IMG/VR virus record: IMGVR_UViG_2933279956_000001
Coordinates: 39,805-103,804 of that record
Length of the DNA stretch: 64,000 bases
DNA from: a virus
Lineage: Duplodnaviria; Caudoviricetes
Strand: one strand, 5' to 3'
Shown here: piece by piece, positions 1-64,000 of the stretch
Numbering within the stretch: position 1 is the stretch's first letter
How the letters are laid out: each line of letters opens with the position of its first letter
The notes under the pieces: model-generated
Database searches by the model: none
What the model was told of the DNA's origin: nothing
What the model saw: the letters and a program-made list of their open reading frames with translations, nothing else
Translations under genes and position numbers: made by a program

Positions 1-29
1 CATGCTGACGAGCCCGGCCGACCTGCTGG

Positions 30-665
30 TCAGCGTCCATCCCCATCCTCCTCCGGCTCCTTGGTCACGTCGCGGACCAGGTGTGTGAGGACGACACCGC
101 GATGCCACACCTGTGCTGCCTCGAACACGACATCGCGACGCTGAAGGTACAGGGCCGCGATCGTCTCGGCGTCCGCCCGGTTCGGCGCCCAGCACACCAT
201 CGACCAGTCCCGGCCAGCGGGCGTCTGGCCCAGGACTGCGACCTCGTACTGGTTCCACGGCTCCACCGGGGCCCGCCGCGGCGCATGCAGTGGCGTGTCC
301 TCCACGACGTCGATCCGCGGGTTCAGCTTCTCGTCCAGCAGGTAGGCGGCGGCCTCCTCCAGCGTGTCCGCGACCGCGATGTGCGGCGCAAGCGCGGCGT
401 CCAGGCGGTCGCTGGTGCTGGCCAGCGCCCGGAACCGCATCCCTTCCGGACCTCGGCCGACCACGCGGCCGCCGACCGGCCGCTCCTCGCGGCGGACCCG
501 CCACACGCCGTCGCCGACCTCGATGAGGGCGCCGGGATGATCGAGGAGCCACAGCACCGCAGCGGCGTACGTCAGCGGCTTGTCGCCCAGGCCGACGTCG
601 TCGAGGAGCTTGCGCAGCACCGGGTCGCTCGCGGCGCGGCGCTCCAGTTCGGCGCGGTCGTTCAT
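30..665 (-). CDS. hypothetical protein
   Basis: Natural-looking part of ORF 30..944 from MNDRAELE; ATG overlaps the stop of the upstream gene. Confidence 0.55.
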   Translation of the reverse strand: MNDRAELERRAASDPVLRKLLDDVGLGDKPLTYAAAVLWLLDHPGALIEVGDGVWRVRREERPVGGRVVGRGPEGMRFRALASTSDRLDAALAPHIAVADTLEEAAAYLLDEKLNPRIDVVEDTPLHAPRRAPVEPWNQYEVAVLGQTPAGRDWSMVCWAPNRADAETIAALYLQRRDVVFEAAQVWHRGVVLTHLVRDVTKEPEEDGDGR

Positions 666-988
666 GACCGTCGCCGTGGCCTGTCCGGGCGCACCAGCAG
701 CTGGGTTTCGGACGGCCAGTGGCAGTTGAGCGTGAACAGCGAACTCGTCTCCAGGCCGTACCCGTCGCCCCAGTCGACATACCCGGGTCCGGCCTCGGTG
801 ATGATCTGCTCGTCGGCGACGTCGTCCTTGTCGGTGGCGACGGTCACGAGGATGGGCGCGTCGTCGTCCAGGTGGGCGATCGCGGCACGCAGCTGGCCTG
901 CCGTCCACGCTGGGCGGCCTTTCATGTCGGTGATGGTGTTCCACGGCACCACCGTGGTGTGGGCGTAGTCGTGCTGCTGTTCGGTCAT
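662..988 (-). CDS. small actinobacterial protein (DUF6225-like)
   Basis: WTAGQLRAAIAHLDDDAPILV...QIITEAG motif; GGAG RBS before ATG 988. Confidence 0.55.
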   Translation of the reverse strand: MTEQQHDYAHTTVVPWNTITDMKGRPAWTAGQLRAAIAHLDDDAPILVTVATDKDDVADEQIITEAGPGYVDWGDGYGLETSSLFTLNCHWPSETQLLVRPDRPRRRS

Positions 989-1091
989 GGCTCCTCGTCT
1001 TTCTCGGCTTCGGGTATCAGGGGCGTGTTCAGCTTGCCTCGTGCGGGCCGGGTTCGTCCCCCGTTTCGGGCGCGAACCCTGTGCAGGGGTA

Positions 1092-2057
1092 CTACTCGAT
1101 CGCGGCGGCCACGAGCGTGGACGGGTCATCTTCCAGCCGGTTGCGGGTCTCCAGGTAGATGTCCGTGGTGGAGGAGTTCGCGTGGCCGAGCGCGGCCTGG
1201 ATCTGCTTCACGCTGGCGCCCATCTCCTCGGCGATCGACGCGAACGTGTGCCTCAGCTGGTGCGGGTGCAGGCCGGGTAGGCCGGCGGCGCGGCCGACGC
1301 GGGCGACAAGGTCGTAGACGTCCTTGCGGTTGAGGCGTCCGCCGGTCGAGGTGGCCAGCAGCGGCCCGTCGAGCTGGTCGACGCGGACGCCCGCGTTCTC
1401 GGCGCGGTCGGCCAGGTAGACGTCGAGGGCGTGCGCGGCCGCCGCGGGGATCGGCCGGGTCTGCGGCTTGGCGCCCTTGGTGACGATCCGCAGGGTGCGG
1501 TAGCCGCGCTCCGTACCGAGGTCGCCGACGTCGGCGGCAGTCAGCTCGGTGACGCGGACGCCGGTCTCCAGGAGGAGCCGGATGATCGCCGCGGTGCGCA
1601 GCCGCTGGCGTCCTTCGTCGGCGTCGGCGGAGGCCTTCACCGTCTTCGCCTCGACCCGGGTGAGGGCGACCGTTTCGGAGTGGCGGCGGTTCACCCGCGG
1701 GCGACGCACCCGCGCGAACGCGTTGCCGTCGACGGCGTCCTCGTCGGCGAGGTAGTCGTACCACGACGACACCGCGGACAGGCGGCGGGACATCGTCTTG
1801 GCGGGGATCGGGGCACCGGCTTGGAGTTCGAGCCAGCGTTTGTAGACGTCGCCGTGCTTGCGGCTCGCGGCCAGCGGGTCGAGGTCATGTTCGGCGCAGA
1901 AGGTGAACCAGCGCTGGATGTCGCGGCGGTAGGCGTCGCGGGTGTTGGCCGAGTCGTAGCTGAGCAGCCAGGCCACAGTGAGGTCGCGGGCTTCGCCGGT
2001 CAGGCCGGGCGGGAGGGCGAGGGTTCCGACGCTGGCGGGAACGAGGCCGGCGCTCAC
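1092..2057 (-). CDS. tyrosine recombinase (XerC/D-like, SAM + catalytic domains)
   Basis: SANTRDAYRRDI N-domain; catalytic R (TGVRVTEL), K (TKG), HxLRH, LGH, Y (TTDIY). Confidence 0.93.
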   Translation of the reverse strand: MSAGLVPASVGTLALPPGLTGEARDLTVAWLLSYDSANTRDAYRRDIQRWFTFCAEHDLDPLAASRKHGDVYKRWLELQAGAPIPAKTMSRRLSAVSSWYDYLADEDAVDGNAFARVRRPRVNRRHSETVALTRVEAKTVKASADADEGRQRLRTAAIIRLLLETGVRVTELTAADVGDLGTERGYRTLRIVTKGAKPQTRPIPAAAAHALDVYLADRAENAGVRVDQLDGPLLATSTGGRLNRKDVYDLVARVGRAAGLPGLHPHQLRHTFASIAEEMGASVKQIQAALGHANSSTTDIYLETRNRLEDDPSTLVAAAIE

Positions 2058-2431
2058 GCGCCCAGCCTGTCGAGGAACACCTCGCAGTAGATCAGCTCGA
2101 TGGCGCGCCAGATGACGTCGTCGTCGTAGCCGGCGCGGGCCCACTCCTGCAGGAGGCCGTAGGCGAGTTCGCCGTCGCCGTTGAAGTAGCAGCCGCCGGT
2201 CACGTATGCGCACGCCGGGTCGTGATGGTCGGCGTCGTCGCGCGAGTGAGGCGCGTGGATGCCGAGGATCGTCGGCTGCCAGCCGCCGGGAAAGGAGTCC
2301 AGGCCGGGGTCGGGGTCCATGCGGTGCAAGGAGAGCTGGACGGCGCCGAGGTCTCCCTGGGCGATCCAGCTGCGTCCGCCGGGGATCGGGTTGTCGGTGT
2401 GGGTGTGGGTGATGCGGTGCAGGTCGGTCAT
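2054..2431 (-). CDS. hypothetical phage-type protein
   Basis: Natural composition, coupled to the recombinase start. Confidence 0.6.
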   Translation of the reverse strand: MTDLHRITHTHTDNPIPGGRSWIAQGDLGAVQLSLHRMDPDPGLDSFPGGWQPTILGIHAPHSRDDADHHDPACAYVTGGCYFNGDGELAYGLLQEWARAGYDDDVIWRAIELIYCEVFLDRLGA

Positions 2432-2758
2432 GAGGTTCGCCTTCGTCTCGGGTAGTGAGCTGTGCTCATGTTCCTCGCGAGGTGGGGTTCTCCCGCGACA
2501 CCCCCGACCTTACACCCCCATAACGAGAATTATGAGGGTGTAGAAACGATCATGGAAACTCCCCTCGGACAGCCACCCGAATATGGAAAACTGGCTTGAT
2601 CGTCGCTCCGCTGAGATCGCTCCCGACTCAGCGCACCACTACGAGCCCCATACAGCAGCACCACCACGGACATCGTGTTCTGGCGTGGAAATCCCGTTCC
2701 ACGCCACGGGAGCACACCGACGACCGAGGTGGACACCCGCTGCTGGCATGGAGACGCA

Positions 2759-2962
2759 GTGGACCTGGCCGCCACCCGCCAGCTCGTCGAACAACTCACC
2801 CTTACCGCCATCGCGGTCATCGGCGCTCTCGGCGCCATCGGCACCACCGCATTCCTCACCGCCGCCGGCCTCCGCGCCCTCTGGCGCCACCTCTTCCCCA
2901 AGCGGCAGAAGCCCGAACCGCCTGACCACCACACACCACAGGCCGACGTCATCGGCGATTAG
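2759..2962 (+). CDS. small membrane protein
   Basis: GGAG RBS then GTG; hydrophobic LTLTAIAVIGALGAIGTTAFL segment with basic tail. Confidence 0.5.
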   Translation: MDLAATRQLVEQLTLTAIAVIGALGAIGTTAFLTAAGLRALWRHLFPKRQKPEPPDHHTPQADVIGD

Positions 2963-3115
2963 CACTTTGGCAACCATCACCAACCGCACCCCGCACGTTA
3001 GCAAGGCAGGGAATCTCTACCGTTTCGACCGAAAACTCTGAAACCTTGTCACATAGTCGCGCCCCACCTCCGACATGTGAAACACATGCCACCACCCATC
3101 GAACCCATGCCATCC

Positions 3116-3250
3116 ATGGAACCCAAGCGCAAGAAGCTGCGCGACACCCTCGACAAGATCACCCTCACCGCCATGCAGGTCGCCGGACTCATCACCCTGG
3201 CGATCTTCCTCATCTGGAGCATCCTGCAGCTGATCAACACCCTCTTCTAA
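3116..3250 (+). CDS. 44-aa single-TM peptide (not in ORF track)
   Basis: Hand translation MEPKRKKLRDTLDKITLTAMQVAGLITLAIFLIWSILQLINTLF*; high GC3. Confidence 0.6.
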   Translation: MEPKRKKLRDTLDKITLTAMQVAGLITLAIFLIWSILQLINTLF

Positions 3251-3456
3251 CCAAGCCGCGGGCGCGCCCCCCGACCACACCGGCGCGCCCGCATCACCCG
3301 CTCCACCACCAACAACCGATCCACCCGCACCACCCGACGACCCGCCCCATCCAACCGCGTCGTCCCCGCCGGAAACCACCCCTCCCCCACCCACCGCCGC
3401 ACCGAACCCACCGACACACCCACCCGACCCGCCGCATCCACCACCGACAACCACAT
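3247..3456 (-). CDS. small HTH DNA-binding protein (excisionase/MerR-like)
   Basis: WLSVVDAAGRVGVSVGSVRRWV HTH pattern. Confidence 0.55.
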   Translation of the reverse strand: MWLSVVDAAGRVGVSVGSVRRWVGEGWFPAGTTRLDGAGRRVVRVDRLLVVERVMRARRCGRGARPRLG

Positions 3457-3597
3457 AACCCCAGCATGACCCCACCAAAACCCAACCCCAAGTGCAGCCG
3501 CCCGGGTGGCCGGCCGCCGGGGGGTGGGGGGTGTTCGCGGGCATGAGAAAGCCGCGCCGACCGGGGAAGTGGTCGGCGCGGCTCGTGTGCTGCGGCG

Positions 3598-3924
3598 TTA
3601 CAGGTCGTGCGCCCACATGACGTCAGCGAGCACGGACAGTTCGGCAGGCGTCGCGTCAGCCCACGTGGTCATGCGCGACAGCGCCAGGTACGCGGTGCCG
3701 ATGACCAGCACGCGCATGCGTCCGGCTTCATCGATCATGTTCACGGCGTGCGAGATCAGCGTCTCCTCCGCGTTGGCGTCCATGACGATGCCCGACCAGG
3801 TCGGCTCAGGGCTGCGCTCCGTGACCAGCCGTCCCATGACGGCCTGCGGGAGACGGTAGTCCTTGACCAGCTTGGACATGATCAACTGGGCGTCGGCGAG
3901 GATCTCGTCCCGAACCAGGGTCAT
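3598..3924 (-). CDS. hypothetical protein
   Basis: AAGGAG RBS, high GC3. Confidence 0.6.
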   Translation of the reverse strand: MTLVRDEILADAQLIMSKLVKDYRLPQAVMGRLVTERSPEPTWSGIVMDANAEETLISHAVNMIDEAGRMRVLVIGTAYLALSRMTTWADATPAELSVLADVMWAHDL

Positions 3925-3984
3925 GGCTACTCCTTCGTGTGAGAGTGCGCCCACCAGCGGGGATGCTGGTGGGCGCGGTTCGGG

Positions 3985-4401
3985 CTAGCGGAGGAAGAAC
4001 GCCGCGTGCGTCGAGACGATCGCCGCGACCATGGGATCGGTGGCGGCGATCATCATGCACGTCAGCAGGGCTTCTGCCTCGCGGCGGGCCGCTACCTCGT
4101 ACGGGCTGAGGCGTCCGGCGCGCATGTTCGCGCGAGACTGCGACAGGTCAGTCAGCTCGTGGAAGGTCCCGTGCACGCGCACGAGGGTGCGTCGGAGGTC
4201 ACCCGGCATGGACGCGTCGTCCGCGAGGTGGCGGACGACGGTTGCGCACGTCTCGGGGTTGTCCTCGATGACGACGTACCCGAACGGGCCAGTGTGCAGC
4301 GCCGTGGTGACGGTGATCCCGAGACTGACCAGCACGGCCGCGTGTGCGCTCGCGCCCAGCTTGATCATGTCGTCCACGGTGACGCCCACGTTGATGATCA
4401 T
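3985..4401 (-). CDS. hypothetical protein
   Basis: AAAGGAAAG RBS, high GC3. Confidence 0.6.
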   Translation of the reverse strand: MIINVGVTVDDMIKLGASAHAAVLVSLGITVTTALHTGPFGYVVIEDNPETCATVVRHLADDASMPGDLRRTLVRVHGTFHELTDLSQSRANMRAGRLSPYEVAARREAEALLTCMMIAATDPMVAAIVSTHAAFFLR

Positions 4402-4469
4402 GACTTTCCTTTCGTGATCTTGGTTCGGGTGGGAGGGGGCGCGCTGGGTATGCGCGCCCCCGTGTGGTG

Positions 4470-5015
4470 CTACTTCGTGGCTCTGGCCGTCTTCGGCGCA
4501 GGCTTCGGCGTGACGGTCACGGGCTTGCCGTCGTCCTCGTCGCCCACGGCGACAGTGAGGGCATCTAGCGACGCCTGGAGGTCCGCGTTCTCGGCTTCCA
4601 GCGCTGCGACACGAAGCCGCAGGGTGGCCATCTCCTCAGTGCGTCGCATCTCTGCCCGCAGGGTGACCAGGTCGCCGCTCTTGAGCGCGGGCAACTGGGC
4701 CAACGGGCTGTCAGCGTCGGCGTGGAGCGCGTGCATGCCGATGACGTGCCGGAACGCGACGGTCTTGCCCTCGCGCGTGGTCATGACGTCTTCGATGCCG
4801 CTGTCTTCGGGCAGCTCGATCAGGTCGTTGGTGTAGGTGGCCTGCCCCTTGCCGAGCTTGAAGTCGCCCGACAGGACGTAGGTGGCGATGGTGGGGATGC
4901 CGACGTGCCGAACCTCGCGGTCCCACGTGCCGCCGCTGTTCGCTAGGCGGGTGTCGCCTTCTACGGTGGCGATGATCTTGTCCAGAATCTCAGTCGGCGT
5001 GAGCTTGATTTCCAT
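4470..5015 (-). CDS. hypothetical protein with C-terminal coiled coil
   Basis: GAAGGAAG RBS, heptad segment LRLRVAALEAENADLQASL. Confidence 0.65.
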   Translation of the reverse strand: MEIKLTPTEILDKIIATVEGDTRLANSGGTWDREVRHVGIPTIATYVLSGDFKLGKGQATYTNDLIELPEDSGIEDVMTTREGKTVAFRHVIGMHALHADADSPLAQLPALKSGDLVTLRAEMRRTEEMATLRLRVAALEAENADLQASLDALTVAVGDEDDGKPVTVTPKPAPKTARATK

Positions 5016-5081
5016 GATCTTCCTTCGGCTTCAGGTGGTGGGGTGCCCGCCCCCGGCACCTGGGGGCGGGCGGTTGATGGG

Positions 5082-5870
5082 TTAGTGATCTTCGTGGTTC
5101 AGGGCTTGGTGCCCTGCCACGTGGGGACCGCCTTGCACGTCAAGGACGGTCGTGGTCGCGTCGTCCGGGGCGCTCTGCGGCGCGTCATCTTGGATGCGGT
5201 TCCGCTTCCGAGATGCGCGACGTTCCGCGCGCTGGGCGCGCTTGGTGGCCTGTTGACGACGCTTGCGCCACCAGAGCCAGCCTGCGATTCCGCCACCGAC
5301 CAGGGCAGCACCGAGGAGCGTGAGCCCCACGGTTGTGCCGTCACCCGACACGGGCCGGTAGGCCGTGACCACGGGCGGAACGGTCGGGGTCGTGGTCGGT
5401 GACGCGATCACCGGAAGATTCACGGTCGATGCGGCGCGAGGTTCGTCCGGCATCGGGACCGTGGGCGCGGTGATGGGTGCGACGACCGGCGCAGCCTGCG
5501 GGGTTGCCGTGGCTGTGACCGTGGCCGTGAGGGAGACCGTAGGACCGGGGGTGCTGGTCGTGACGGTCGTGGTCGGTCCGGGAGTCGTGACGTGCACGGT
5601 CGGACCGGGGGTGGTGACGGTCACGGTCGGACCGGGGGTACCGGTCGTCGTGGTGGTAACCGTGACGGGAGGTTGGGTAACCACCTGGGTCGTGGTGACC
5701 GTCTCGCGAACGGTCTCCGTGACGGTGGTGGTCGCGGGAGTCGGGACGACAGGTCCCGACGCGTCGGCGATGCCGACGCCTGAGAGCGTGATGACTGCCC
5801 AGGTGATCGCGAGACATGCGCCGAGCGACAGCGCTGTCCGGGCGATGCTGGACCGGTTGATGAGTGTCAC
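5082..5870 (-). CDS. secreted Thr/Pro/Val-rich surface protein with sortase-like C-terminal anchor
   Basis: Signal peptide, repeated TPGPT units, RPVSG + hydrophobic helix + WRKRR tail. Confidence 0.7.
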   Translation of the reverse strand: MTLINRSSIARTALSLGACLAITWAVITLSGVGIADASGPVVPTPATTTVTETVRETVTTTQVVTQPPVTVTTTTTGTPGPTVTVTTPGPTVHVTTPGPTTTVTTSTPGPTVSLTATVTATATPQAAPVVAPITAPTVPMPDEPRAASTVNLPVIASPTTTPTVPPVVTAYRPVSGDGTTVGLTLLGAALVGGGIAGWLWWRKRRQQATKRAQRAERRASRKRNRIQDDAPQSAPDDATTTVLDVQGGPHVAGHQALNHEDH

Positions 5871-6219
5871 GTCCGGTTATCGAGGTTCAGCGCGAAAGCG
5901 TTACGACCTTTGTTAGTCACGGATTTATAACGCCTATTTCCGCAGGTCAGAGCGCTACTTCGTGCGAAATCGCATCGAAGCAGCGAATTAGTTGCTTCAA
6001 CAACTACCGGTGGTCGTCGTGCATAGTCAGTCCCCCGCCCTCGTCTCGTCCTTCGTTCGCCTCTCTTCTCTTCCCTTTGTTGATCTTCGGTGCTCGAAAT
6101 TGGAAGCGCTGTGGTGGTCGCTGGGACGCGTTTGCGGTCGGGTTGGTCTCTCTATACCGGAGACCCCCGTTTCTGGTCTCAGCGTTGCGCTGGGGACCGT
6201 CCACGGGGGTCTGGTGGTT

Positions 6220-6244
6220 CTTTCTCGGTTGCGGTTTCGCTGTC
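6220..6244. repeat. 25-bp direct repeat copy 1 (CTTTCTCGGTTGCGGTTTCGCTGTC)
   Basis: Identical to 7126..7150. Confidence 0.85.
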
Positions 6245-6280
6245 GAGTTCTCCATATTCGGATGTTTGGGTGTAAATCGG

Positions 6281-6508
6281 TCATCGAGGTGGGGTGTCGT
6301 GCTGGTAGCAGTAGGGGGCCTCGCTGTCCCACGGCGACACCCAGATGCACGCGCTGTCGTGTGCGGGCTCGGCGGGTGTCCAGGTGTGCCGGTAGTCGGG
6401 GTGGGTGCGGTGGATGGCGGCGAGGGCCTGGAGGTGTTGGTCGTCGGCTGCGGCGAGTTCTTCGTCGAGGCGGGCGCGGAGGAAGGCGATGATGTCGTCG
6501 CGGTTCAT
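6281..6508 (-). CDS. short DUF6221-like protein
   Basis: IIAFLRARLDEE...LAAIHRTHPDYRHTW motifs. Confidence 0.5.
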   Translation of the reverse strand: MNRDDIIAFLRARLDEELAAADDQHLQALAAIHRTHPDYRHTWTPAEPAHDSACIWVSPWDSEAPYCYQHDTPPR

Positions 6509-6886
6509 CGGCGGCGCTGGTGGTAGCGGCTCTTCACGGCTCGGGCGCGGGGCCAGGCGTTGACGCGGAGGCGCTGGAGGAGGTGGACGGCGGCTCGCCA
6601 CTGCTGGTCGGTGAAGGCGTGCATCTCGTCAACGAAGGTGAAGGTGGGGGTGACGCCGCGGAAGGGGCCGACGGGTTCGCGCTCGTGGGTCATCGCTGCT
6701 TGTCCAGGTCTTCGTCCAGCGGCCAGTCGAGCTGGTGATAGCCGAGGGCGTAGGCCCTGCAGGTGCAGCAGCTGCGGCCGTGGGTGTGGTCGGGGTATGC
6801 GGCGAGGTGCTCGCGGATGCCGTTGCGCCAGGGGCGGGGGCCGGTTTCGGCGGCGGCGAGGAGCTCGACAACGTCGGGGTGTTCGG

Positions 6887-7114
6887 TCACTCGGGGTCCT
6901 TCTGGTGGGCGGCGTGGTCGCGGGCGGCGCGGCCGGCGCCGAGGAGGGGGTGGTACGGCGTGAGCGGGGGTTTCCAGCCGTTCTGGTTGAGCCAGTCGGC
7001 GATGGCGGTGACGTCTCTGTCGAGGAGGGCGGTCTGGATGTGGGGGGCGAGGATGGCGCGTACGGCGGCGCGCATGTCGGCCCATCGCGCTTCGATGTCG
7101 GGGTCGGCGGCCAT
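6887..7114 (-). CDS. hypothetical protein
   Basis: AAAGGAG RBS before MAADPDIEARW. Confidence 0.5.
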   Translation of the reverse strand: MAADPDIEARWADMRAAVRAILAPHIQTALLDRDVTAIADWLNQNGWKPPLTPYHPLLGAGRAARDHAAHQKDPE

Positions 7115-7125
7115 GGCCGGGGCTC

Positions 7126-7150
7126 CTTTCTCGGTTGCGGTTTCGCTGTC
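7126..7150. repeat. 25-bp direct repeat copy 2
   Basis: Identical to 6220..6244; runs into the RBS of the minus-strand gene. Confidence 0.85.
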
Positions 7151-7230
7151 ATCTCGTGTGCGTGTTCGGACGGGTTCGCGGGGGTCCTTCCAGTTGTAGG
7201 TGTGCGGGACGTCAGCCGGAGTTGGACACA

Positions 7231-7406
7231 GTAAAGGGAAAGGTTTTAAGGGATAGGGGTTACGGTCACAGCGTGGCCTAACTGGCTGTTTGGTTACGGT
7301 CACAGCGTGACCTACGGGCCACGCTGTGACCGTAACCTAAGTCAAGATCATTCCAGTGTTGTCCACAGGGTTGTCCACAGCGTTAGGGTGCGGTCGCAGC
7401 GTGGCC
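7231..7406. other. putative replication origin: four 21-bp iterons, two DnaA boxes, purine/AT-rich tract
   Basis: GGTTACGGTCACAGCGTGGCC at 7258-7278, 7292-7312 (1 mismatch), 7317-7337 (inverted), 7386-7406 (3 mismatches); TTGTCCACA at 7359-7367 and 7371-7379. Confidence 0.7.
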
Positions 7407-7784
7407 TTTCCCGGGTGGCAGCCTCACCGACGCGGGCAACTCGGGCACCCGGTAGTCGACGGCATGCCCCCTTCGGGCGAACACCGGTCGGCCACGCCGG
7501 TCCTCCCCCACGGCGACGCGGACCTCGAGGCCGCGGCGCGCGAGCCGCTGCAGAACGTCGGACAGGCCCCGCTCCCCCAGCCCGGCGCGCGCCTGCAACG
7601 TCTCCGTCAACGTGATCTTGCTGCCGTCGTCGCGCCGGTCTCCGCGATGCCACAACATGCGGCGCGTCACCTTGTGCGAGCGCTCCGCGATCAGCATCAG
7701 CACCAGCCGCTCGGCCCCCGTCAACGGATTCGCCGCCGGTGACTCCAGCCACGCCGCGACCTCGCCCACCAGGCTTTCGGCCAC
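7383..7784 (-). CDS. putative phage-type replication initiator / wHTH protein
   Basis: LTGAERLVLMLIAE...LQARAGLGERGLSDVLQRLARRGL resembles replisome-organizer N-domains; abuts the iterons. Confidence 0.55.
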   Translation of the reverse strand: MAESLVGEVAAWLESPAANPLTGAERLVLMLIAERSHKVTRRMLWHRGDRRDDGSKITLTETLQARAGLGERGLSDVLQRLARRGLEVRVAVGEDRRGRPVFARRGHAVDYRVPELPASVRLPPGKGHAATAP

Positions 7785-7849
7785 CCAACCCCCTCACACA
7801 CCTGCGACGCCCTGAGGGATGGGCAACCTGCTGATCACCGTACGACGCC

Positions 7850-8116
7850 TCACCAACCACGCACGACCACCGTCTCCCCGGTCTCGGTGACCTCGGCCAG
7901 CAGCGACACCTCACACTCGTGGCCCACGTCGAAACACGCCGAGCAGATGATGTGCCCCGCAGCCAGGACCGCGGCGCAACCCTGGCAGTAGACCGACGTC
8001 TCGATGTGCTCATGCACGCAGCCGGTCTTCGCGCACAACACCGCGGCGGCGCCGCACTCCGTCACGCTGTCCCAGAGCCGCACCGTGCACACCGCCGCGA
8101 GCTCGGCGCCCGTCAT
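7850..8116 (-). CDS. small Cys-rich protein
   Basis: Multiple CxxC pairs; coupled starts and stops. Confidence 0.55.
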   Translation of the reverse strand: MTGAELAAVCTVRLWDSVTECGAAAVLCAKTGCVHEHIETSVYCQGCAAVLAAGHIICSACFDVGHECEVSLLAEVTETGETVVVRGW

Positions 8117-8388
8117 GACCCGCCCTTGGCGAGTCCTCCATCGGGCTCCCCGACCGGCCGCAGCGGCTGATACCCCTCATGCCAGCCGCAGTAGCAGCGC
8201 AGCGGGGCGCAATACGCCCCCTCACCCGGCTCCGGAAGGCCGGCCAACGCCGCCGGCGTGTGCTCCTCACAGCGTGGCCCCTGAATGTACAAACGGGCCG
8301 GGCTGCGACCGCAGTACCCGTCCCCGGCACCCCGCCAATATCGGCACCCGGCATCCCTTTCGACAGCGGTTTCGCTTTCAACAATCAC
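8113..8388 (-). CDS. small Cys-rich phage protein
   Basis: ARLYIQGPRCEEHTPAALAG motif, coupled to neighbours. Confidence 0.55.
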   Translation of the reverse strand: MIVESETAVERDAGCRYWRGAGDGYCGRSPARLYIQGPRCEEHTPAALAGLPEPGEGAYCAPLRCYCGWHEGYQPLRPVGEPDGGLAKGGS

Positions 8389-9551
8389 AGCGACTCCTTC
8401 AGAAACGCCAAGCCCTCCTTGAGCTTGTTCAGCTTCGCCAGCTCGTGCGTCAGCCGCTGAATCTCGGTTCGCTGGTGCATGTTCTGGACGTCGAGCCGCT
8501 CATTCGCGGCGAGGAGCTGGTCATGCTCCTCCCCCAGGGTGGCCAGTTCTCGCTGCAGCCCGGCCACACGCGCCTCCAACTCGGTCACGCGCACCGCGGC
8601 GTCGTTCGCCTTCTGCAACATCTCGATCAGCTGCCCCACCTCCGGCAAACCCGAAGCAGGCGGAGCCGCAGCAGCCTTCTCCCGACCGGCGTTGGGCGCC
8701 GGAACACCCTTCGCCGCGGCAGGCTTCCGGGCGACGGCGAGGCCGCCGTCATCCCACGCAGTCCGAATCCACCAGATGGGCGGGCTGGCGCGCTTCTGGC
8801 ACTTGATGTGGTTCGTCCGCGTCAGGTAGCCGATCACCTCCCGCTCATACACCTCGTCCCACATGCCGCGGATCTGGCGCACAATCGACGTCAACGCCCC
8901 CGTCCACAACACGCCTTCCTCGCGGGCGTTGGTGCCGCGCTCGTCGCCCTGCTTCTTCGCCTCCTCACGCAGCAGCGACCACAGCGCATTCGCGTCAGCG
9001 GCCAGGTCCTCCTTACGGGGTCCGCCCTCGATGCGGGCAACGTCGCCGACTTTCGGCATGGACGCGTCATCTCCTTGCTGTAGCGCCGGAGCCACCTCTG
9101 GCCCGGCCACGGTTTCGGTCTTCGTCTCGGATTCGGGTGGGGGTGGGGTGAGGAACGCGATCACCTCGGCCTCACGGGCATGCAACATCCGCGCCATCGG
9201 GCCCGCGTCCTCCAGCGGACCCGTCACCTGCAGCAGGCCACCCGCCAGGTACACGTGCACACCCATCGCCCGCGCCATCCTGACCAGGTCCCTCACTGAC
9301 CACGACGACGCTTCCGGCGCCGGCGCCGGCTTCTGCTCCACCGCGGCCGCGAGCGGCGGCCGCGTGGCCAGCGCGCGGATGCGTGAACGCTGATTGAGCA
9401 ACTCCTGCCAGGCCAGCTTCAAGCGGACTCGGTGACAGAGGCCCGATTCCGGGTTCGTCACCACCCAGGCGTCGCTCTTGCGTTCGACCCGCAAGTTCAG
9501 CCGGACGGCTTCCTCACGAACCATCTTCTCCACGTCGGACGCCCGGCTCAC
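8385..9551 (-). CDS. multidomain phage protein with C-terminal coiled coil
   Basis: Natural sequence from VSRASDVEKM; long heptad C-terminus. Confidence 0.65.
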   Translation of the reverse strand: MSRASDVEKMVREEAVRLNLRVERKSDAWVVTNPESGLCHRVRLKLAWQELLNQRSRIRALATRPPLAAAVEQKPAPAPEASSWSVRDLVRMARAMGVHVYLAGGLLQVTGPLEDAGPMARMLHAREAEVIAFLTPPPPESETKTETVAGPEVAPALQQGDDASMPKVGDVARIEGGPRKEDLAADANALWSLLREEAKKQGDERGTNAREEGVLWTGALTSIVRQIRGMWDEVYEREVIGYLTRTNHIKCQKRASPPIWWIRTAWDDGGLAVARKPAAAKGVPAPNAGREKAAAAPPASGLPEVGQLIEMLQKANDAAVRVTELEARVAGLQRELATLGEEHDQLLAANERLDVQNMHQRTEIQRLTHELAKLNKLKEGLAFLKESL

Positions 9552-9783
9552 GGCAGCCTCTGAGTGTGCAGGAGGATGGTCAGGCAGCGGATGTACCGCT
9601 TGCCGACACGGACGTTCACGCCGCGCACTCGGTCGGCCCGGGTCACCCACACGCCGATGCGGCTGCCGGGCGGCTGCCCGAAGTAGATCGCGGCCCGCAT
9701 CCAGCGGCGGCCCACCACCACGACGACGTCGCCGCCCGCCTGCACGGGCCAGTGCCGCGACCTGCTGAACGTGATCTCGGCCA

Positions 9784-10104
9784 TCACGAGCCACCACTCC
9801 CCCGGCCGCCGAACCCCGACCGGGTGATCGTTTTCCCGGACCTGGTCACGATCGTCGTGTCGGCAGGCCGTACCGACGTCGCCCCCCGCACGTAGCCGCC
9901 GCTGCTGTTGCCGCCGTACACGTACACGTAGCCGTGGTGTGAACCACCTTCGCAAAACTGGTCATCCACCACGGCGTAGGAGCCGTCCGGCTGCTGAACC
10001 GCGCGCACGCAGTCGGCCACCACCTCGTGCTCCTGCGTCGCCAACGCCACCACCGCGGCGACAGCGCCGACCGCACCGAGCGCGATCACACCGGTGCTCC
10101 TCAT
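9784..10104 (-). CDS. small secreted/membrane-anchored protein with TRSGFG Gly-rich tail
   Basis: N-terminal hydrophobic helix, Cys pair, ITRSGFGGRGSGGS tail (DUF1190-like). Confidence 0.55.
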   Translation of the reverse strand: MRSTGVIALGAVGAVAAVVALATQEHEVVADCVRAVQQPDGSYAVVDDQFCEGGSHHGYVYVYGGNSSGGYVRGATSVRPADTTIVTRSGKTITRSGFGGRGSGGS

Positions 10105-10649
10105 CCGCGCCTCCGCCACACCGGCATGCCGGCCGAATGCGCGAACGCCGCGGCGCCCGCGGACCCCGTCGAGTCGTCCTTCAGGTGCGCAAGCATCCCA
10201 GTCCGGCCGCCCCGGCCGAGCGCGAGACCGACCATGAATCCATTCCGGTACGGCCCGGCCGCCTTCTCCAGCTCCGGGATGTCCCACCGCGCCGGGAAGC
10301 ACTCGACGGCGATGCCGCTGGCGACGGCGGCCCACTCGAACGCGTGCCGGTCTCCGCCCCTCGGCTCCCGCTTGTCCGGGCCGTAGCCGACCAGGAGCCG
10401 GAAGATGCCGTTCTCCCGCTCGTACAGGTCGGCCAAGTCCTCCACGACGCGTCCTCTGCGCGCCCCACGGGAACCCGTGTAGACGAGGGTGAGGAGATCC
10501 GGTGCCGCCCAGGCGTCTACCGCGGCGTCGAAGTTCGCAAGGACGTGCGTGGCCAGGTCCTCGCTGATCGGATAGTTCCTCAGGATGTCGGCCAGGAGAG
10601 CGCCGAGGTGCCGCTTCTGGCCTGCGGTGAGGAACGGCTGCTCACTCAT
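10101..10649 (-). CDS. SLOG-superfamily protein (DUF2493/YspA-like)
   Basis: YTGSR, GGD, FPARW, AAGPYRNGFMV, STGS motifs. Confidence 0.75.
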   Translation of the reverse strand: MSEQPFLTAGQKRHLGALLADILRNYPISEDLATHVLANFDAAVDAWAAPDLLTLVYTGSRGARRGRVVEDLADLYERENGIFRLLVGYGPDKREPRGGDRHAFEWAAVASGIAVECFPARWDIPELEKAAGPYRNGFMVGLALGRGGRTGMLAHLKDDSTGSAGAAAFAHSAGMPVWRRRG

Positions 10650-10989
10650 GCGCGGCCTCCGACTCCTCGGGTCGGCCGCCCTGGGCGGCGGCGCGGGCCC
10701 GGTTGATCGCCCCGTGGTACGGGCACGACCACTCGGTACAGCCGCCGGTGTCGGGGAACGTGAGGTCTCGATCATCTGTCATGTCTGGTTGCCTTCCTGA
10801 TCGGGTGTGCGAGCTGGCTTGGCGTGCCACAGCCAGCAGGCGGAGCACCGGAACGCCCGGTGCCGGCGGCCGGTCCTGGCGGTCAGCTGATCCGCTTCCG
10901 CTTTCGCGGCCTGGCGGCGCAGATGGACGCGGTACAGGCACACTTCTGCGGCCCGCCGCAGCTTCCAGCGGGTGCGCGCGTCGAACTGG

Positions 10990-11850
10990 TCAGCAGGCAT
11001 CCGTCACCTCGTCGGAGAGCTTTTGCGCCCAGCGGGAGCGGGCCTTGGCCAGGTAGACGTGGGACACGCCGAGTCGCTCAGCGGCCTGCACCAGATCGAA
11101 GCCTTCGACGGCCATGAGCCAGTCGGAGTCCTCGGTGAGCGCCTGGTCACGAGTCTCACGCGCGCCCCGGTCGGGGACGGCTTCCGGGTCGTCGATGCTG
11201 TCGTCGTCCCACGCCAGCGGCGGCATCCACTTGGCGGCCCGAGCCCGAGCCCGGGTCATGTTCACTGCGCGTCGCTCCTGCCTAGTCTGCTGAGGCGGTT
11301 CCTGATTCCACAGCCGGTCGTACAGCGCCCGAACTCGTTGAGCTGTGCGTGCCTCGACCTGGGGCAGCTTCAACGTCCACGACAGGACGGATCGGTCGGT
11401 CCCCATCTCTCTCGACAGCCAGGCCAGGCACCAGCCCTTGACCATGAGCGCCTGGATACGACGATGGGTGCCTGTGGCCGAGACGAGCATCCGTTTCGGA
11501 ATCTGGTTGTGGGTCGGCCAGAACGCCAGGATGCGTTCAGCTCGCCACGTGTGGATCTTGCTTGGCCCCCTCAGATGTTTGTGCCAGCCAGCGACGCGCA
11601 CGATCGTGAAGTAGCCCACACCGGTCAGGTCGGCGATGGCCCGTGGGCCGAATCCTGTCTCGCGGCGCAGGCGCTCCAAGTGCTCCCGAACCGGCGCAGG
11701 ATCGGTGAACGGCTGCCAACGGCCTTCCTGCTTCAGTTGCGCCTTGCGGACCTCGTACTGCTTGTGCAGCTTCAGACAAGCCGGGCAGCAGCAACCGTGT
11801 TTGCGGGAGGTGCGACGGCTGTGATCGCTTCCGTCAGCGCGTCCGGACAT
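10990..11850 (-). CDS. phage HTH DNA-binding protein
   Basis: CxCxxC, VREHL..L...G.GPRAIADLTGV, RRIQAL...GW, PPLAWDDDSIDDP. Confidence 0.7.
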   Translation of the reverse strand: MSGRADGSDHSRRTSRKHGCCCPACLKLHKQYEVRKAQLKQEGRWQPFTDPAPVREHLERLRRETGFGPRAIADLTGVGYFTIVRVAGWHKHLRGPSKIHTWRAERILAFWPTHNQIPKRMLVSATGTHRRIQALMVKGWCLAWLSREMGTDRSVLSWTLKLPQVEARTAQRVRALYDRLWNQEPPQQTRQERRAVNMTRARARAAKWMPPLAWDDDSIDDPEAVPDRGARETRDQALTEDSDWLMAVEGFDLVQAAERLGVSHVYLAKARSRWAQKLSDEVTDAC

Positions 11851-12082
11851 CGGCAGTCACCAGGTCGTCGTACTGTCCTGTCTTCACTGCGTCAGCGAAC
11901 GCGGCGAACTCGCCGGGCGTTACGGTGAGCACCGGCCCGTCGGGCACGGTGCTGTCGCGGATGAGCACCAGGCCGTGGCCATGCTCGACATCGGCGCACC
12001 CGGCGGCGCAGCCGGCCGGTGGCCGCCACACCTCCACGCAGGCGCTGTTGCCGTTGCAGGATCGGGGCTTCTCCCAGGTCAT
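11834..12082 (-). CDS. DUF397 domain protein
   Basis: W.K..S....ACVEV...IRDS..P.GPVL....EFAAF..AVK.G.YD. Confidence 0.8.
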   Translation of the reverse strand: MTWEKPRSCNGNSACVEVWRPPAGCAAGCADVEHGHGLVLIRDSTVPDGPVLTVTPGEFAAFADAVKTGQYDDLVTADVRTR

Positions 12083-12417
12083 CAAAGGCTCCTTCGTTGG
12101 CTTCGGGTCTTGCGGCGGGAGTCGAGCGCGATCACGTTGTCCGGCAGCGGCGCCGGTTTCGGCGGCCCCTGCTTGCACGTGGTGCCGAGGACATGCGGCA
12201 CGAACCGGTCCTCGCCCGGGTTCAGCGGTGGCGCGTCGACGCCGTCAAGCGAGCGGGATCGCCACACGCGAGGGCTGCCGACCGGCAGGCACGCCATGTT
12301 CCCGGCCGGGTCCGGGCGCGGGTCGACCGGTAGCCGACGGCCTCTCGCGGTGATCGTCCAGAGAATCCGCCTGCGGCACAGGCCGCAGACGGACAACTCA
12401 CTGGGGTGCGGAACCAT
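12082..12417 (-). CDS. phage Zn-binding protein
   Basis: CGLCRRRILWTIT..GRRLPVDP.P...GN; H....TC. Confidence 0.6.
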   Translation of the reverse strand: MVPHPSELSVCGLCRRRILWTITARGRRLPVDPRPDPAGNMACLPVGSPRVWRSRSLDGVDAPPLNPGEDRFVPHVLGTTCKQGPPKPAPLPDNVIALDSRRKTRSQRRSL

Positions 12418-12827
12418 CGCTGTCCGGCACGTAGCCGTGGTGGTACAAGGCCAGCGCCGCCGCCAAGTCGCCGGGGGTGATGTCGTAGCCTTCGACGCGG
12501 GTGACGATGGAGCCGGTGTGGTCATAGACGGGGTGCACCGGATGCGTGGCCCGTCGCGCCCTCTTCGGCTGCTTTCGGAGGCGCTTTCGCTTCCGGGATT
12601 TGTCTTCGTCTTCGATGTCGTATTCCATGATCGTTCTCCCTATGGTTGATCGTGTGGCCTGTGGCGGGCTGCAGTGCCGAGACCCATCACCGCGACGTAG
12701 CCGGGCAAGATGAGGGTGACGGTGCCGATCGCCAAGATGATGACGCCGAGCGTCGGGTGATGCTGGAAGCCGTACCAGGACACGGCGGCGACGAACACCT
12801 CGGCGAGGAGCAACGCCAGCAGCCGGA

Positions 12828-13310
12828 TCATCGGAAGAGCTCGTTGTAGGTGGCGACCGACCAGATGCGGATGATGCACCCGGGCTCCGGCAGAGCGTCG
12901 GGATGGTCGTCTCCGGCGTACAGCTTCCGGGGGTTGCGGTAGGCGACCACGCAGGCGTCGTCCTTCCAGATGTTGGCGGTCGTGAGCGCATCCTCCGTCG
13001 AACGAATGATCTTCGACAGGTCCGGATACGTGGTGTGGAACGGGCGGCGGACCGTCTTGCCGCGCGGCAGCGAGAAGCTGAAGCCCGCGATGAGCGGCTC
13101 GTTCAACGTGACCCAGTCGGGCCCGGCCGCCGCGCGCGCGGCCTCCTCGACGGCCTTGCGCCACGGGGCGACCTTCTTCGACGACTCCTGCTGGACGACG
13201 CGGCCGGTGAAGACGCGGTTCTTCCCCTTGCCTTTGTAGATGGGGCGGCCGTTCTTGCTGCCCTGCGGGCCGGGCACACCCAGCGCGGTGATCGTGATCA
13301 GCGGTTCCAT
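12828..13310 (-). CDS. rusA: RusA-family Holliday junction resolvase
   Basis: PGPQGSK, W+..V, PDLSKIIRSTEDALT, WKDDACVV. Confidence 0.88.
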   Translation of the reverse strand: MEPLITITALGVPGPQGSKNGRPIYKGKGKNRVFTGRVVQQESSKKVAPWRKAVEEAARAAAGPDWVTLNEPLIAGFSFSLPRGKTVRRPFHTTYPDLSKIIRSTEDALTTANIWKDDACVVAYRNPRKLYAGDDHPDALPEPGCIIRIWSVATYNELFR

Positions 13311-13627
13311 GGTGTGCTCCTGTCCGGCTACCGCCACGACTGCACGGAACGCAGACGACGATCAGTGCCCGGCACGACAGCGGCCGAGGACCGCGGCCGG
13401 CCGCGCACGATGTAGACGGCGCCGATGACTGCGGCCGCGTGCACGAGGGCGCCCACGAACGCCAGATAGCCGACGACGATGGCGAAGATCCACGTCATGG
13501 TGGTCCTTTCGGTAGGAGTCACACAGGAGCCAGCCGAGCAGGAACCCGGCCTGGGCGGAGAAGACACCCCACCCGGTCAGCAGCCACGGCAGCAGCTGCT
13601 CAACCGGAGTGGGGACGTGCAAAAACG

Positions 13628-14035
13628 TCACTGGCCTGCCTCACCGGAATGCACCCGATGAACGGCGGCCAGCGCCTCGCGGAGGCCGGCGTTGTCGTCC
13701 ACTTCGAGAGCCAGGGCGGCCTGCAGGGCGCGCATGCGGCCCTGGTAGTCGCCGCCCTCCAGAGCGCGGGCGGCGAGCTGCTGGGCCTGGGCCAAACCGC
13801 CTGCGTCGCCGGCGTCGATCGCGGCGATCGCCGTCATGGCGTCGGCGTAGCTGGCCTCGCGCCGCTTGGTCACCTCGTGCCGTTCGCGCTCGTCGTCCGC
13901 GATGCTAAAGGCGTGGATGAGCTGCCGTCCGGCGTCCTGCACGACCCGGCGGAAGCGGCCGGTCAGGTAGAGGAAGCAGCTGATCATGCCGAGGATGCCC
14001 CACAGGACGCCGTCGACGATGTCCCAGAGGCTCAT
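13628..14035 (-). CDS. membrane-anchored hypothetical protein
   Basis: N-terminal TM, coupled operon. Confidence 0.5.
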   Translation of the reverse strand: MSLWDIVDGVLWGILGMISCFLYLTGRFRRVVQDAGRQLIHAFSIADDERERHEVTKRREASYADAMTAIAAIDAGDAGGLAQAQQLAARALEGGDYQGRMRALQAALALEVDDNAGLREALAAVHRVHSGEAGQ

Positions 14036-14388
14036 GGGGTGCCTCCGGCGCACTCCGGGTGCGAAGCACCGTCAGGGCAGGCGTCGTAGACGTCGCGGCT
14101 GACGTCGATCTCCCGGTCGACGCCGCCGGTGCGGACGATGAGCGTCCACTCCTCCGCCTCCCACGTCTTCACCGGCACGCACACCCGCTTCTTCTTCGCG
14201 CCGGTGCCGCGCGTGACGCATGCCGACTTCGTCTTGTACTCGCTGGGCTCGTACGCGCGGCCGACCACCACCGCGGCGGCGGGCGTGGACGGCATGTGCG
14301 GCGGGCTGCTTGGTGCGCACGCGACGACCGCGATGAGGAACAGGGACACCCAGAAGAGCGCCACCAGCACGGGGAGAGACAGCTTCAC
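14032..14388 (-). CDS. putative lipoprotein
   Basis: Signal peptide ending VVAC. Confidence 0.6.
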   Translation of the reverse strand: MKLSLPVLVALFWVSLFLIAVVACAPSSPPHMPSTPAAAVVVGRAYEPSEYKTKSACVTRGTGAKKKRVCVPVKTWEAEEWTLIVRTGGVDREIDVSRDVYDACPDGASHPECAGGTP

Positions 14389-14735
14389 TTCTCACTCCTG
14401 ATGCGAAAGCTGAAGACGCGGGCATGAGCGGTGCCGAGACGCTGCGCGAGCGCGCGGCTGTCGACGCCGATGCTGGTCAGTTCCCGGTCGAGGCCGGCCA
14501 GGGTGGCGGCCAGGTCACGGCCCAGGCCGTCGGCCAGATTCCCTTCGGCCTCGATCGCGAAAAGCAGCTTGTTGAGCCCGGTCAGCAGCGGCTCGATCCG
14601 GATGGAGACGTTGTGGAGCGCGCCGAGCAGGTCGGCTACGTCCGCTGGCTCCGCCTCGGCTGTCGTGCACTGGTCGATGAGGCGAGCGCACGCGGCCAGA
14701 GCCGCGGCGACGTCGCTGGGACCAGATGCGGTCAT
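14385..14735 (-). CDS. hypothetical helical protein
   Basis: GAAAGG RBS, natural composition. Confidence 0.55.
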   Translation of the reverse strand: MTASGPSDVAAALAACARLIDQCTTAEAEPADVADLLGALHNVSIRIEPLLTGLNKLLFAIEAEGNLADGLGRDLAATLAGLDRELTSIGVDSRALAQRLGTAHARVFSFRIRSEK

Positions 14736-15003
14736 GATCGTTACCTTTCGGTTTCGGGTGGGGTAGAGCGGCGAAGAGCCGCGTGGGGCCGGATGTCGTT
14801 CAGCAGCAGGTCGGCCACGGCGCCGGGCAGGCAGATGCGGTGGCCGAGCAGGACAGCGCGCAGTACGCCGATGGTGGGCAGGCCGCCAGGGTGCCGCCAC
14901 AGCGAGCGGTCGCCGTCGCTGGCCTGCGCGGTGAAGGTGCGGCCGCTGTGGTCCCAGGCCACGGTGACGGTGACGCCGTGGTGACTGGCGTAGGTGTGCG
15001 GCT

Positions 15004-15444
15004 TCACCGGTGGTGATCCTGCGGCGAGGGGATCGGGGGGATGAGGCCGGTCAGGTCGCGCGTGTCGTCGCCACCGGGATTGTGGCTGGGGCACGGCCCG
15101 AACTCCGAGCAGCCGCACCCGGCCAGCGGCGGCTCCGCCAGTCGCAGCCCCGCCGAGGCGCTGGGGGCCGCGGCCGGGACGCCGGCGTGGGCGGCGGCGA
15201 GGGCGCGCTGCTCGACGGCCGCCTGGACGCCGTCGAGGGCGTTGATGATGTCGCGGCGCACCGCGTCGGCGACGGCGATGAGCTTCTGCATCAGGAGGAG
15301 GCCGTCGCCGAGGTCCTGCGGGTCGCGGGGGTTGACGCTGATGCGGTGGGTGCCGAGGGCGAGGGTGATGCCCTCGGGCGTGACGTGGTGGAAGACCTGC
15401 TCGGGCGTGGGCTGGTCCTGGTTCACGTTGATGGACATGACCAT
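15004..15444 (-). CDS. hypothetical protein
   Basis: AAGGGAG RBS. Confidence 0.55.
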   Translation of the reverse strand: MVMSINVNQDQPTPEQVFHHVTPEGITLALGTHRISVNPRDPQDLGDGLLLMQKLIAVADAVRRDIINALDGVQAAVEQRALAAAHAGVPAAAPSASAGLRLAEPPLAGCGCSEFGPCPSHNPGGDDTRDLTGLIPPIPSPQDHHR

Positions 15445-15515
15445 GGCGGTGCTCCCTTTCAGGAGGTGAGGGGAAGGTGCTGGGCCCCGGGCCGGGGCCC
15501 AGCACGGGGGGGGGG

Positions 15516-17039
15516 TTACGGCTGGTGCTTTTCGGCGCGAAGCTGCTCCAGGAACGCGGCCAGTTCGGCGGCGGTGGCCGCCAGGTGGGAGACGCTCATC
15601 GCCTTCTCGAATCTCTTGGTCAGCTGGGGGATGGTGCCGCCGCGTGCCTGCCACTCCGCGCGCACCTCCGCGACGACGTCGGCGCGCACCAGTTGGCCGT
15701 CATCGCGCGGCGTCTCCTGCTGCTCGGTTGATTCCTTGAGGCGCTCGTAGTGGTCGATGACCTCATGCGCCTGCGCGGGTGTGACCTTCGTGCGGGTTGT
15801 GATCTCGACGCCGACGACGTCGGAGATGGCGGTCCGCACGTCGTTGTCGTCGGTGATGCCGCGCTCGGCCAGCAGCGCGTGAAGCTTGTTCATCTGGCCG
15901 CGGCTCGCTCGGTTGGCCTGCTGGGCTGCGTCGTTGAGGGCGTCTGCGCGGTCGCTGGCCTGCCTCGGCATGTCCGCGATCGGCCCCCGCTCCGGCGCCG
16001 GGCGGCCGTCCTGGACGACGTCACCTTCCATTGTTGGAAGCGGAATAGCTTCCAACCTGGCGATGACGCGGTTGGCCTCGTCCTCGGTGAGCTGCCGGGC
16101 GGACTTGGCCTCGCCGATCGTCTCCTTCACCAGGGCCAGCGCCTGTTCCTTGTTCAGGCCGCGTTCGCGAACGAGTTGGATGATGCGCCTGTCCTGGTCG
16201 CCGGTGAGCCCGCCGGTCGGCGGCCGGCGAAGGGTCACGGACTCGCGGATGGGCTGTGTCGGCTCTGTCTCCTCGGGCTCGATCCGCTCGGTGACGCGGG
16301 CTGGATCGGCGCTGGGGTCGAAGTCCGTGCGGACGCCCTCGTCCACCGCGAGGCCGGTCGCCAGGTCCAGCGCCACCGGTATCGACTTCACGAGCCGAAC
16401 GCGGATCATGGTCTTGCGGCCCATCTCGTTGAAATGGTCCCGCCAAGGGCCCACGACGCCGCCGTCCTTCTTGGCCATGGCGTACTTGTCGCGGTGCTCC
16501 TGCATCTCGGCCTGACTCATCGGCTCGGTCAGGATGCGCTGGGTTCCGTACTCCCCCTGAATCTGGGCCAGGGCATAGAAGCCGAGGACCGGGCCACGGT
16601 CCGTGCCCAGCGTCGGCATCCTGTGGACGAGCAGATCCTGGCCCAGGTCCATCTCGAACATGTCGCCTCGGCGGACAATGTTCGACTGGACGGCGACCAC
16701 CTTCGGGTGCCGGTAGGCCAGGTCGGAGTAGCCGCGGTAGCCGATGATCACCTGCGCGTCGGTGCGCCTCTCCTTCCAGTTCTTCATCGGCAGCAGCCAC
16801 GCATGCCCCAGTCCTGCGACGCCGGGGCGCAGGCCCAGCTGGGCGCACGTCATCAGGCCGCCCAGGACGGACGGGATGAAGCACTCGGCCAGCTTCGGCG
16901 TGACGCGTAGGCAGTTCAGTGCGTCCTGCTTCAGCTGGGCAACGGTCACGCCTCGGGGCAGGACGGCCTCGAACTCGTCGGTTTGACGGCCGATGCGGGT
17001 GTTCATCTCTTCGATAAGGGCGGGTAGGCGCTCGCTCAC
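15516..17039 (-). CDS. recT: RecT-family single-strand annealing protein with C-terminal extension
   Basis: SVLGGLMTCAQLGLRP, GHAWLLP, IIGYRG, PW..HF.EM..KT. Confidence 0.9.
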   Translation of the reverse strand: MSERLPALIEEMNTRIGRQTDEFEAVLPRGVTVAQLKQDALNCLRVTPKLAECFIPSVLGGLMTCAQLGLRPGVAGLGHAWLLPMKNWKERRTDAQVIIGYRGYSDLAYRHPKVVAVQSNIVRRGDMFEMDLGQDLLVHRMPTLGTDRGPVLGFYALAQIQGEYGTQRILTEPMSQAEMQEHRDKYAMAKKDGGVVGPWRDHFNEMGRKTMIRVRLVKSIPVALDLATGLAVDEGVRTDFDPSADPARVTERIEPEETEPTQPIRESVTLRRPPTGGLTGDQDRRIIQLVRERGLNKEQALALVKETIGEAKSARQLTEDEANRVIARLEAIPLPTMEGDVVQDGRPAPERGPIADMPRQASDRADALNDAAQQANRASRGQMNKLHALLAERGITDDNDVRTAISDVVGVEITTRTKVTPAQAHEVIDHYERLKESTEQQETPRDDGQLVRADVVAEVRAEWQARGGTIPQLTKRFEKAMSVSHLAATAAELAAFLEQLRAEKHQP

Positions 17040-17971
17040 GCGGCTTCCTCCTCGGTGGGCTCAGGGGGTGGCAACTTGTCGAGGCCGGGGTCCGGCTTCA
17101 CGTAGGGGCGGCCAGCGCTGGACAGCTGCCGGATCGCGTAGGGGCGGCCACCGTGTACGGCCCGGCGGGCGGCCCCCATCCGGTCGGCGACCTTGGCCAT
17201 CACGAGGCGTCGTCGGCTATCGGCGGCTTCGACGTCGAGCACGACGGCGTGAAGCTCGTCCGCCAGGTCCTTAGGCAGCTCGACCACGGCGTTGCGGTCA
17301 ATCTGCGGGTGCAGTCTGCGCACCGTGGCGTAGGTGGCGGGGTGGTCGTCAAGCTCCGGCCGCTCGTCCCAGAACACGCTCGCGAGGAAATCCTCGGCCG
17401 CGTCACGCAGCAGCGCCGCCTCGTCCGGGTCGTAGTCGATGACGTACTCGCGGAACTCCAGCCGCTCCCCCAGGACGGCGAACCTCCACCGCTTCACGCC
17501 GAAGGTGTCCATGTACCAGACGACCTGCACCCGGTAGTAGAGCGGCACCTGATCAGTGCCGGGGTGTCCCCAGCCGGAGGCGTAGGAGTCGGCGTCGGAC
17601 TTGAACTCCGCCCCTTCGACGAGGACACCGTCGCGCCAGCAGAGCGCGTCCGGGCTGCCGAGCTGGTAACCGCGATCGGCGTGCACGAACGTGCCGCCCG
17701 CCGTGACCTTGAACTCGGGGTGCTGATCGGCGAACCAGGCGCGGATGCTCGGCTCCAGGTAGTGGCCGCGTTCCTGCGCCCGGGTCGACGACTCCGGGAC
17801 AAGCAGCCCCTGCTGCAGGCACCACTCGCTGTACGGCGACGCCCACGGCGACTTCCCGATCACCGCGGCGATCGACGACCCTCCGAGCCGGCCGCGCCGG
17901 ATGCGGCGGCCGCGGCGGCTGTCGGGCCGGTACCGGCCGAGGTAGCGGGCGGTGCCCGCGTCCCTGGTCAA
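17036..17971 (-). CDS. YqaJ-like (lambda-exonuclease family) recombination exonuclease
   Basis: LGGSSIAAVIGKSPW.SP, RGHYLEP, SPDA, EFK, YY.QV.WYM. Confidence 0.9.
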   Translation of the reverse strand: MTRDAGTARYLGRYRPDSRRGRRIRRGRLGGSSIAAVIGKSPWASPYSEWCLQQGLLVPESSTRAQERGHYLEPSIRAWFADQHPEFKVTAGGTFVHADRGYQLGSPDALCWRDGVLVEGAEFKSDADSYASGWGHPGTDQVPLYYRVQVVWYMDTFGVKRWRFAVLGERLEFREYVIDYDPDEAALLRDAAEDFLASVFWDERPELDDHPATYATVRRLHPQIDRNAVVELPKDLADELHAVVLDVEAADSRRRLVMAKVADRMGAARRAVHGGRPYAIRQLSSAGRPYVKPDPGLDKLPPPEPTEEEAA

Positions 17972-18426
17972 AACGGTGGCTCGTCGTTGAAGAGACCCCT
18001 TGGCTGTTCCGCGTCGCGGCGGGGGCTCGGCAGCTCCAGCGTGAACGGGCCGTAGCGGCGCTCGGCCTCGGCCAGTTTGAGATTGCCTGGATATCGTGCG
18101 CCGAACTCCGCGTTGAGCGCGACGTAGCCGTCCGTGCAAAGTCGGTCGTTGGCTTCGCAGTCGGGACAGTCGATGTCGACGGCCAGCCAGCGTTTCCGAT
18201 TGTGGTCGCGCCACACATCCCCTGGGACGGGCGGCCAATCGACGGAGGCGACCAGTTGATGCCCCGTGTTGGGGTCGTCGGTGCGGAAGTAGACGTTGGC
18301 CATGTTGGCGCATCCCTCGGTGCTTGCGGCTCCGAAGCGGGCCGGGTCCTTGGGATCGATGTAGACGATGCGGCAGGTGCGGGTGACTGTGACGACGTCA
18401 CCGAGGCGGTACAGGGGCTCAGCCAC
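17968..18426 (-). CDS. hypothetical phage protein (paralog of next gene)
   Basis: Y..GD.V.., WPP..GDVW, YGPF.LE motifs. Confidence 0.6.
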   Translation of the reverse strand: MAEPLYRLGDVVTVTRTCRIVYIDPKDPARFGAASTEGCANMANVYFRTDDPNTGHQLVASVDWPPVPGDVWRDHNRKRWLAVDIDCPDCEANDRLCTDGYVALNAEFGARYPGNLKLAEAERRYGPFTLELPSPRRDAEQPRGLFNDEPPF

Positions 18427-18823
18427 GGCCAGCCTCCTGACTGGTGCGGGCCTCGCTCGGGACTTCCAGCCGGAATGGGCCGTACAGATGGTCGGCCTGC
18501 GTGAGTCCTTTCTCGTCCTCGTAGCGGTGGCCAATCTCGGACGTGAGCGCGATGCCGAGGCCATCGTCGTCCGCGGCGTGAGCGAACCAGCGCAGACCAC
18601 CGCCGGTCCACACGTCGCCCTGCAGCGGCGGCCACAGCGCCGACGTCACCAGCTGATGCTGGTCAACAGGCTGGTTGCTGCTGAACATGAGCGAGAAGAA
18701 CTCGCCGGTGCTGCCCTCGACTTCGACCAGGACCATGGTCGGCTCGTCCGTGCCGGTCTTGGTGACACGACCGACGTAGGTGATCTTCACCAGGTCGCCG
18801 ACCTGGTAGACGGGTGCGGTCAT
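18419..18823 (-). CDS. hypothetical phage protein (paralog of previous gene)
   Basis: YQVGDLV, WPPLQGDVW, YGPFRLE. Confidence 0.6.
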   Translation of the reverse strand: MTAPVYQVGDLVKITYVGRVTKTGTDEPTMVLVEVEGSTGEFFSLMFSSNQPVDQHQLVTSALWPPLQGDVWTGGGLRWFAHAADDDGLGIALTSEIGHRYEDEKGLTQADHLYGPFRLEVPSEARTSQEAGRG

Positions 18824-19339
18824 GGTCAGCTCCTCTGCTCTTGGCGGTAGGCGAGGTTGTCGGCGTGCGTCAGCTGCTGCTCGGCCGGGTTCGCCGCGTC
18901 GCGGTACGGCGGGAACGTGGAGTACGGATGGGCGCGGTCATCAGCGGTGATCGCGTCCGTGTAGGCGAGGATCTCCTCGTCGGACGGGTGGCCGAACGTG
19001 GGGCGGCGGGCCATCAAATCTGCTCCGGCCGCTTGGGCAGCCGCTCACGGACGGCTTCGAGCAGGTCGAGGTCGAGACGGATGAGGTTGCTGCCGTTCTG
19101 GGCGCGGACCTGCTCCTCCAGGTGGGCGGTCAGGTGCCGGAGGGGGCCTTCGGTCCGGGCGGTGATCGCGGCGCGGACGGCGTCCATCACGTCCTTGCCG
19201 ACGACGATCAGGCCGCCGCTGCCCTGGGCGCGTGCGCCTTCCTCCAGGAGGGCGATCAGTTCGTCGAGAGGCATGTCGTGGGCCGCGCGCAGGATGCGGC
19301 GGCGCAGCAGCCCGGTTTCGGGGGTGCCCGTCGTGGTCG

Positions 19340-19699
19340 TCAACGGACACCCCCGGCGGGGGACGCGCTTACGGCTACAGCGTCGCCGTGGGGGGCGGTG
19401 CACTCCGCGCGGGCGTCAGGCGTGATGAGGTTGAGGAGGTCGAGCAGTGGCCGCCACGACACAGTTTTGATTGCGGAATCGCTTCCAAGAATGAGTGCGG
19501 ACTCGGCTTCGGCTGGGGCGGGTGCAGGCAGGTGGGCGAGCCAGGAGCCGTCCGGCCGGGCCGCGTACGCGATGTACGACGGCAGGCTGAGGCGGTGCCG
19601 CTGGTAGCAGACGATGACGCCGGCGGCGTGGACGGCGGTGATGGTCCAGGTGCCGCCGTCGGTGGTGAGGACGCGTTTGACGGGGTCGAGATGGGACAT
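19340..19699 (-). CDS. hypothetical protein
   Basis: GGAG RBS, operon position. Confidence 0.5.
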   Translation of the reverse strand: MSHLDPVKRVLTTDGGTWTITAVHAAGVIVCYQRHRLSLPSYIAYAARPDGSWLAHLPAPAPAEAESALILGSDSAIKTVSWRPLLDLLNLITPDARAECTAPHGDAVAVSASPAGGVR

Positions 19700-19724
19700 G
19701 TGGGCTCCGGTGTCGGGCGAGGGG

Positions 19725-20117
19725 CTATCGGATCGCGGGGTGGTAGGACTCTGCGAGCAGGCGGGTCACCTCAGCGCGCGGGATGAAGTGGCTGCGGGCC
19801 CCTTTGCTGCTATCCAGCGCGTTGGTGTGGATCAGGGCGTACACGTAGTAGTGGCTGACGTTGAGCGCTTCGCCGACTTCGGCGACGGTCAGGTGGTCGT
19901 CGTCGGGTTTCTCGGCGACCTTGGCGGTTTCGAGGTAGCGCACCAGTTCGGAGTGCGGGATGCGGCGGGTTTTGCCCTGCAGCTGGTAGTAGCTGATGCG
20001 GCGATCTTTCATGTGTGCGATGACCGTTTTGCTGGAGTAGCCGCTCGCGCGGGCGAATTCCGCAACGGTCAAGAGATCGACGTTGTCGGGATCATGAGAC
20101 GGAGGGGAGTCCCCCAT
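19725..20117 (-). CDS. tandem excisionase-type HTH (HTH_17) protein, Cro/Xis-like
   Basis: Two LTVAE.A..L..S...V repeats ending RIP..E / FIPRAEV; divergent from repressor. Confidence 0.75.
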   Translation of the reverse strand: MGDSPPSHDPDNVDLLTVAEFARASGYSSKTVIAHMKDRRISYYQLQGKTRRIPHSELVRYLETAKVAEKPDDDHLTVAEVGEALNVSHYYVYALIHTNALDSSKGARSHFIPRAEVTRLLAESYHPAIR

Positions 20118-20174
20118 CTCATGGTCATCAACTCCCTGATGATCATGGTGCTTGTCGTCTGCGGTCACTAGCAA

Positions 20175-20342
20175 ACTCTAGCGGTTTCTGCGATTTACCA
20201 ACAGTGGATCTGCACACAATTCCGCAGAAACCGCTATTTAAGGGTGATCTGTGCAGATCGTATGGGCGGAAAACGCAGAAACTGCTAGCCTGGCGCCCAT
20301 GGTCGCGCACCACCGCGAGGCCGCAGCCACTGGAGGACAGTC
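20175..20342. promoter_or_regulatory. divergent phage-type control region
   Basis: AT-rich spacer between divergent HTH genes, with GATCTGCAC/GTGCAGATC inversion and repeated CGCAGAA. Confidence 0.55.
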
Positions 20343-20843
20343 GTGGCCACCACGCGACCGCCCGAAGCCGAACTCATCCACACCCGCCGGATAGCAAGGC
20401 TCGAGAAACTCACCGTTCAAGAAGCCGCCCGCCGCGCTGAAGATCTCAGCGGTGAACGGTTCGCCGAATCCACCTGGCGGCTCATCGAACGCGACGGCAG
20501 CCGAATACCCGGCAAACTGGCCCTCATGGCCCGCGTTGTCGGCAACATCACCCCCGAGGACTTCGACGCCATCGGCAGACCAGACGCCGGCGACGCCCTG
20601 CGTCTGGACCAGCAGCAGCGCGAGGCCCCACCCAGCGTCACGGACGCGGTCCGCGCCCAGATCGCCGAAGAATTCCGCAGCTCCATGCCGGACGAACTGT
20701 GGGAACTGGCCCAGGCCTACAGCGACATCGACCAGCTCGACGCCTCCCCCGAGCAGCGCGCCGCGATGAAGGCGGCGTTGCGCGAACATCTCGCGTCCGG
20801 GCAACGCCTGCACGACAGCCACCTCAAGATGATCAAAAACTAG
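20343..20843 (+). CDS. XRE-like phage immunity repressor
   Basis: LTVQEAARRA...SESTW-like recognition helix (FAESTWRLIE), LA.MA.VVG.ITPE; GGAGG RBS. Confidence 0.7.
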   Translation: MATTRPPEAELIHTRRIARLEKLTVQEAARRAEDLSGERFAESTWRLIERDGSRIPGKLALMARVVGNITPEDFDAIGRPDAGDALRLDQQQREAPPSVTDAVRAQIAEEFRSSMPDELWELAQAYSDIDQLDASPEQRAAMKAALREHLASGQRLHDSHLKMIKN

Positions 20844-20856
20844 GGGTCTCCCCCAG

Positions 20857-21834
20857 TTAGCTTGCCTGGCTCAATGGAGAGTCCAGCGCAGGCACCAGCT
20901 TGTGTTGCGCCGCATACACGCCGAGCTGGAAGCGCGTGGTCACGCCGCACCGCTCCATCAGCGCCTCGATCCGGCGGCGAACCGTCCGATCCGAGAGCAT
21001 CAGGCCTCTCTGCAGCTGCCGATCCGACGCTCCGCGCGTGAGCAGCCACAAGATTTTCAAGTCCTCATCCGACATCGGCGCCTCGCTGGGCCGGGCCCCT
21101 TGGGCTACCGACCCCACCGGCATCGCCGCCTGCCAGCGTCGTTCGAACTGCTCAACGAGCACATCCATGATCGTGCCCGGACGAATCAGCAACGCAGATC
21201 CGTCTTCATCGGGGTGCCGGGCCGGATACTGCGGCACCATGCCGAGCTGCCGGTCGCCGATCACCATCTTGTGGTCGAGGTGCTTGGTCATGCGGATCTC
21301 GCACCCGATGCCTTCGGAGTGCTGCAGCCCCGCCACCGCGTCCGGGTCGTCGAGCACCTCCTCCTCCACGATGATGCGGCAACAGGCCAGATGAAGGTTG
21401 GGTATGCCGTCATTGCCGATCATCCGCTTGAACGGCGCCGTATGGAAGGCAAGTACCTCGGTGCGCGCCGTGTCATGGATGCGCTGGAACGCCTCTCGCA
21501 TCTGCGCCGGGTCCGCGAGCACATCGACACTCCCCTGCTCGACGGGCACATGGTTGGCCTGCAGAAACAGCTGATCCATGTCCGGCAGCAGAGCGCGGAG
21601 CCGCTCCAGCGCCGCCTGCCATTCCAGCATGGCGGGCGCCAGGCCCAGCGACGGTTTGCACGCCCGCACCGGGTCCACCCCCATGACGAGGCCCCGCTTG
21701 CGCAACGACGTCAAGGCTGCATGGGCCTGCTGACCGTACTGGTCCAGCAGGTCGGGCCTGGGCTGTGGCCCAGAAGCAAGGAGCAGGAGGTAGACCTCCT
21801 GCTCCAGCTGATCCAGCCCGAGAATCTCCAACAT
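20857..21834 (-). CDS. TrmB-N / LuxR-C transcriptional regulator
   Basis: LGLD..E..VY..LL N-domain; KMVIGDR; IL.LL..G.SD....R.L..S.RTVRRRI..LM...GV.TRFQLG. Confidence 0.85.
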   Translation of the reverse strand: MLEILGLDQLEQEVYLLLLASGPQPRPDLLDQYGQQAHAALTSLRKRGLVMGVDPVRACKPSLGLAPAMLEWQAALERLRALLPDMDQLFLQANHVPVEQGSVDVLADPAQMREAFQRIHDTARTEVLAFHTAPFKRMIGNDGIPNLHLACCRIIVEEEVLDDPDAVAGLQHSEGIGCEIRMTKHLDHKMVIGDRQLGMVPQYPARHPDEDGSALLIRPGTIMDVLVEQFERRWQAAMPVGSVAQGARPSEAPMSDEDLKILWLLTRGASDRQLQRGLMLSDRTVRRRIEALMERCGVTTRFQLGVYAAQHKLVPALDSPLSQAS

Positions 21835-22177
21835 TGAGCCCCCTGGTGTGCTCAGTTGTCCCGGACAGCGGCGGCCTTTCTGCGAAACCGGGCTGCGTGT
21901 TCGACCCCGAGCGCATACGCGGCCACCAGTTGGCGGCCCTCGACGTGCCGCCGCCAGGCGAGCACCGTCACGGGTACGGCTACGCCTGCCGACCACATGC
22001 TGATCTGCACGAGCGTCTGCCAGGGGCTGGCGTGCAAGGTGACGCTGAGCATGCCGGCGACGATCGTCGTGAGCCAGCACGCCGCCGCGGTGTTGGCCAG
22101 CAGCTGTGTGCTGCGCGGATGGTTCATGGGGGGCTCCAGGGTTCGGAGAGGAACAAGGGCTGGAACACGGCTGGCGA

Positions 22178-22513
22178 TTACCAGCCGCCGGTGTGGCCCT
22201 GCGGCGCAGCGGGCGCCGACGACGACGTGGCCGTCGTGGTGGTCGTGTACGTGACCTGCTTGACGGTCTTGGTCGTGAAGGTGCCGTCGGCGTTCTTCGT
22301 CGTGGTGACCGTCGTCGTCTCGGTGCGCTGTTCCTGCGGCGCCGTGGCGCTGTTCGCGGCCGGCTCCCCGGACGGGCTCGGCTCGGGCGTCTCGGTCTGT
22401 ACCGAGGTGGGGGCCGCAGACGGGTCTGGCTCCTGGGCGTGGGCGGCACCGGCCATGGAAGCGATGAGCACCGAGCCTGCGGCAATGGTCAGCAGGCGGG
22501 ACGCAAAAGTCAT
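22178..22513 (-). CDS. small secreted Thr/Pro-rich protein
   Basis: Signal peptide ending AHA-Q. Confidence 0.6.
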   Translation of the reverse strand: MTFASRLLTIAAGSVLIASMAGAAHAQEPDPSAAPTSVQTETPEPSPSGEPAANSATAPQEQRTETTTVTTTKNADGTFTTKTVKQVTYTTTTTATSSSAPAAPQGHTGGW

Positions 22514-22827
22514 GGATCGTTCCGTTCGCGAGAGATGAGGGGAAACGGCACAACGTCACCAGCAGCCCCCGACGTGTGCCAGCGAAGGGCCGTTCATGTT
22601 TCCTCGCAAGGGTAGATCCCTGTGGAGCGGATGTGTCAAATGTTGCACGTGACCGATTTCGGCGGGGCCGGAACCGGCCACGAAATACATGAAATAGGTA
22701 ACAATTCCGTCCCGACGCAGGGTGGGGCGCAGACGGTAGATTCTTCCGATGCGATAGTGGCCCCCGCGCGAGATAGGCCAGACCCCTATCTCGTCACACG
22801 GGGTGACGGACAAAGGAGCAAAGACGC

Positions 22828-23061
22828 ATGTCGCTCATGACGGGGGCCCTGGCCATCATCAGCGGAGCAGCGGCTGCAGCCGCACTGCTCACCTCGGCGC
22901 TCCTCACGCCGGGAGCGCTCGCCCTCGCTGTGTTCGGCATCTCGCTGCCCACGTGCACCATCGCGCTCCTGCGGCTGGCCCGCCACCGGCTGACGCCCGA
23001 AGATGCCTACCAGCAGGGTCTTCGCGAGGGCGCTCCGACGCAGCCGGATCACCCTCGCTAA
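22828..23061 (+). CDS. small two-TM membrane protein
   Basis: AAGGAG RBS, two hydrophobic segments. Confidence 0.55.
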   Translation: MSLMTGALAIISGAAAAAALLTSALLTPGALALAVFGISLPTCTIALLRLARHRLTPEDAYQQGLREGAPTQPDHPR

Positions 23062-23076
23062 GACGGCCTGGTGCTG

Positions 23077-23265
23077 CTACGGCAGCGCGAACTCGCCGTC
23101 TTTGGCGCCCAGCTCGAACGCCGTCCACTCCCGCTCGGTGAAGCGCAGCACCGGCCCGCCGCGGTCCTTGCTGTCGCGCAGCTCGACGACTCCCCCGGCG
23201 AGCCTGACCTCCACGCATCCCCCGGACTCCGAGTGGGGGCTCTTGCCCCAGTCGGGTGTTAGCAC
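23077..23265 (-). CDS. DUF397 domain protein
   Basis: WGKS.HS..GGCVEV...VELRDSK...GPVLRFT..EW.AF..G.K.GEF. Confidence 0.88.
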   Translation of the reverse strand: MLTPDWGKSPHSESGGCVEVRLAGGVVELRDSKDRGGPVLRFTEREWTAFELGAKDGEFALP

Positions 23266-24107
23266 GCTGTCTCCTTCATGATCTGTGCGATGAGGTCCGC
23301 TGACTCCGTGACCGTGAGGGCCTGCTGCGTCAGCACCCCGAAACGGCGCTCCCACTGGTCAACGTGCGGACCCTCCTCCATGATCGCAGCAGGGCCTCCC
23401 TCGCAGTACAGGCGGGTCGGGAGGTCAGGAGCCGTCAACAGCACGAACGATCCCATCAGGCCGGCGTGCTCGTGCACCTCGGCCGGCATCACCTGGACGG
23501 CGATGTGCCGCTCGCGGCCTGCGGTCAGGAGCCGCTGCAGTTGCTCGCGCATCATCTGCGGGCCACCGAGGCGGGCACGTAACGCGTGTTCACCGACGAC
23601 GACCTCGAGGTCAGGCGGATCATCGCACCCCAGAATCCACTGGCGGGCGATGCGAGCGCGGGCGATCATGGCCACCGTGGACGGCTCGTCCCACGGGTGT
23701 ACGGCGGCGATGACGGCGCGCGCGTAGTCGCGGGTCTGGAGGAGGCCGGGAATCAGCTGGGGCTGCCAGGTGCGGATGAGGCGGGCCTCAGTCTCCAGCG
23801 ACACATACGGCACCGGCAGGACGCGTTCGTAGTCCTTCCACCAGGATCGCTGGTGGGCTGCGGCCAGCAGCTGCAGGCACTCGGTCCGGATGGGTTCGTC
23901 GGCGCCGACGCCTAACGCGTCGAGGAGCCGGTGGACATCGCCGGCCATGACGCGTTTGCGGCCAGTCTCCAGGGTGCCGACCTTCGCCGTCGACCACGAC
24001 ACCAGCTGGGCGACCTCGGCAAGCGTCAGCCCCCGCTCGATTCGCAGGCCGCGCAGGCGCTGCCCGAGCATCTCCAATCGGAGAGGTGGGCTAATACGCG
24101 TCGGCAT
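23259..24107 (-). CDS. XRE-family regulator with DUF5753 domain (XRE-DUF397 pair)
   Basis: N-terminal HTH; WW..Y; IPGLLQT.DYARA; MREQL..L. Confidence 0.9.
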   Translation of the reverse strand: MPTRISPPLRLEMLGQRLRGLRIERGLTLAEVAQLVSWSTAKVGTLETGRKRVMAGDVHRLLDALGVGADEPIRTECLQLLAAAHQRSWWKDYERVLPVPYVSLETEARLIRTWQPQLIPGLLQTRDYARAVIAAVHPWDEPSTVAMIARARIARQWILGCDDPPDLEVVVGEHALRARLGGPQMMREQLQRLLTAGRERHIAVQVMPAEVHEHAGLMGSFVLLTAPDLPTRLYCEGGPAAIMEEGPHVDQWERRFGVLTQQALTVTESADLIAQIMKETAC

Positions 24108-24290
24108 GGCACCAGATTGTTCCGCCTCAGATTTGTCGGCATAAGGGTGCCCTGCACATCTTGATGTGGATGTGACAGAAATTCTGCCGAAGCGGTAAAC
24201 CATCGTGCCTGTTTGCGCGTCTGGAATTGCCGCTATGGCACACTCTCGGCCGGAAGGTCGTTTCGCTGCGCAGACGAAACGGCCTTTCCC

Positions 24291-24710
24291 CTATTTCTGA
24301 CCTGGGCGGAAGTGCACCTTGTGCCCATCGGCGGCGAGCAGCCGCACGTCATCGCCCTCCTCGACGATCAGCACCGGCACACCCGTCGCGGGGATGCCGA
24401 GCTCGCGGGCCTCGGCCGGGTCCGGCATCCGCGCGGACACCCACGCCTCGCCGTTGATCTCCACCTCGACCTGGTCGACCGGCTCCACAACGAAGCTCCC
24501 GCGGCCCTTCTGGGTGCGGATGAGACCTTCGGCACGCAGGACGGCCAGCGCTTCCTCGACAGTGGCGACGCCGACCTCGTGCTCGGCGGCCAGCTGGTGC
24601 AGGGATCTCAGCTTCACGCCCGGCGCCAGCCTGCCCGACTTGATGTCGTTGCGGATCACGTCAGCGAGCTGACGGAACAGGGGCCGGTCCGCGTGCGGGT
24701 CGAGAGTCAC
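24291..24710 (-). CDS. GntR-family regulator
   Basis: PLFRQLADVIR..I..G.L.PG..L.S...LA....VG..TV..AL..L..EGLI....GRGSFV. Confidence 0.88.
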   Translation of the reverse strand: MTLDPHADRPLFRQLADVIRNDIKSGRLAPGVKLRSLHQLAAEHEVGVATVEEALAVLRAEGLIRTQKGRGSFVVEPVDQVEVEINGEAWVSARMPDPAEARELGIPATGVPVLIVEEGDDVRLLAADGHKVHFRPGQK

Positions 24711-24727
24711 ACAGGAATCGCATCAGG

Positions 24728-24772
24728 GCTATAGCGCCGTCCTACTTTAGCGTCTAAGCGCTTTAGCGCTAA
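24728..24772. promoter_or_regulatory. putative GntR operator cluster
   Basis: Repeated TAGCG / TTAGCGCTAA palindromic motifs between the GntR gene and a divergent operon. Confidence 0.5.
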
Positions 24773-24817
24773 GGTTGACGAAAACAGCGAAACCCGAGAC
24801 CGGAAGATCACTACCCC

Positions 24818-25877
24818 ATGACTTCCCGCGCGCCAGCCCCTCATGTGAAAGCACCCGTCTATGAGCCGATCCCGCAGTTCCTGGTGCGGCTGTACGGCCC
24901 CCGCCAGTGGGTCGCCGTCTGGCCCAGGACCCCGTGCCCGGCCTGCCGGATCCGTGTCCGGCGCATCCGGGCCGTCTGGGCGGCCGAGTGGAAGCGCCCC
25001 CTGGACGCCATCGAGATCGCCAGTGACCTGCCTCAGCGGATCACCTCCTCCCTGTATGTCGGCCTGCAGGCCGAATGCGCTTTCGCCCGCATCCGCCGTA
25101 ACCTCGTCGCGGCTGGTCGGCGGCGGCCATGGTGACCTCTGCCTCCGACTGGGTGAGCACCTTCTACGACGACCCGGCGCAGGCGCAATCCATGTGCGAC
25201 CTGCTCATGAGCGTCCATCCCGGATGGGTCATCTGGCGTGGACCTGACCGGTGGTGGCGGGCCCGCCGCCGCTGCTGGCCGGGCCACGCCCTCGACTGGA
25301 CCAGCACCCGGGCGGGCGTCCTGAACTACTGCATCCACCTGGACGAAGCGACCCGCGTGACGGCGGCCGCGGGCCCCGCTCGTGAACCCCACGCCTGGAC
25401 TGCCCGTGGCTGCCGGGACGAGGTGAGGTAGCCGTGGCCACGCCCACACCGGAGCCGCAGGACTCATCGGCCGAACCCGAACAGGAGACGCCGGCACCTG
25501 CCGCGCCTGTGGCGAGAAGACCGCGGAAGCCGAAGGTTGTGTCGGCTGCGCCGAGCATCGCAGCGGGCTTCACCGCGGTGCGCGCGGCGGATGGAAGGAC
25601 TGCCCACATCTTCCGAGATGGCAGGAAGTGGACCCGGCGCAGTTGGTCTCTCGATACGCCATGGGATGAGTCCGTGCTCAGATTCCTGATCGCTGAACTG
25701 AACTACGACCATGGCGGTCGGGAGGCTGCGCGCGGCCAGCGACGCGACCACACGTTCACGCAGAGGGAAATCAAGGCCGCCAAGGCGGCGAACATGGACC
25801 TCGTGCACGTCGAGCGTGAGCTGAGAAAGGCCGCCTACTCGATGCTGCTCTACATGATCCGCGGCGGCAGCGACTAG
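24818..25877 (+). other. three-gene operon of hypothetical proteins (24818-25135, 25129-25431, 25434-25877)
   Basis: Coupled ORFs divergent from GntR. Confidence 0.55.
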
Positions 25878-26271
25878 CTGCGGCCCACACGCGGAACGGC
25901 CCCAGCCTTCGCGGGGAAAGCTGGGGCCCGCCGCAGCAGGTAGTTGTGACACTCACCCACCTTTGCCGGACTTTACGCCTTCTCCTTGGCTTCGGCGACC
26001 AGCTCCGCGACCTTACGCGGAGTCATGCCCGTGATCTCCTGGATGCGCAGGCGCGGCACCAGTGACTTGCCTTCCGCGTTGGGAACATCGACCGGCGGCC
26101 CCGTCACCTTCACGATCGCGGCATGCCACCGCGCCTCTGCCTCCCGGTAGAGGGCGGTCTCCTGTTCCAGGAACGTCTCGGCGGCTTGGCGCTGATCCGC
26201 TGGTGCAAGCCGGCCGGGGTTGGGCGCCATGGGGCGCCGGGGCGCGTTCATGGCCACATCGTAAACGAAGC

Positions 26272-26895
26272 TCATTGCGATTCAACCTCGACCATTGAGG
26301 TGACTTTGGCGAGGTATTCGTCGTCGGTCCACAGCGCGCTGCAGCCGCCCACGCGCACATCGCATTCGATGTAGGTTTCGCCTGACGTGCGGATGAGCGC
26401 CCGCAGATCGCAGGACGGGCACGGACCGTCAAGTTCCACGACGTGCACGCGCCACGGCGCGAGCCGGTGCGCGACGCGCCGCAGCTCGTCCAGCTCCGCG
26501 CACATGTCGTCGATCCACGGCCGGGTGGTGGCCCAGTCCACGTGCCGCTCCAGCCACGGAGCCACCTCGTCCACGGTCGTGACCGCCGGGTACGTCAGGC
26601 CGCGGTGCTCGGCGATCAACCACACCCACGACTTCAGCACATCGCCGATGCGGGCCTGGTGGTCGATCACGTCGATGCGGACCGGCACCGGCGCATCCCG
26701 CGAACCGGAAACCTTCGGCCCGGCGCCAGCGCCGGGGGCGAGGTGGTGGCCCAGCCACCGCTGCAGCGTGGGAGTGATGCCGATGTCGCGGCGCAGGCGG
26801 CTGGTACAGCCTGCACAGATGAGCCGGCCGGTGTCGGCTTCGCGAGGTCCTTCTTGCCCGCCGCAGCGGGGCCCGATGCACAGCGATGTGGTCAA
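26272..26895 (-). CDS. phage Zn-finger protein (late-regulator-like)
   Basis: ICAGC..RLRRD; KVSGSR..P.P; GPCPSC...C....C...W. Confidence 0.65.
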   Translation of the reverse strand: MTTSLCIGPRCGGQEGPREADTGRLICAGCTSRLRRDIGITPTLQRWLGHHLAPGAGAGPKVSGSRDAPVPVRIDVIDHQARIGDVLKSWVWLIAEHRGLTYPAVTTVDEVAPWLERHVDWATTRPWIDDMCAELDELRRVAHRLAPWRVHVVELDGPCPSCDLRALIRTSGETYIECDVRVGGCSALWTDDEYLAKVTSMVEVESQ

Positions 26896-26976
26896 GCGGC
26901 GTCCTTCCCGTGGGCGAGGCCCGAGCCGTCATTCTCGGATGCGTAAATGCTTCCGAGAATGACGGCTGTTGACCAG

Positions 26977-27369
26977 CTACGATACGTCCTCCTCGGCGGC
27001 GGCTCGTAGCGCGGCCACGATCTCTTCCAGTGTGCGCCCAGCCACGTCGGCCCACTGGTCCGCGATCGTGCTCATGAGCCGGTCGTGGAGAGTTCGGCCG
27101 TCGGACAGGCCGTGCCGGATGAGGTAGTCGGCGAACTTCTCCGCGGCGGTCTCCGCGGCGACGCCGTTGGGATGCTGCGTCCACAGGTTGCCGGGAAGGA
27201 TGTCGCAGGCAAGAGCGATCGCGCCGATCGGGCATACGCGGCAGTTGCGGATGTCGACGCCGCCTTCCGCTTGACGGTGGTCTACGAAGAAGCCTTGGCA
27301 GTGGCCGTTGGCCTCCTGGATGTCAGCTGCACGGGCGAGGACGGCCCGCCAGTTCAAGTCGAGTTCCAC
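26977..27369 (-). CDS. DUF6197-like protein
   Basis: VL.RAAD.....G.CQG...C..GAI...W.D..GRT.EE+VA.LR.AA. Confidence 0.65.
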   Translation of the reverse strand: MELDLNWRAVLARAADIQEANGHCQGFFVDHRQAEGGVDIRNCRVCPIGAIALACDILPGNLWTQHPNGVAAETAAEKFADYLIRHGLSDGRTLHDRLMSTIADQWADVAGRTLEEIVAALRAAAEEDVS

Positions 27370-27433
27370 CGTGTTTCCTTTCTCATTCGGGCGGCCGGCC
27401 GGGCGGCGTCGGCCGTGGTGGTGATGCGGGCGC

Positions 27434-27910
27434 TCAACAAGGCGTCTGCTGGGTGAACCAGGCCACGATCTCCTCGCGCGGCATCGTCCATTCCTCACCC
27501 CATCGGGCGACGAACTCCTCCTTGAACGCCTGGTAGTGGATGGGGTGCACCCGGGTGCCGTCGTCGCAGGTGCCGCAGCTCATGATGAGCTCGGGGTCGA
27601 CGGCGGGCGCCTGGTCGGGGTCGTACGGCTGTTCGGTGATCTCTTCGGTGGCTTCGTCGAAGGCGAGCACGATCTGACGTGTTCCTGCGCAGGCCGTACA
27701 AGTGGCGGCATCGCCGAGGGCTGCCATCAGCAGCGAGCGGGCGCAGTCAGCTGCTCCGGACCCGAGGTAGCCCCAGCTGAGGCCCGTGGGTGAGTGCCGG
27801 GGCAGGTGAGTGACGACGCCGAGTTGCTGCCCGGCCTCGTCCTCGACGGCGATGAACGAGCCGCCGATCTCGCGGCGGTAGCCGTGGTAGATGACGTCGA
27901 GGCTGGTCAT
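27434..27910 (-). CDS. DUF6166-like protein with inserted Zn-ribbon
   Basis: HSPTGLSWGY.GSG.A..A..LL; YQAFKEEFVA; CxxCxG insert. Confidence 0.7.
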   Translation of the reverse strand: MTSLDVIYHGYRREIGGSFIAVEDEAGQQLGVVTHLPRHSPTGLSWGYLGSGAADCARSLLMAALGDAATCTACAGTRQIVLAFDEATEEITEQPYDPDQAPAVDPELIMSCGTCDDGTRVHPIHYQAFKEEFVARWGEEWTMPREEIVAWFTQQTPC

Positions 27911-28302
27911 GACGCTCCAGAAACGGGTGTGCCGGGCGGGCTCAGGTGGAACTGGGCGGTCAGCATGGCGACGATCTGGCGGGCGGTCTCCCGGTCGGCG
28001 TCGGGGTCGTGCTCCTCGATGGGCGTGACCTTCGTGATCCGGGAGTCCTTAGCGTCGAGGTCGAACTCGTCGTCGACGGCGAACAACTCGGGGTACGGTC
28101 CGGGGTCGAAGTCCTCTTCTGCGGCCCTTTCCGCGCATTCGCTGGCGGCGCGGTAGATGGTCACGGGGTTCTCATGCTGGCCATTGACCGTGGTCGAATC
28201 GATGGACACGGAGGTGTTGTCGCCGTCACGCGTGAGGCCGAGCAGGCCGACGACGTGCTGGATCTCCTCGCGAGTGATGTAGGCGCTGATGTTGGTGCTC
28301 AC
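27907..28302 (-). CDS. hypothetical acidic protein
   Basis: Coupled operon gene. Confidence 0.55.
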   Translation of the reverse strand: MSTNISAYITREEIQHVVGLLGLTRDGDNTSVSIDSTTVNGQHENPVTIYRAASECAERAAEEDFDPGPYPELFAVDDEFDLDAKDSRITKVTPIEEHDPDADRETARQIVAMLTAQFHLSPPGTPVSGAS

Positions 28303-28312
28303 CGGCGGCGGC

Positions 28313-28549
28313 TCACTGCTTGTCTCCTGTCAGGTCGGTGAGCGCCTCGACGAGCGTGGCCAGCCGGCCAGCGCCGAACTGCGGGATGTCGAGCAGCTGG
28401 TCGTAGGTGCGGGCGGCGAGGTCGCCGATCGTCTTCACACCCTCGGCCTTCAGCGGCTTGGTGACGTGCCACGTCAGCGTCGGCAGCGCCTCCTTGATGG
28501 GCGCGCTGTGGTCGAGGCCGGTCTTGGCGATGAGGTCGGCGAGGGTCAC
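28313..28549 (-). CDS. stand-alone RNA polymerase alpha-CTD-like HhH protein
   Basis: LKAEGVKTIGDLAARTYDQLLDIPQFG matches the alpha-CTD signature LKR.GI.T.GDL...TE.DL..I.NFG. Confidence 0.7.
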   Translation of the reverse strand: MTLADLIAKTGLDHSAPIKEALPTLTWHVTKPLKAEGVKTIGDLAARTYDQLLDIPQFGAGRLATLVEALTDLTGDKQ

Positions 28550-28860
28550 AGCTGCTCCCAGACGCCGGTGTTGGTGTTGAGGTAGCGGATGGACGCCGAG
28601 CCGGTGTCGGCCTTGGCCCAGTCGAGCGGCTTGAACCACAGCTCGCCGCCCTCCTGGCCGGGCGGGACGATGATGCGGCCCGCGTAGTCGAGGTTGCCGT
28701 CGCCGTCGTAGAGCGTGAAGTGACTGCCCTGTCCGCTGCGGAGCGCGGCCCGGAGATGGTTGCGCTCGGCGCGGGTTCCGCTGCCGCGCACGTACATGTG
28801 GCCCTTGTAGTTGCCGCCGCAATGGTCGGCGGTGATGATCCAGCCGTAGGGACTGGCCAT
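28546..28860 (-). CDS. hypothetical phage protein
   Basis: F.LYD.DG.L.Y.G motif, PLDWA...G. Confidence 0.6.
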   Translation of the reverse strand: MASPYGWIITADHCGGNYKGHMYVRGSGTRAERNHLRAALRSGQGSHFTLYDGDGNLDYAGRIIVPPGQEGGELWFKPLDWAKADTGSASIRYLNTNTGVWEQL

Positions 28861-28918
28861 GATCGTTCCCTTCTGAAGGTAGACGCGGCGGGAATGCACG
28901 ACCCCCGCCGCCGGGTGG

Positions 28919-29281
28919 TCAGCGGCCGTACGGCCAGTTGCCGGGGCCGTGGATGCGGATCTGCGCCTCTTCGGCGGCAGTGAGCACGTGCGTCAGGAGC
29001 TCGTCGACGCCGTCGAGGTAGCTGCGCAGGAGGCGGTGCCAGCCGTCGAGGATGAGCGGGCTGCCGTGTGTGCCGGGGACGGGGACGGCGATGAGGGGAA
29101 CGGTCAGATCCACGGTCTTGGCGTGCTCGCGGTCGATCGCAACGAGCGCGCCGAAGCCGCCCCACTCGGCCGGCTTCACTCGGCCGATCGGCACGCGGTC
29201 GGCGACGATGTTCTTCGCCGCGGAGACGTCCCAGGCGTACGGGCCCCAGTGGAAGACCTCGCGCCGACGAGTCGCGATCAT
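28919..29281 (-). CDS. ParB/Srx-like N-terminal domain protein
   Basis: VDLTVPLI...LILDGWHRL. Confidence 0.55.
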   Translation of the reverse strand: MIATRRREVFHWGPYAWDVSAAKNIVADRVPIGRVKPAEWGGFGALVAIDREHAKTVDLTVPLIAVPVPGTHGSPLILDGWHRLLRSYLDGVDELLTHVLTAAEEAQIRIHGPGNWPYGR

Positions 29282-30019
29282 GGCTGCTCGGGTGGGCTGA
29301 GATACCGAACGATGGTGGCTGCCCACTCCGGCCGGAGCTTGCTGTGAGCGGTGGTGAGGTAGGCGTGAGGGTCGGCGGGCTGATGGCCGTTGAGCTCGAT
29401 GTCGGCGATCGCGCTCTGCTCGCGGATGTGGGCGAGGTGGTTCCGGAAGGACTGCCAGTGCCCCTGCTCCAGGGTGGCCAGGGCCCGGCCGAGATGTTCG
29501 ATCATGCGGGAGATGGCGATGGCGGACAGCGCTTCGCGCTCTGGTTGTGCAGCGCTACGGTTCATGTCGTCGCTCCGGTGCCGGGCGGGTGGCGGATCTC
29601 GGCGGCGTTCACTCGGGGCTCCGGTAGGTCTCCTCGACGGCGTCCTGTAGATCGCAGATGAGCGAGACCGCCTCGTTGGGGGTCAGGAGTGTGCCGGGCA
29701 GGTGCAGTTGGACGCTGGCGCCGGTCCAGGCGGCCATGCCGTTCTTGGATTTCAGCCGTTCGCTTGCGCCGACCGGAGGTGCGGGACGGTCGGCGCAGCA
29801 GGTCACCCACCCCTGCAGCAGGGTCTCGGCGAAGTCGCCGCGCACGTGGAGGATGAGGCCGCCGTCTTCATCGCGGGTGAGGGCGAGAAGGTTGATCCGG
29901 GTATGGCCAGCACCTTCAGGATGATTGGCGGAGATGAGGGGGACGGCGCTGCCGTAGTGCGTGGCCAGGTGCTCGATCGCCTGGACTGCGCCGTGGACAG
30001 TGGTCAAGTCGAATCGCAT
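29278..30019 (-). other. two hypothetical genes (29278-29565, 29609-30019)
   Basis: Natural ORFs in a minus-strand operon. Confidence 0.5.
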
Positions 30020-30081
30020 CGAATGGGATCCTTCGGAAGGAGCAGGCGGCTGCGCCGTTCGGAGCAGCCGCCAAGAGGGGG

Positions 30082-30801
30082 TTAGCGCAGCGCGGCCCGG
30101 GGAGCCGTACCAAGGCGAGTGCCGCCGATGTCGGCGCGGGCGCCGGCCTCGATGCCGCTCAACAGGCCAGCGGCATCAACCGGCGACTTGATGTCACGGA
30201 ACTTCGGGTAGGCGTCGCTGAACATGCGGCTGACGATCTTGTCGCGGTCGAGCAGGGCGATCGTCGTGCTGGTGCTCGTCAGTTCGGCTTCGTGCCTGGC
30301 CCGCTGCTCAGCCTCTGCGATGCGTCGGGCAGCCTCGTCGGCGAACCCAACCAGCCATGCATGCCGGAACGCGCGCGGACGCCGGTGCCCTGCGGGAATG
30401 GGCTGCCGGTGCAGGCCCGTGAACATCTGCAGGAGCAGACTCGTGTAGAGCAGTTCGGCACGCTCCATATCGGAGCTGAAGCCGAACACCTCGACCTGGG
30501 ACGGCCGCCCGCTCCGGCCGCTGCCGAGGACGAGGCATTGGCAGCGGAGCGCCTCGGCGACTCGATAAATGAGACGGATCTGTTCGTTCGCCCATGGGTT
30601 GTAGGCGGAGATGATGCGGCGGTTGGGCTTGTCGCTGTCGGGATGCAGGTGTCCAAGTTGGGCGCGCTCGATGCCGTACTTGGCCATGAAGTAGGCGGCC
30701 TTCTCCATGAAGGTTTCGCGCTCGCCCTCGTGCGTGGTGCTTTCCGCCTGGGCAAGCAGCCTGCGGATGCGATCGAGGGTCTTGTCGGAGGCTGTGGTCA
30801 C
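30082..30801 (-). CDS. DUF2786 domain protein
   Basis: LDRIRRLLAQAE...E.E.F..KA..FMAKYGI; FGF.SD....ELLYTSLL.Q; FR.AWL.GF. Confidence 0.85.
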   Translation of the reverse strand: MTTASDKTLDRIRRLLAQAESTTHEGERETFMEKAAYFMAKYGIERAQLGHLHPDSDKPNRRIISAYNPWANEQIRLIYRVAEALRCQCLVLGSGRSGRPSQVEVFGFSSDMERAELLYTSLLLQMFTGLHRQPIPAGHRRPRAFRHAWLVGFADEAARRIAEAEQRARHEAELTSTSTTIALLDRDKIVSRMFSDAYPKFRDIKSPVDAAGLLSGIEAGARADIGGTRLGTAPRAALR

Positions 30802-30865
30802 GGGCTTCCGTTCTTGGTGTGGGATGGCCGCGCCGGGGTTAGACGAGGCCGGGGATGTGCGGCGG

Positions 30866-31471
30866 CTAGTGACGGGTGGCGTCGCGGTCCTCGTCGGTGA
30901 AGCCGCCGCCGCGGGTGATGGTGCGGCTGGTACGCGTGAGCGTTTCCTCGGTGCGGTCGGTGCCGTAGTGGAGGGTGTTGCCTCGGTCGAAGCCGAGGCC
31001 TCCGGCGACGGTGAACGTGTCGGGAGCGGCACCAAGGTAGAAGAACTTCCAGCCGCGCTTGGTCTGCTCCTCGATGAGGTGGCGGATCTGGGTGCGGGAG
31101 CGCCATTCCTGGGAGGCGTTTTCGGCGCCGTCGGTGAGGATGACGACGACGGTCTCGGCGGGCTGCTCACCGTCAGGCATGGCGTCGAAGTGGGCGCGCA
31201 TGTCGGTGACGGTCTTGCCGATGGCGTCGAAGAGGGCCGTGTTGCCGCCGGGGTGGAGGGTGTAGTCCACGACGTCGGCGAGGGCCACGTACTCGTAGAC
31301 GGGGCCGTAGTGGTGGTCGAACTCGTAGAGGGAGACGAGGGTCTCGCCGGGGGCGTTGTGCTGCTCGGCGAGGAATGCTCGCAGGCCGCCTTCGGTGTCG
31401 GCCTTGATGGGGTACATGGAGCCGGAGCGGTCGAGGATGACGGTGACCTGGCGGCGGGTGGGGTGAGGCAT
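30866..31471 (-). CDS. von Willebrand factor A (vWA) domain protein
   Basis: MIDAS DRSGSM, TALFDAIG, ILTDG.EN.S.E. Confidence 0.88.
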   Translation of the reverse strand: MPHPTRRQVTVILDRSGSMYPIKADTEGGLRAFLAEQHNAPGETLVSLYEFDHHYGPVYEYVALADVVDYTLHPGGNTALFDAIGKTVTDMRAHFDAMPDGEQPAETVVVILTDGAENASQEWRSRTQIRHLIEEQTKRGWKFFYLGAAPDTFTVAGGLGFDRGNTLHYGTDRTEETLTRTSRTITRGGGFTDEDRDATRH

Positions 31472-31824
31472 GAGCGGTTCTCCTGACGTTTAGCTTTGGA
31501 AGCATTTTCGCTTCCGACAATGATGCTCTGCGATTCGGGAGGTGCGAGGGAAGACACTTCAGTCTTTCAAAGGTCGTAGTGATTTCGCAACAACCATCGC
31601 GGGTTCTTCTTTGCGCGCTCTACGGTGTGCGAGCGGACCGGTACTGGAGGGAGAGCGCTTCGAGCTCCTGGTTGCTCTGCGGTGATCCTGGGACGCTTGG
31701 GAGGGGGTCAGGAGTACTCGACAGCGGTAAGGAAATCGCGAAATCGCTCTCGTGAGGTTGCGGAAAACCGAGAAACGTGGCATCTGTTGTCCCACCAGCA
31801 CCCACGGCGGAGGCCCACAACCCG

Positions 31825-32352
31825 ATGTCTGCCAGCAAAAAACCGGCACAAGACCCGGCCAAAGCCGTCCTCTTCCAAGAACCTGGCGTCCCCGACTCCC
31901 CGCCAGCGAAAGCGCCATCATCACCACGCGACAAGAAGCCCATCCCACCACGCCGTCTCAAGGGCGTCACGACCCGCTACCCCTTCACCGTCCGCCTGGC
32001 CCCCGAGGTCAACGACCGCCTGACCCTCGCCTGCCAGAAGCTCGGCATCGGCCCACAAGGGGCCCTCGAACAAGCCCTGACCGAATGGTTCGACAAGAAC
32101 GGCATCCCGGACGACCTCCGGCTCGCCCCGCCCGGCAAACGGCCGGCCCGCCCTCGCACCCTGAAGCCTCGCACATACAGGAAGGGCGAGGGCAAGGACG
32201 AAACCGAGGAGCCCAGCATCACCGTGCGACTGCTGCCGCTCACCGACGCTCGCCTCACCTACGCCTGCCTCAACCTGCCGATGGGCCCCAAGGACCTCGT
32301 CGACAACGTCCTCAAGGTGTTCTTCATGCGGCACCAGATCCCGCGGCCGTAA
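31825..32352 (+). CDS. tandem ribbon-helix-helix-like protein upstream of parA
   Basis: Two internal repeats FTVRL.P....RLT.AC..L..GP / ITVRLLP..DARLTYAC..L..GP. Confidence 0.6.
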   Translation: MSASKKPAQDPAKAVLFQEPGVPDSPPAKAPSSPRDKKPIPPRRLKGVTTRYPFTVRLAPEVNDRLTLACQKLGIGPQGALEQALTEWFDKNGIPDDLRLAPPGKRPARPRTLKPRTYRKGEGKDETEEPSITVRLLPLTDARLTYACLNLPMGPKDLVDNVLKVFFMRHQIPRP

Positions 32353-32365
32353 CCGCGCAGCGCCT

Positions 32366-32390
32366 GCGGTGATTACGGCGTAATCACCGC
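32366..32390. promoter_or_regulatory. palindrome GCGGTGATTAC-GGC-GTAATCACCGC (parS candidate 1)
   Basis: Perfect 11-bp arms between the RHH gene and parA; core recurs three more times. Confidence 0.65.
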
Positions 32391-32604
32391 CGTGTCGATC
32401 ACGCGGATCTGCCGCACCGGGCGGCTATGCTGGGCCACGACTTTTGCGAAGAGTCCGCGAGAGGGCCGTCACGGCGACGAAGTGGCGGCCTTCTCGTGTT
32501 TCCCGACAGCGATGTCCGTGGAATCCCCCGCCACCCTCTCTAGGATGGCCAGTGCGTCCCAGCCGCCTGCCGGGCCGCGACTCTTCGCAGGAGGTACCCG
32601 AACC

Positions 32605-33447
32605 ATGTCCACCCCCGGCCACCGCCGATCCAAGCGGATCGCGATCGCCAACAACAAGGGCGGCAGCGGCAAGACCGCCATTACCGTCAACCTCGCCGCG
32701 GCCTACGCCGAGCAAGGGCTCGACGTCCTGGTGGCCGAGATGGACCCGCAAACGAATGCCGGACGTCGCCTCGCCCACCAGCCAGACCCTGCCCGCCCCA
32801 CCATCTCGGAAGCCATCAAGGCTGATCAGCAGGGGTGCGCCGGTGATGCCTTCGCTGACATCGGCTGGCCGGAACCGTACTCCGACCGAATCACGTTGCT
32901 GCCGTCCCGCGACGACGTGGAGAACCGCGTCCTCGAGGCCGCCGAACTCGGCTCGGTGCTCCGGCTCGGCAACGCTCTCGACGGCGCCGATGACGACTTC
33001 GACTTGGTGCTCATCGACTGCCCGCCCAACCTTGGGCACCTGACGCAGATGGCGCTGTCGGCCGCCGACTACGCCGTGGCGGTCATGGACCCCGAGCTGG
33101 ACGGCATCAGCGGCGCGCTCAAGCTAGGCGGCTTCGTCACTGAGAAGCGGCGTCTGCTGCACAACCCGAACCTGGCCGTGGCCGGGTACATCGTCAACCG
33201 GCTCGACATGCGCGTCGGCGCGCACTCCTTCCAGGCCGAGGAAGGCATCCCGGACGAGTTCGGCGACGCGCTCATCCTGCCGTACATCAACGAGCGGGCC
33301 GTCATCAAGGACGCCGCCGACAACGCCCCGCCGGTGCCGGTCCGGCTCATGGGCGGCCGAGGTCCGGAGGTCGCCGACGCCTTCAAGGCTGTTTCCAAGG
33401 AACTTGCGAAGCGGATCGGGCTCAAGCTGCCCGCCGAGGTTGGATGA
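32605..33447 (+). CDS. parA: ParA-family partition ATPase
   Basis: Deviant Walker A KGGSGKT, DPQ.N, LIDCPP. Confidence 0.93.
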   Translation: MSTPGHRRSKRIAIANNKGGSGKTAITVNLAAAYAEQGLDVLVAEMDPQTNAGRRLAHQPDPARPTISEAIKADQQGCAGDAFADIGWPEPYSDRITLLPSRDDVENRVLEAAELGSVLRLGNALDGADDDFDLVLIDCPPNLGHLTQMALSAADYAVAVMDPELDGISGALKLGGFVTEKRRLLHNPNLAVAGYIVNRLDMRVGAHSFQAEEGIPDEFGDALILPYINERAVIKDAADNAPPVPVRLMGGRGPEVADAFKAVSKELAKRIGLKLPAEVG

Positions 33448-33448
33448 G

Positions 33449-34537
33449 ATGGCAGTTCAGAAGACCCGCGGTCGCGCGGGCACGGGCGCGGGCACGCTGA
33501 AGGCGAACCCTGAAACGGTTAAGGCAGGGGACCAGGCGGCCGGCGTGGAAATGGTCGAGGCGCCGCGGTGGCCGACCAAGGTCAAGATCTCGGACCTGGC
33601 CGACAACCCCGACAACCCGCGTGAGAAGCTGCGCCGCCTGGGTGAGCTGGCACGAACGATCGAAGAGGTCGGGGTTCTGCAGCGGCTTGTGGTCATCCCG
33701 CGCGAGATCTGGCTGCGGGCCAAGCCGCACCACGACAAGCCAGAGACGCAGGGCGGTATCGGCGACAAGCCATACGTGATCCTGATCGGGCACCGCCGAC
33801 GGCACGCCTCCGAGATGGCCGGGCTGGAGGAGGTGCCGGTCGACGTCAAGGAGGACGTCGCCGAGCAGTCACGCCGCAACGCGCTGATCGAGAACCTCCA
33901 GCGGGACGACCTCACTGTCATGGAGGAGGCGCGCGAACTCGACAAGATGATGCGCGAGGACGAGATGTCCCAGCGTCAGGCGGCCACCACTCTGGGCAAG
34001 AGCCAGGGGTGGGTGTCGCAGCGGATCTCGCTCCTCAGCCTCATTCCGGCCCTGCAGGTGGCCGTCGACGACGGCGAGCTGAAGATCGAGGACGCGCGCG
34101 AGGTCGCCAAGCTGCTGCCGGAGCTGCAGCAGCTCCTTGTTGACGGCGGTCTGGAGCTGGCGGTCGCGCGGGAGATCGCGAAGCTGCCCGAGGCCGAGCA
34201 GCTCGCGGCCGACCGTACGGCTCCCGCTCCGGCACCGGAGCCTGCGCCGTCGCCGGCTCCGGTGCCGGAGCCGCGTGCGGAGGCAAACCCCGCCGCGCCC
34301 CGGCCGAACGGGAAGAACCCGCAGCCGCCCCACGATGACGACGGCCTCGACGAGGCCCTCCGGTTGGAAGCGGCCGCGAACACGATCGCCAACCTGCGGG
34401 TGGCCCGGCGTGTGGTGCAGCACCAGCCGGACAAGGCGCTGGCCATCTACCGGACGCTGCAGGATGTCCTGGAGGAGATGCGCACGGACCTGGAGGGCGC
34501 CGGGCTCCTTGAGCGTCGCGAGGCTCCGGCGGAGTGA
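33449..34537 (+). CDS. parB: ParB-family partition protein
   Basis: NPDNPR, GVLQ, GHRR, ENLQRDDL, HTH (SQRQAA..LGKSQGWVSQ). Confidence 0.92.
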   Translation: MAVQKTRGRAGTGAGTLKANPETVKAGDQAAGVEMVEAPRWPTKVKISDLADNPDNPREKLRRLGELARTIEEVGVLQRLVVIPREIWLRAKPHHDKPETQGGIGDKPYVILIGHRRRHASEMAGLEEVPVDVKEDVAEQSRRNALIENLQRDDLTVMEEARELDKMMREDEMSQRQAATTLGKSQGWVSQRISLLSLIPALQVAVDDGELKIEDAREVAKLLPELQQLLVDGGLELAVAREIAKLPEAEQLAADRTAPAPAPEPAPSPAPVPEPRAEANPAAPRPNGKNPQPPHDDDGLDEALRLEAAANTIANLRVARRVVQHQPDKALAIYRTLQDVLEEMRTDLEGAGLLERREAPAE

Positions 34538-34828
34538 CCGCGCTGCTTGAACAGGAACGGCGACCATTCGGGACCTGAAGGGATCTAGCCCCATGCGCAT
34601 AGAGAACGTCCTCGGCATAGAGGTCGTCCCCGAACCTCCCTGCGACCCCCATGCCGGCCTCTCGTGTGCCGACGGGAATGAGCCCCTCTGGGACGACCTC
34701 GATCAGCAGGCCGCTACGCGACGGACTCCACCCCGCGAGCGATAGACGAGATTGCCTCGTGCGTAGTGCCTGGAGGGCGGCGCAGCGTGTGGCTGCGCGC
34801 CCTCCGCAGGTCGAGGGGAGCGGAGACG

Positions 34829-35935
34829 TCAGAACTTGGTGGTGGCATCCACCTTGGCCACCGCCCTGATCTGCTGCTCTGTCTTGCCCTGTATCCTCCG
34901 CAGGTCCGCGCCGCGCAGATCCGCGTCGCCCAGTTCCGTGCCGCGCAGATCCGCGCCCCTAAGGTCGGCGTCGCGCAGATACGCGCCGCGCAGATGCGCG
35001 CGACTAAGGTCCGCGTCGCGCAGATCCGCGTCGCCCAGATCCGCGGCGCCCAGGACCGTGCCGCGCAGATCCGCGCCCCTAAGGTCCGCCTCGGTCAGGG
35101 TCGCGCCGCCCAGGTAAGCGTCGTACAGGTTCGCGTCGTACAGGTTCGCGTCGTACAGGGTTGCGCGGGTCAAAAGCGCAGAGCGCAGGTCCGCGCCCAC
35201 CAGGGTCGCGCCGGATAAGTTCGCGGCGCGCAGGTCCGCGCCCATCAGATGGCAGCCGGTGAGATCGACCCCAGGCCAGTCCACCCAGGCGAGCTGAGCC
35301 GAACGAAGTGATCGCCTATGCGAGGGATCGTTGATGACCATGCCGAGGACGCGCACTGCGTGGGCTTCGTCAGGGCCAGGCTGCCAGCCGGACTTCGGCG
35401 GCTCGGGCGCTTCCCTGGTCGGCTGGTAGTCGTGTTCGAGGATGAACGCCACGACGACGTCCTCGATGGTGGTGGCATCGGCTGGTGAGTCCTTAGCGAT
35501 GCGTGCCAGGGCGTACAGGCCGCCGATACGGACCTCGACCTTGGTGGAGCCGAGCTGTTCGACGGCCTTCGCATACCGGTCAGTGATCTGCTGCTGCTGG
35601 GTGGAACGCAGGGCCTCCTGCCCGGTCTCCCAGGTGCTGGCGGTGTAGATCAGACCGCCAGCGGTGAAGAGCAGGCCGACGAACACGCCGACCGCGGTGA
35701 AGTGCTGCCAGGGGCGTTGCTGCCGTGCCTGGAACAGTTCCATGCGCTTGTCGACCGGGAGGGCGTCGTACTCGGTCTGGGTGGGCGGGTTGACGCGCGG
35801 GCCTCGCTTCGGCGGTTCGCCGGCTTCCGGGTTCGCCGGCGGGTCGGCGCGTGCGATGCGTCGGGCCTTGGCGCTGGTCGCCGCGGCGACCACCTCCCGC
35901 GCGGGGACGTGGCCGCCCATCTGATGGCGTGGCAT
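34829..35935 (-). CDS. membrane-anchored pentapeptide repeat protein
   Basis: TM helix, DRYAKAVEQLG...RIGGLYAL, many ADLRG repeats; start uncertain. Confidence 0.88.
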   Translation of the reverse strand: MPRHQMGGHVPAREVVAAATSAKARRIARADPPANPEAGEPPKRGPRVNPPTQTEYDALPVDKRMELFQARQQRPWQHFTAVGVFVGLLFTAGGLIYTASTWETGQEALRSTQQQQITDRYAKAVEQLGSTKVEVRIGGLYALARIAKDSPADATTIEDVVVAFILEHDYQPTREAPEPPKSGWQPGPDEAHAVRVLGMVINDPSHRRSLRSAQLAWVDWPGVDLTGCHLMGADLRAANLSGATLVGADLRSALLTRATLYDANLYDANLYDAYLGGATLTEADLRGADLRGTVLGAADLGDADLRDADLSRAHLRGAYLRDADLRGADLRGTELGDADLRGADLRRIQGKTEQQIRAVAKVDATTKF

Positions 35936-36257
35936 ACCGTGATTTCAGCCGCTTCCGCCCGGCCCCGCGAGCGGTTTGCCCACTTCGAGACCAGCAGGTT
36001 GCGAGCGGCGTTTGGTCAGGCCCACGGGCTGAGGTCGACCTCGGGCCCTGGAGCGTCTGGTCCGCTGGGGCGGGCGCGACGCGGACGCGCGGGTGCAGAC
36101 TCGGGGGCGGGCGGGAGGCGGACGTCGAGGTAGCGCTGGACCTGCAAGCCGCCGCCACGGCGGGCGCGGTCGCCCGAGTCCTCGACGATGGTCATCACGG
36201 CAGCGATGAGCGCAGCGCCCTGCTCTGCCTCCTCCGGGGTACCGACCAGGCGAATCT

Positions 36258-36830
36258 TCACACGGTGCTCCTACGGTGAGGGGGGTTCGGGGTGGCGGGG
36301 AGGGCCAGGAGGTTAGCCAGCCAGGTGGGGCAAGCGGCCATCGGAGCGTCGTACTCGATTACGTACGGCCTGCCGTCGACGATGCTCCCGGGGCCGACGA
36401 GGTAGCCGCCGCGGCCGCCGCGACCCGGGCCGCGGGTGTCGATGCCGGGCCCCAGCGGTGAGCGCGGGTGGCGGCCGGCGGTGGAGCCGATGAGCACGCC
36501 AGGCGGCACTTTCAGATACAGGTGCAGGCCCTGCGACGGGGTGCGGACGGTCAGCGTGTCCGGCCACGGCTGGCCGTACCGCTCGCACCAGGCGGCGAAG
36601 CGGGCGATGCCGTTGACGCCGGGTTCTTTGGTATCGAGGTCGATGCCGAGCACGGTGCTCTTCCAGCAGCCGACGCCGACGTTGTCGCCCGGCCGCCACG
36701 TCTTGGCCAGGACGTCGGGGTCGGTGATAGCGGCCTGCTGCCAGCCCGGCGCGTAGACGAGTTTGCTGCCGGGCTGCAGGGCGAAGACGGCCAGGCCGCG
36801 GGCGGCGGCCGCAAGCGGATCGGGGTACAC
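36258..36830 (-). CDS. bifunctional DNA primase/polymerase N-terminal domain protein
   Basis: VF.L.PGSK, NVGV, GIDLD, TPS.GLHLY, GIDTRG..GY.V.PGS. Confidence 0.85.
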   Translation of the reverse strand: MYPDPLAAAARGLAVFALQPGSKLVYAPGWQQAAITDPDVLAKTWRPGDNVGVGCWKSTVLGIDLDTKEPGVNGIARFAAWCERYGQPWPDTLTVRTPSQGLHLYLKVPPGVLIGSTAGRHPRSPLGPGIDTRGPGRGGRGGYLVGPGSIVDGRPYVIEYDAPMAACPTWLANLLALPATPNPPHRRSTV

Positions 36831-36832
36831 GC

Positions 36833-37528
36833 TCAGTCCTCGCCGTCGATTCCGTAGCAGTCGCAGCTGTAGCCGTCCGGGACCCAGCCGCCACATTCGC
36901 CGCACGGGTATCCGGCTTCGCCGCCGGTGGCCTGGTAGTAGCGCTCGTTGGAGATGGTCGGCGGGTCGTGGGGGCGGCGCAGCTGCGGGAAGGCCCGCAG
37001 GTGCGCTTCGGCGCGGGCGACGTCGGCCGGGCTCATGATGGCGTGCGCGACGACGTCGCCGGCCCAGTGCTCGGGCGTGGACACTGGCGGGGCGCCGCAG
37101 ATCGGGCAACCGGGTGTGTGGCAGGCGTGCCAGGCGTAGCCGTCCTGGCAGACGTCGGTGGCGCAGTCGTCGTCGTGCGGGCAGTGCGGCCCGTAGATGC
37201 GGGGCTGGTCTTCGGTGGCCGGGGCGGGTGGCAGCGGCTCGCTGGTCAGGTAGCGCTTGAGCATGGCGATGGTGAAGGCGACGTGCTCGCGGGCGTTGTC
37301 CTCGGTCACGGTGATGCCCGCGGCCTGCTTGTCGGCCTGGACCAGGCGCACGAGCTCGTCGAGGTCGCCGATGGTGAGCACGGCGGCGGACCGCGCGGGG
37401 GTGGGCGCGGAGGGGTCCGCGGTGGTGGTGCGGGCCAGCAGGGTGGCGCGGGCCTGCTGGTAGGACACGCCTTCCTGGGCGGCCAGGGCGCGGGTGTCGC
37501 GGGTCAGCTTGCGGTTGTCCTTCGGCAT
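36833..37528 (-). CDS. hypothetical Cys-containing protein
   Basis: RALAAQEGVSYQQA N-terminal motif, Cys clusters. Confidence 0.55.
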   Translation of the reverse strand: MPKDNRKLTRDTRALAAQEGVSYQQARATLLARTTTADPSAPTPARSAAVLTIGDLDELVRLVQADKQAAGITVTEDNAREHVAFTIAMLKRYLTSEPLPPAPATEDQPRIYGPHCPHDDDCATDVCQDGYAWHACHTPGCPICGAPPVSTPEHWAGDVVAHAIMSPADVARAEAHLRAFPQLRRPHDPPTISNERYYQATGGEAGYPCGECGGWVPDGYSCDCYGIDGED

Positions 37529-37788
37529 CGGGTCTCTTCTCCCGGCAGGGCGCGGCCCACGTCTGGCCCCGCCGACAGGAAAAGGGGACCGCCAGCGGAA
37601 AGGATCATCTGCTGCGCGGAGTCTGCGACCGGCCCAGCAGGGCCGCCCGCCCGGGGGCGGGGTCTTCACCGTCGACGCCCCGGCCGCGTGGGCGGCTTCC
37701 GAGGCTCGGGATGGCGGGCGCAACCGCCACAGGTGACGGTACATCAGCCGGCCGACAATATGCAGCCCTGTCCAGGAAGCCGCCCCGG

Positions 37789-37807
37789 GTGATTACGCCG
37801 TAATCAC
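37789..37807. promoter_or_regulatory. GTGATTAC-GCC-GTAATCAC (parS candidate 2)
   Basis: Perfect core match to 32369-32387. Confidence 0.6.
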
Positions 37808-38026
37808 TTCTTGGGACGGCGCGGCCTGGGCGGCCGCCGTTCGACGCCCTCCGCCCGCCGTACCGCGGATCTGGATGCCAGCGCGTGAAGGGCGGCCACG
37901 GTGGTTTCGAGTTCCTCGGCCAGGACGCTGGTCGGCCGGGTGTCGTTGGCGTACAGGTCCATGGCGCGGACGAACCACTCGTCGTACTCGGCTTGTCGGC
38001 GGCGGCGCTCTTCGTCGTCCACGGGG

Positions 38027-38461
38027 CTACTCGTACTCCTCGGGGTCGGCGATTTCACGGACGTGCAGGGGCTCGTCCAGGGCGTCGGACGGGGCGTGCC
38101 AGTAGGTGGCTTGAAGGGTGAGGATGGGGCAGATCGATACGTCGGCGATGGCGGCGACGTGGGCGTCCCATGGGGTCAGGCCGGTGCGGGAGATCATGTC
38201 CGCGAGAGCGGTCGCCTGATCGGCTCCCTTCAGCGGGGCGACGGTGACCTGTGGCAGCAGGTCGAGGCTGGCCAGCAGGTCGTCGCCTTCGTCGGTGCGG
38301 GCGTCCAGGGAGGCGCCGGTGATGGCCAGCGCGGACACGATCATCGGCTGTCCCTGGGCGTCGAAGGCCTGGACGAGGCCGATGAGTTCGGCGTTGCCGC
38401 GGGCGATCTCGGACAGGACGCCGGTGTCGAAGATGTAGGGGGTTGGCTTGAAGGGGATCAC
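38027..38461 (-). CDS. PIN-domain (VapC-like) protein, possibly degenerate
   Basis: YIFDTGVL, WDAHVAAIA, PILT. Confidence 0.75.
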   Translation of the reverse strand: MIPFKPTPYIFDTGVLSEIARGNAELIGLVQAFDAQGQPMIVSALAITGASLDARTDEGDDLLASLDLLPQVTVAPLKGADQATALADMISRTGLTPWDAHVAAIADVSICPILTLQATYWHAPSDALDEPLHVREIADPEEYE

Positions 38462-38736
38462 TGGTCGCGCTGGCTCTCCACGTGGGCGATCATGCGCGCG
38501 ACCTTGGCCTGGTCGGCCTGGGCGGCGCGGGCGTGGAAGAGCTGGCGGCGGCGGCGACGGGTGTGCATGTACTCCTGCATCGCCTCGTTGAAGACAGCTG
38601 AGGCCGAGTCGGCCTGGCCTCCGTCGACCTGGCGCTCGACGAACGTCTTCACTTCGGGATCTATGGTGATGGTCACCTTCGGCTTGCGGGAAGCGGTCTC
38701 GTCGCCGCCGCCCGCTACCGGATCATGCTGAGTCAT
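38458..38736 (-). CDS. RHH antitoxin-like protein
   Basis: KVTITIDPE...V..G...S.SA..NEA; overlaps the PIN start. Confidence 0.7.
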   Translation of the reverse strand: MTQHDPVAGGGDETASRKPKVTITIDPEVKTFVERQVDGGQADSASAVFNEAMQEYMHTRRRRRQLFHARAAQADQAKVARMIAHVESQRDQ

Positions 38737-38775
38737 ACTCGGATCATACCCACATGGTGGCGGGTTGCCACGCCA

Positions 38776-39108
38776 TCACGAGGCCGCCTTGTGCTTCTCC
38801 TCCTTGGCTTTCGCGTGCCGGAGCATGCCGTTGGCTTGCACGGCCCGTGCAAGGTCCGGGCCGGGCAGGAAGACGGCTTTCCACTGGTCGTCGATGCGGA
38901 ACGTGGTGCCGTTCGGGCTCTTGACGTTGTGGGCGGGCACGTGCCGGTGGAGGAAGGTTCCCCATTCGCCGAGCGACACGCGGTGACCGTTGGCGACGGC
39001 GCGCAGGATGCTCCGCAGGACGATCCTGAGCGTGCGCGTGGCGTCGTCATGGTCTTGGTTCAGGTCTGCGGCGATGTCGGCGATCAGCTCGTCACGCGTC
39101 ACGGTCAT
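38776..39108 (-). CDS. HU/IHF-family DNA-binding protein
   Basis: TRDELIA.IA, G.RV.L..WGTF, P.G, F.PG..L. Confidence 0.8.
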   Translation of the reverse strand: MTVTRDELIADIAADLNQDHDDATRTLRIVLRSILRAVANGHRVSLGEWGTFLHRHVPAHNVKSPNGTTFRIDDQWKAVFLPGPDLARAVQANGMLRHAKAKEEKHKAAS

Positions 39109-39539
39109 CTCCCAAGGACGGCGGGCTTGTTCTTGGAAGCGTAACCGCTGCCGGAAAACTCTCACCAGTGCAGGGAGTGGAAGCGGCGGGCGTGGCCGGC
39201 GATATCGGCGCGCGCGTATCCCCAGTCGGTGAACTGTTGAACCTGGCGCAGCAGCCGGAGCGCAGGCCGGGTGAAGCGCCGCTTGGTCGTGGCCGGGAGG
39301 TCGGTGATGCGGCCGGTGGGTAGCTGCTCGCGGGTGATGCCATGGAGGGCGAGCAGCTCGGCGACGATGCCGCCCTGTTCGTCGCCGGGTGGGGTGGCAC
39401 AGAGGACGTCCAGGTCGTCGAGCAGCCGGTCTGGGGTGATGCGTGGCGTCGTCAAGGCGAGCGTTTCTCCGGCGAGGTCGAGGTCAGAAGGAAACGGGGT
39501 CCTGGCCCGTGCAGGCGGGCCAGGACCCGGTAGGGGCAG

Positions 39540-39564
39540 CTGGTGATTACGACGTCATCACCAG
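39540..39564. promoter_or_regulatory. CTGGTGATTAC-GAC-GTCATCACCAG (parS candidate 3)
   Basis: One mismatch to core, extended arms. Confidence 0.55.
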
Positions 39565-40163
39565 GGCAGGCCGAGGGCGACGATGAGGGCCAGGTCGTCG
39601 GCGCCGGGGTTGCCTCGGGTGACAAGCTCGATCTTCGGCTGCTTCAGGTGCTTGAGGAGGACGCCGCGTAGTTCGCCGCGGGCGGTGTAGGCGAGCCGGT
39701 AGGAGGATGCCGGGAACGACACTGCGTACCAGGGGTCGGCTGCCTGCCCCGACCGGATGACGCCGTCGACGTTGTCGGCAGTCCAGCCGTCGCACAGGCA
39801 CAAAGGGTCGCCGCAGCGGCGGGCAGAGCGCGGTGTCTGCCGGTAGCGGTCGAGCCGGCCGGCGAGCATCGGGCAGGACTGGCGGCTGTAGTCGGCGCAC
39901 CAGCGATGCTGGGCAGGTTCGTTGATCCAGCCGCGCATCATGTCGGCGGGCCGCACCATGGCCACCGCGGTGTTGGTGGGCTTGCCCAGGGGTTCGCCGC
40001 ACAGCTGGCACAGCCCGGCGCGCAGGAACGTGGCCACCTTGTCGAAGTCGACTTCGCCGAGGATCGGGGTGTTGTCGCGGTGCCGGATGGTGATCGCCGG
40101 GATGAGGAGGCCGTTCCAGTGGGGCAGATGCCGCAGCTGGCGAGGGATCGGGGTCTCGTTCAT
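39558..40163 (-). CDS. Cys-rich actinophage-type protein
   Basis: LCQLCGEPL, EP..H..CA.YS...CPML. Confidence 0.65.
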   Translation of the reverse strand: MNETPIPRQLRHLPHWNGLLIPAITIRHRDNTPILGEVDFDKVATFLRAGLCQLCGEPLGKPTNTAVAMVRPADMMRGWINEPAQHRWCADYSRQSCPMLAGRLDRYRQTPRSARRCGDPLCLCDGWTADNVDGVIRSGQAADPWYAVSFPASSYRLAYTARGELRGVLLKHLKQPKIELVTRGNPGADDLALIVALGLPW

Positions 40164-41488
40164 GCCTGCGCCCCGCCCAGCTCATCGTCGCCGGTGAGGG
40201 ATTCCTGCCGGGCGGCGGCGTCCTCCTGCGCGGCCAGCTCGGCCGCGAGCTCGGCCACCTGTTCGCGCAGCTGGGCGGCGCGGTGTTCGTGGCGGGCTTG
40301 GCGGCCGGGGGCGTGGAAGCGGTCGTGGGCCGCCCTCAGCTGCTCGACGGCGGGTTGAGCGAGCCAGTGCTGCGTGAGGGAGTACACGATGGCACGCACG
40401 GTCTGTTCGGTCTTGGCGGGGACGCTGATGGAGGAGTAGCGGCCGAGCCTGCCGACCCACGGGCCGTGGCGGCCGTCCTCGGTGATGGTGTCGGCGTTGT
40501 AGGTGCCGTCGCCTGCCAGGGAGATGCCGTTGATGACGGGGGCGCCGCGTCGTAGCGCGCTGCCTTCTTGATGCCGGTGGGTTTCGTGGCCGGGGGCGGC
40601 GTCGCCGTACTGGACGCGCAGCTGGTTGCGCTGGCGTTGACCGCCGTGGGTGGATCGGTCGTATTCGAGCGCGTCGAGGCCGAGCCAGAACACGCCGATT
40701 TTCACGATGGCGTAGCGGGTGCGGCCGCTGTCGAGGTCCTGGGAGACGTGGACCGTCAGCAGGCGTGCGCCTTTGCCGCCCGGCTTGGGGATGCGGATTT
40801 TGAAGGTGTCGCTGCCTTCGACGCGGTCGCCGTCGCGGTAGGGGTCGGGGCCGAGTGCGGCCAGGATGGCTTCGGCGTCGAGGCCGCCGACTTTGCGCAG
40901 TTGCAGGTTGGCTTCGACGAGGACGTCGAACCGGGACGGGATCTGCCCGGAGTTCGGCGCGAACACCGGGCACTTCGCATGGCATGGCTGGCCCGGGTCG
41001 GAGCGGCACAGGATGCAGGAAGCGTCGGGCTTCGGCACCGTCTGGGACACGTCGAAGACGGGTTTGCCCACGTAGGCGCTCCGCCCCTTCTGGTCATCGC
41101 CGCTGTCGGGTGCAGGTTCCTGCTCGGGGTTCTTGTTGGCGCGCTTGCGCCGCTCGTGCAGCGCCATCACGTACAGCGGGCGCGCGCCGTCGACCACCTC
41201 GCGGCCTTCGCCGCTCCACCAGCGGGCGCCCTGGACGCGGGTGGCGTCCGGGTCCTGCACCCACAGCCGCATGCTGTTGGCGATGTTGTAGTGCGGAAAC
41301 TGGGCGGCGTACAGGCGGAACTCGTCGAGCAGGGCCGGATTGTCGCGGATCGCGGCCGCGGCCACTTTCCCGGCGGCGATGCTGGTGGCGTCGCCGAGCA
41401 TGGTCCGCTCGCGCCAGGCGGCCCACTCCTCGTCGGTCAGGTCAGCGCCTCGGCCGGTGTCGGGCTTGTTCAGGGGGATGCGCAGCAT
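40160..41488 (-). CDS. ArdC-like N-terminal ssDNA-binding domain protein
   Basis: F.HY...N....W.Q.PDATRV.G...W...GR.V..G; VFDVSQT. Confidence 0.75.
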   Translation of the reverse strand: MLRIPLNKPDTGRGADLTDEEWAAWRERTMLGDATSIAAGKVAAAAIRDNPALLDEFRLYAAQFPHYNIANSMRLWVQDPDATRVQGARWWSGEGREVVDGARPLYVMALHERRKRANKNPEQEPAPDSGDDQKGRSAYVGKPVFDVSQTVPKPDASCILCRSDPGQPCHAKCPVFAPNSGQIPSRFDVLVEANLQLRKVGGLDAEAILAALGPDPYRDGDRVEGSDTFKIRIPKPGGKGARLLTVHVSQDLDSGRTRYAIVKIGVFWLGLDALEYDRSTHGGQRQRNQLRVQYGDAAPGHETHRHQEGSALRRGAPVINGISLAGDGTYNADTITEDGRHGPWVGRLGRYSSISVPAKTEQTVRAIVYSLTQHWLAQPAVEQLRAAHDRFHAPGRQARHEHRAAQLREQVAELAAELAAQEDAAARQESLTGDDELGGAQA

Positions 41489-41573
41489 GAAGCCGCACCT
41501 CTTTCTGGTCTTGGTTTCGGGTGAAAGGGGGGCTGCTGGGCCCGCCCGGGGTCGGGACGGGCCCAGCAGGGGG

Positions 41574-42614
41574 TTACGCGTAGGGGTTGGGGCCGAACAG
41601 GCCCTCGGCAACTTCGGCGACGCCGTCGAGGTCAAGGTCGCCCGCGAACAGGTCAAGCTCGGTCGCATCGTCGGTGGGCAGGCCAAGCAGGCGGGCGGCG
41701 CGGACGGCGGCGTGCACCACAGGCTGCGCCGAGGACACCGAACGGTCGAGATCGCTGAGCAGCCGGACGGCGTCGGCAGGGTCGTCCTCGACGGCGACCA
41801 CGAACGCACCGACCGAGGTGCCTGGCTGCCCGGCCCAGTGGCCTCCGGTCAGCTGGCACACCCAGCCGGCCAGGCACATGCTCGTGGAGCAGCGCCAGTC
41901 GCACTGGTGGTGGGTGATCTCGCCGGGGTTGAGGGAGCCGGGGTCCGGGAGGGTGCGCATGAAGGTGATGACGGCCCAGGCCAGGTGGCCGCCTTGCAGA
42001 TGGGACAGGTCTGGGTAGGACGGGCAAGCCACAGTTGTTGTCATGACAACCTTTCGGAGCGGAGGGGTTCAGGTGGGCAGGATGCGGGCCAGGGTGTACC
42101 GGCTGCGCTTCAGCTGGCTGTCGGAGGACGGCATGTGTGTCCACGTCTTCACCAGGACGTGGCCGATGGTGTCGCTGGGCTCGGCGTCGACGGCCTGCTG
42201 CAGGTACTCGTACGCCTCGACCTTGCGGGTGAACAGGCGGGCACCGAGGGGTGAGCCGACGTGGGCGATGGCGTCGTCGATGCTCTCGGGCAGCCACGGG
42301 ATGCCGTCGCTGTACCAGCGCCACAGCTTGCCGTTGCGCATGCAGCCGTACACGGTGGTCGTGGCCACGTGCAGCCGCCGCGCTGGCGTGGCCGCGCCGG
42401 TGACGTCGTCGTCGCGTTCCCACACGTGGATCTCGTGGCCGCGCCGGAAGTTGCGGTTCGGGCAGTCGCCCAGCAGGACGAGCGTGAGGAGACGTTCGCC
42501 GCCGCGGTAGGCGTGGGGGTGGCTGACGTCGACGATTTCGGCGGTGACGCGGTGGCCGCCCGCGGTGTTGGTGGTGTAGCGGGCGAAGCCGCCTGGACGC
42601 GGGTTAGTGATCAC
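41574..42614 (-). other. two hypothetical genes (41574-42044, 42069-42614)
   Basis: Natural ORFs; the first has the phage motif C.T.MCLAGW. Confidence 0.55.
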
Positions 42615-42972
42615 GGTCGGCTGCCGTCAGGGGGACGCTGTGGTTGGTGGCCGTTGCCTGCTTGATGCGCTTCTCACACACAGGCCCGATCGCCTTGGCA
42701 ATCGAGTCTTCGCGGGTGAGGGATCTGCCGCACATACAGCAAAAGTGGTGTTGCTCGCCGAACGCGACAGCGTCCTCCAGCGTGATGTGCATGTCCTGCC
42801 GGAGCCGGTCGATCACATCGAAGGTGACCATGCGGCGGTAGAGCTTGCCGCGGCGGACTTCGAGGCGCTTGATGTTCTGGCGGCCGGCGTAGTAGCGGCT
42901 GGGCTTGACGGCGTACAGGCGGCCGTCGAGTTTGTAGACGCCGGGAGTGAGTGACGTCTGTGCGATGGTCAC
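42604..42972 (-). CDS. DUF6011-like Zn-binding protein
   Basis: CCMCGRSLT...SI...IGPVC. Confidence 0.75.
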   Translation of the reverse strand: MTIAQTSLTPGVYKLDGRLYAVKPSRYYAGRQNIKRLEVRRGKLYRRMVTFDVIDRLRQDMHITLEDAVAFGEQHHFCCMCGRSLTREDSIAKAIGPVCEKRIKQATATNHSVPLTAADRDH

Positions 42973-43047
42973 GGGAGTGAGGCCCCCTCTTCGGGTCGGG
43001 CTGGCGTTCGAGGTAGGGGTGCGGGCGCAGAGGCTGGGCCCGCACCG

Positions 43048-43066
43048 GTGATTACGGCGTAATCAG
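43048..43066. promoter_or_regulatory. GTGATTAC-GGC-GTAATCAG (parS candidate 4)
   Basis: One mismatch to core. Confidence 0.55.
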
Positions 43067-45214
43067 ATGAGGCCCATCCGCAGCAGCGGCGACATACACC
43101 CCTGCGGGCAGCTGCCGTCAAGCTCGATCGTGTGGGCGTGCGGGCAGGTGACGGTGTCGCCGTCGGTGGTCCAGCCGTCGGGCAGCAACTTTTCGAGCTC
43201 GTCGGCGAAGTCGTTGACGTCCATGCCGTCAGGCGGCGCAGGACTTGGCGGCCTGGGCTGCCAGGTGGCGTTGGTAGGTGGCCAGGGACGCCTTCACGTA
43301 CGGGTCGCAGTTGTTGAATGTCAGCTCGGGGCCGCTCCGGAAGGTGTGAACCCAGGCGTCGAACGAGATGGGGGCGTAGTAGCCGTCCGACATCGACAGG
43401 CCGTAGGCGACGTAGCCGCTGTAGGCGGCCTGCTCGAAGGCGGCCGGTTCGAAGAGGTCGCCGAGCAGTTCGGTGATGCCGTCGCGGTGGTGGACGCGAA
43501 CCGGCTGGTCTTGCGTTGCGGCTTGGGTGAGGGCGGCTTCGTACGTGAGGGCGTACGGCGACTCCATCCACCAGGATTTCGGGTCGCGGTTGGTGGGCTC
43601 GATCTCGGTGATGACGAAGCGGGTGCCGGTGTGTGCGGCGGTGTACCGCTGGTAGGTGGTCATGCTGGCCTCCTGGGCGTGGGCTTGGTTTCGGGTGGGG
43701 CCGCGCCCGCTGGGGTGAGCGGGTGCGGAGTGGGTGGGCGTCGTCAGCGGCCGGGGGTGACGTCGTTCTGTACGGCCGTCATCGCTTCGCGCAGGCTCAG
43801 TCCTTCTTGGAGGGCGCGGGCGACGGCTTCGGCCGCGAGGTTCGGCCCCCACAGCGGGAGGGTCTGAATGAGTGTGAGGAGCGCCTGGCGGACGTGGCCG
43901 TGCGGGCCGGGGTCGCAGGCGAGGCGCTGGTCGTTGGCGCGGTTGAGGTCGCGCAGCAGGGCGAGCATGGCGTCGCCGAGCTGCTCGGTTGTGGGTGCGG
44001 CGGCTGGGGTTTGGGTGGACATCGGTGGGGTGCCCTTCTAGTGGCCGGTGGTGGAGCAGGTGGGCTTGTTGTCGCTGCGGCCGGTGGCGTGGGCGTCGCA
44101 GGTGCGGCAGAACGTCCGCCGGGCGATGTCGTCGGCTGCGTCCTCGATGGCGTCGCACGCGGCTGCGAGCACGTGCTGGGCCAGCGGCTCCGCCAGCTGG
44201 TTGAGGTCGGTCACGCCGCTGGCCTCGGCGCGGTTGCGGGCGGCGGTTTGTGCGGCGATGCTGACCTGCTCGTGGACGTCGTACGCGCTGACGTTGTACA
44301 CGCTGGGGTCGCCGATCATGCTGCAGGCGCTGACGATGGCGCGGTCCAGGGCTTCGGCGAAGCCCTGGCCGTCCATGAGCGCGGACCGGCCGGTCAGATA
44401 GCACGGCTCCGGCTTCCCGTTGAGGTAGGTGACGGGGCTGAGTACGGCGGCCGGGTCGGCGGGAGTGACCTCGCGCTGAGTGGCGTCCGGGGCGGCGTCA
44501 CCGTTGACGACGACGGTCCAGCCGTGCGCCTGGAGAATGTCGGCGAGATGCGGAGTGGGCTCGTCGGTGGGGACGCCGGTGTCGATGACGGCGACCAGGC
44601 GCGGCTCGGGGAACAGCTCTGCGTCCGCGACATCCGCGACAGCGACGGCGACGACGTGGTGGGTGGCGGGGATGGCGGCGTTGTTGAGGTCGATTGCGAT
44701 CGCGCCGTCGTCGTAGGCGACGGCGAGGTATCGGGTAGTCATGGCGGTGGCTCCGTGGTGACTGTCCCGGGACGCGATGGACTTGCGCCCCGGGAAGATT
44801 TTTTGATTGCGGTTTTGCTTCCGTGATTTATAGGCTTTGAGCGTGGTACAGCTCGTGGGACTTCGCGAGGATTCGAGCCTGCGCCTGATTGCAGTCGTAC
44901 CTGCCTGGCAGCAGCACCCAGCCTTCCTCCAGCATCTGCTTGTGGTGGCTGTCGAGGAAATCCTCCAGGGTGCCGTCAGATCCTCCGAGGTAGAGGTCGC
45001 CCCACCACAAGTCGTTCTCGTCGTAGTGCTCCAGTGCGCCAGCGGCGCAGAAGTCTGTGTCAGCGCGGGTGCCTGTGAACTCGATCGCCGCGACCGTTCC
45101 GTCCTGGGTGACGTCGCCCCAGGCGTCGAGGGTTCCAGGGGTCGCTATGTCTAGGTGCTGGATCTCGATCCCGAGAGCTGATTCGGTGTTGCGGGTGTAG
45201 AGCCGGGCGATCAT
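43063..45214 (-). other. cluster of small hypothetical genes (43063-43224, 43229-43663, 43744-44022, 44038-44742, 44828-45214)
   Basis: Co-oriented natural ORFs, several with RBSs; 43063-43224 (53 aa, Cys-rich) translated by hand. Confidence 0.55.
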
Positions 45215-45459
45215 TGCCGCTCCATTCGGGGGTGTCCGCGTGTAGGTCGGGGAGTAACGCGACTGATCCTTACATGGGTCAATGCATTTTCGCAATGACT
45301 CTTGGAAGGATGCTTGTACGCGTCTCAGAGCGTCCCTGACGCGACCACCCGCACCACTGACCCCATCACCCCAGACACCCTCTGAAACTCCCGCAGCGAC
45401 CAGCACAGAGCGACACTTTCGCGCGGAAGAGCACGACGGAATCGAACAGAACAGCGGAT

Positions 45460-46272
45460 CTACGAAGCCTTGTCGTCCGCCGCCGCTGCCGCCTCCGCGG
45501 CCGGCGGCGTCATCATCGCGCGGAGCACCTGGCCCGCCAGCTCTGCCCGGTGCTCGTCGGGCAGCTCCTTCAGTGCCGCCGTATAGAACCGCTCGGTTGC
45601 TAGGTACCGCGAGAACTCCAGTGGCTGGTTGAAATACGCCCGCAAGTGGCTCGCTGTCGACTCCTGAGAGCGGACGAACGTCCGGCCCACGTACGCGCCG
45701 AACGCCGCGGCGGTCGCGCCGAGGGCGCCAGTAACGATCGCGGTCGACGTGGTCGTGGCCGTTATCGCCAGGTAGGCGAACACGGCCAGTAGGAGGAACC
45801 CGGTGACCATGGCGAACTGAGCGTTCCGGAAGCTGCGGCGGGCCTGCGAGGTGGCGATCTCGTGGTAGTAGTCCAGCCGCTTGTGGGTGACGTCCCAGAG
45901 CGTTCGGAGCGACAGGGCTTCCTCACGCGCGAGCGAGGCTTCTGCTGCGCGCAAGAGACGAACTGACCTTTCTGCGCGGCGGCGCTCGCGTACCTGCTCG
46001 ACCAGGACGAAGACGACCACGAGGAAGACGCCCAGCGCGACCACACCGATGATGAAGACGACGATTGCGGTGAAGTCCGCTGGATTGGCCTGCGCCGTCA
46101 TAGACGGTGAAGATCCGCCGAACACGTCGGAGAGCCTGAACGTGACGAAGATGATGAACGCAACTACCACGACGCCGGCCAATAGCATCGCCGCAGTCAA
46201 CACCCACGGCGGCCCTTCATCATGCGTGCGGAGCTGCTCTAAGGGCTCGTCCCCCGTGCGCTCATCAGCCAT
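45460..46272 (-). CDS. multi-TM membrane protein (TRADD-N-associated TM domain-like)
   Basis: YHEIATSQARRSF..A......GF..L followed by two TMs. Confidence 0.6.
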   Translation of the reverse strand: MADERTGDEPLEQLRTHDEGPPWVLTAAMLLAGVVVVAFIIFVTFRLSDVFGGSSPSMTAQANPADFTAIVVFIIGVVALGVFLVVVFVLVEQVRERRRAERSVRLLRAAEASLAREEALSLRTLWDVTHKRLDYYHEIATSQARRSFRNAQFAMVTGFLLLAVFAYLAITATTTSTAIVTGALGATAAAFGAYVGRTFVRSQESTASHLRAYFNQPLEFSRYLATERFYTAALKELPDEHRAELAGQVLRAMMTPPAAEAAAAADDKAS

Positions 46273-46483
46273 ACGAACAACGTATCTGCCGACCGCCAAC
46301 TCAGTTCCGCAGAATCGCGGAATCTACGTCGTAAAGGGCATCTGGACATGCTTGTTGTCTCCGTCCAAAAACCAACCGTTCGACGACGATCAGAGCTCTG
46401 ACCTGCGGTGATGCCGTCATAGGGAGGGACGAGTACCGCCTGCGGCGGGACCGGACTCCGGTAGGTGTGCGCTCACTGCACCC

Positions 46484-47086
46484 TTACAAAGTAGATTCGC
46501 GAGATTGCGCGCGCTCACGCTCCAGCCGCGCACGAGTCCTCGCCCGAGCCAGAGCCACCGTCTGCGGAGACACCGGTTCATCCTCGACCGGCGGTTCCCA
46601 GTCCTTCTCCGCGATCACACCGTCCGCGATAGCAGCAGCAGCCTGCTGATCCCGGCGCTCCCGCTCCCACCGGTCGGCGGGCTTACGTTCGACCTCCTGT
46701 GGCTGCGGGGCCTGCATGCTCCGCGCGGCCGCCGGCGACGCGGCGGCCAGCATCTGGCGTGCCCGTTGAGCATGCTGGGCCTGTCTGCCGCTTCTCGTCG
46801 CCCGCATCGCGTCCACCTCGGCCGCGCGCTTGGCCTGCTGCTGACGCATCTGGGCTGACTGCTGCGTCACCACCGCTGTACGAGGAGCCCGCGGTTGTCC
46901 GTGCCCGTCTACCCAGGCCGACAGCCGGTGCGTGGCCCAGTCGTGGGTGCCGTGCGCGAACGCGCTGTTCAGCCATGGGCTGCCGTCGGGCCTCGTGTTC
47001 AGGGCATGTAGCACGTCCGCGACGGTCCACCCCGCTCGAAGGAACGGCTGGGCAGCGTCCTGCGCCCATCGAGGGACGTCGTTCAT
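46484..47086 (-). CDS. protein resembling the C-terminal domain of the adjacent Rep
   Basis: GWTVADVLHALNTRPDG..W...RL..W.D..GQ shared with Rep. Confidence 0.6.
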   Translation of the reverse strand: MNDVPRWAQDAAQPFLRAGWTVADVLHALNTRPDGSPWLNSAFAHGTHDWATHRLSAWVDGHGQPRAPRTAVVTQQSAQMRQQQAKRAAEVDAMRATRSGRQAQHAQRARQMLAAASPAAARSMQAPQPQEVERKPADRWERERRDQQAAAAIADGVIAEKDWEPPVEDEPVSPQTVALARARTRARLERERAQSRESTL

Positions 47087-48435
47087 GTCGTTCCTCCGTA
47101 GCGGCTCAGATAGGCGCGTCGTTCGGCTTGCTCGGCGCGTACTCGCGCGCGCTGAGCCTCGACGGCCTGGCGGAACGCCTCGTTCGGTGTCACCGGCACC
47201 GTCGCCTCCGGGGGACAGGGCGCCAGCGCCTCTGCTCTGCTCATCTGCGGCTCCAGAGGGATCGGCCCGCCAGCGGCGGCCCGCCTCATGACCTCCTGAC
47301 TCGCACGCCATGCTGCCTGGTCAGCGCGGCGTCGCGCGGCGGCCGCCGCCGCGATCTGAGAGGGCCACGGCTGCGTCAGCTGGCCGTCGTCGTCACACCA
47401 GAGGTTGAGCCGGGCGCGGAACCGGGAACGTAGGATCCGGATGCGGGCGGACTTCGGCAGCGAGCCGAGTCCGTCGGTGATCGACCCCCACCGGTCGCCG
47501 CCGGGACGGACGTTCAGGGCGTGCTCGATGTCGCGCACCGTCGCGCCGGTGGTCACCTCGTGGCGGGTCAGGGACCGCAGATCCCGCACCGACAGGTCTT
47601 TGAAGAGCCCGTTGTCGGTCTTGAGCCGTTCACACAACCGCAGCGCGTCGGCCCTGGTTGTCGCGGAGACCGTGGAGGGCCACGACGGAGTCGGTTCCGT
47701 GATGACGGAGGCCTCGCGCGGGCCTGCGTGACGGCCAAGATCCGTGAAAACCTTAAGATCAACGGCGGGAACGCAAGTTTCATCCACAGGGGCTTTGACC
47801 AGGTAGAACGTGGGACGTTCGGAAAGCGTCTCGCAGGGCCACGGGTGCTCCTCATCGAGGGCCTGGGCGTCGAGCTCGGCCTCGCGGACAGCGACGGCGT
47901 CGAGGGCGTCGGCCTCGTACAGCGCCGCCAGGAGGTCGTCGGGGACGATGGCCACGTACTCGCCCGCGAGATGGCCCAGCGTGTCGGCCTCGCGCTCCTC
48001 CTTCGTGCGGTTGCGGGACTCCGGCGTCGACCCCGGCGTGACGACGCCGATCAGGCCGGCGCGGCGCGCCCAGGTGAAGCGATCGCTGATGGTGCGGAGC
48101 GACACGCCGACCTCGGCCGCGAATTTCTCCCAGGTGAAGCCGGGCAGGGTGACGCGGTCGGCGCCGAGGTTGAGGGCGAGCTGCCACAGGAAGCGGCGGG
48201 TGTTGGCCGTCCAGTGGGCGCGGCGGCATTCGCCGTCGACCAGGTGAAATCCGAGGTCGAGCCACACCGCGAGGGAGGGCGCGACCTGGTGCCCGTCCGG
48301 GACGGGAGACTCCTCGACGGGCCCGCGGGGGGCGGGTTCGGAGGGTGTTTTGGGCGCGGCTGACCGACACGCCGGAATTTCGGAGTCCGGGCATGCTGGG
48401 ATGGCCGCCTGGCTCCGTGTTATTGTCGGCTCCAA
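47083..48435 (-). CDS. putative plasmid replication initiator (wHTH)
   Basis: TWEKFAAEVGVSLRTI..RF.W.RRAGLIGVV.PGST wHTH; internal lower-GC patch with DnaA-box-like TCATCCACA near 47780. Confidence 0.6.
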   Translation of the reverse strand: MEPTITRSQAAIPACPDSEIPACRSAAPKTPSEPAPRGPVEESPVPDGHQVAPSLAVWLDLGFHLVDGECRRAHWTANTRRFLWQLALNLGADRVTLPGFTWEKFAAEVGVSLRTISDRFTWARRAGLIGVVTPGSTPESRNRTKEEREADTLGHLAGEYVAIVPDDLLAALYEADALDAVAVREAELDAQALDEEHPWPCETLSERPTFYLVKAPVDETCVPAVDLKVFTDLGRHAGPREASVITEPTPSWPSTVSATTRADALRLCERLKTDNGLFKDLSVRDLRSLTRHEVTTGATVRDIEHALNVRPGGDRWGSITDGLGSLPKSARIRILRSRFRARLNLWCDDDGQLTQPWPSQIAAAAAARRRADQAAWRASQEVMRRAAAGGPIPLEPQMSRAEALAPCPPEATVPVTPNEAFRQAVEAQRARVRAEQAERRAYLSRYGGTT

Positions 48436-48744
48436 GCGTGAGTTGGATTTTGCGCGCAGAAAGCCCCGGCATCCGGCCGGAGCCGATGCCTGTGAACGCC
48501 AAAGACGCGCGTGGCTATGCAGTTAGGGGTCGTGCTCAGAGCAAAGGGCCGCCTCCTCGGGCGTGGTCGAACAATTGAATGAATCAGGAAGCCGGACCGG
48601 CGACTTTGCCGCTCAGCTCACGAGGTTGGCCGCCAAGTGGGAGCTGAACGATCTGGTCGTCTGTCGCGACGTTCGCGAGGGGCCCCGCTCTGCGGGGCTC
48701 TTCTCATGTCTGGGGGCTGTTCTCCTTTCGCGCCAGCCGTACAG

Positions 48745-48990
48745 CTAGGCGGCTGCCATGGCATCGTCCATGGCATCGTCGAGGGGGAGTTCCTGCTGAG
48801 ACTCCTCGGGAGACAGCGAGCTGCCGAGACCGAGTGCCATCGCAATGAGCTCCTCGGCGACACGGGCCTGTGACATGCCGGTGCCCGCGTGGAGCTCCCG
48901 GATGGCTTCCTCGACCTCGGGACGCGTGAAGGACAGCGAGAGACGCCGACGCAGGATCGTGCGCTCCGGCCCAGGCTTGCTTACGCTCAT
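48745..48990 (-). CDS. small RHH/CopG-like protein
   Basis: Beta strand-helix-helix pattern, upstream of rep. Confidence 0.5.
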   Translation of the reverse strand: MSVSKPGPERTILRRRLSLSFTRPEVEEAIRELHAGTGMSQARVAEELIAMALGLGSSLSPEESQQELPLDDAMDDAMAAA

Positions 48991-50485
48991 GGTCGCCTAT
49001 CCTGGCGCAACTGTGATTCATGATTCCAGCACCTTTGCGGCGTGTCGCGCGAGCACTTTCAGCGACTTCGATCATCACAGGTGCCCGTCTCTGCGCATGC
49101 GCACCACCCCCGGACTGGCCAAAGGGTCCACTACGGACGACAGCGTCACGATCCATGCCCTCCGTCCCAGATGATCCATCACGTCAGAGATGACCGGAAC
49201 TCTATCGGGTCCTGCGGAAATTCGGCCAGTCCTCAACCCATGAAACCGCAGAACCCGATAGAACCAATCATCCGATCATCTGCTCTCCGGACGAATCCCG
49301 TTCCAGGTGATCATCTCCGGGCGATGCTCCCGCGCCAGCCTCTGCGCAGCCACCTCCGCATGGGCCGCCTGCCTGAACGGGCGACTACGCGCGGCCTCCT
49401 CCGCAGACGGCCCGTACTCGGCCGCGGACCATTCCTCAGTGCCCCCCGGATCCCGCACATCCCGGCAGATGATCTTCTCGACCTGCCATCCAACCTCGTA
49501 CGTGCGGGCACCCGTCCGCTGGCCGTAGAAGTAGACCGTCACCACGGCCCCCGGCCGCTCCCGCGCCGTGTACCGGACGCTGTACGACGGCGTCGCCTGC
49601 ACGTCCCCACCCACCTCGCCGGCGTCGTGGAGGACGCCGCGGGTGTCCGTGTCACGGCTGAACACCTTCAGCCACCGCGGCCGCGGCGTGTCGCCGGCCT
49701 TCACTGCGGCCCCCGACGCACCCAGAAGACGCACTCCTGGCCAGGGCGCTGGATGACGACGTCGTGGTGCAGGCGATGCGCCCGCACCATCACCGTCGTG
49801 CCCGCGGCAACGATCGACTCGATCTCGCCCACATCAGCGCTACGCCGCGGCCCCCGCCGGGAGCACAGCCGCACCGTCCCATCCGCGTGTGCGCCCCGCC
49901 ACAGCAGACGCACCGCCTCCGTCTTGCCTACCGCCTCGCCTACCGCCTCGGTCCCGGTGATGAGAGCGCCGACGTTGGACAAGACAGCGCGCAAGGCTGC
50001 CATCCGCTCGCCCATCAGATGCGGCCCTCCAGGGCGCTGACGCGCTCCTTCAGCTTCTCGATCTCCTCGCTCAGGCCCTGAGCCGACTGCATCCGGGCGG
50101 CGGCCGCCGCAGCCGCCGCGTTCTGACGGTACGCCTGCGCCTTAGCGGTCAGCCCGCAGTCATCCCAACTGGCTGCCTGTTTGATCAGGTCGTCGACCGT
50201 GGCCCACAGGTTCGGTTCCATCCAGATCCCCTTTCTCGGGTCGCGAACCTCTCGGGGAGGGGGTGTCGGGCCGGGAGGTTCGACCGGCCCGACACCCGTG
50301 AGCAGCCGCCAGCGATTACCGCGAGCGGACGACCTTCGTGGGGTGTGCGGCAGTACGCCACGACTCGCGCTCCGACTGCAGCGGCGCCCGGCACTCTGGG
50401 CAGCACGCCAGCCGGTACGGCGCCAGCTCCACCTCCACGTCCCGGCTCTTGACCGGGCACCAGACGACAACCGCGAGGCGGCCCA

Positions 50486-52576
50486 TCACGCACCCCCCGC
50501 CCGCGAGACCGCCATCAGCGCGCTGCCGCGCCGCCACACCCGCTCCTCGACCACCAGCGCCTCCACCGCGGCGTCGATGTCGCCGAGCGTGCACGCCGCG
50601 ATCCTGCCGCCGATTGCCGCGATCACCTGGTCGAGCTCCATCCAGCCGGGCGCAGCCCCGAGGACAGCTTCGATGGCCGCCTGCACGTCACCCCCGGCCG
50701 GCGAGGCCTGCGCGTCGCCGGCCACGAGTGTCAGTCCCGGCTGGCGTCCGCGAGCGAGGAGCTCGTCGTAGTCGGCGAAGAAGCCGAGCGTCACCTCATC
50801 CCACATGCCCGCGGCGCGCCTCTGCGCCCACCCGAACGGGTCGTCAACGATGAGGGTGCGGGCCTTCGCGCGCGGCCGGGCGTCCGGGCCGGACAAGTAG
50901 CACAGGCCGCTGGTCGGCTCCCCGGTGGAGACGAACGCCTCTTCGAGCGTGGACGGGTCAGCGGCCAACCCGACCATGTGATGATCATCGGATGCCTTCG
51001 TGCGGAATCCGGCGACCTGCCCGGCCAGGTTGGAACGCAGCCCCATCTCGTGCAGGTAGTCCAAGCCGGCGTTCTGGCTGATGCCGTCGAGACCACCCCC
51101 GGCCTTGCGGATCGTCATCGCCGACGTCGTCAGGAGCTCGACCGCCTCCCGGCCGTAGGTGTCGTCCCCGAGCAGCAGCGGCAACTCGTCCAGCACGCCG
51201 TAGAAACCCGGCATATGGAACGTGCGGCCGGTGACGGGGTCGATCAGCTGCTCGCCGGGCACCAGCTGCGCCTTGCCGCGCCGTTCGCGGCCGCGCTCGT
51301 CCATCCAGATGGCCTGTCCGAGGTAGGCCGAGCGGCGCCGGAACACGTACGCGAGCCGACGCAGCTGCGCGGCGCATCCCGGCACTCCGGTCGCCTGCAG
51401 GGTGACGGCCTTCAGGAGGTCGGGCATGCACTGCCCCTCCTGCGGGTCGAGGACGCCGGTCACGAGCTGGGCGCAGCGCAGCGCGAGCGCCACCTTCGTC
51501 TCGGCGAACCTCGTCTTGCCGGACTCGACCCGGCCGAACGTCAGATGCATCTGCATGCCGCCCGACCTGGTCCAGAACTGCACGTGAGCGGGCCGCGAGT
51601 CGAAGAAGTAGCCGACGCGCGCCCTCCCGGTGCGCGGGTCGATGCGGGCGCCGTCGTCCTCCAGGGTGCGCCTGCGGGCCAGGCTGGCGTCGTTCTCCAC
51701 GACGGTGAGGACCGCGCGGGAGGCGTCAACCGGCCGGGTCGGCTCGATCTGGACCTGCTCGACGCCGATCCCCTTCAGCGAGGCGATCACCTCGCGTGGC
51801 GTCGTCCCGAACAGGTGCGACGGCAGCGTCCGCCCCGGCGTACCGATGATCGGCGCAGAGAATCCGCCCGGCACGTCGACCGCCCGGCCGAGCCGGGTCG
51901 TCGCGAACCCCGAGTACAGCGGCACGACCTCGTCCGCCCACCACTGCTGAACGGAGGCCTCGCCCGGCTCCGGGTCCGGCTCGGGCTCGACCGGTGGCTG
52001 TTCAATCGGGAACGGCTCGGGCCGCGGCCGCCGCCAGTGTGCGCGCAGGTATCGCAGCGACAGCAGCGTCCCGACCAGCCACATGAGAAGGAGCAGCAGC
52101 TCAGACGCGCCGAGGGTGCCGGCTGCCAGCAGCCACAGCGCCGCGGCGGTGAGCGCGATCCCGGGGATGGCGACGCTACGCATGGCGAGCACGCCGAGGA
52201 CCAGGCCGACGCCGAGCACGATGAGGGCGACCTTCAGCCACCACGACGACGGCCCCTGCCAGCGCAGCACCTCGTGCACGAACAGCCATCGCACCTCGAC
52301 CTCGAACCCGTCGAGGCCCTTCGCCGCGGCGTGCAGGCCAAGCATCAACGCGAACGGCGTGAGCATGGCCAGGTTGCGCCGGTAGCGCCACGTCGTCCTG
52401 CGGACGACGCGTTTGGCCTGCTCAGCCGCCGCAACCGTCTCCGGCTTCGGGTCGCGTTCGCCGTCGCTGCGACGCGCATGCCGAGGGGACTCATCAAGCG
52501 GTTTGCCTCGCCCCGGGCCGGGGTCAAGCCGGGTAGTCGGGGCGGGCTCACCGAACTGCACGCCGAGGTGGTCCAT
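50486..52576 (-). CDS. traB: TraB-type FtsK/SpoIIIE conjugative DNA translocase
   Basis: N-terminal TMs, Walker A GRVESGKT, Walker B VLDE, RK.G, SQ, C-terminal wHTH. Confidence 0.85.
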   Translation of the reverse strand: MDHLGVQFGEPAPTTRLDPGPGRGKPLDESPRHARRSDGERDPKPETVAAAEQAKRVVRRTTWRYRRNLAMLTPFALMLGLHAAAKGLDGFEVEVRWLFVHEVLRWQGPSSWWLKVALIVLGVGLVLGVLAMRSVAIPGIALTAAALWLLAAGTLGASELLLLLMWLVGTLLSLRYLRAHWRRPRPEPFPIEQPPVEPEPDPEPGEASVQQWWADEVVPLYSGFATTRLGRAVDVPGGFSAPIIGTPGRTLPSHLFGTTPREVIASLKGIGVEQVQIEPTRPVDASRAVLTVVENDASLARRRTLEDDGARIDPRTGRARVGYFFDSRPAHVQFWTRSGGMQMHLTFGRVESGKTRFAETKVALALRCAQLVTGVLDPQEGQCMPDLLKAVTLQATGVPGCAAQLRRLAYVFRRRSAYLGQAIWMDERGRERRGKAQLVPGEQLIDPVTGRTFHMPGFYGVLDELPLLLGDDTYGREAVELLTTSAMTIRKAGGGLDGISQNAGLDYLHEMGLRSNLAGQVAGFRTKASDDHHMVGLAADPSTLEEAFVSTGEPTSGLCYLSGPDARPRAKARTLIVDDPFGWAQRRAAGMWDEVTLGFFADYDELLARGRQPGLTLVAGDAQASPAGGDVQAAIEAVLGAAPGWMELDQVIAAIGGRIAACTLGDIDAAVEALVVEERVWRRGSALMAVSRAGGA

Positions 52577-52667
52577 GAGGTTCCCATCGCCGAGAGAGGA
52601 GAAGTGCGGGGCTGGCGCCCTGGGCCGTGGCCCGCTTCCGCGCCGAAGCGGGCCACGATCCGGGCCG

Positions 52668-53498
52668 TCAGCCCCCGATCAGCTTCTGCAGGGAGGCAGC
52701 CACCTCCTTCAACTGCCTGGACAGGACGCTCGCGGTCTCCCTCGTCTGGCGAACCTTCGGCAGGATGTCGCCCTGGGCCGCGAGGTGAGCGGCCAGTTCC
52801 GCGCCGATCCCATCGATGCGGGAGACCATCGCCTGAACCGAGACGGCGCCGCCGTCAAAGGCCTGCTTCAGGTGCTGCAGGCCGCCGGCGACTTCGCCGC
52901 GCAGGGCTGGCTGGTTGGACATGACTTCTCCTTCAGGTGGTGGCGTGACCTGGTCGTAGACGGCCAGGTCGGGGTCATCGGGCCCGGCCTGCGGAAGCGG
53001 CGGGTCATCGTCTTCGTGGTCGTCTTCTGGGAGGTCCTCGACGACGACGGCCTCGTGGACGTCGTCGGGCTCATCGGCAGGGGGCATGGGCTCGACCTCG
53101 ACGTCGGGATCGTCCTGGTGGCGGCCCCAGCCCGCCTTCCAGCCGTCGATGAACGCGCCGAGGGCCCGCTTGGCGGCGATGACGGTGCGGGCGGTGCCCC
53201 AGGCCAGGGCGCCGCCTGCGATCAGGGCGACGCCGAGGGTGTCGCCGAACCCGATCAGCGCGGGCGCGAGCGGGTTGTCGCTGCGGTCCAGGCTCTTGCG
53301 GACGCGTGCCCACCCGCCCGCGACGTCGGCGCGGCCTCGGTTGAACTCCGTCTTCAGCTGTTGGCCCGCCGCCAGGCAGCCCTGCTTGAACGCGTCACCG
53401 GCCGGGGCACGCAGGTCAGGACGGCGCCACCACACGACCCCGCCGCAGAGGCCGCCCGCCGCGAGCAGCGCCAGCAGCAGCGCGATCTCCAGCCCCAC
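52668..53498 (-). CDS. Spd/Tra-associated membrane protein
   Basis: TMs, acidic linker, helical C-terminus; immediately upstream of traB. Confidence 0.6.
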   Translation of the reverse strand: MGLEIALLLALLAAGGLCGGVVWWRRPDLRAPAGDAFKQGCLAAGQQLKTEFNRGRADVAGGWARVRKSLDRSDNPLAPALIGFGDTLGVALIAGGALAWGTARTVIAAKRALGAFIDGWKAGWGRHQDDPDVEVEPMPPADEPDDVHEAVVVEDLPEDDHEDDDPPLPQAGPDDPDLAVYDQVTPPPEGEVMSNQPALRGEVAGGLQHLKQAFDGGAVSVQAMVSRIDGIGAELAAHLAAQGDILPKVRQTRETASVLSRQLKEVAASLQKLIGG

Positions 53499-53500
53499 CG

Positions 53501-53905
53501 CTACTCCACCACCTGGGTGATGGGCTTCGCGCTGCTCTCGTGGTGCTTGGTGACGTACGCCCACCCGGCGCCGCCGTGCGCGACCGCGCCCGCGATCACC
53601 GATGCGGCCAGCAGCCCGACCAGCGGGTAGTCGATGCGGCCGTCCTTCCAGTCGATGATGATCGCGAACACCAGGCAGACGCAGGCCGTCAGGAAGAACA
53701 CCCCCACCCACCCCTTCGCGTCAGGCGACGGGATCAGGTCCACCAGCGCTTCGGCCAGCCACAGCGTCAACGGGACAGCGCCCACGCCTGCGGTCGTCAT
53801 CAGCAGGAACGTGAACCGCGAGGCCTTGCGTCGCTTGAGGAAGATGACGCCAAGGCAGAGGAACGGGACGCCCGCGACCAGAGCGCCGATGATCGTTTCC
53901 AGCAT
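53501..53905 (-). CDS. Spd-like multi-TM protein
   Basis: Four hydrophobic segments in the tra operon. Confidence 0.6.
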   Translation of the reverse strand: MLETIIGALVAGVPFLCLGVIFLKRRKASRFTFLLMTTAGVGAVPLTLWLAEALVDLIPSPDAKGWVGVFFLTACVCLVFAIIIDWKDGRIDYPLVGLLAASVIAGAVAHGGAGWAYVTKHHESSAKPITQVVE

Positions 53906-53919
53906 GGGACGACCCCTTT

Positions 53920-54423
53920 TCAGGTGAGGAGAAACGACAGCAGGCCGAGCGCCCACTGCGCGGCGGTCTCGATCGGCGTGGTGGCCACCAGCAGCCGCCA
54001 GATGAGCAGGAACACGATCAGGTAGATCGGGTACCGGGTGAGCGCCGAGGCCGCGGCGAGCAGCACGTGTACCGGCACCGCGAACAGCACCCCGTACAGC
54101 ACGTAGCCCACGCGGATGGGCCACGCCTCCCCGCGGTGTGCCTCGCACGTGCGGTACTGCATCCACACCTCAGCGATCGACGGCCGGCGGTCGGTGAGCA
54201 CCGACTCGCCGCGCTCGTCGACCACCAGCGACCGCACCCGGCTGGTGGCCTTGGCCAGCAGCCGGGTGCGTGGCTGCGTAACCTCCAGGTCCGTACCGGG
54301 CTCGTCGCCGGCCGACGCAGGCGCGGGACCGGCGGTGCCCGGCAGGTTGACGACCTGCGCGAGCTCGTCAGCCGCAGGCTCGGAGTCGGGGTAGGGCGAC
54401 TTGAACTGACGCACGGCGCTCAT
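53920..54423 (-). CDS. Spd-like membrane protein
   Basis: C-terminal TMs, tra operon. Confidence 0.55.
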   Translation of the reverse strand: MSAVRQFKSPYPDSEPAADELAQVVNLPGTAGPAPASAGDEPGTDLEVTQPRTRLLAKATSRVRSLVVDERGESVLTDRRPSIAEVWMQYRTCEAHRGEAWPIRVGYVLYGVLFAVPVHVLLAAASALTRYPIYLIVFLLIWRLLVATTPIETAAQWALGLLSFLLT

Positions 54424-55225
54424 CCCCCCTCCCCGCCGTACTCCGACCTGGTGACGTCACGGGCAGCAGTCGCGAACTCGTCCGCGTAATGCCGCAGAAG
54501 CTTGGCCCGCTGCCGGGCAGACGACACATTCGCCAGGACGTTCATCAGGTACCGGTGCGCGGTCGCGAACTCCTCCTCCGGCGTGGGAGCGGCCTTCAGC
54601 CGCGCCTCCCAGCGGGCCGTGCGCGCCTGGGCCTTCGACCGGGCGTCCGGCATGAACCTCTCTCCTCCAGTGGCTACACACGGTGACTGTCGGGGCGGTG
54701 TGCTACCGTCCTTCGCGTGCACGTGCGCGCACGTGCGTGCACCGGCGCGTAGCCCCCCAATCCGGCTCCCACCAGCGGTTCCATCCCGGCGCCGCCCCCT
54801 CCCGCAGCGGCTACGCAGCGTGGCATTCACACCCGCTCCTCGCCGAAGAACACCTGACGAGCGCGCCGCAGCAGATGCTCGGACTCGCCGCCCGATGGCA
54901 CCCGATCGAAGGTGCCGTCCACGAAGCCGCCCAGAGCGGCCTGGTCGGTCCACCACAGCCGGTCGTCGTCGGGCAGGACGACCAGGAGCCGCCCCAGGTG
55001 TGATGCCGACGCCTGCAGCTTCAAGCCGGCGTGCTCGGCGTAGCCTCGGTGGATGCGCGACAGCGTCACGCGCGGGCAGACGGCGATGACCACCTCGCCG
55101 GCGTCCTCGCGCATCTCGGTGAGGGTGATCCGGTCGGGGGCGGTGTCGTCGTAGGTGGCCCACAGGCTCCGGATGGTTGTCGGGTCGTCGTCGAGGCGGA
55201 GGACGAGGTTGAGGTGGTCTCTCAT
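54420..55225 (-). other. two small genes (54420-54653, 54827-55225)
   Basis: RBS-preceded or coupled ORFs in the tra operon. Confidence 0.5.
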
Positions 55226-56739
55226 GAGGGCTCCCCCGAAGGGTGGGTGTGGGCGGGGTTCGGGTACTCGTCACGCAGCCGCACGGCGATCTCGCGCTTG
55301 GTGCCGACGACGGCCTTGATGCCGTCGGCGGTGAGGTGGGACGGGTCAAGACGACCCGCACGGATCGCCGCGTAGAAGTCGGCTTCGACCTGCTCGAAGG
55401 TGCGGCGACGCACGATGGGGTGGCCACCCTTCAGCCGGACGGAGCGGGCCCTGGGGCGGGTCTTCGGGGTGGGGGAGGGGCGGGTCGCTGGGGTGGGCTT
55501 GGGGTGGGCGTCTGGGGTGGGGGAGGGGCGGCCCGTAAGGGTGGGCTTGGGGTGGCCGTTGACCTGGCCACCGTTCACCCGGCCAGCGCCCACCCCAGCC
55601 CCCTGACGACCGCCCGCCGGGGGAGCGGCGGGCCGGGGGAGCGGCACCAGGGAAGAGGAGCCGCTCCCCACACCCCCGCGGGTCGCGTACGCCTGCGCCG
55701 GGAACCGGTCAGCGAGCCAGTCGGTGATGCTGGCCACCGCGTTCTCGCCTACCAGGTCCTGCAGCTCGGCCATCCGGATCGACTCCGGCGCGAGCCGCTT
55801 CGGCCGCACCAGCCGGCCGTCAGCGCCGAGCAGCAGCTCCCCGTCGGCGGCGAGCTCCAGGTCCTCGGCCACCTGCCGGGCCAAGACCGCCGCCGCGACC
55901 GTCCGCTCGGCCCGGGTCGAGGTGGGGCCCACGCCGTACCGGTCTCGCCACGCCAGATGCCACGCCTGCTCCGTCGAGCAGGCCGGGCCAAGCGCCGTCC
56001 GGGTCGAGTGCGCCGCCCAGTGCAGGCGGGGGTAGCGAATCCACCGCCACAGCTGGATGCGCAGCTCGGCTATCGACCGGCCGCCCGCGACCTGCGCGTT
56101 CTGCATCGCGGTCAGCTCCCACTGGAGCACGCCCAGCAGCGAGCACAGCGCCAGCACCACACCCCGCGACAGCGACCCGGACTCCGCCCCGTGCCACAGG
56201 TTCATCACGGCCGCCGCCCCGGCCAGCAGCCACGTCGCCATCCGGTAGCGCAGACTCGGCAGCCCATGCGTGATCGCCCGGTGCGCCAGGAACGCCTGGT
56301 ACCAGGCCGCCCCCTCCAGCGCCACGGGCAGCACCCACGACCACCCGCCGAGGCCGAGCTGGTGCTCGCCGTACTCCGACTGGCCGCGCCACGCGATGAC
56401 GATCGGGGCGCCCATCGCGATCACGCCCAACAGGTACGGCACCGCGTCGCGAACGCCCGCGGCCGCCGCGGCGACGCCACGCCGGCTCCTGATCCAGCGC
56501 GCGGCCGACGCCTTGACGCGGGCCTGCCGCCTGTCGGCCTTCAGCTTCAGCTTGGCCGCGCGACGAGCAGCTTTCCGCTCTTCCGCGCGACGGGCCTGGT
56601 CGTCCTCCAAGCTGAGGGCGCGTGCCCGGCGCTCGAGCGCGCCGTTGGCGCGGACCTGCTCAGCTTCGGCCGCCGACTTCTCGCGCAGACCGGCCGCGAC
56701 GTCGCGGGCGGCCTTGCCGTACAGCGGAGGCGCGCTCAC
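55222..56739 (-). CDS. DUF2637/SpdB-like membrane protein with coiled coil and C-terminal HTH
   Basis: Coiled coil, four TMs (AW.GQ, P.ALEG, N..HG), Pro-rich repeats, C-terminal HTH-like segment. Confidence 0.7.
   Translation of the reverse strand: MSAPPLYGKAARDVAAGLREKSAAEAEQVRANGALERRARALSLEDDQARRAEERKAARRAAKLKLKADRRQARVKASAARWIRSRRGVAAAAAGVRDAVPYLLGVIAMGAPIVIAWRGQSEYGEHQLGLGGWSWVLPVALEGAAWYQAFLAHRAITHGLPSLRYRMATWLLAGAAAVMNLWHGAESGSLSRGVVLALCSLLGVLQWELTAMQNAQVAGGRSIAELRIQLWRWIRYPRLHWAAHSTRTALGPACSTEQAWHLAWRDRYGVGPTSTRAERTVAAAVLARQVAEDLELAADGELLLGADGRLVRPKRLAPESIRMAELQDLVGENAVASITDWLADRFPAQAYATRGGVGSGSSSLVPLPRPAAPPAGGRQGAGVGAGRVNGGQVNGHPKPTLTGRPSPTPDAHPKPTPATRPSPTPKTRPRARSVRLKGGHPIVRRRTFEQVEADFYAAIRAGRLDPSHLTADGIKAVVGTKREIAVRLRDEYPNPAHTHPSGEPS
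55440..55560 (-). repeat. cluster of about nine CCC(A/G)CCCC-like 8-mers (clt/TRS candidate)
   Basis: Imperfect direct repeats encoding HPKPT/RPSPT inside the spd-like gene. Confidence 0.45.
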
Positions 56740-56954
56740 TGCCGCTCCTCGGGCAGCACCCACTGCTCGCCCAGGTACGCGCGCACCGCCGACTCCGGGA
56801 AGCGGCGGTGGCCGCCGGGGGTGAAGATGCAGCGGAGCTTGCCGTCGTTGGCCCATCGGCGCACCGTGCGCGCGTCGACGCGGAAGAACGCGGCCACCTC
56901 GCCCGGCCAGTAGCTCGGCTCGGGGAGGCCAGGAGGCTCGGCGGTCGCCGTCAT
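56736..56954 (-). CDS. BldC-family MerR-like HTH protein
   Basis: PGEVAAFFRVDARTVRRWANDGKLRCIFTPGGHRRF closely follows the BldC pattern PAEVA..FRVDPKTVTRWA..GKL..IRTLGGHRRY. Confidence 0.85.
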   Translation of the reverse strand: MTATAEPPGLPEPSYWPGEVAAFFRVDARTVRRWANDGKLRCIFTPGGHRRFPESAVRAYLGEQWVLPEERQ

Positions 56955-57048
56955 GGAGGGTTCGCCCTTCCGGGAGGGGGATTGTGCAGGTCAAGAACCG
57001 AACCGGAGATCCGGCCAAGAGGTTCGACACCAAGCACTTCCGGACATT

Positions 57049-57082
57049 CGTAGGTCTAACGTAGGGCTACGTTAGACCTACG
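57049..57082. promoter_or_regulatory. Kor/GntR operator: CGTAGGTCTAACGTAG-GG-CTACGTTAGACCTACG
   Basis: Perfect 16-bp inverted repeat between the tra operon and the divergent GntR gene. Confidence 0.75.
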
Positions 57083-57208
57083 GCAAGAGGCTTTTCAAAA
57101 CACATAGCCCTACGGCCGCTACTGAATCGCCCACAGCGGGGGGCTAAGGTAGGGCCAACCTGGGAAACTCCATCCCAGCGGCGGGGAGGGTCGGATTGGA
57201 GAACGTGC

Positions 57209-57964
57209 ATGCCTAGGGCGCCGATGAAGGCCCAGGCGATCGCCGACAGCGTCAGAGCGAAGATCGACAGCGGCGAGTACGCCCCCAGCTCCTGGCTACC
57301 TCCGATGGCCGAACTCGCGCGCCTGCACCAGTGCGACCTGTCCACCATCCGCAACGCCATGAAGCTCCTGGCCGCCGACGGCCTGGTGGAGCTCTTCAAG
57401 GGCCAGGGCGGCCGCGTCCTGGACCGTGGCGCCGGCCTGTCCCGCGAGACGTCCGACATCAGCACCCAGGTGGGTCAGTGGCGGGGGTTCGCCGTCTCTG
57501 TCCTGGCCAAAGGCAAGGAACCGTTCACCGACACCACGATCACCGAGCTCGACGCCGTCGAGGACGTGGCGCTGCGCCTCGCCGTGCCGATCGGCACCCG
57601 CGTACTGGAGCGGGCCCGCGTCCAGGGCGTCGCGGGCGAGCCGCCCATCCAGCTGTCCACCACGTACCTCGCGTGGGAGTGGGTGGAACTGGTGCCGCGC
57701 CTGCTGCAGGTCGACACCGGGCCGGGCGGCATGTACTCCCGCCTGGAGGAAATCGAGTTCCCGCTACTCCTGTGCGAGGACCGGCTCGTCGCGGCGCACG
57801 CCGACGACCGCGAGCGGGAGCTGCTGCAGATCGACGTCGACGAGCCGGTCGTCGTCGTGTGGCGCACCTCCTACACCCACCATCACAAGATCATTGACGT
57901 GACGCGGCGCGTCGTCGTGACCCGCCGCAGCCCGCTCGTCTACCGCTATGGACCCGGAGCGTGA
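57209..57964 (+). CDS. GntR/HutC-family repressor with UTRA domain (Kor-like)
   Basis: GntR HTH plus UTRA (PIQLSTTY, DTGPGGMYSRL); divergent from tra genes. Confidence 0.88.
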   Translation: MPRAPMKAQAIADSVRAKIDSGEYAPSSWLPPMAELARLHQCDLSTIRNAMKLLAADGLVELFKGQGGRVLDRGAGLSRETSDISTQVGQWRGFAVSVLAKGKEPFTDTTITELDAVEDVALRLAVPIGTRVLERARVQGVAGEPPIQLSTTYLAWEWVELVPRLLQVDTGPGGMYSRLEEIEFPLLLCEDRLVAAHADDRERELLQIDVDEPVVVVWRTSYTHHHKIIDVTRRVVVTRRSPLVYRYGPGA

Positions 57965-57967
57965 CCG

Positions 57968-58528
57968 TTGTTGACCCCGAACGCCGAGCACCCCATCGTC
58001 CGCACCGGCACCCGCGTCGTCTACGACAACCCGTACATGCGGGTCATCGAGGACAACATCCAGCGGCTCGACGGCACCACCGGCATCTACTCCTACATCG
58101 AGAAGCCCGACTTCGCGCTGGTCATCGCCGCCGAAAACGACGGCTTCCACATGGTCGAGCAGTACCGCTACCCCGTCCGGGACCGCAGCCTGGAGTTCGT
58201 CCAGGGCACCTTCCCCAACGGCGCCGACGGCGACCCCTTCCAGCTGGCCCACGATGAGCTGCAGCAGGAGACCGGCTTCACCGCGGCCACCATGCGCCAC
58301 CTCGGCCGGCTCAACTGCGCCAAGGGCATGTCCAGCCAGGGCTTCAACGTGTTCCTCGCCACAGACCTCACCCCGGGCATACCGGACCTGGAGGTCGAGG
58401 AGCAGGACCTCACCCACCGCTGGCTGCCCCGTACGCAGGTCGAGGACCTCATCCGCTCGGGCGGCATCACCGACGACTCCACGCTGGCCGCCTATACCTT
58501 GTATCTGCTGATGGGGTCTGGTCGCTGA
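57968..58528 (+). CDS. NUDIX hydrolase (ADP-ribose pyrophosphatase-like)
   Basis: VEQYRYP, LEF..G, Nudix box A..EL.QETG, ITD..T.AA. Confidence 0.88.
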   Translation: MLTPNAEHPIVRTGTRVVYDNPYMRVIEDNIQRLDGTTGIYSYIEKPDFALVIAAENDGFHMVEQYRYPVRDRSLEFVQGTFPNGADGDPFQLAHDELQQETGFTAATMRHLGRLNCAKGMSSQGFNVFLATDLTPGIPDLEVEEQDLTHRWLPRTQVEDLIRSGGITDDSTLAAYTLYLLMGSGR

Positions 58529-58732
58529 CGCCACCCGCGCCGGGATGCCATCATGGACGCAACCGGCTTTTCATGGTGGTCTTCGGGCCTCGTGTTGGCT
58601 TGGTTTCGGGTAATTCGACGGCCTCCGGGCGCTAGGGGTAGCGCAGCTTTCCGGAGGCCGTCTTGCACGTACCCATAGTGGTGTCTTCGGTCCGCTGCGG
58701 CAGCGTTGCCGCAGGCGAGGAGCGGCTTTGCA

Positions 58733-59938
58733 TTAGCCGCCCTCGGCCATGTTCCCCTCACCATCAGCCTGCGCTAGTTCCTCGGGAGTGGCGAGCCGCA
58801 ACGTCTGCCACCCATCCGCACCATCCTCCTCCCGCCAGGCTGACGGCCATCGCCGTTTGACCTTTGCGGCGACCGGCGCTACTCGCACGTCGCTTAGGTC
58901 AACGTTCTCCACCCCCATCGCGTCGTCGAACCGGACATCGCCGCAGAAGGTCGCGCCGTCGAACCGGGCGTCGCGGGTGAAGGTCGCGCCGTCGAACTGG
59001 ACGGCACCGGTGAAGGTCACGCCGTCGAACCCGGCGTCGCGGGTGAAGGTCGCGTCGTTGAACCCGGCGTCGCGGGTGAAGGTCACGCCGTCGAACCCGG
59101 CGTCGCGGGTGAAGGTCACGTCGTTGAACCGGGTGTTGCCGGAGAAGGTCGTGCCGCCAAACCGGGCGTCGCTGATGCGGCAGTTGCCGAGGTCGAGGTC
59201 GACCAGGATAGCGCCAGTGAGGTCGAGGCGGATGTCCGCCCAGTAGCGAAGGTTGGGGTCGGCGGGGCGTGGCTGCCACCAGCGGTGTGTGTCCAGGGCC
59301 CGGTAGCGCAGATGGTCGGCCAGGATGCGCTGGGCGGTCAGCCGGACCTGACGTTCTTCGTGTGGGTCGCGGGTGGGCGTGGGCGCGGGCTTGGTGACAC
59401 CGCCGACCGCAGCCCGTGGGACGGCCGGCTCAGTTTCGGACTTCTCCTCGTCCGGAAGCTGGTAGGGCATCCTGAGATATGCGCAGATCACGTCCACGAT
59501 GGTCTGGCGCAGGGTGGGATTATCTTTGCCCAGGCGCTCCAGTGCGTAGAGGCCTCCGAGCCGTACCGGGGCCTGGGCGTTTCCGAGTTGCTCGACCGCC
59601 TTCGCATACAGCTCGGTGACGCGGCGTTCCGCCGCGTCATGGGTGACGTGCCAGGTTGCCACCTCCTGGTGACGCTGCCGCCGTACCGCCAGTAGCAGGG
59701 TCACACCGGCACCGACCCCTGCCGCGGCCGCGAGCGCGGTGCGCAGGGCCTCGATCCGGGTGGAGACCTGCTGAGGGATCGGCAGGTGAGGAAGCCCTTG
59801 AAGTAGCCATTGCGCGGTGCCCCAGGCGGCGGCGCCGATGAGCAGCGCGCCGGGCAGGACCCACCACAGCATCGAGCGTGGAGGACGCAACTCGGGCGGT
59901 CGTGACGGCGGTCGGGGGGAGCGGCGAAAGGGCCTCAT
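58733..59938 (-). CDS. membrane-anchored pentapeptide repeat protein
   Basis: TMs, ELYAKAVEQLG..VRLGGLYALERL, RQTIVDVICAYLR, FTRDAGFDGVT repeats. Confidence 0.88.
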   Translation of the reverse strand: MRPFRRSPRPPSRPPELRPPRSMLWWVLPGALLIGAAAWGTAQWLLQGLPHLPIPQQVSTRIEALRTALAAAAGVGAGVTLLLAVRRQRHQEVATWHVTHDAAERRVTELYAKAVEQLGNAQAPVRLGGLYALERLGKDNPTLRQTIVDVICAYLRMPYQLPDEEKSETEPAVPRAAVGGVTKPAPTPTRDPHEERQVRLTAQRILADHLRYRALDTHRWWQPRPADPNLRYWADIRLDLTGAILVDLDLGNCRISDARFGGTTFSGNTRFNDVTFTRDAGFDGVTFTRDAGFNDATFTRDAGFDGVTFTGAVQFDGATFTRDARFDGATFCGDVRFDDAMGVENVDLSDVRVAPVAAKVKRRWPSAWREEDGADGWQTLRLATPEELAQADGEGNMAEGG

Positions 59939-60005
59939 GCCCTCATTGCACCGTGGATGTCGCGGCGGCGGTCCGGGATGCCCAAGTCGTAATCAGGCGC
60001 AGCAT

Positions 60006-60836
60006 ATGACAGCCGCACCTGTCGAAAGTCGACTTGACAGGCTAGCCTGTCACCTCGTGAGCCGAGCCCAGGACGACCTCAACCGCCAGACGACGGCCGA
60101 GCGGGTGCGGGCGCTAGCGCTGGAGCTGGCGGGACAGCTGAGCCACCGCGGCTCCTCTGTGCGCGACGACGCCGCGGGCCAGCTTGCGCTCATGCGGGCC
60201 GCGGACCTCGTGCGCGAACTCGCCACCGAGCTCGTCGACGGCGCCGCATTGGCCGCCGCCCGGACCGGAGAGGTCACCTACACGCAGCTAGGCCAGGCGA
60301 TCGGCATCAAGCGGCAGAGCGCCCGCACCCGCTGGCCCGACGCCATCCCGGAAGCAGTCCGCCGTCCCGGCAAGCGGCCCGCCGCTGCACCCGTCGCCGA
60401 GGTGAGCACTACACCCCTGGACGTAGAGCCAGGCATCGAGCTGGATGCCTCGGACCAGGACCTGGCGCTGCCGTACAAGAAGGACGCCGATCCGGTACGG
60501 CGCCGCCGCTGGTTCACCGCCGCCCAGCTCGCCGACGTCCAGGTGGTGGCGACCGGCCGCGACGACGGCTCGCACTTCGTGATCGTCGCCGGATACCTGC
60601 TGGGCACGGTCGAGCCGCACCTCAGTGCCAGCGGCCGCCGCTCCGGTTGGGATGCCCGTCACCGCGGTGGCAGCCTGGCCTGGCACCTCGGTACCGGCGT
60701 CAAGGGTGGCGGCACCCGGGCCGCCACCCGCGACAAAGCGGTCACCAACCTGATCTCCGACGTGCATCATTCCTGGCGCAACCACCAAGATCGCGCCCAG
60801 CGCGACACCGTCCTACGAGAGATCGACCCCACCTGA
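60006..60836 (+). CDS. HTH-containing hypothetical protein
   Basis: TYTQLGQAIGIKRQSARTRW HTH. Confidence 0.6.
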   Translation: MTAAPVESRLDRLACHLVSRAQDDLNRQTTAERVRALALELAGQLSHRGSSVRDDAAGQLALMRAADLVRELATELVDGAALAAARTGEVTYTQLGQAIGIKRQSARTRWPDAIPEAVRRPGKRPAAAPVAEVSTTPLDVEPGIELDASDQDLALPYKKDADPVRRRRWFTAAQLADVQVVATGRDDGSHFVIVAGYLLGTVEPHLSASGRRSGWDARHRGGSLAWHLGTGVKGGGTRAATRDKAVTNLISDVHHSWRNHQDRAQRDTVLREIDPT

Positions 60837-60851
60837 GAACGGAGAGCCACA

Positions 60852-61355
60852 ATGGAACACACCACCCCCGACCCAAACCCGCGCCCCGTGGCGAACCGCC
60901 TCTTCGACAACGACGACTTCCACCGCCGCGCAAACGCCGACGATGCCCTCCGTGCCTATTTCCGCTGGGCCGATGTCGAATGGGACGAGGAGGTCCAGAA
61001 GATCGGCCAGGGCGAGGACCGCACCGCGTTTCTCGTCAACAGCATCGTGTACAAGCTGGGCTCCCGGGCGTCCGCCAACGCCTACGACCACCAAACGCTC
61101 GAAGCCGCCCGCCGGGCCGGGAAGCCGTGGGCGCCCCCCTCCTGCCTCTTCGAGATCACTACAGAGTTCGGCGTCCAACACGTGATGGCCATGCCGTACA
61201 TCGTGAGCGACGGCACGGACGCCGATCCGGACGCTCTGGCCCGGATGTTCAAGGACGCCGGGGACGAAATCGACTTCACGAACTACAGCGTCATCAACGG
61301 CCAGCCGATCGTCATCGATGGGTGTACTGTCCGCCGGGGCTCCTGGTACGCGTAA
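60852..61355 (+). CDS. minimal protein-kinase-like protein
   Basis: IGQGEDRTAF Gly loop, VYK, MPYI hinge, DEIDFTN, PIVID. Confidence 0.45.
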   Translation: MEHTTPDPNPRPVANRLFDNDDFHRRANADDALRAYFRWADVEWDEEVQKIGQGEDRTAFLVNSIVYKLGSRASANAYDHQTLEAARRAGKPWAPPSCLFEITTEFGVQHVMAMPYIVSDGTDADPDALARMFKDAGDEIDFTNYSVINGQPIVIDGCTVRRGSWYA

Positions 61356-61459
61356 CGGAGCGCGCTGGCCCTCGAACATGCCCGCGCCGGCGAGCTGCTG
61401 GCCGCGCTGCGCACCAACCACCCCGACCCCACCAACCCGCCGTCGCCGAAGGGCTCCGC

Positions 61460-62839
61460 ATGACCAGCAACGTCGCCTACCGCCTCAACCACGACCAGGA
61501 CAGCACCAGCGCCTCCGACGGAATCTCCCGCTACGGCGCCTACCTACGGCTGAACGCCCACAAGTTCGCCGCGGCTTTCGAGTACGCCAACGCAGCCGAC
61601 TTCGCCGCCGTCGCCTTCGAGGTCGCCACCGCGCCGATCATGACGCCCGCCTACGCGCAGGAGCACCGGCGCATCATCACCACCCGCCTGGCACCCTTCT
61701 CCGAGCACCTGATCGCCCGCGTCGAGCTGGTCACCGGCCGTCCAGACGCGTTGCGGGCCCCGGCCTTCCGCGGCGAGTCACGCTGGTACGGCTGGCCCAC
61801 CAGCGCCAGCGCGTTCGGCGCCCACTCCTACCTGCCCGACAGCGACGACATCGCCGAGCGCTCCTACCTGCTGACCTCCACCACCGCCCACTTCGCCCTG
61901 ACCGCCGCCGAGCTGCCGCTGCCCGCCGGGCCCGACGACGAGATCGAACTGCACGCCATGCGCGCCCTGGAGATCGTCATCGACCAGCTCAACGACGTCC
62001 TCAACCCGATCATCGCCGCCCTCGAACGCGACGGAATGGGAGCGCGGTGATGGCCTACACCGCCCAGGAGGTCGCCGACATGGCTCACCACATCCGCAAC
62101 TGCCAAAACTGCGGCGCCGGCGACCCCGACATCGTCGGCGACACCTACGCCGAGGATCTTCCGCCCGAGGAACTGGCCAGCTACATCGCCTCATCCCACC
62201 GCTTCGATGCCCACCTTCGGAACACCGTGAGCGGCTCGCCGTTCTGACGTTCCCCTGGCGCGGTTTCGGCTGCCCGCTATTGTCGAACATGTGAACGAGA
62301 CTCACTGCCGGAGGATGGCCGCGCAGGCGCGCACCCTGGCCTGCGCCCTCCTGGCCGCCGGCGAGGTGTTCCCGACGCTGCTCGGCTACCACCGGCAGTA
62401 CGGCGACGCCCTCGTGGAGCTCGCCGACCTGGCCGACCGCAGCACCGGCGCCCAGATGCAGCGGCGCACCCGGGCGCTGACCGCGATGGGGCACGTGCTG
62501 CACGAGGCCCTGCGCATCCGCTACGCCGACGGTCTGGCCGCGCACGCGGCCCGGCTCGGCATCACCGCGTCCGAGGTCGAGCAGCGTCTTCATCCGCCGC
62601 TGCCCGCCGAAGACGCCGACGACGACGAACGCGCCGCGTACGAGCGCAGCATCTACGGCCGCTCCGCCCTGTGGCACAAGCTTGGCATCACCGGCCTGAC
62701 CGGCGACGACCGGCACGCTGCCTTCCAGCTGATCCGCCTGGTGTGGGTGAGCGCGAGCAGCCGCGCCGACATCGAGATGTTCCTGAAGCGGCTCGAAGCG
62801 CTGGTGTACGCGCTACGGGACTCCACCACCAAGGTGTGA
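61460..62839 (+). other. three hypothetical genes (61460-62050, 62050-62247, 62291-62839)
   Basis: High GC3 natural ORFs. Confidence 0.6.
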
Positions 62840-62918
62840 TGTCCCTCACCGAATTCCCGGATGCGAAAGCGCATCCGAGAATGTACGGTCGTGACTGTAG
62901 TTCCCCGGTCGGTTCAGA

Positions 62919-63014
62919 CGGGGTTGCGGGGGCGCGGGTCGAACGAACATCGGTTATCACCTTGCAAAGATGACACCCCGGTGTTCATTCCTACATCCGC
63001 GCTTCTACAGCTTC
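62919..63014 (+). ncRNA. Y RNA-like gene 1 (short, without T/D arms)
   Basis: Terminal stem, GGGTCGAA...TCGGTTATC 5' motifs and ACATCCG 3' motif shared with units 2-4. Confidence 0.7.
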
Positions 63015-63024
63015 GTGTGGCCGG

Positions 63025-63188
63025 TGGGGTGTGATGAGGGCACGGGTCGAAGTCCTGTCGGTTATCGCCTTGTATGCGGGTGGTCGCAGGTTCAAGTCCT
63101 GCTCGGAGCTCCGGCTCCGGTAGCTCAGTTGGCAGAGCGCCTAAACGGCCGGTGGGCATCCCCACATCCGTGCCCCCATCACACCCCA
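63025..63188 (+). ncRNA. Y RNA (YrlA-like) gene 2 with permuted tRNA-Thr(UGU) module
   Basis: Long terminal stem, GGGTCGAAG; loop CTTGTAT, T arm GCAGG-TTCAAGT-CCTGC, closed acceptor stem, D arm GCTC-AGTTGGCA-GAGC. Confidence 0.88.
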
Positions 63189-63197
63189 TGTGATCAG

Positions 63198-63354
63198 TTC
63201 GTCAGCCCGGCCGGGCGCATGGGTCGAATCCAGTCGGTTATCGAAAGCAGATACAGGTTCGACTCCTGCGACAGCCCGTTCAGGCTGTCCGGCCCAGGTC
63301 GGCTGGGCGCCCGGCTCGGAGCACCACATCCATGCGCCCGGCCGGGCTGACGAA
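63198..63354 (+). ncRNA. Y RNA (YrlA-like) gene 3
   Basis: Perfect long terminal stem, GGGTCGAA, T arm CAGG-TTCGACT-CCTG, acceptor-like GACAGCC/GGCTGTC, D-like hairpin. Confidence 0.85.
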
Positions 63355-63359
63355 ACCTC

Positions 63360-63502
63360 GGGGAGGGCGGGTCGAAGCATGATCGGTTATCGCCTCTGGA
63401 GCGAGTAGTTCGGGTTCGAGTCCCGGCGAGCGGCCCAGGCCGCTCGTGGTGTAACGGCAGCACGCTTCCACGGCCGGTCCGCACCCCACATCCGCCCTCC
63501 CC
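63360..63502 (+). ncRNA. Y RNA (YrlA-like) gene 4 with permuted tRNA-Gln(CUG) module
   Basis: GGGTCGAAG; loop CTCTGGA, T loop TTCGAGT, acceptor CGAGCGG-C-CCA-GG-CCGCTCG, Gln-type D arm TGGTGTAACGGCAGCAC. Confidence 0.88.
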
Positions 63503-63507
63503 TCCCT

Positions 63508-63535
63508 CACATCCGCCCCTGTCGGGGCGGGTCGA
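63508..63535 (+). promoter_or_regulatory. permuted Y-RNA helix hairpin in the Ro60 leader
   Basis: CACATCCGCCCC-TGTC-GGGGCGGGTCGA, 7 nt upstream of the AGGAGG RBS at 63543-63548. Confidence 0.6.
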
Positions 63536-63554
63536 TCCCCTCAGGAGGTGCCTC

Positions 63555-64000
63555 ATGGCCCGCGATCCTCTCGCCAGCATTTCCGCAACCGAAACTCCGC
63601 AGACACGGCCGATCCCCGGCCGTACCGACCAGGTCCGCAATAGCGCGGGCGGCTTCGTCTTCGACAAGGACCTGTGGAACCGCCTGGAGGACTTCCTCAT
63701 CCTGGGCACCACGGGCGGTACCTACTACGTGAGCGAGGAGAAGCTCACCGCCGACAACGCTGGCGTCCTCTTCCAGGCCATCGCTGAGGACGGCCCGCGC
63801 GTCGTGGCCATGCTCACCGACATGTCGACCGCCCACCCGCCGCGGGCTCCGAAGCAGCGGCCCGCTCTGTTCGCTCTTGCCGCCTGCTATGCGAAGGGCG
63901 ACCCGGACACCCGCCAGGCCGCCAAGCTCGCGCTGGCGAAGGTGGCGCGGACGACAGATCATCTCGCCCAGTTCTTCGGCTACTACAAGAACCTGGGCGG
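63555..64000 (+). CDS. rsr: Ro60/TROVE domain RNA-binding protein (5' part, runs off the window; absent from ORF track)
   Basis: MARDPL...QVRNSAGGFVF..DLW.RL..FLILGT.GGTYY...RAPKQRPALFALA...RT..HL..F; AGGAGG RBS. Confidence 0.93.
   Translation, partial: MARDPLASISATETPQTRPIPGRTDQVRNSAGGFVFDKDLWNRLEDFLILGTTGGTYYVSEEKLTADNAGVLFQAIAEDGPRVVAMLTDMSTAHPPRAPKQRPALFALAACYAKGDPDTRQAAKLALAKVARTTDHLAQFFGYYKNLG

Follow-up and report, generated by a model that had tools for sequence, protein, structure and literature searches.

The tRNA-like effector modules of two Y-RNA units lying 5' of a Ro60 gene are, judged from their sequences, probably complete tRNA replicas circularly permuted at positions 28/29, rather than tRNAs from which the anticodon arm is missing. 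The two units, numbered 2 and 4, belong to an array of four (62894–63502) that precedes a Ro60/TROVE gene in a 64,000-nucleotide stretch of DNA, here called the window (positions 39,805 to 103,804 of IMG/VR record IMGVR_UViG_2933279956_000001). The element that carries this Ro60 locus is 104 kb long and recorded as viral, and the nearest Ro60 loci are found in Nonomuraea genomes. All four units show the GNCGAA...GGTTAYC/CYACATCC motif arrangement, each with a form of GNCGAA(N0–1)G (Table 1). The array ends 52 nt before a TROVE-domain ORF (PF05731, E 8.3e-07; phrog_850, RNA-binding protein), and a vWA-like continuation of this gene was found at the start of the same contig. By its motifs and position, the array is one of YrlA/YrlB-type Y RNAs of a single Ro60 locus. 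Unit 1 has a short hairpin but neither T nor D arm and is therefore YrlB-like. Unit 3 lacks the conserved anticodon hairpin, and both of these units fall short of the full set of T, acceptor and D arms. The Rfam models responded weakly: cmscan of 55000–64000 at E ≤ 1 gave a single match, a partial YrlA (RF02553) at unit 2 (63078–63144, model positions 23–87) that scored 38.2 bits where the gathering score is 69; in the same scan, unit 4 had no match and there was none to RF00005 anywhere.

Table 1. Features of the Y-RNA array and of the Ro60 gene, numbered from the first letter of the window
Feature	Positions	Strand	Details
Unit 1, Ro-binding-type stem	62894–63010	+	GTCGAAC (GNCGAA) from 62938; CYACATCC at 62991; model R1 match 62935–62999, 34.7 bits
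Unit 2, whole	63028–63185	+	basal stem 63028–47 with 63169–85; GTCGAAG 63046–52; model R1 131.6 bits
Unit 2, helix P2, 5' strand TGTCGG	63056–63061	+	pairs with 63149–63154; helix 99.1% paired
Unit 2, anticodon-type hairpin	63066–63078	+	stem 63066–68/63076–78; loop CTTGTAT 63069–75; TGT 63071–73
Unit 2, G42 and G43	63079–63080	+	pair with C28' (63141) and C27' (63140) on the strand 3' of the D arm
Unit 2, variable loop and T arm	63081–63102	+	TGGTC 63081–85; T arm 63086–63102
Unit 2, closed acceptor hairpin, 7 bp	63103–63120	+	loop TCCG 63110–13; G1–C72, C2–G71
Unit 2, positions 8–9, D arm, G26, C27'C28'	63121–63141	+	D arm 63123–38; G26 63139; C27'C28' 63140–41
Unit 3, T arm and degenerate D-like hairpin	63200–63352	+	GTCGAAT 63223; model R1 58.5 bits (63220–63332)
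Unit 4, whole	63360–63502	+	GTCGAAG 63371–77; P2 63381–86 with 63474–79; model R1 101.6 bits
Unit 4, anticodon-type hairpin	63391–63405	+	stem 63391–93/63401–03; loop CTCTGGA 63394–63400; CTG 63396–98
Unit 4, variable loop and T arm	63406–63426	+	T arm 63410–26; TAGT as in real tRNA-Gln(CTG)
Unit 4, closed acceptor hairpin, 7 bp	63427–63446	+	loop CCCAGG; C73-CCA 63434–37
Unit 4, positions 8–9, Gln-type D arm, G26, C27'T28'	63447–63466	+	D arm 63449–63; G26 63464; C27'T28' 63465–66
Ro60 (TROVE) gene, 5' part	63555–63998	+	ends at contig edge; PF05731, E 8.3e-07

An earlier note on this DNA had described units 2 and 4 as tRNAs grafted onto the Y stem in the order anticodon arm, variable loop, T arm, closed acceptor stem and D arm. 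This order is present in both units, and every sequence feature lies where the note had placed it. In the model that we propose, the chain would enter from the Ro-binding stem, to which helix P2 connects the tRNA module of unit 2, and would supply positions 29–31, a 7-nt anticodon-type loop and positions 39–43. The variable loop, T arm, closed 7-bp acceptor hairpin and D arm would follow, and positions 26–28 would end the module by pairing back on 42–43 before the chain rejoins the Ro stem. Ro60 may thereby be held by the stem while an L-shaped, isoacceptor-like tRNA is offered to tRNA-recognising proteins. Ro binding, processing and function are ascribed to these units by analogy with other species and should be read as putative. 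Of sequencing runs, one of DNA and none of RNA is on record for this locus.

The point of permutation differs from that first suggested. A cut between positions 26 and 27 had been proposed, with an A27–G43 pair; the 27–43 pair forms in 0 of 55 aligned rows. The partners of 43 and 42 are the two bases that follow G26, which places the break at 28/29. In unit 4 these composite pairs join A42 and G43 (63404–05) to T28' (63466) and C27' (63465). The Rfam-style 4-bp closure of unit 2 (63078–81/63139–42) overlaps the composite pairs and was not counted separately. At 28/29 the break runs into the Ro-binding helix on both strands, and nothing in the structure there suggests religation into a linear tRNA.

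Pairing was scored on an alignment of 57 units (55 distinct rows) made with MAFFT, blind to structure. Related loci numbered 61 (57 genome and 4 viral), each retrieved through its Ro60 relative, and most of them, though not all, had motif-bearing Y units 5' of Ro60. Over the 55 rows, 97.6% of the alignment cells were paired, compared with 80.6% in shuffles and at most 46.7% with slid partners; such shuffle counts are not probabilities, because the rows are phylogenetically related. The hairpin proper has 3 bp only and was 95.7% paired among the 55 distinct units, with compensatory changes in two of its three pairs (30–40: CG in 31 rows, GC in 22; 31–39: AU in 28, CG in 18, GC in 8). The composite pairs were 98.2% paired, 27'–43 being GC in 53 of 55 rows and 28'–42 forming in 54 of 55 (GC in 47, AU in 7). 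In the register of the earlier note, pair 28–42 would read UG in 34 rows, UA in 7 and CG in 1, with 13 gaps. The T arm (97.8%), the acceptor (96.4%, with both-sided changes in all seven pairs) and the D stem (98.6%) were also paired with compensatory changes, and units 2 and 4 each possess all three. Among 130 T-arm-bearing Y units drawn from the window and the 61 related loci, 57 had a 7-nt loop that bears T33 and R37 and is closed by three or more contiguous pairs, where shuffles expect 2.9; the 57 is an undercount, because the register search missed unit 2 of the window. Single-sequence minimum-energy folds behaved differently. For unit 2 the register shifted by two (loop UGUAUGC) and the model was not reproduced, and for unit 4 UGGAGCG paired with the strand after the D arm to give an open stem. 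We set these folds aside in favour of the covariation and count them as counter-evidence.

The loop is conserved in a pattern of its own. In 42 distinct orthologues of unit 2 we found C32 in 40, T33 (U33) in all 42, A37 in 41 and A38 in 40 of 41, unit 2 itself carrying T38. Positions 34, 35 and 36 had entropies of 1.75, 1.69 and 1.12 bits, and 34–35 varied most within the loop. Over four divergence bins their difference rate was 0.29, 0.62, 0.65 and 0.70. The acceptor loop, which came second in speed in each of the three closer bins, had rates of 0.21, 0.42, 0.48 and 0.55; positions 32, 33, 37 and 38 differed in 0–0.05 of comparisons. Selection would on our model retain the stem and loop positions 32, 33, 37, 38 and partly 36, and positions 34–35 would turn over fast, yet with triplets that are mostly ones borne by real tRNAs. 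Since the triplet is not conserved, nothing here shows it being read. Pairing and loop conservation in homologues together support the earlier view that each module mimics an entire permuted tRNA, its anticodon-type arm included.

Re-permuted in silico, units 2 and 4 were called by ARAGORN as tRNA-Thr(tgt) and tRNA-Gln(ctg), as the earlier note had predicted. With the 26/27 cut these calls persisted up to –ps118, and with the 28/29 cut the highest setting still calling a tRNA was –ps125. The default threshold does not discriminate, because with the 17-nt arm shuffled a tRNA was still called in 281–282 of 300 and 275–276 of 300 cases; at –ps115 shuffled arms passed in 8 of 300 and 5 of 300. Once re-permuted, the units show all four arms, a class-I variable loop and an anticodon loop of 7 nt that has U33 and a purine at 37. 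As encoded, they do not make a continuous cloverleaf with free acceptor ends, the acceptor being closed by a loop of 4–6 nt. A tRNA-Phe called by ARAGORN on the native sequence (63010–63112) spans two units and was rejected as an artefact.

Different units imitate different tRNAs, as had been proposed, the comparison being with the tRNAs of one Nonomuraea genome, reached via locus L004. All six units with a TGGTGTA-type D arm, including unit 4, were closest to tRNA-Gln(CTG) (78–92%; next 73–76%), units with a TCGTCYA D arm were closest to tRNA-Glu (80–83%), and arrays mix units of different identities. The Gln identity of unit 4 was borne out: its body shares 85% identity with tRNA-Gln(CTG), the runner-up reaching 73%, and the TAGT variable loop and CTG agree with it. 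In sequence terms, unit 4 copies tRNA-Gln(CUG) in its body, in its variable loop and in its anticodon. The loop CTCTGGA recurs in Streptomyces phage Satis, and CTG is found together with a Gln body across hosts as far apart as Nonomuraea, Streptomyces and Microbacterium phages. The Thr identity given to unit 2 did not survive the comparison. Its best body match was tRNA-Trp (88%), the tRNA with TGT ranking 28th of 55; G1–C72, offered as a Thr feature, is the commonest closing pair of the whole set (31 of 55), and the 42 unit-2 orthologues bear 15 different triplets. On these comparisons, unit 2 is a generic body with a drifted triplet. Over homologues, anticodon and body were associated, the tRNA of the same anticodon having a mean rank of 14.0 vs 21.4 ± 1.8 after shuffling (0 of 2000 shuffles as low). 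All seven loop nucleotides were identical to a real Nonomuraea tRNA loop in 35 of 55 loops, and among CTNNNAA loops this held for 32 of 38, with 15.4 expected. The N73-CCA that had been pointed out inside the acceptor loop of unit 4 is part of a recurrent in-register feature (6 of 49 vs 0.88 expected; 7 of 5000 shuffles reach 6), found also in 10 of 65 cases in other phyla. The acceptor loop of unit 2, TCCG, encodes no CCA.

Phage records with the same design 5' of their Ro genes are prophiGD43A-5, Satis and Rizal, the last of which we take to belong to the same phage cluster as Chen's ET08. The design is also present in phages Phabba and A3Wally and in nine other actinomycete genomes. Several phage records annotate such RNAs as tRNA genes or small proteins. 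Across many phyla, in an alignment fitted by the model from loci preselected by the YT-NNN-R spacing pattern and not by pairing itself, the hairpin was 86.6% and the composite pairs 90.2% paired, with GC/AU/CG swaps, and positions 32, 33, 37 and 38 were nearly invariant. The same arrays contain many units without the hairpin, either of an open type (5-bp stem, e.g. ACAGG/CCTGT) or armless. The Rfam YrlA model gave nothing above cut-off over 151 Actinomycetota genomes, and several of its sub-threshold matches there were tandem tRNA genes, so that this sweep could not serve as an unbiased sample. Tandem duplicate tRNA genes score 50–59 bits on positions 23–98 of our own model, and partial matches to those positions, being tandem tRNA genes, were rejected as Y RNAs. 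The module likely originated at the junction between tandem tRNA gene copies.

According to the available text of Chen et al. (2014), GNCGAA(N0–1)G lies near the 5' end of YrlA, RNase P cleaves the M. smegmatis YrlA, to which CCA is added in vivo, and the partners of the bacterial Y RNA tRNA-like domain are unknown. As far as the accessible parts of the published accounts go, the units share with YrlA (RF02553; Chen et al., 2014; structure in Wang et al., 2018) a location next to rsr/Ro60, GNCGAA, near-invariant T and D arms that flank a closed, acceptor-like hairpin (order T, acceptor, D), an additional, fourth stem-loop 5' of T that is noted in many YrlA members and, with the M. smegmatis member, a 7-bp acceptor stem, there processed by RNase P. 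They differ in that neither the published model nor the solved Salmonella RNA, in the same accounts, shows an anticodon loop, the additional stem-loop being termed a variable arm, whereas here an arm with a 7-nt loop would stack on two pairs made by the post-D strand, the loops copy real anticodon loops and the gathering score is missed. Chen et al. (2014) interpreted their 'V' stem-loop as a variable arm; going by that text and by phage Rizal, it probably corresponds to our hairpin. D. radiodurans Yrn1 is likewise a Y RNA bound by Ro and has a T-arm-like element. In the drawing by Chen et al. (2014) it bears a possible 'anticodon arm' whose stem has 5 bp, but the loop has 6 nt, the D arm is doubtful, the arms are oriented differently, and isoacceptor likeness is unreported in the available text. 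Viral tRNA-like structures (TYMV, BMV TLS) and tmRNA are also tRNA mimics that engage tRNA enzymes, and a preprint, in its available part, describes an anticodon-domain mimic and a free CCA end in the TYMV TLS; the TYMV and BMV structures stand at RNA 3' ends and are charged, whereas the acceptor here is closed as encoded and the mimic sits on a Y RNA stem. No earlier description of an anticodon-bearing YrlA was found in the literature searched.

The permuted tRNA genes of Cyanidioschyzon merolae and two-piece permuted tmRNA place the 3' half first and join the acceptor ends by a short linker, and are processed into ordinary functional tRNA or tmRNA. Our module shares the order of halves and the short linker, and a tandem-duplication origin is plausible. 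It differs in being embedded in a putative Ro60-binding RNA and in its break inside the anticodon stem at 28/29.

We consider it very improbable that the hairpin corresponds to the variable arm of a tRNA, as the 'V' stem-loop was read by Chen et al. (2014), with P2 as the anticodon-stem equivalent and no anticodon arm at all. The hairpin does begin directly after TTAY, and the S. Typhimurium structure, in the available part of a preprint, is without an anticodon loop. However, a separate class-I-type variable loop of 4–5 nt (TGGTC, TAGT) lies between hairpin and T arm, the loop has 7 nt with T33 in 42 of 42 and A37 in 41 of 42 orthologues, and 35 of 55 loops equal real anticodon loops. The 3-bp and 2-bp parts would stack into a tRNA-like 5-bp stem right after position 26, and in units 2 and 4 the D arm and P2 are 7–9 unpaired bases apart. 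A relic of the source tRNA genes, kept for fold stability and with a triplet and isoacceptor likeness that are functionless now, also seems unlikely. Fifteen triplets in 42 orthologues, the many array units that dispense with the hairpin and the resemblance of tandem tRNA genes to the module all fit such an origin. A relic would decay, yet the stem covaries, positions 32, 33, 37 and 38 are near-invariant across phyla, the triplets are enriched for real anticodons and CTG stays with the Gln body in hosts as far apart as Nonomuraea, Streptomyces and Microbacterium phages.

What a complete replica would do is a further matter, and it is doubtful that the arm is kept as bait, competitive inhibitor or sensor for anticodon nucleases or tRNA-targeting toxins, with mixed arrays covering several targets. 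The fastest-changing positions, 34–35, are flanked by the most conserved sites, the triplets are biased to real anticodons, arrays combine different identities, and the design is present on phages and on a mobile element; Hughes (2020), in the portion available, had already raised the idea that YrlA blocks an anticodon nuclease by competition. Against this, positions 34–35 outpace the acceptor loop by a modest factor of about 1.3–1.5, which fits lack of constraint, and Salmonella YrlA is uncleaved in the same portion of Hughes (2020), although this RNA lacks an anticodon loop and so bears less on the question. No nuclease or toxin gene is consistently linked: Ro-locus flanks were dissimilar among the five loci inspected, and Pfam and PHROGs searches of eight neighbouring ORFs in the window were uninformative, returning GntR/UTRA and DUF2637 only. 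More doubtful still is that RNase P cuts at +1 and 3' trimming to N73-CCA yields a two-piece tRNA that is aminoacylated and used, or protected from exonucleases. The 7-bp acceptor stem of both units is the RNase P determinant of Chen et al. (2014), whose M. smegmatis YrlA acquires CCA in vivo, but charging is shown for no Y RNA in the available text. The excess of in-register N73-CCA, with the 10 of 65 in other phyla, and the Gln-type body with CTG in unit 4 would suit this fate; 43 of 49 loops are without an encoded CCA, the loop of unit 2 has none, unit 4 has C1–G72 and C73, and its orthologues bear CGG, CAG or GTG on the same body. Such triplets on a Gln body would break identity, which involves anticodon recognition.

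Our results suggest that the Y RNAs of units 2 and 4 are a closer imitation of particular tRNAs than the published model allows. In Y RNAs of this kind, Gln and Glu isoacceptors are copied clearly and Arg-, Asn-, Asp- and Lys-like ones less clearly. The Rfam model misses actinobacterial members, and several phage records list such RNAs as tRNA genes or small proteins. A wider proposal, which we regard as an outside prospect, concerns the Ro60-bound Y RNAs of actinomycetes, of cyanobacteria and of the phages of both. These would be programmable replicas of tRNAs, specific for an isoacceptor and possessing a true anticodon loop, an acceptor of 7 bp and often N73-CCA, and RNase P cleavage would turn them into two-piece tRNAs tethered to Ro60. 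With such arrays a cell, a phage or a mobile element might bait, sense or block readers of the anticodon loop (nucleases, synthetases, modifiers of 34/37), or the replicas might become charged, and the turnover at 34–35, fast yet biased to real anticodons, might record retargeting. If the domain is a full tRNA, the candidate partners would be enzymes that recognise the anticodon end in place of generic binders of the elbow or acceptor, and hypotheses on charging, on t6A37 or m1G37 and on cleavage or inhibition of anticodon nucleases would become directly testable.

Four tandem Y RNA units lie within the final 1.1 kb of the window. The adjacent Ro60 gene is truncated at the end of the single 103,804-base contig, with its TROVE part at the contig end and a vWA-like DSSGS continuation at the contig start (bases 1-300 of the source record, G000:C1:1-300). 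No overlap was found between the two contig ends that split Ro60, and the record, which is classed as viral, is therefore probably a gapped assembly that is circular or permuted. The sole Rfam hit to YrlA covered the core of unit 2 (63078-63144) and scored 38.2 bits, short of the gathering score of 69. A few kb upstream of the array are genes for a DUF2637 protein and a GntR/UTRA regulator (55222-57033 (-) and 57209-57964 (+)), and the six ORFs between these genes and the Y array had no match to Pfam or PHROG families.

Y RNA units and Ro60 gene at the end of the window
Feature	Position	Evidence
Y RNA unit 1	62894-63010	GNCGAA...CGGTTATC and CYACATCC motifs
Y RNA unit 2	63028-63185	GNCGAA...CGGTTATC and CYACATCC motifs
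Y RNA unit 3	63200-63352	GNCGAA...CGGTTATC and CYACATCC motifs
Y RNA unit 4	63360-63502	GNCGAA...CGGTTATC and CYACATCC motifs
Ro60 ORF with TROVE domain	63555-63998, 3' of the units	Pfam PF05731, E 8.3e-07; PHROG 'RNA-binding protein'

The features that the earlier note listed for units 2 and 4 are all present where it placed them. With the Ro60 fragment as query, we retrieved 57 genome loci, mostly from Nonomuraea and other Streptosporangiaceae, and 4 viral contigs; most of the loci carried three or four Y units upstream of Ro. Of 130 T-arm-bearing units, 57 (2.9 expected from shuffles) had a 7-nt loop with T33 and R37 that was closed by at least three contiguous pairs; the figure is an undercount, window unit 2 having been missed owing to a competing register. 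The other units included degenerate types like window unit 3 and 'open' YrlA types, whose 5-bp stem (e.g. ACAGG/CCTGT) joins the strand preceding the variable loop to that following the D arm. After exclusion of about ten open-type units and locus L018, 66 hairpin-bearing units were aligned with MAFFT (A1). Counts were taken from alignment A2, which holds 57 of these units (55 distinct rows) and leaves out nine rows of one type with the stem shifted by one base.

The proposed structure was paired in 97.6% of the cells of A2, compared with 80.6% in shuffles and at most 46.7% with slid partners. Over the 55 distinct rows, the three hairpin pairs were formed in 95.7%, with pair 29-41 as CG in 48 rows, 30-40 as CG in 31 and GC in 22, and 31-39 as AU in 28, CG in 18 and GC in 8. 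Pair 29-41 failed in six rows, each with C on both sides (3' strand GCCGG); where the post-D strand was read in these rows (loci L002, L011, L013, L037 and L046), CCG followed the D arm, and the post-D strand thus takes over the 29-41 pair. The earlier note had opened the tRNA between positions 26 and 27. Its pair 27-43 (A with G) formed in 0 of 55 rows, and its pair 28-42 was UG in 34, UA in 7 and CG in 1, with a base missing in 13. Instead, the first base after G26 pairs with 43 (GC in 53 of 55 rows) and the second with 42 (54 of 55 rows; GC 47, AU 7, a change on both sides). This indicates that positions 27 and 28 directly follow the D arm, at their tRNA-like place in the anticodon stem, and that the break in the chain falls between 28 and 29. 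Among more distant relatives, pairs 27'-43 and 28'-42 together took the forms GG/CC, AG/CT, CC/GG, AA/TT, CG/CG and GC/GC.

The hairpin proper is short, and the minimum-energy folds of units 2 and 4 favour other pairings for this segment. In the minimum-energy fold of unit 4, UGGAGCG (63397-63403), which spans part of the hairpin's loop and its 3' strand, pairs with CGCUUCCA after the D arm (63463-63470), yielding an 'open' YrlA-like stem. This pairing was not conserved among the orthologues inspected by eye, and could be chance or a switch. When the units were re-permuted in the way the earlier note had proposed, ARAGORN drew tRNA-Thr(tgt) and tRNA-Gln(ctg), but the call at the default threshold says little: with the 17-nt arm shuffled, a tRNA was still called in 281-282 of 300 trials for unit 2 and 275-276 of 300 for unit 4, as the T, D and acceptor arms are enough for a call. 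Raising the setting to -ps115 let through 8 of 300 shuffles for unit 2 and 5 of 300 for unit 4. The real sequences cut at 26/27 passed up to -ps118, and both units re-permuted at 28/29 were called up to -ps125.

The loop of the hairpin has the frame of an anticodon loop. Among 42 distinct orthologues of unit 2, C32 was kept in 40, T33 in 42, A37 in 41 and A38 in 40 of 41. The triplets were non-random but not conserved, with 15 different ones present and entropies of 1.75, 1.69 and 1.12 bits at positions 34, 35 and 36. In pairwise comparisons, positions 34-35 were the fastest class in every divergence bin (0.29, 0.62, 0.65 and 0.70); the acceptor loop (0.21, 0.42, 0.48 and 0.55) was second-fastest in the three closer bins, and positions 32, 33, 37 and 38 stayed at 0-0.05. 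Because the pairwise comparisons are not independent, we take this turnover to suggest that constraint is absent or weak, and not to prove diversifying selection. Compared with 69 real tRNAs from one Nonomuraea genome, 35 of 55 distinct loops matched a real anticodon loop in all seven bases, as did 32 of 38 CTNNNAA loops (15.4 expected). Positions 36 and 37 were linked as in real tRNAs (T36-A37 31, G36-G37 9, G36-A37 2).

Identity was examined by comparing the D arm, variable loop and T arm of each unit with real Nonomuraea tRNAs. For each of the six units that have a TGGTGTA-type D arm, among them window unit 4, the closest was tRNA-Gln(CTG) (78-92%; runner-up 73-76%). The real tRNA-Gln(CTG) shares the TAGT variable loop and G37 with unit 4, which also carries the CTG triplet, and the Gln identity assigned to unit 4 is borne out. 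The combination of CTG and Gln body recurs in Streptomyces phage Satis (identical loop CTCTGGA) and Microbacterium phage A3Wally; the same body in orthologues of unit 4 bears CGG, CGG, GTG and CAG. Units with a TCGTCYA D arm were closest to tRNA-Glu (80-83%), with CTC kept in 1 of 3. Many unit-2-type bodies were closest to tRNA-Arg(TCT) (86-95%); its loop, CTTCTAA, is also the one seen most often among the Y loops (9 of 42). For the 51 units whose triplet is present among 55 class-I tRNAs, the same-anticodon tRNA had a mean rank of 14.0, compared with 21.4 ± 1.8 when shuffled (0 of 2000 as low), and ranked top in 10 units against 5.0 expected (28 of 2000), both figures being inflated by relatedness. 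Triplet and body are associated over the set, but window unit 2 departs from this. It was most similar to tRNA-Trp (88%), the TGT tRNA ranked 28th of 55, and G1-C72, offered as a Thr feature, is merely the commonest closing pair in the set (31 of 55); the Thr reading is therefore unsupported.

The C-CCA noted in the acceptor loop of unit 4 is present and recurs among homologous units. Of the 49 loops with 4 nt or more, 6 had N73-CCA directly after the 7-nt 3' strand, those of all three Glu-type units among them (0.88 expected by composition; 6 reached in 7 of 5000 within-loop shuffles). Among the matches listed from other phyla, it was found in 10 of 65 units.

A covariance model built from A2 was used to search more widely. 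The same architecture lies upstream of Ro genes in Mycobacterium prophage prophiGD43A-5, Streptomyces phage Satis and Bixzunavirus Rizal (loop ATTGCAA). Mycobacterium phage Phabba carries a full, unannotated YrlA-type unit (L117:1500-1627; loop CTGTCAA) inside a long tRNA array, with no Ro gene within 1.5 kb. This unit lies between tRNA-Val and tRNA-Glu, near a tmRNA gene. Nine further actinomycete genomes were positive, with loops such as CTACGGA, CTGTCAA, CTGTTAA, CTCTTAA and CTCTCAA. The Rfam YrlA model gave nothing above cut-off over 151 Actinomycetota genomes. A pattern scan of a genome collection yielded at least 80 loci in Cyanobacteria, Chloroflexota, Actinomycetota, Planctomycetota, Acidobacteriota and other phyla. 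Among the matches listed, the model matched 81 places in these loci; 47 had a 7-nt loop and all three hairpin pairs, 37 of them also with both composite pairs. In the broad-phylum alignment of the matches listed, which was model-fitted and for which the scan preselected loop form and spacing, not pairing, pairing reached 86.6% in the hairpin and 90.2% in the composite pairs, with GC, AU and CG as alternatives. The hairpin is real, conserved and widespread.

Some of these RNAs are misannotated in phage records. That of prophiGD43A-5 (L116:1476-1554) is annotated 'tRNA-Thr (tgt)', starting in the Ro-binding stem, and in A3Wally (L118:1444-1572) the 42-aa 'hypothetical protein' gp192 is laid over a Gln-type Y RNA. 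A similar false call came from ARAGORN on the native window: its tRNA-Phe (63010-63112) straddles units 1 and 2 and is an artefact.

Partial model matches (positions 23-98, 50-59 bits) were tandem duplicate tRNA genes with short spacers, such as the two tRNA-Asn(GTT) copies in the actinomycete loci L129, L130, L132 and L133. The stretch that begins at the anticodon arm of the first copy and ends at the D arm of the second is collinear with the Y module, and this extends to the closed acceptor. The Asn copies lie 4-5 nt apart (discriminator and one further base excluded), and the 3' acceptor strand of copy 1 can form a hairpin with the 5' strand of copy 2. Collinearity and the encoded CCA make a tandem-duplication origin of the Y module plausible. 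The 28/29 break common to different tRNA bodies may reflect independent captures, two-tract gene conversion or convergent mimicry. About 17 tRNA genes are packed closely together in a Nonomuraea chromosome (G001:C1:11257443-11259984). Some are atypical, such as a tRNA-Pro(TGG) whose D arm is Gln-like, and the cluster may be a tRNA array of a mobile element. Two short Y RNAs, window unit 1 (62935-62999) and the second Y RNA of phage Rizal (L297:1666-1729), align to the model as YrlA minus the 63-nt stretch from variable loop to D arm and keep a small hairpin after GGTTATC, which suggests that YrlB-type RNAs derive from YrlA through loss of the tRNA core.

In passages of Chen et al. 2014, YrlA mimics the D, T and acceptor arms, and a passage of a 2018 structure preprint states that it 'lacks the anticodon loop', whereas the module in units 2 and 4 would comprise a whole tRNA including an anticodon-type arm. 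We found no description of an anticodon-bearing YrlA in the literature searched or in passages of a 2026 preprint on tRNA mimics, although published drawings may come closer to one than the texts do. From their sequences, units 2 and 4 appear to be Y RNAs of the YrlA type in which a complete tRNA, permuted at 28/29, forms the effector module. Unit 4 reads as a tRNA-Gln(CUG) replica with encoded CCA, and unit 2 as a generic body whose triplet has drifted. That the units bind Ro, are processed and have a partner is presumed from other species. What is new here is the reinterpretation of what is probably the published 'V' arm of YrlA, the stem-loop read as a variable arm by Chen et al. 2014, as an anticodon-type arm. 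A passage of Hughes et al. 2020 raises the possibility that YrlA might competitively inhibit an anticodon nuclease. The module might serve as a bait for anticodon-reading enzymes or as a chargeable two-piece tRNA, and both ideas can now be tested.
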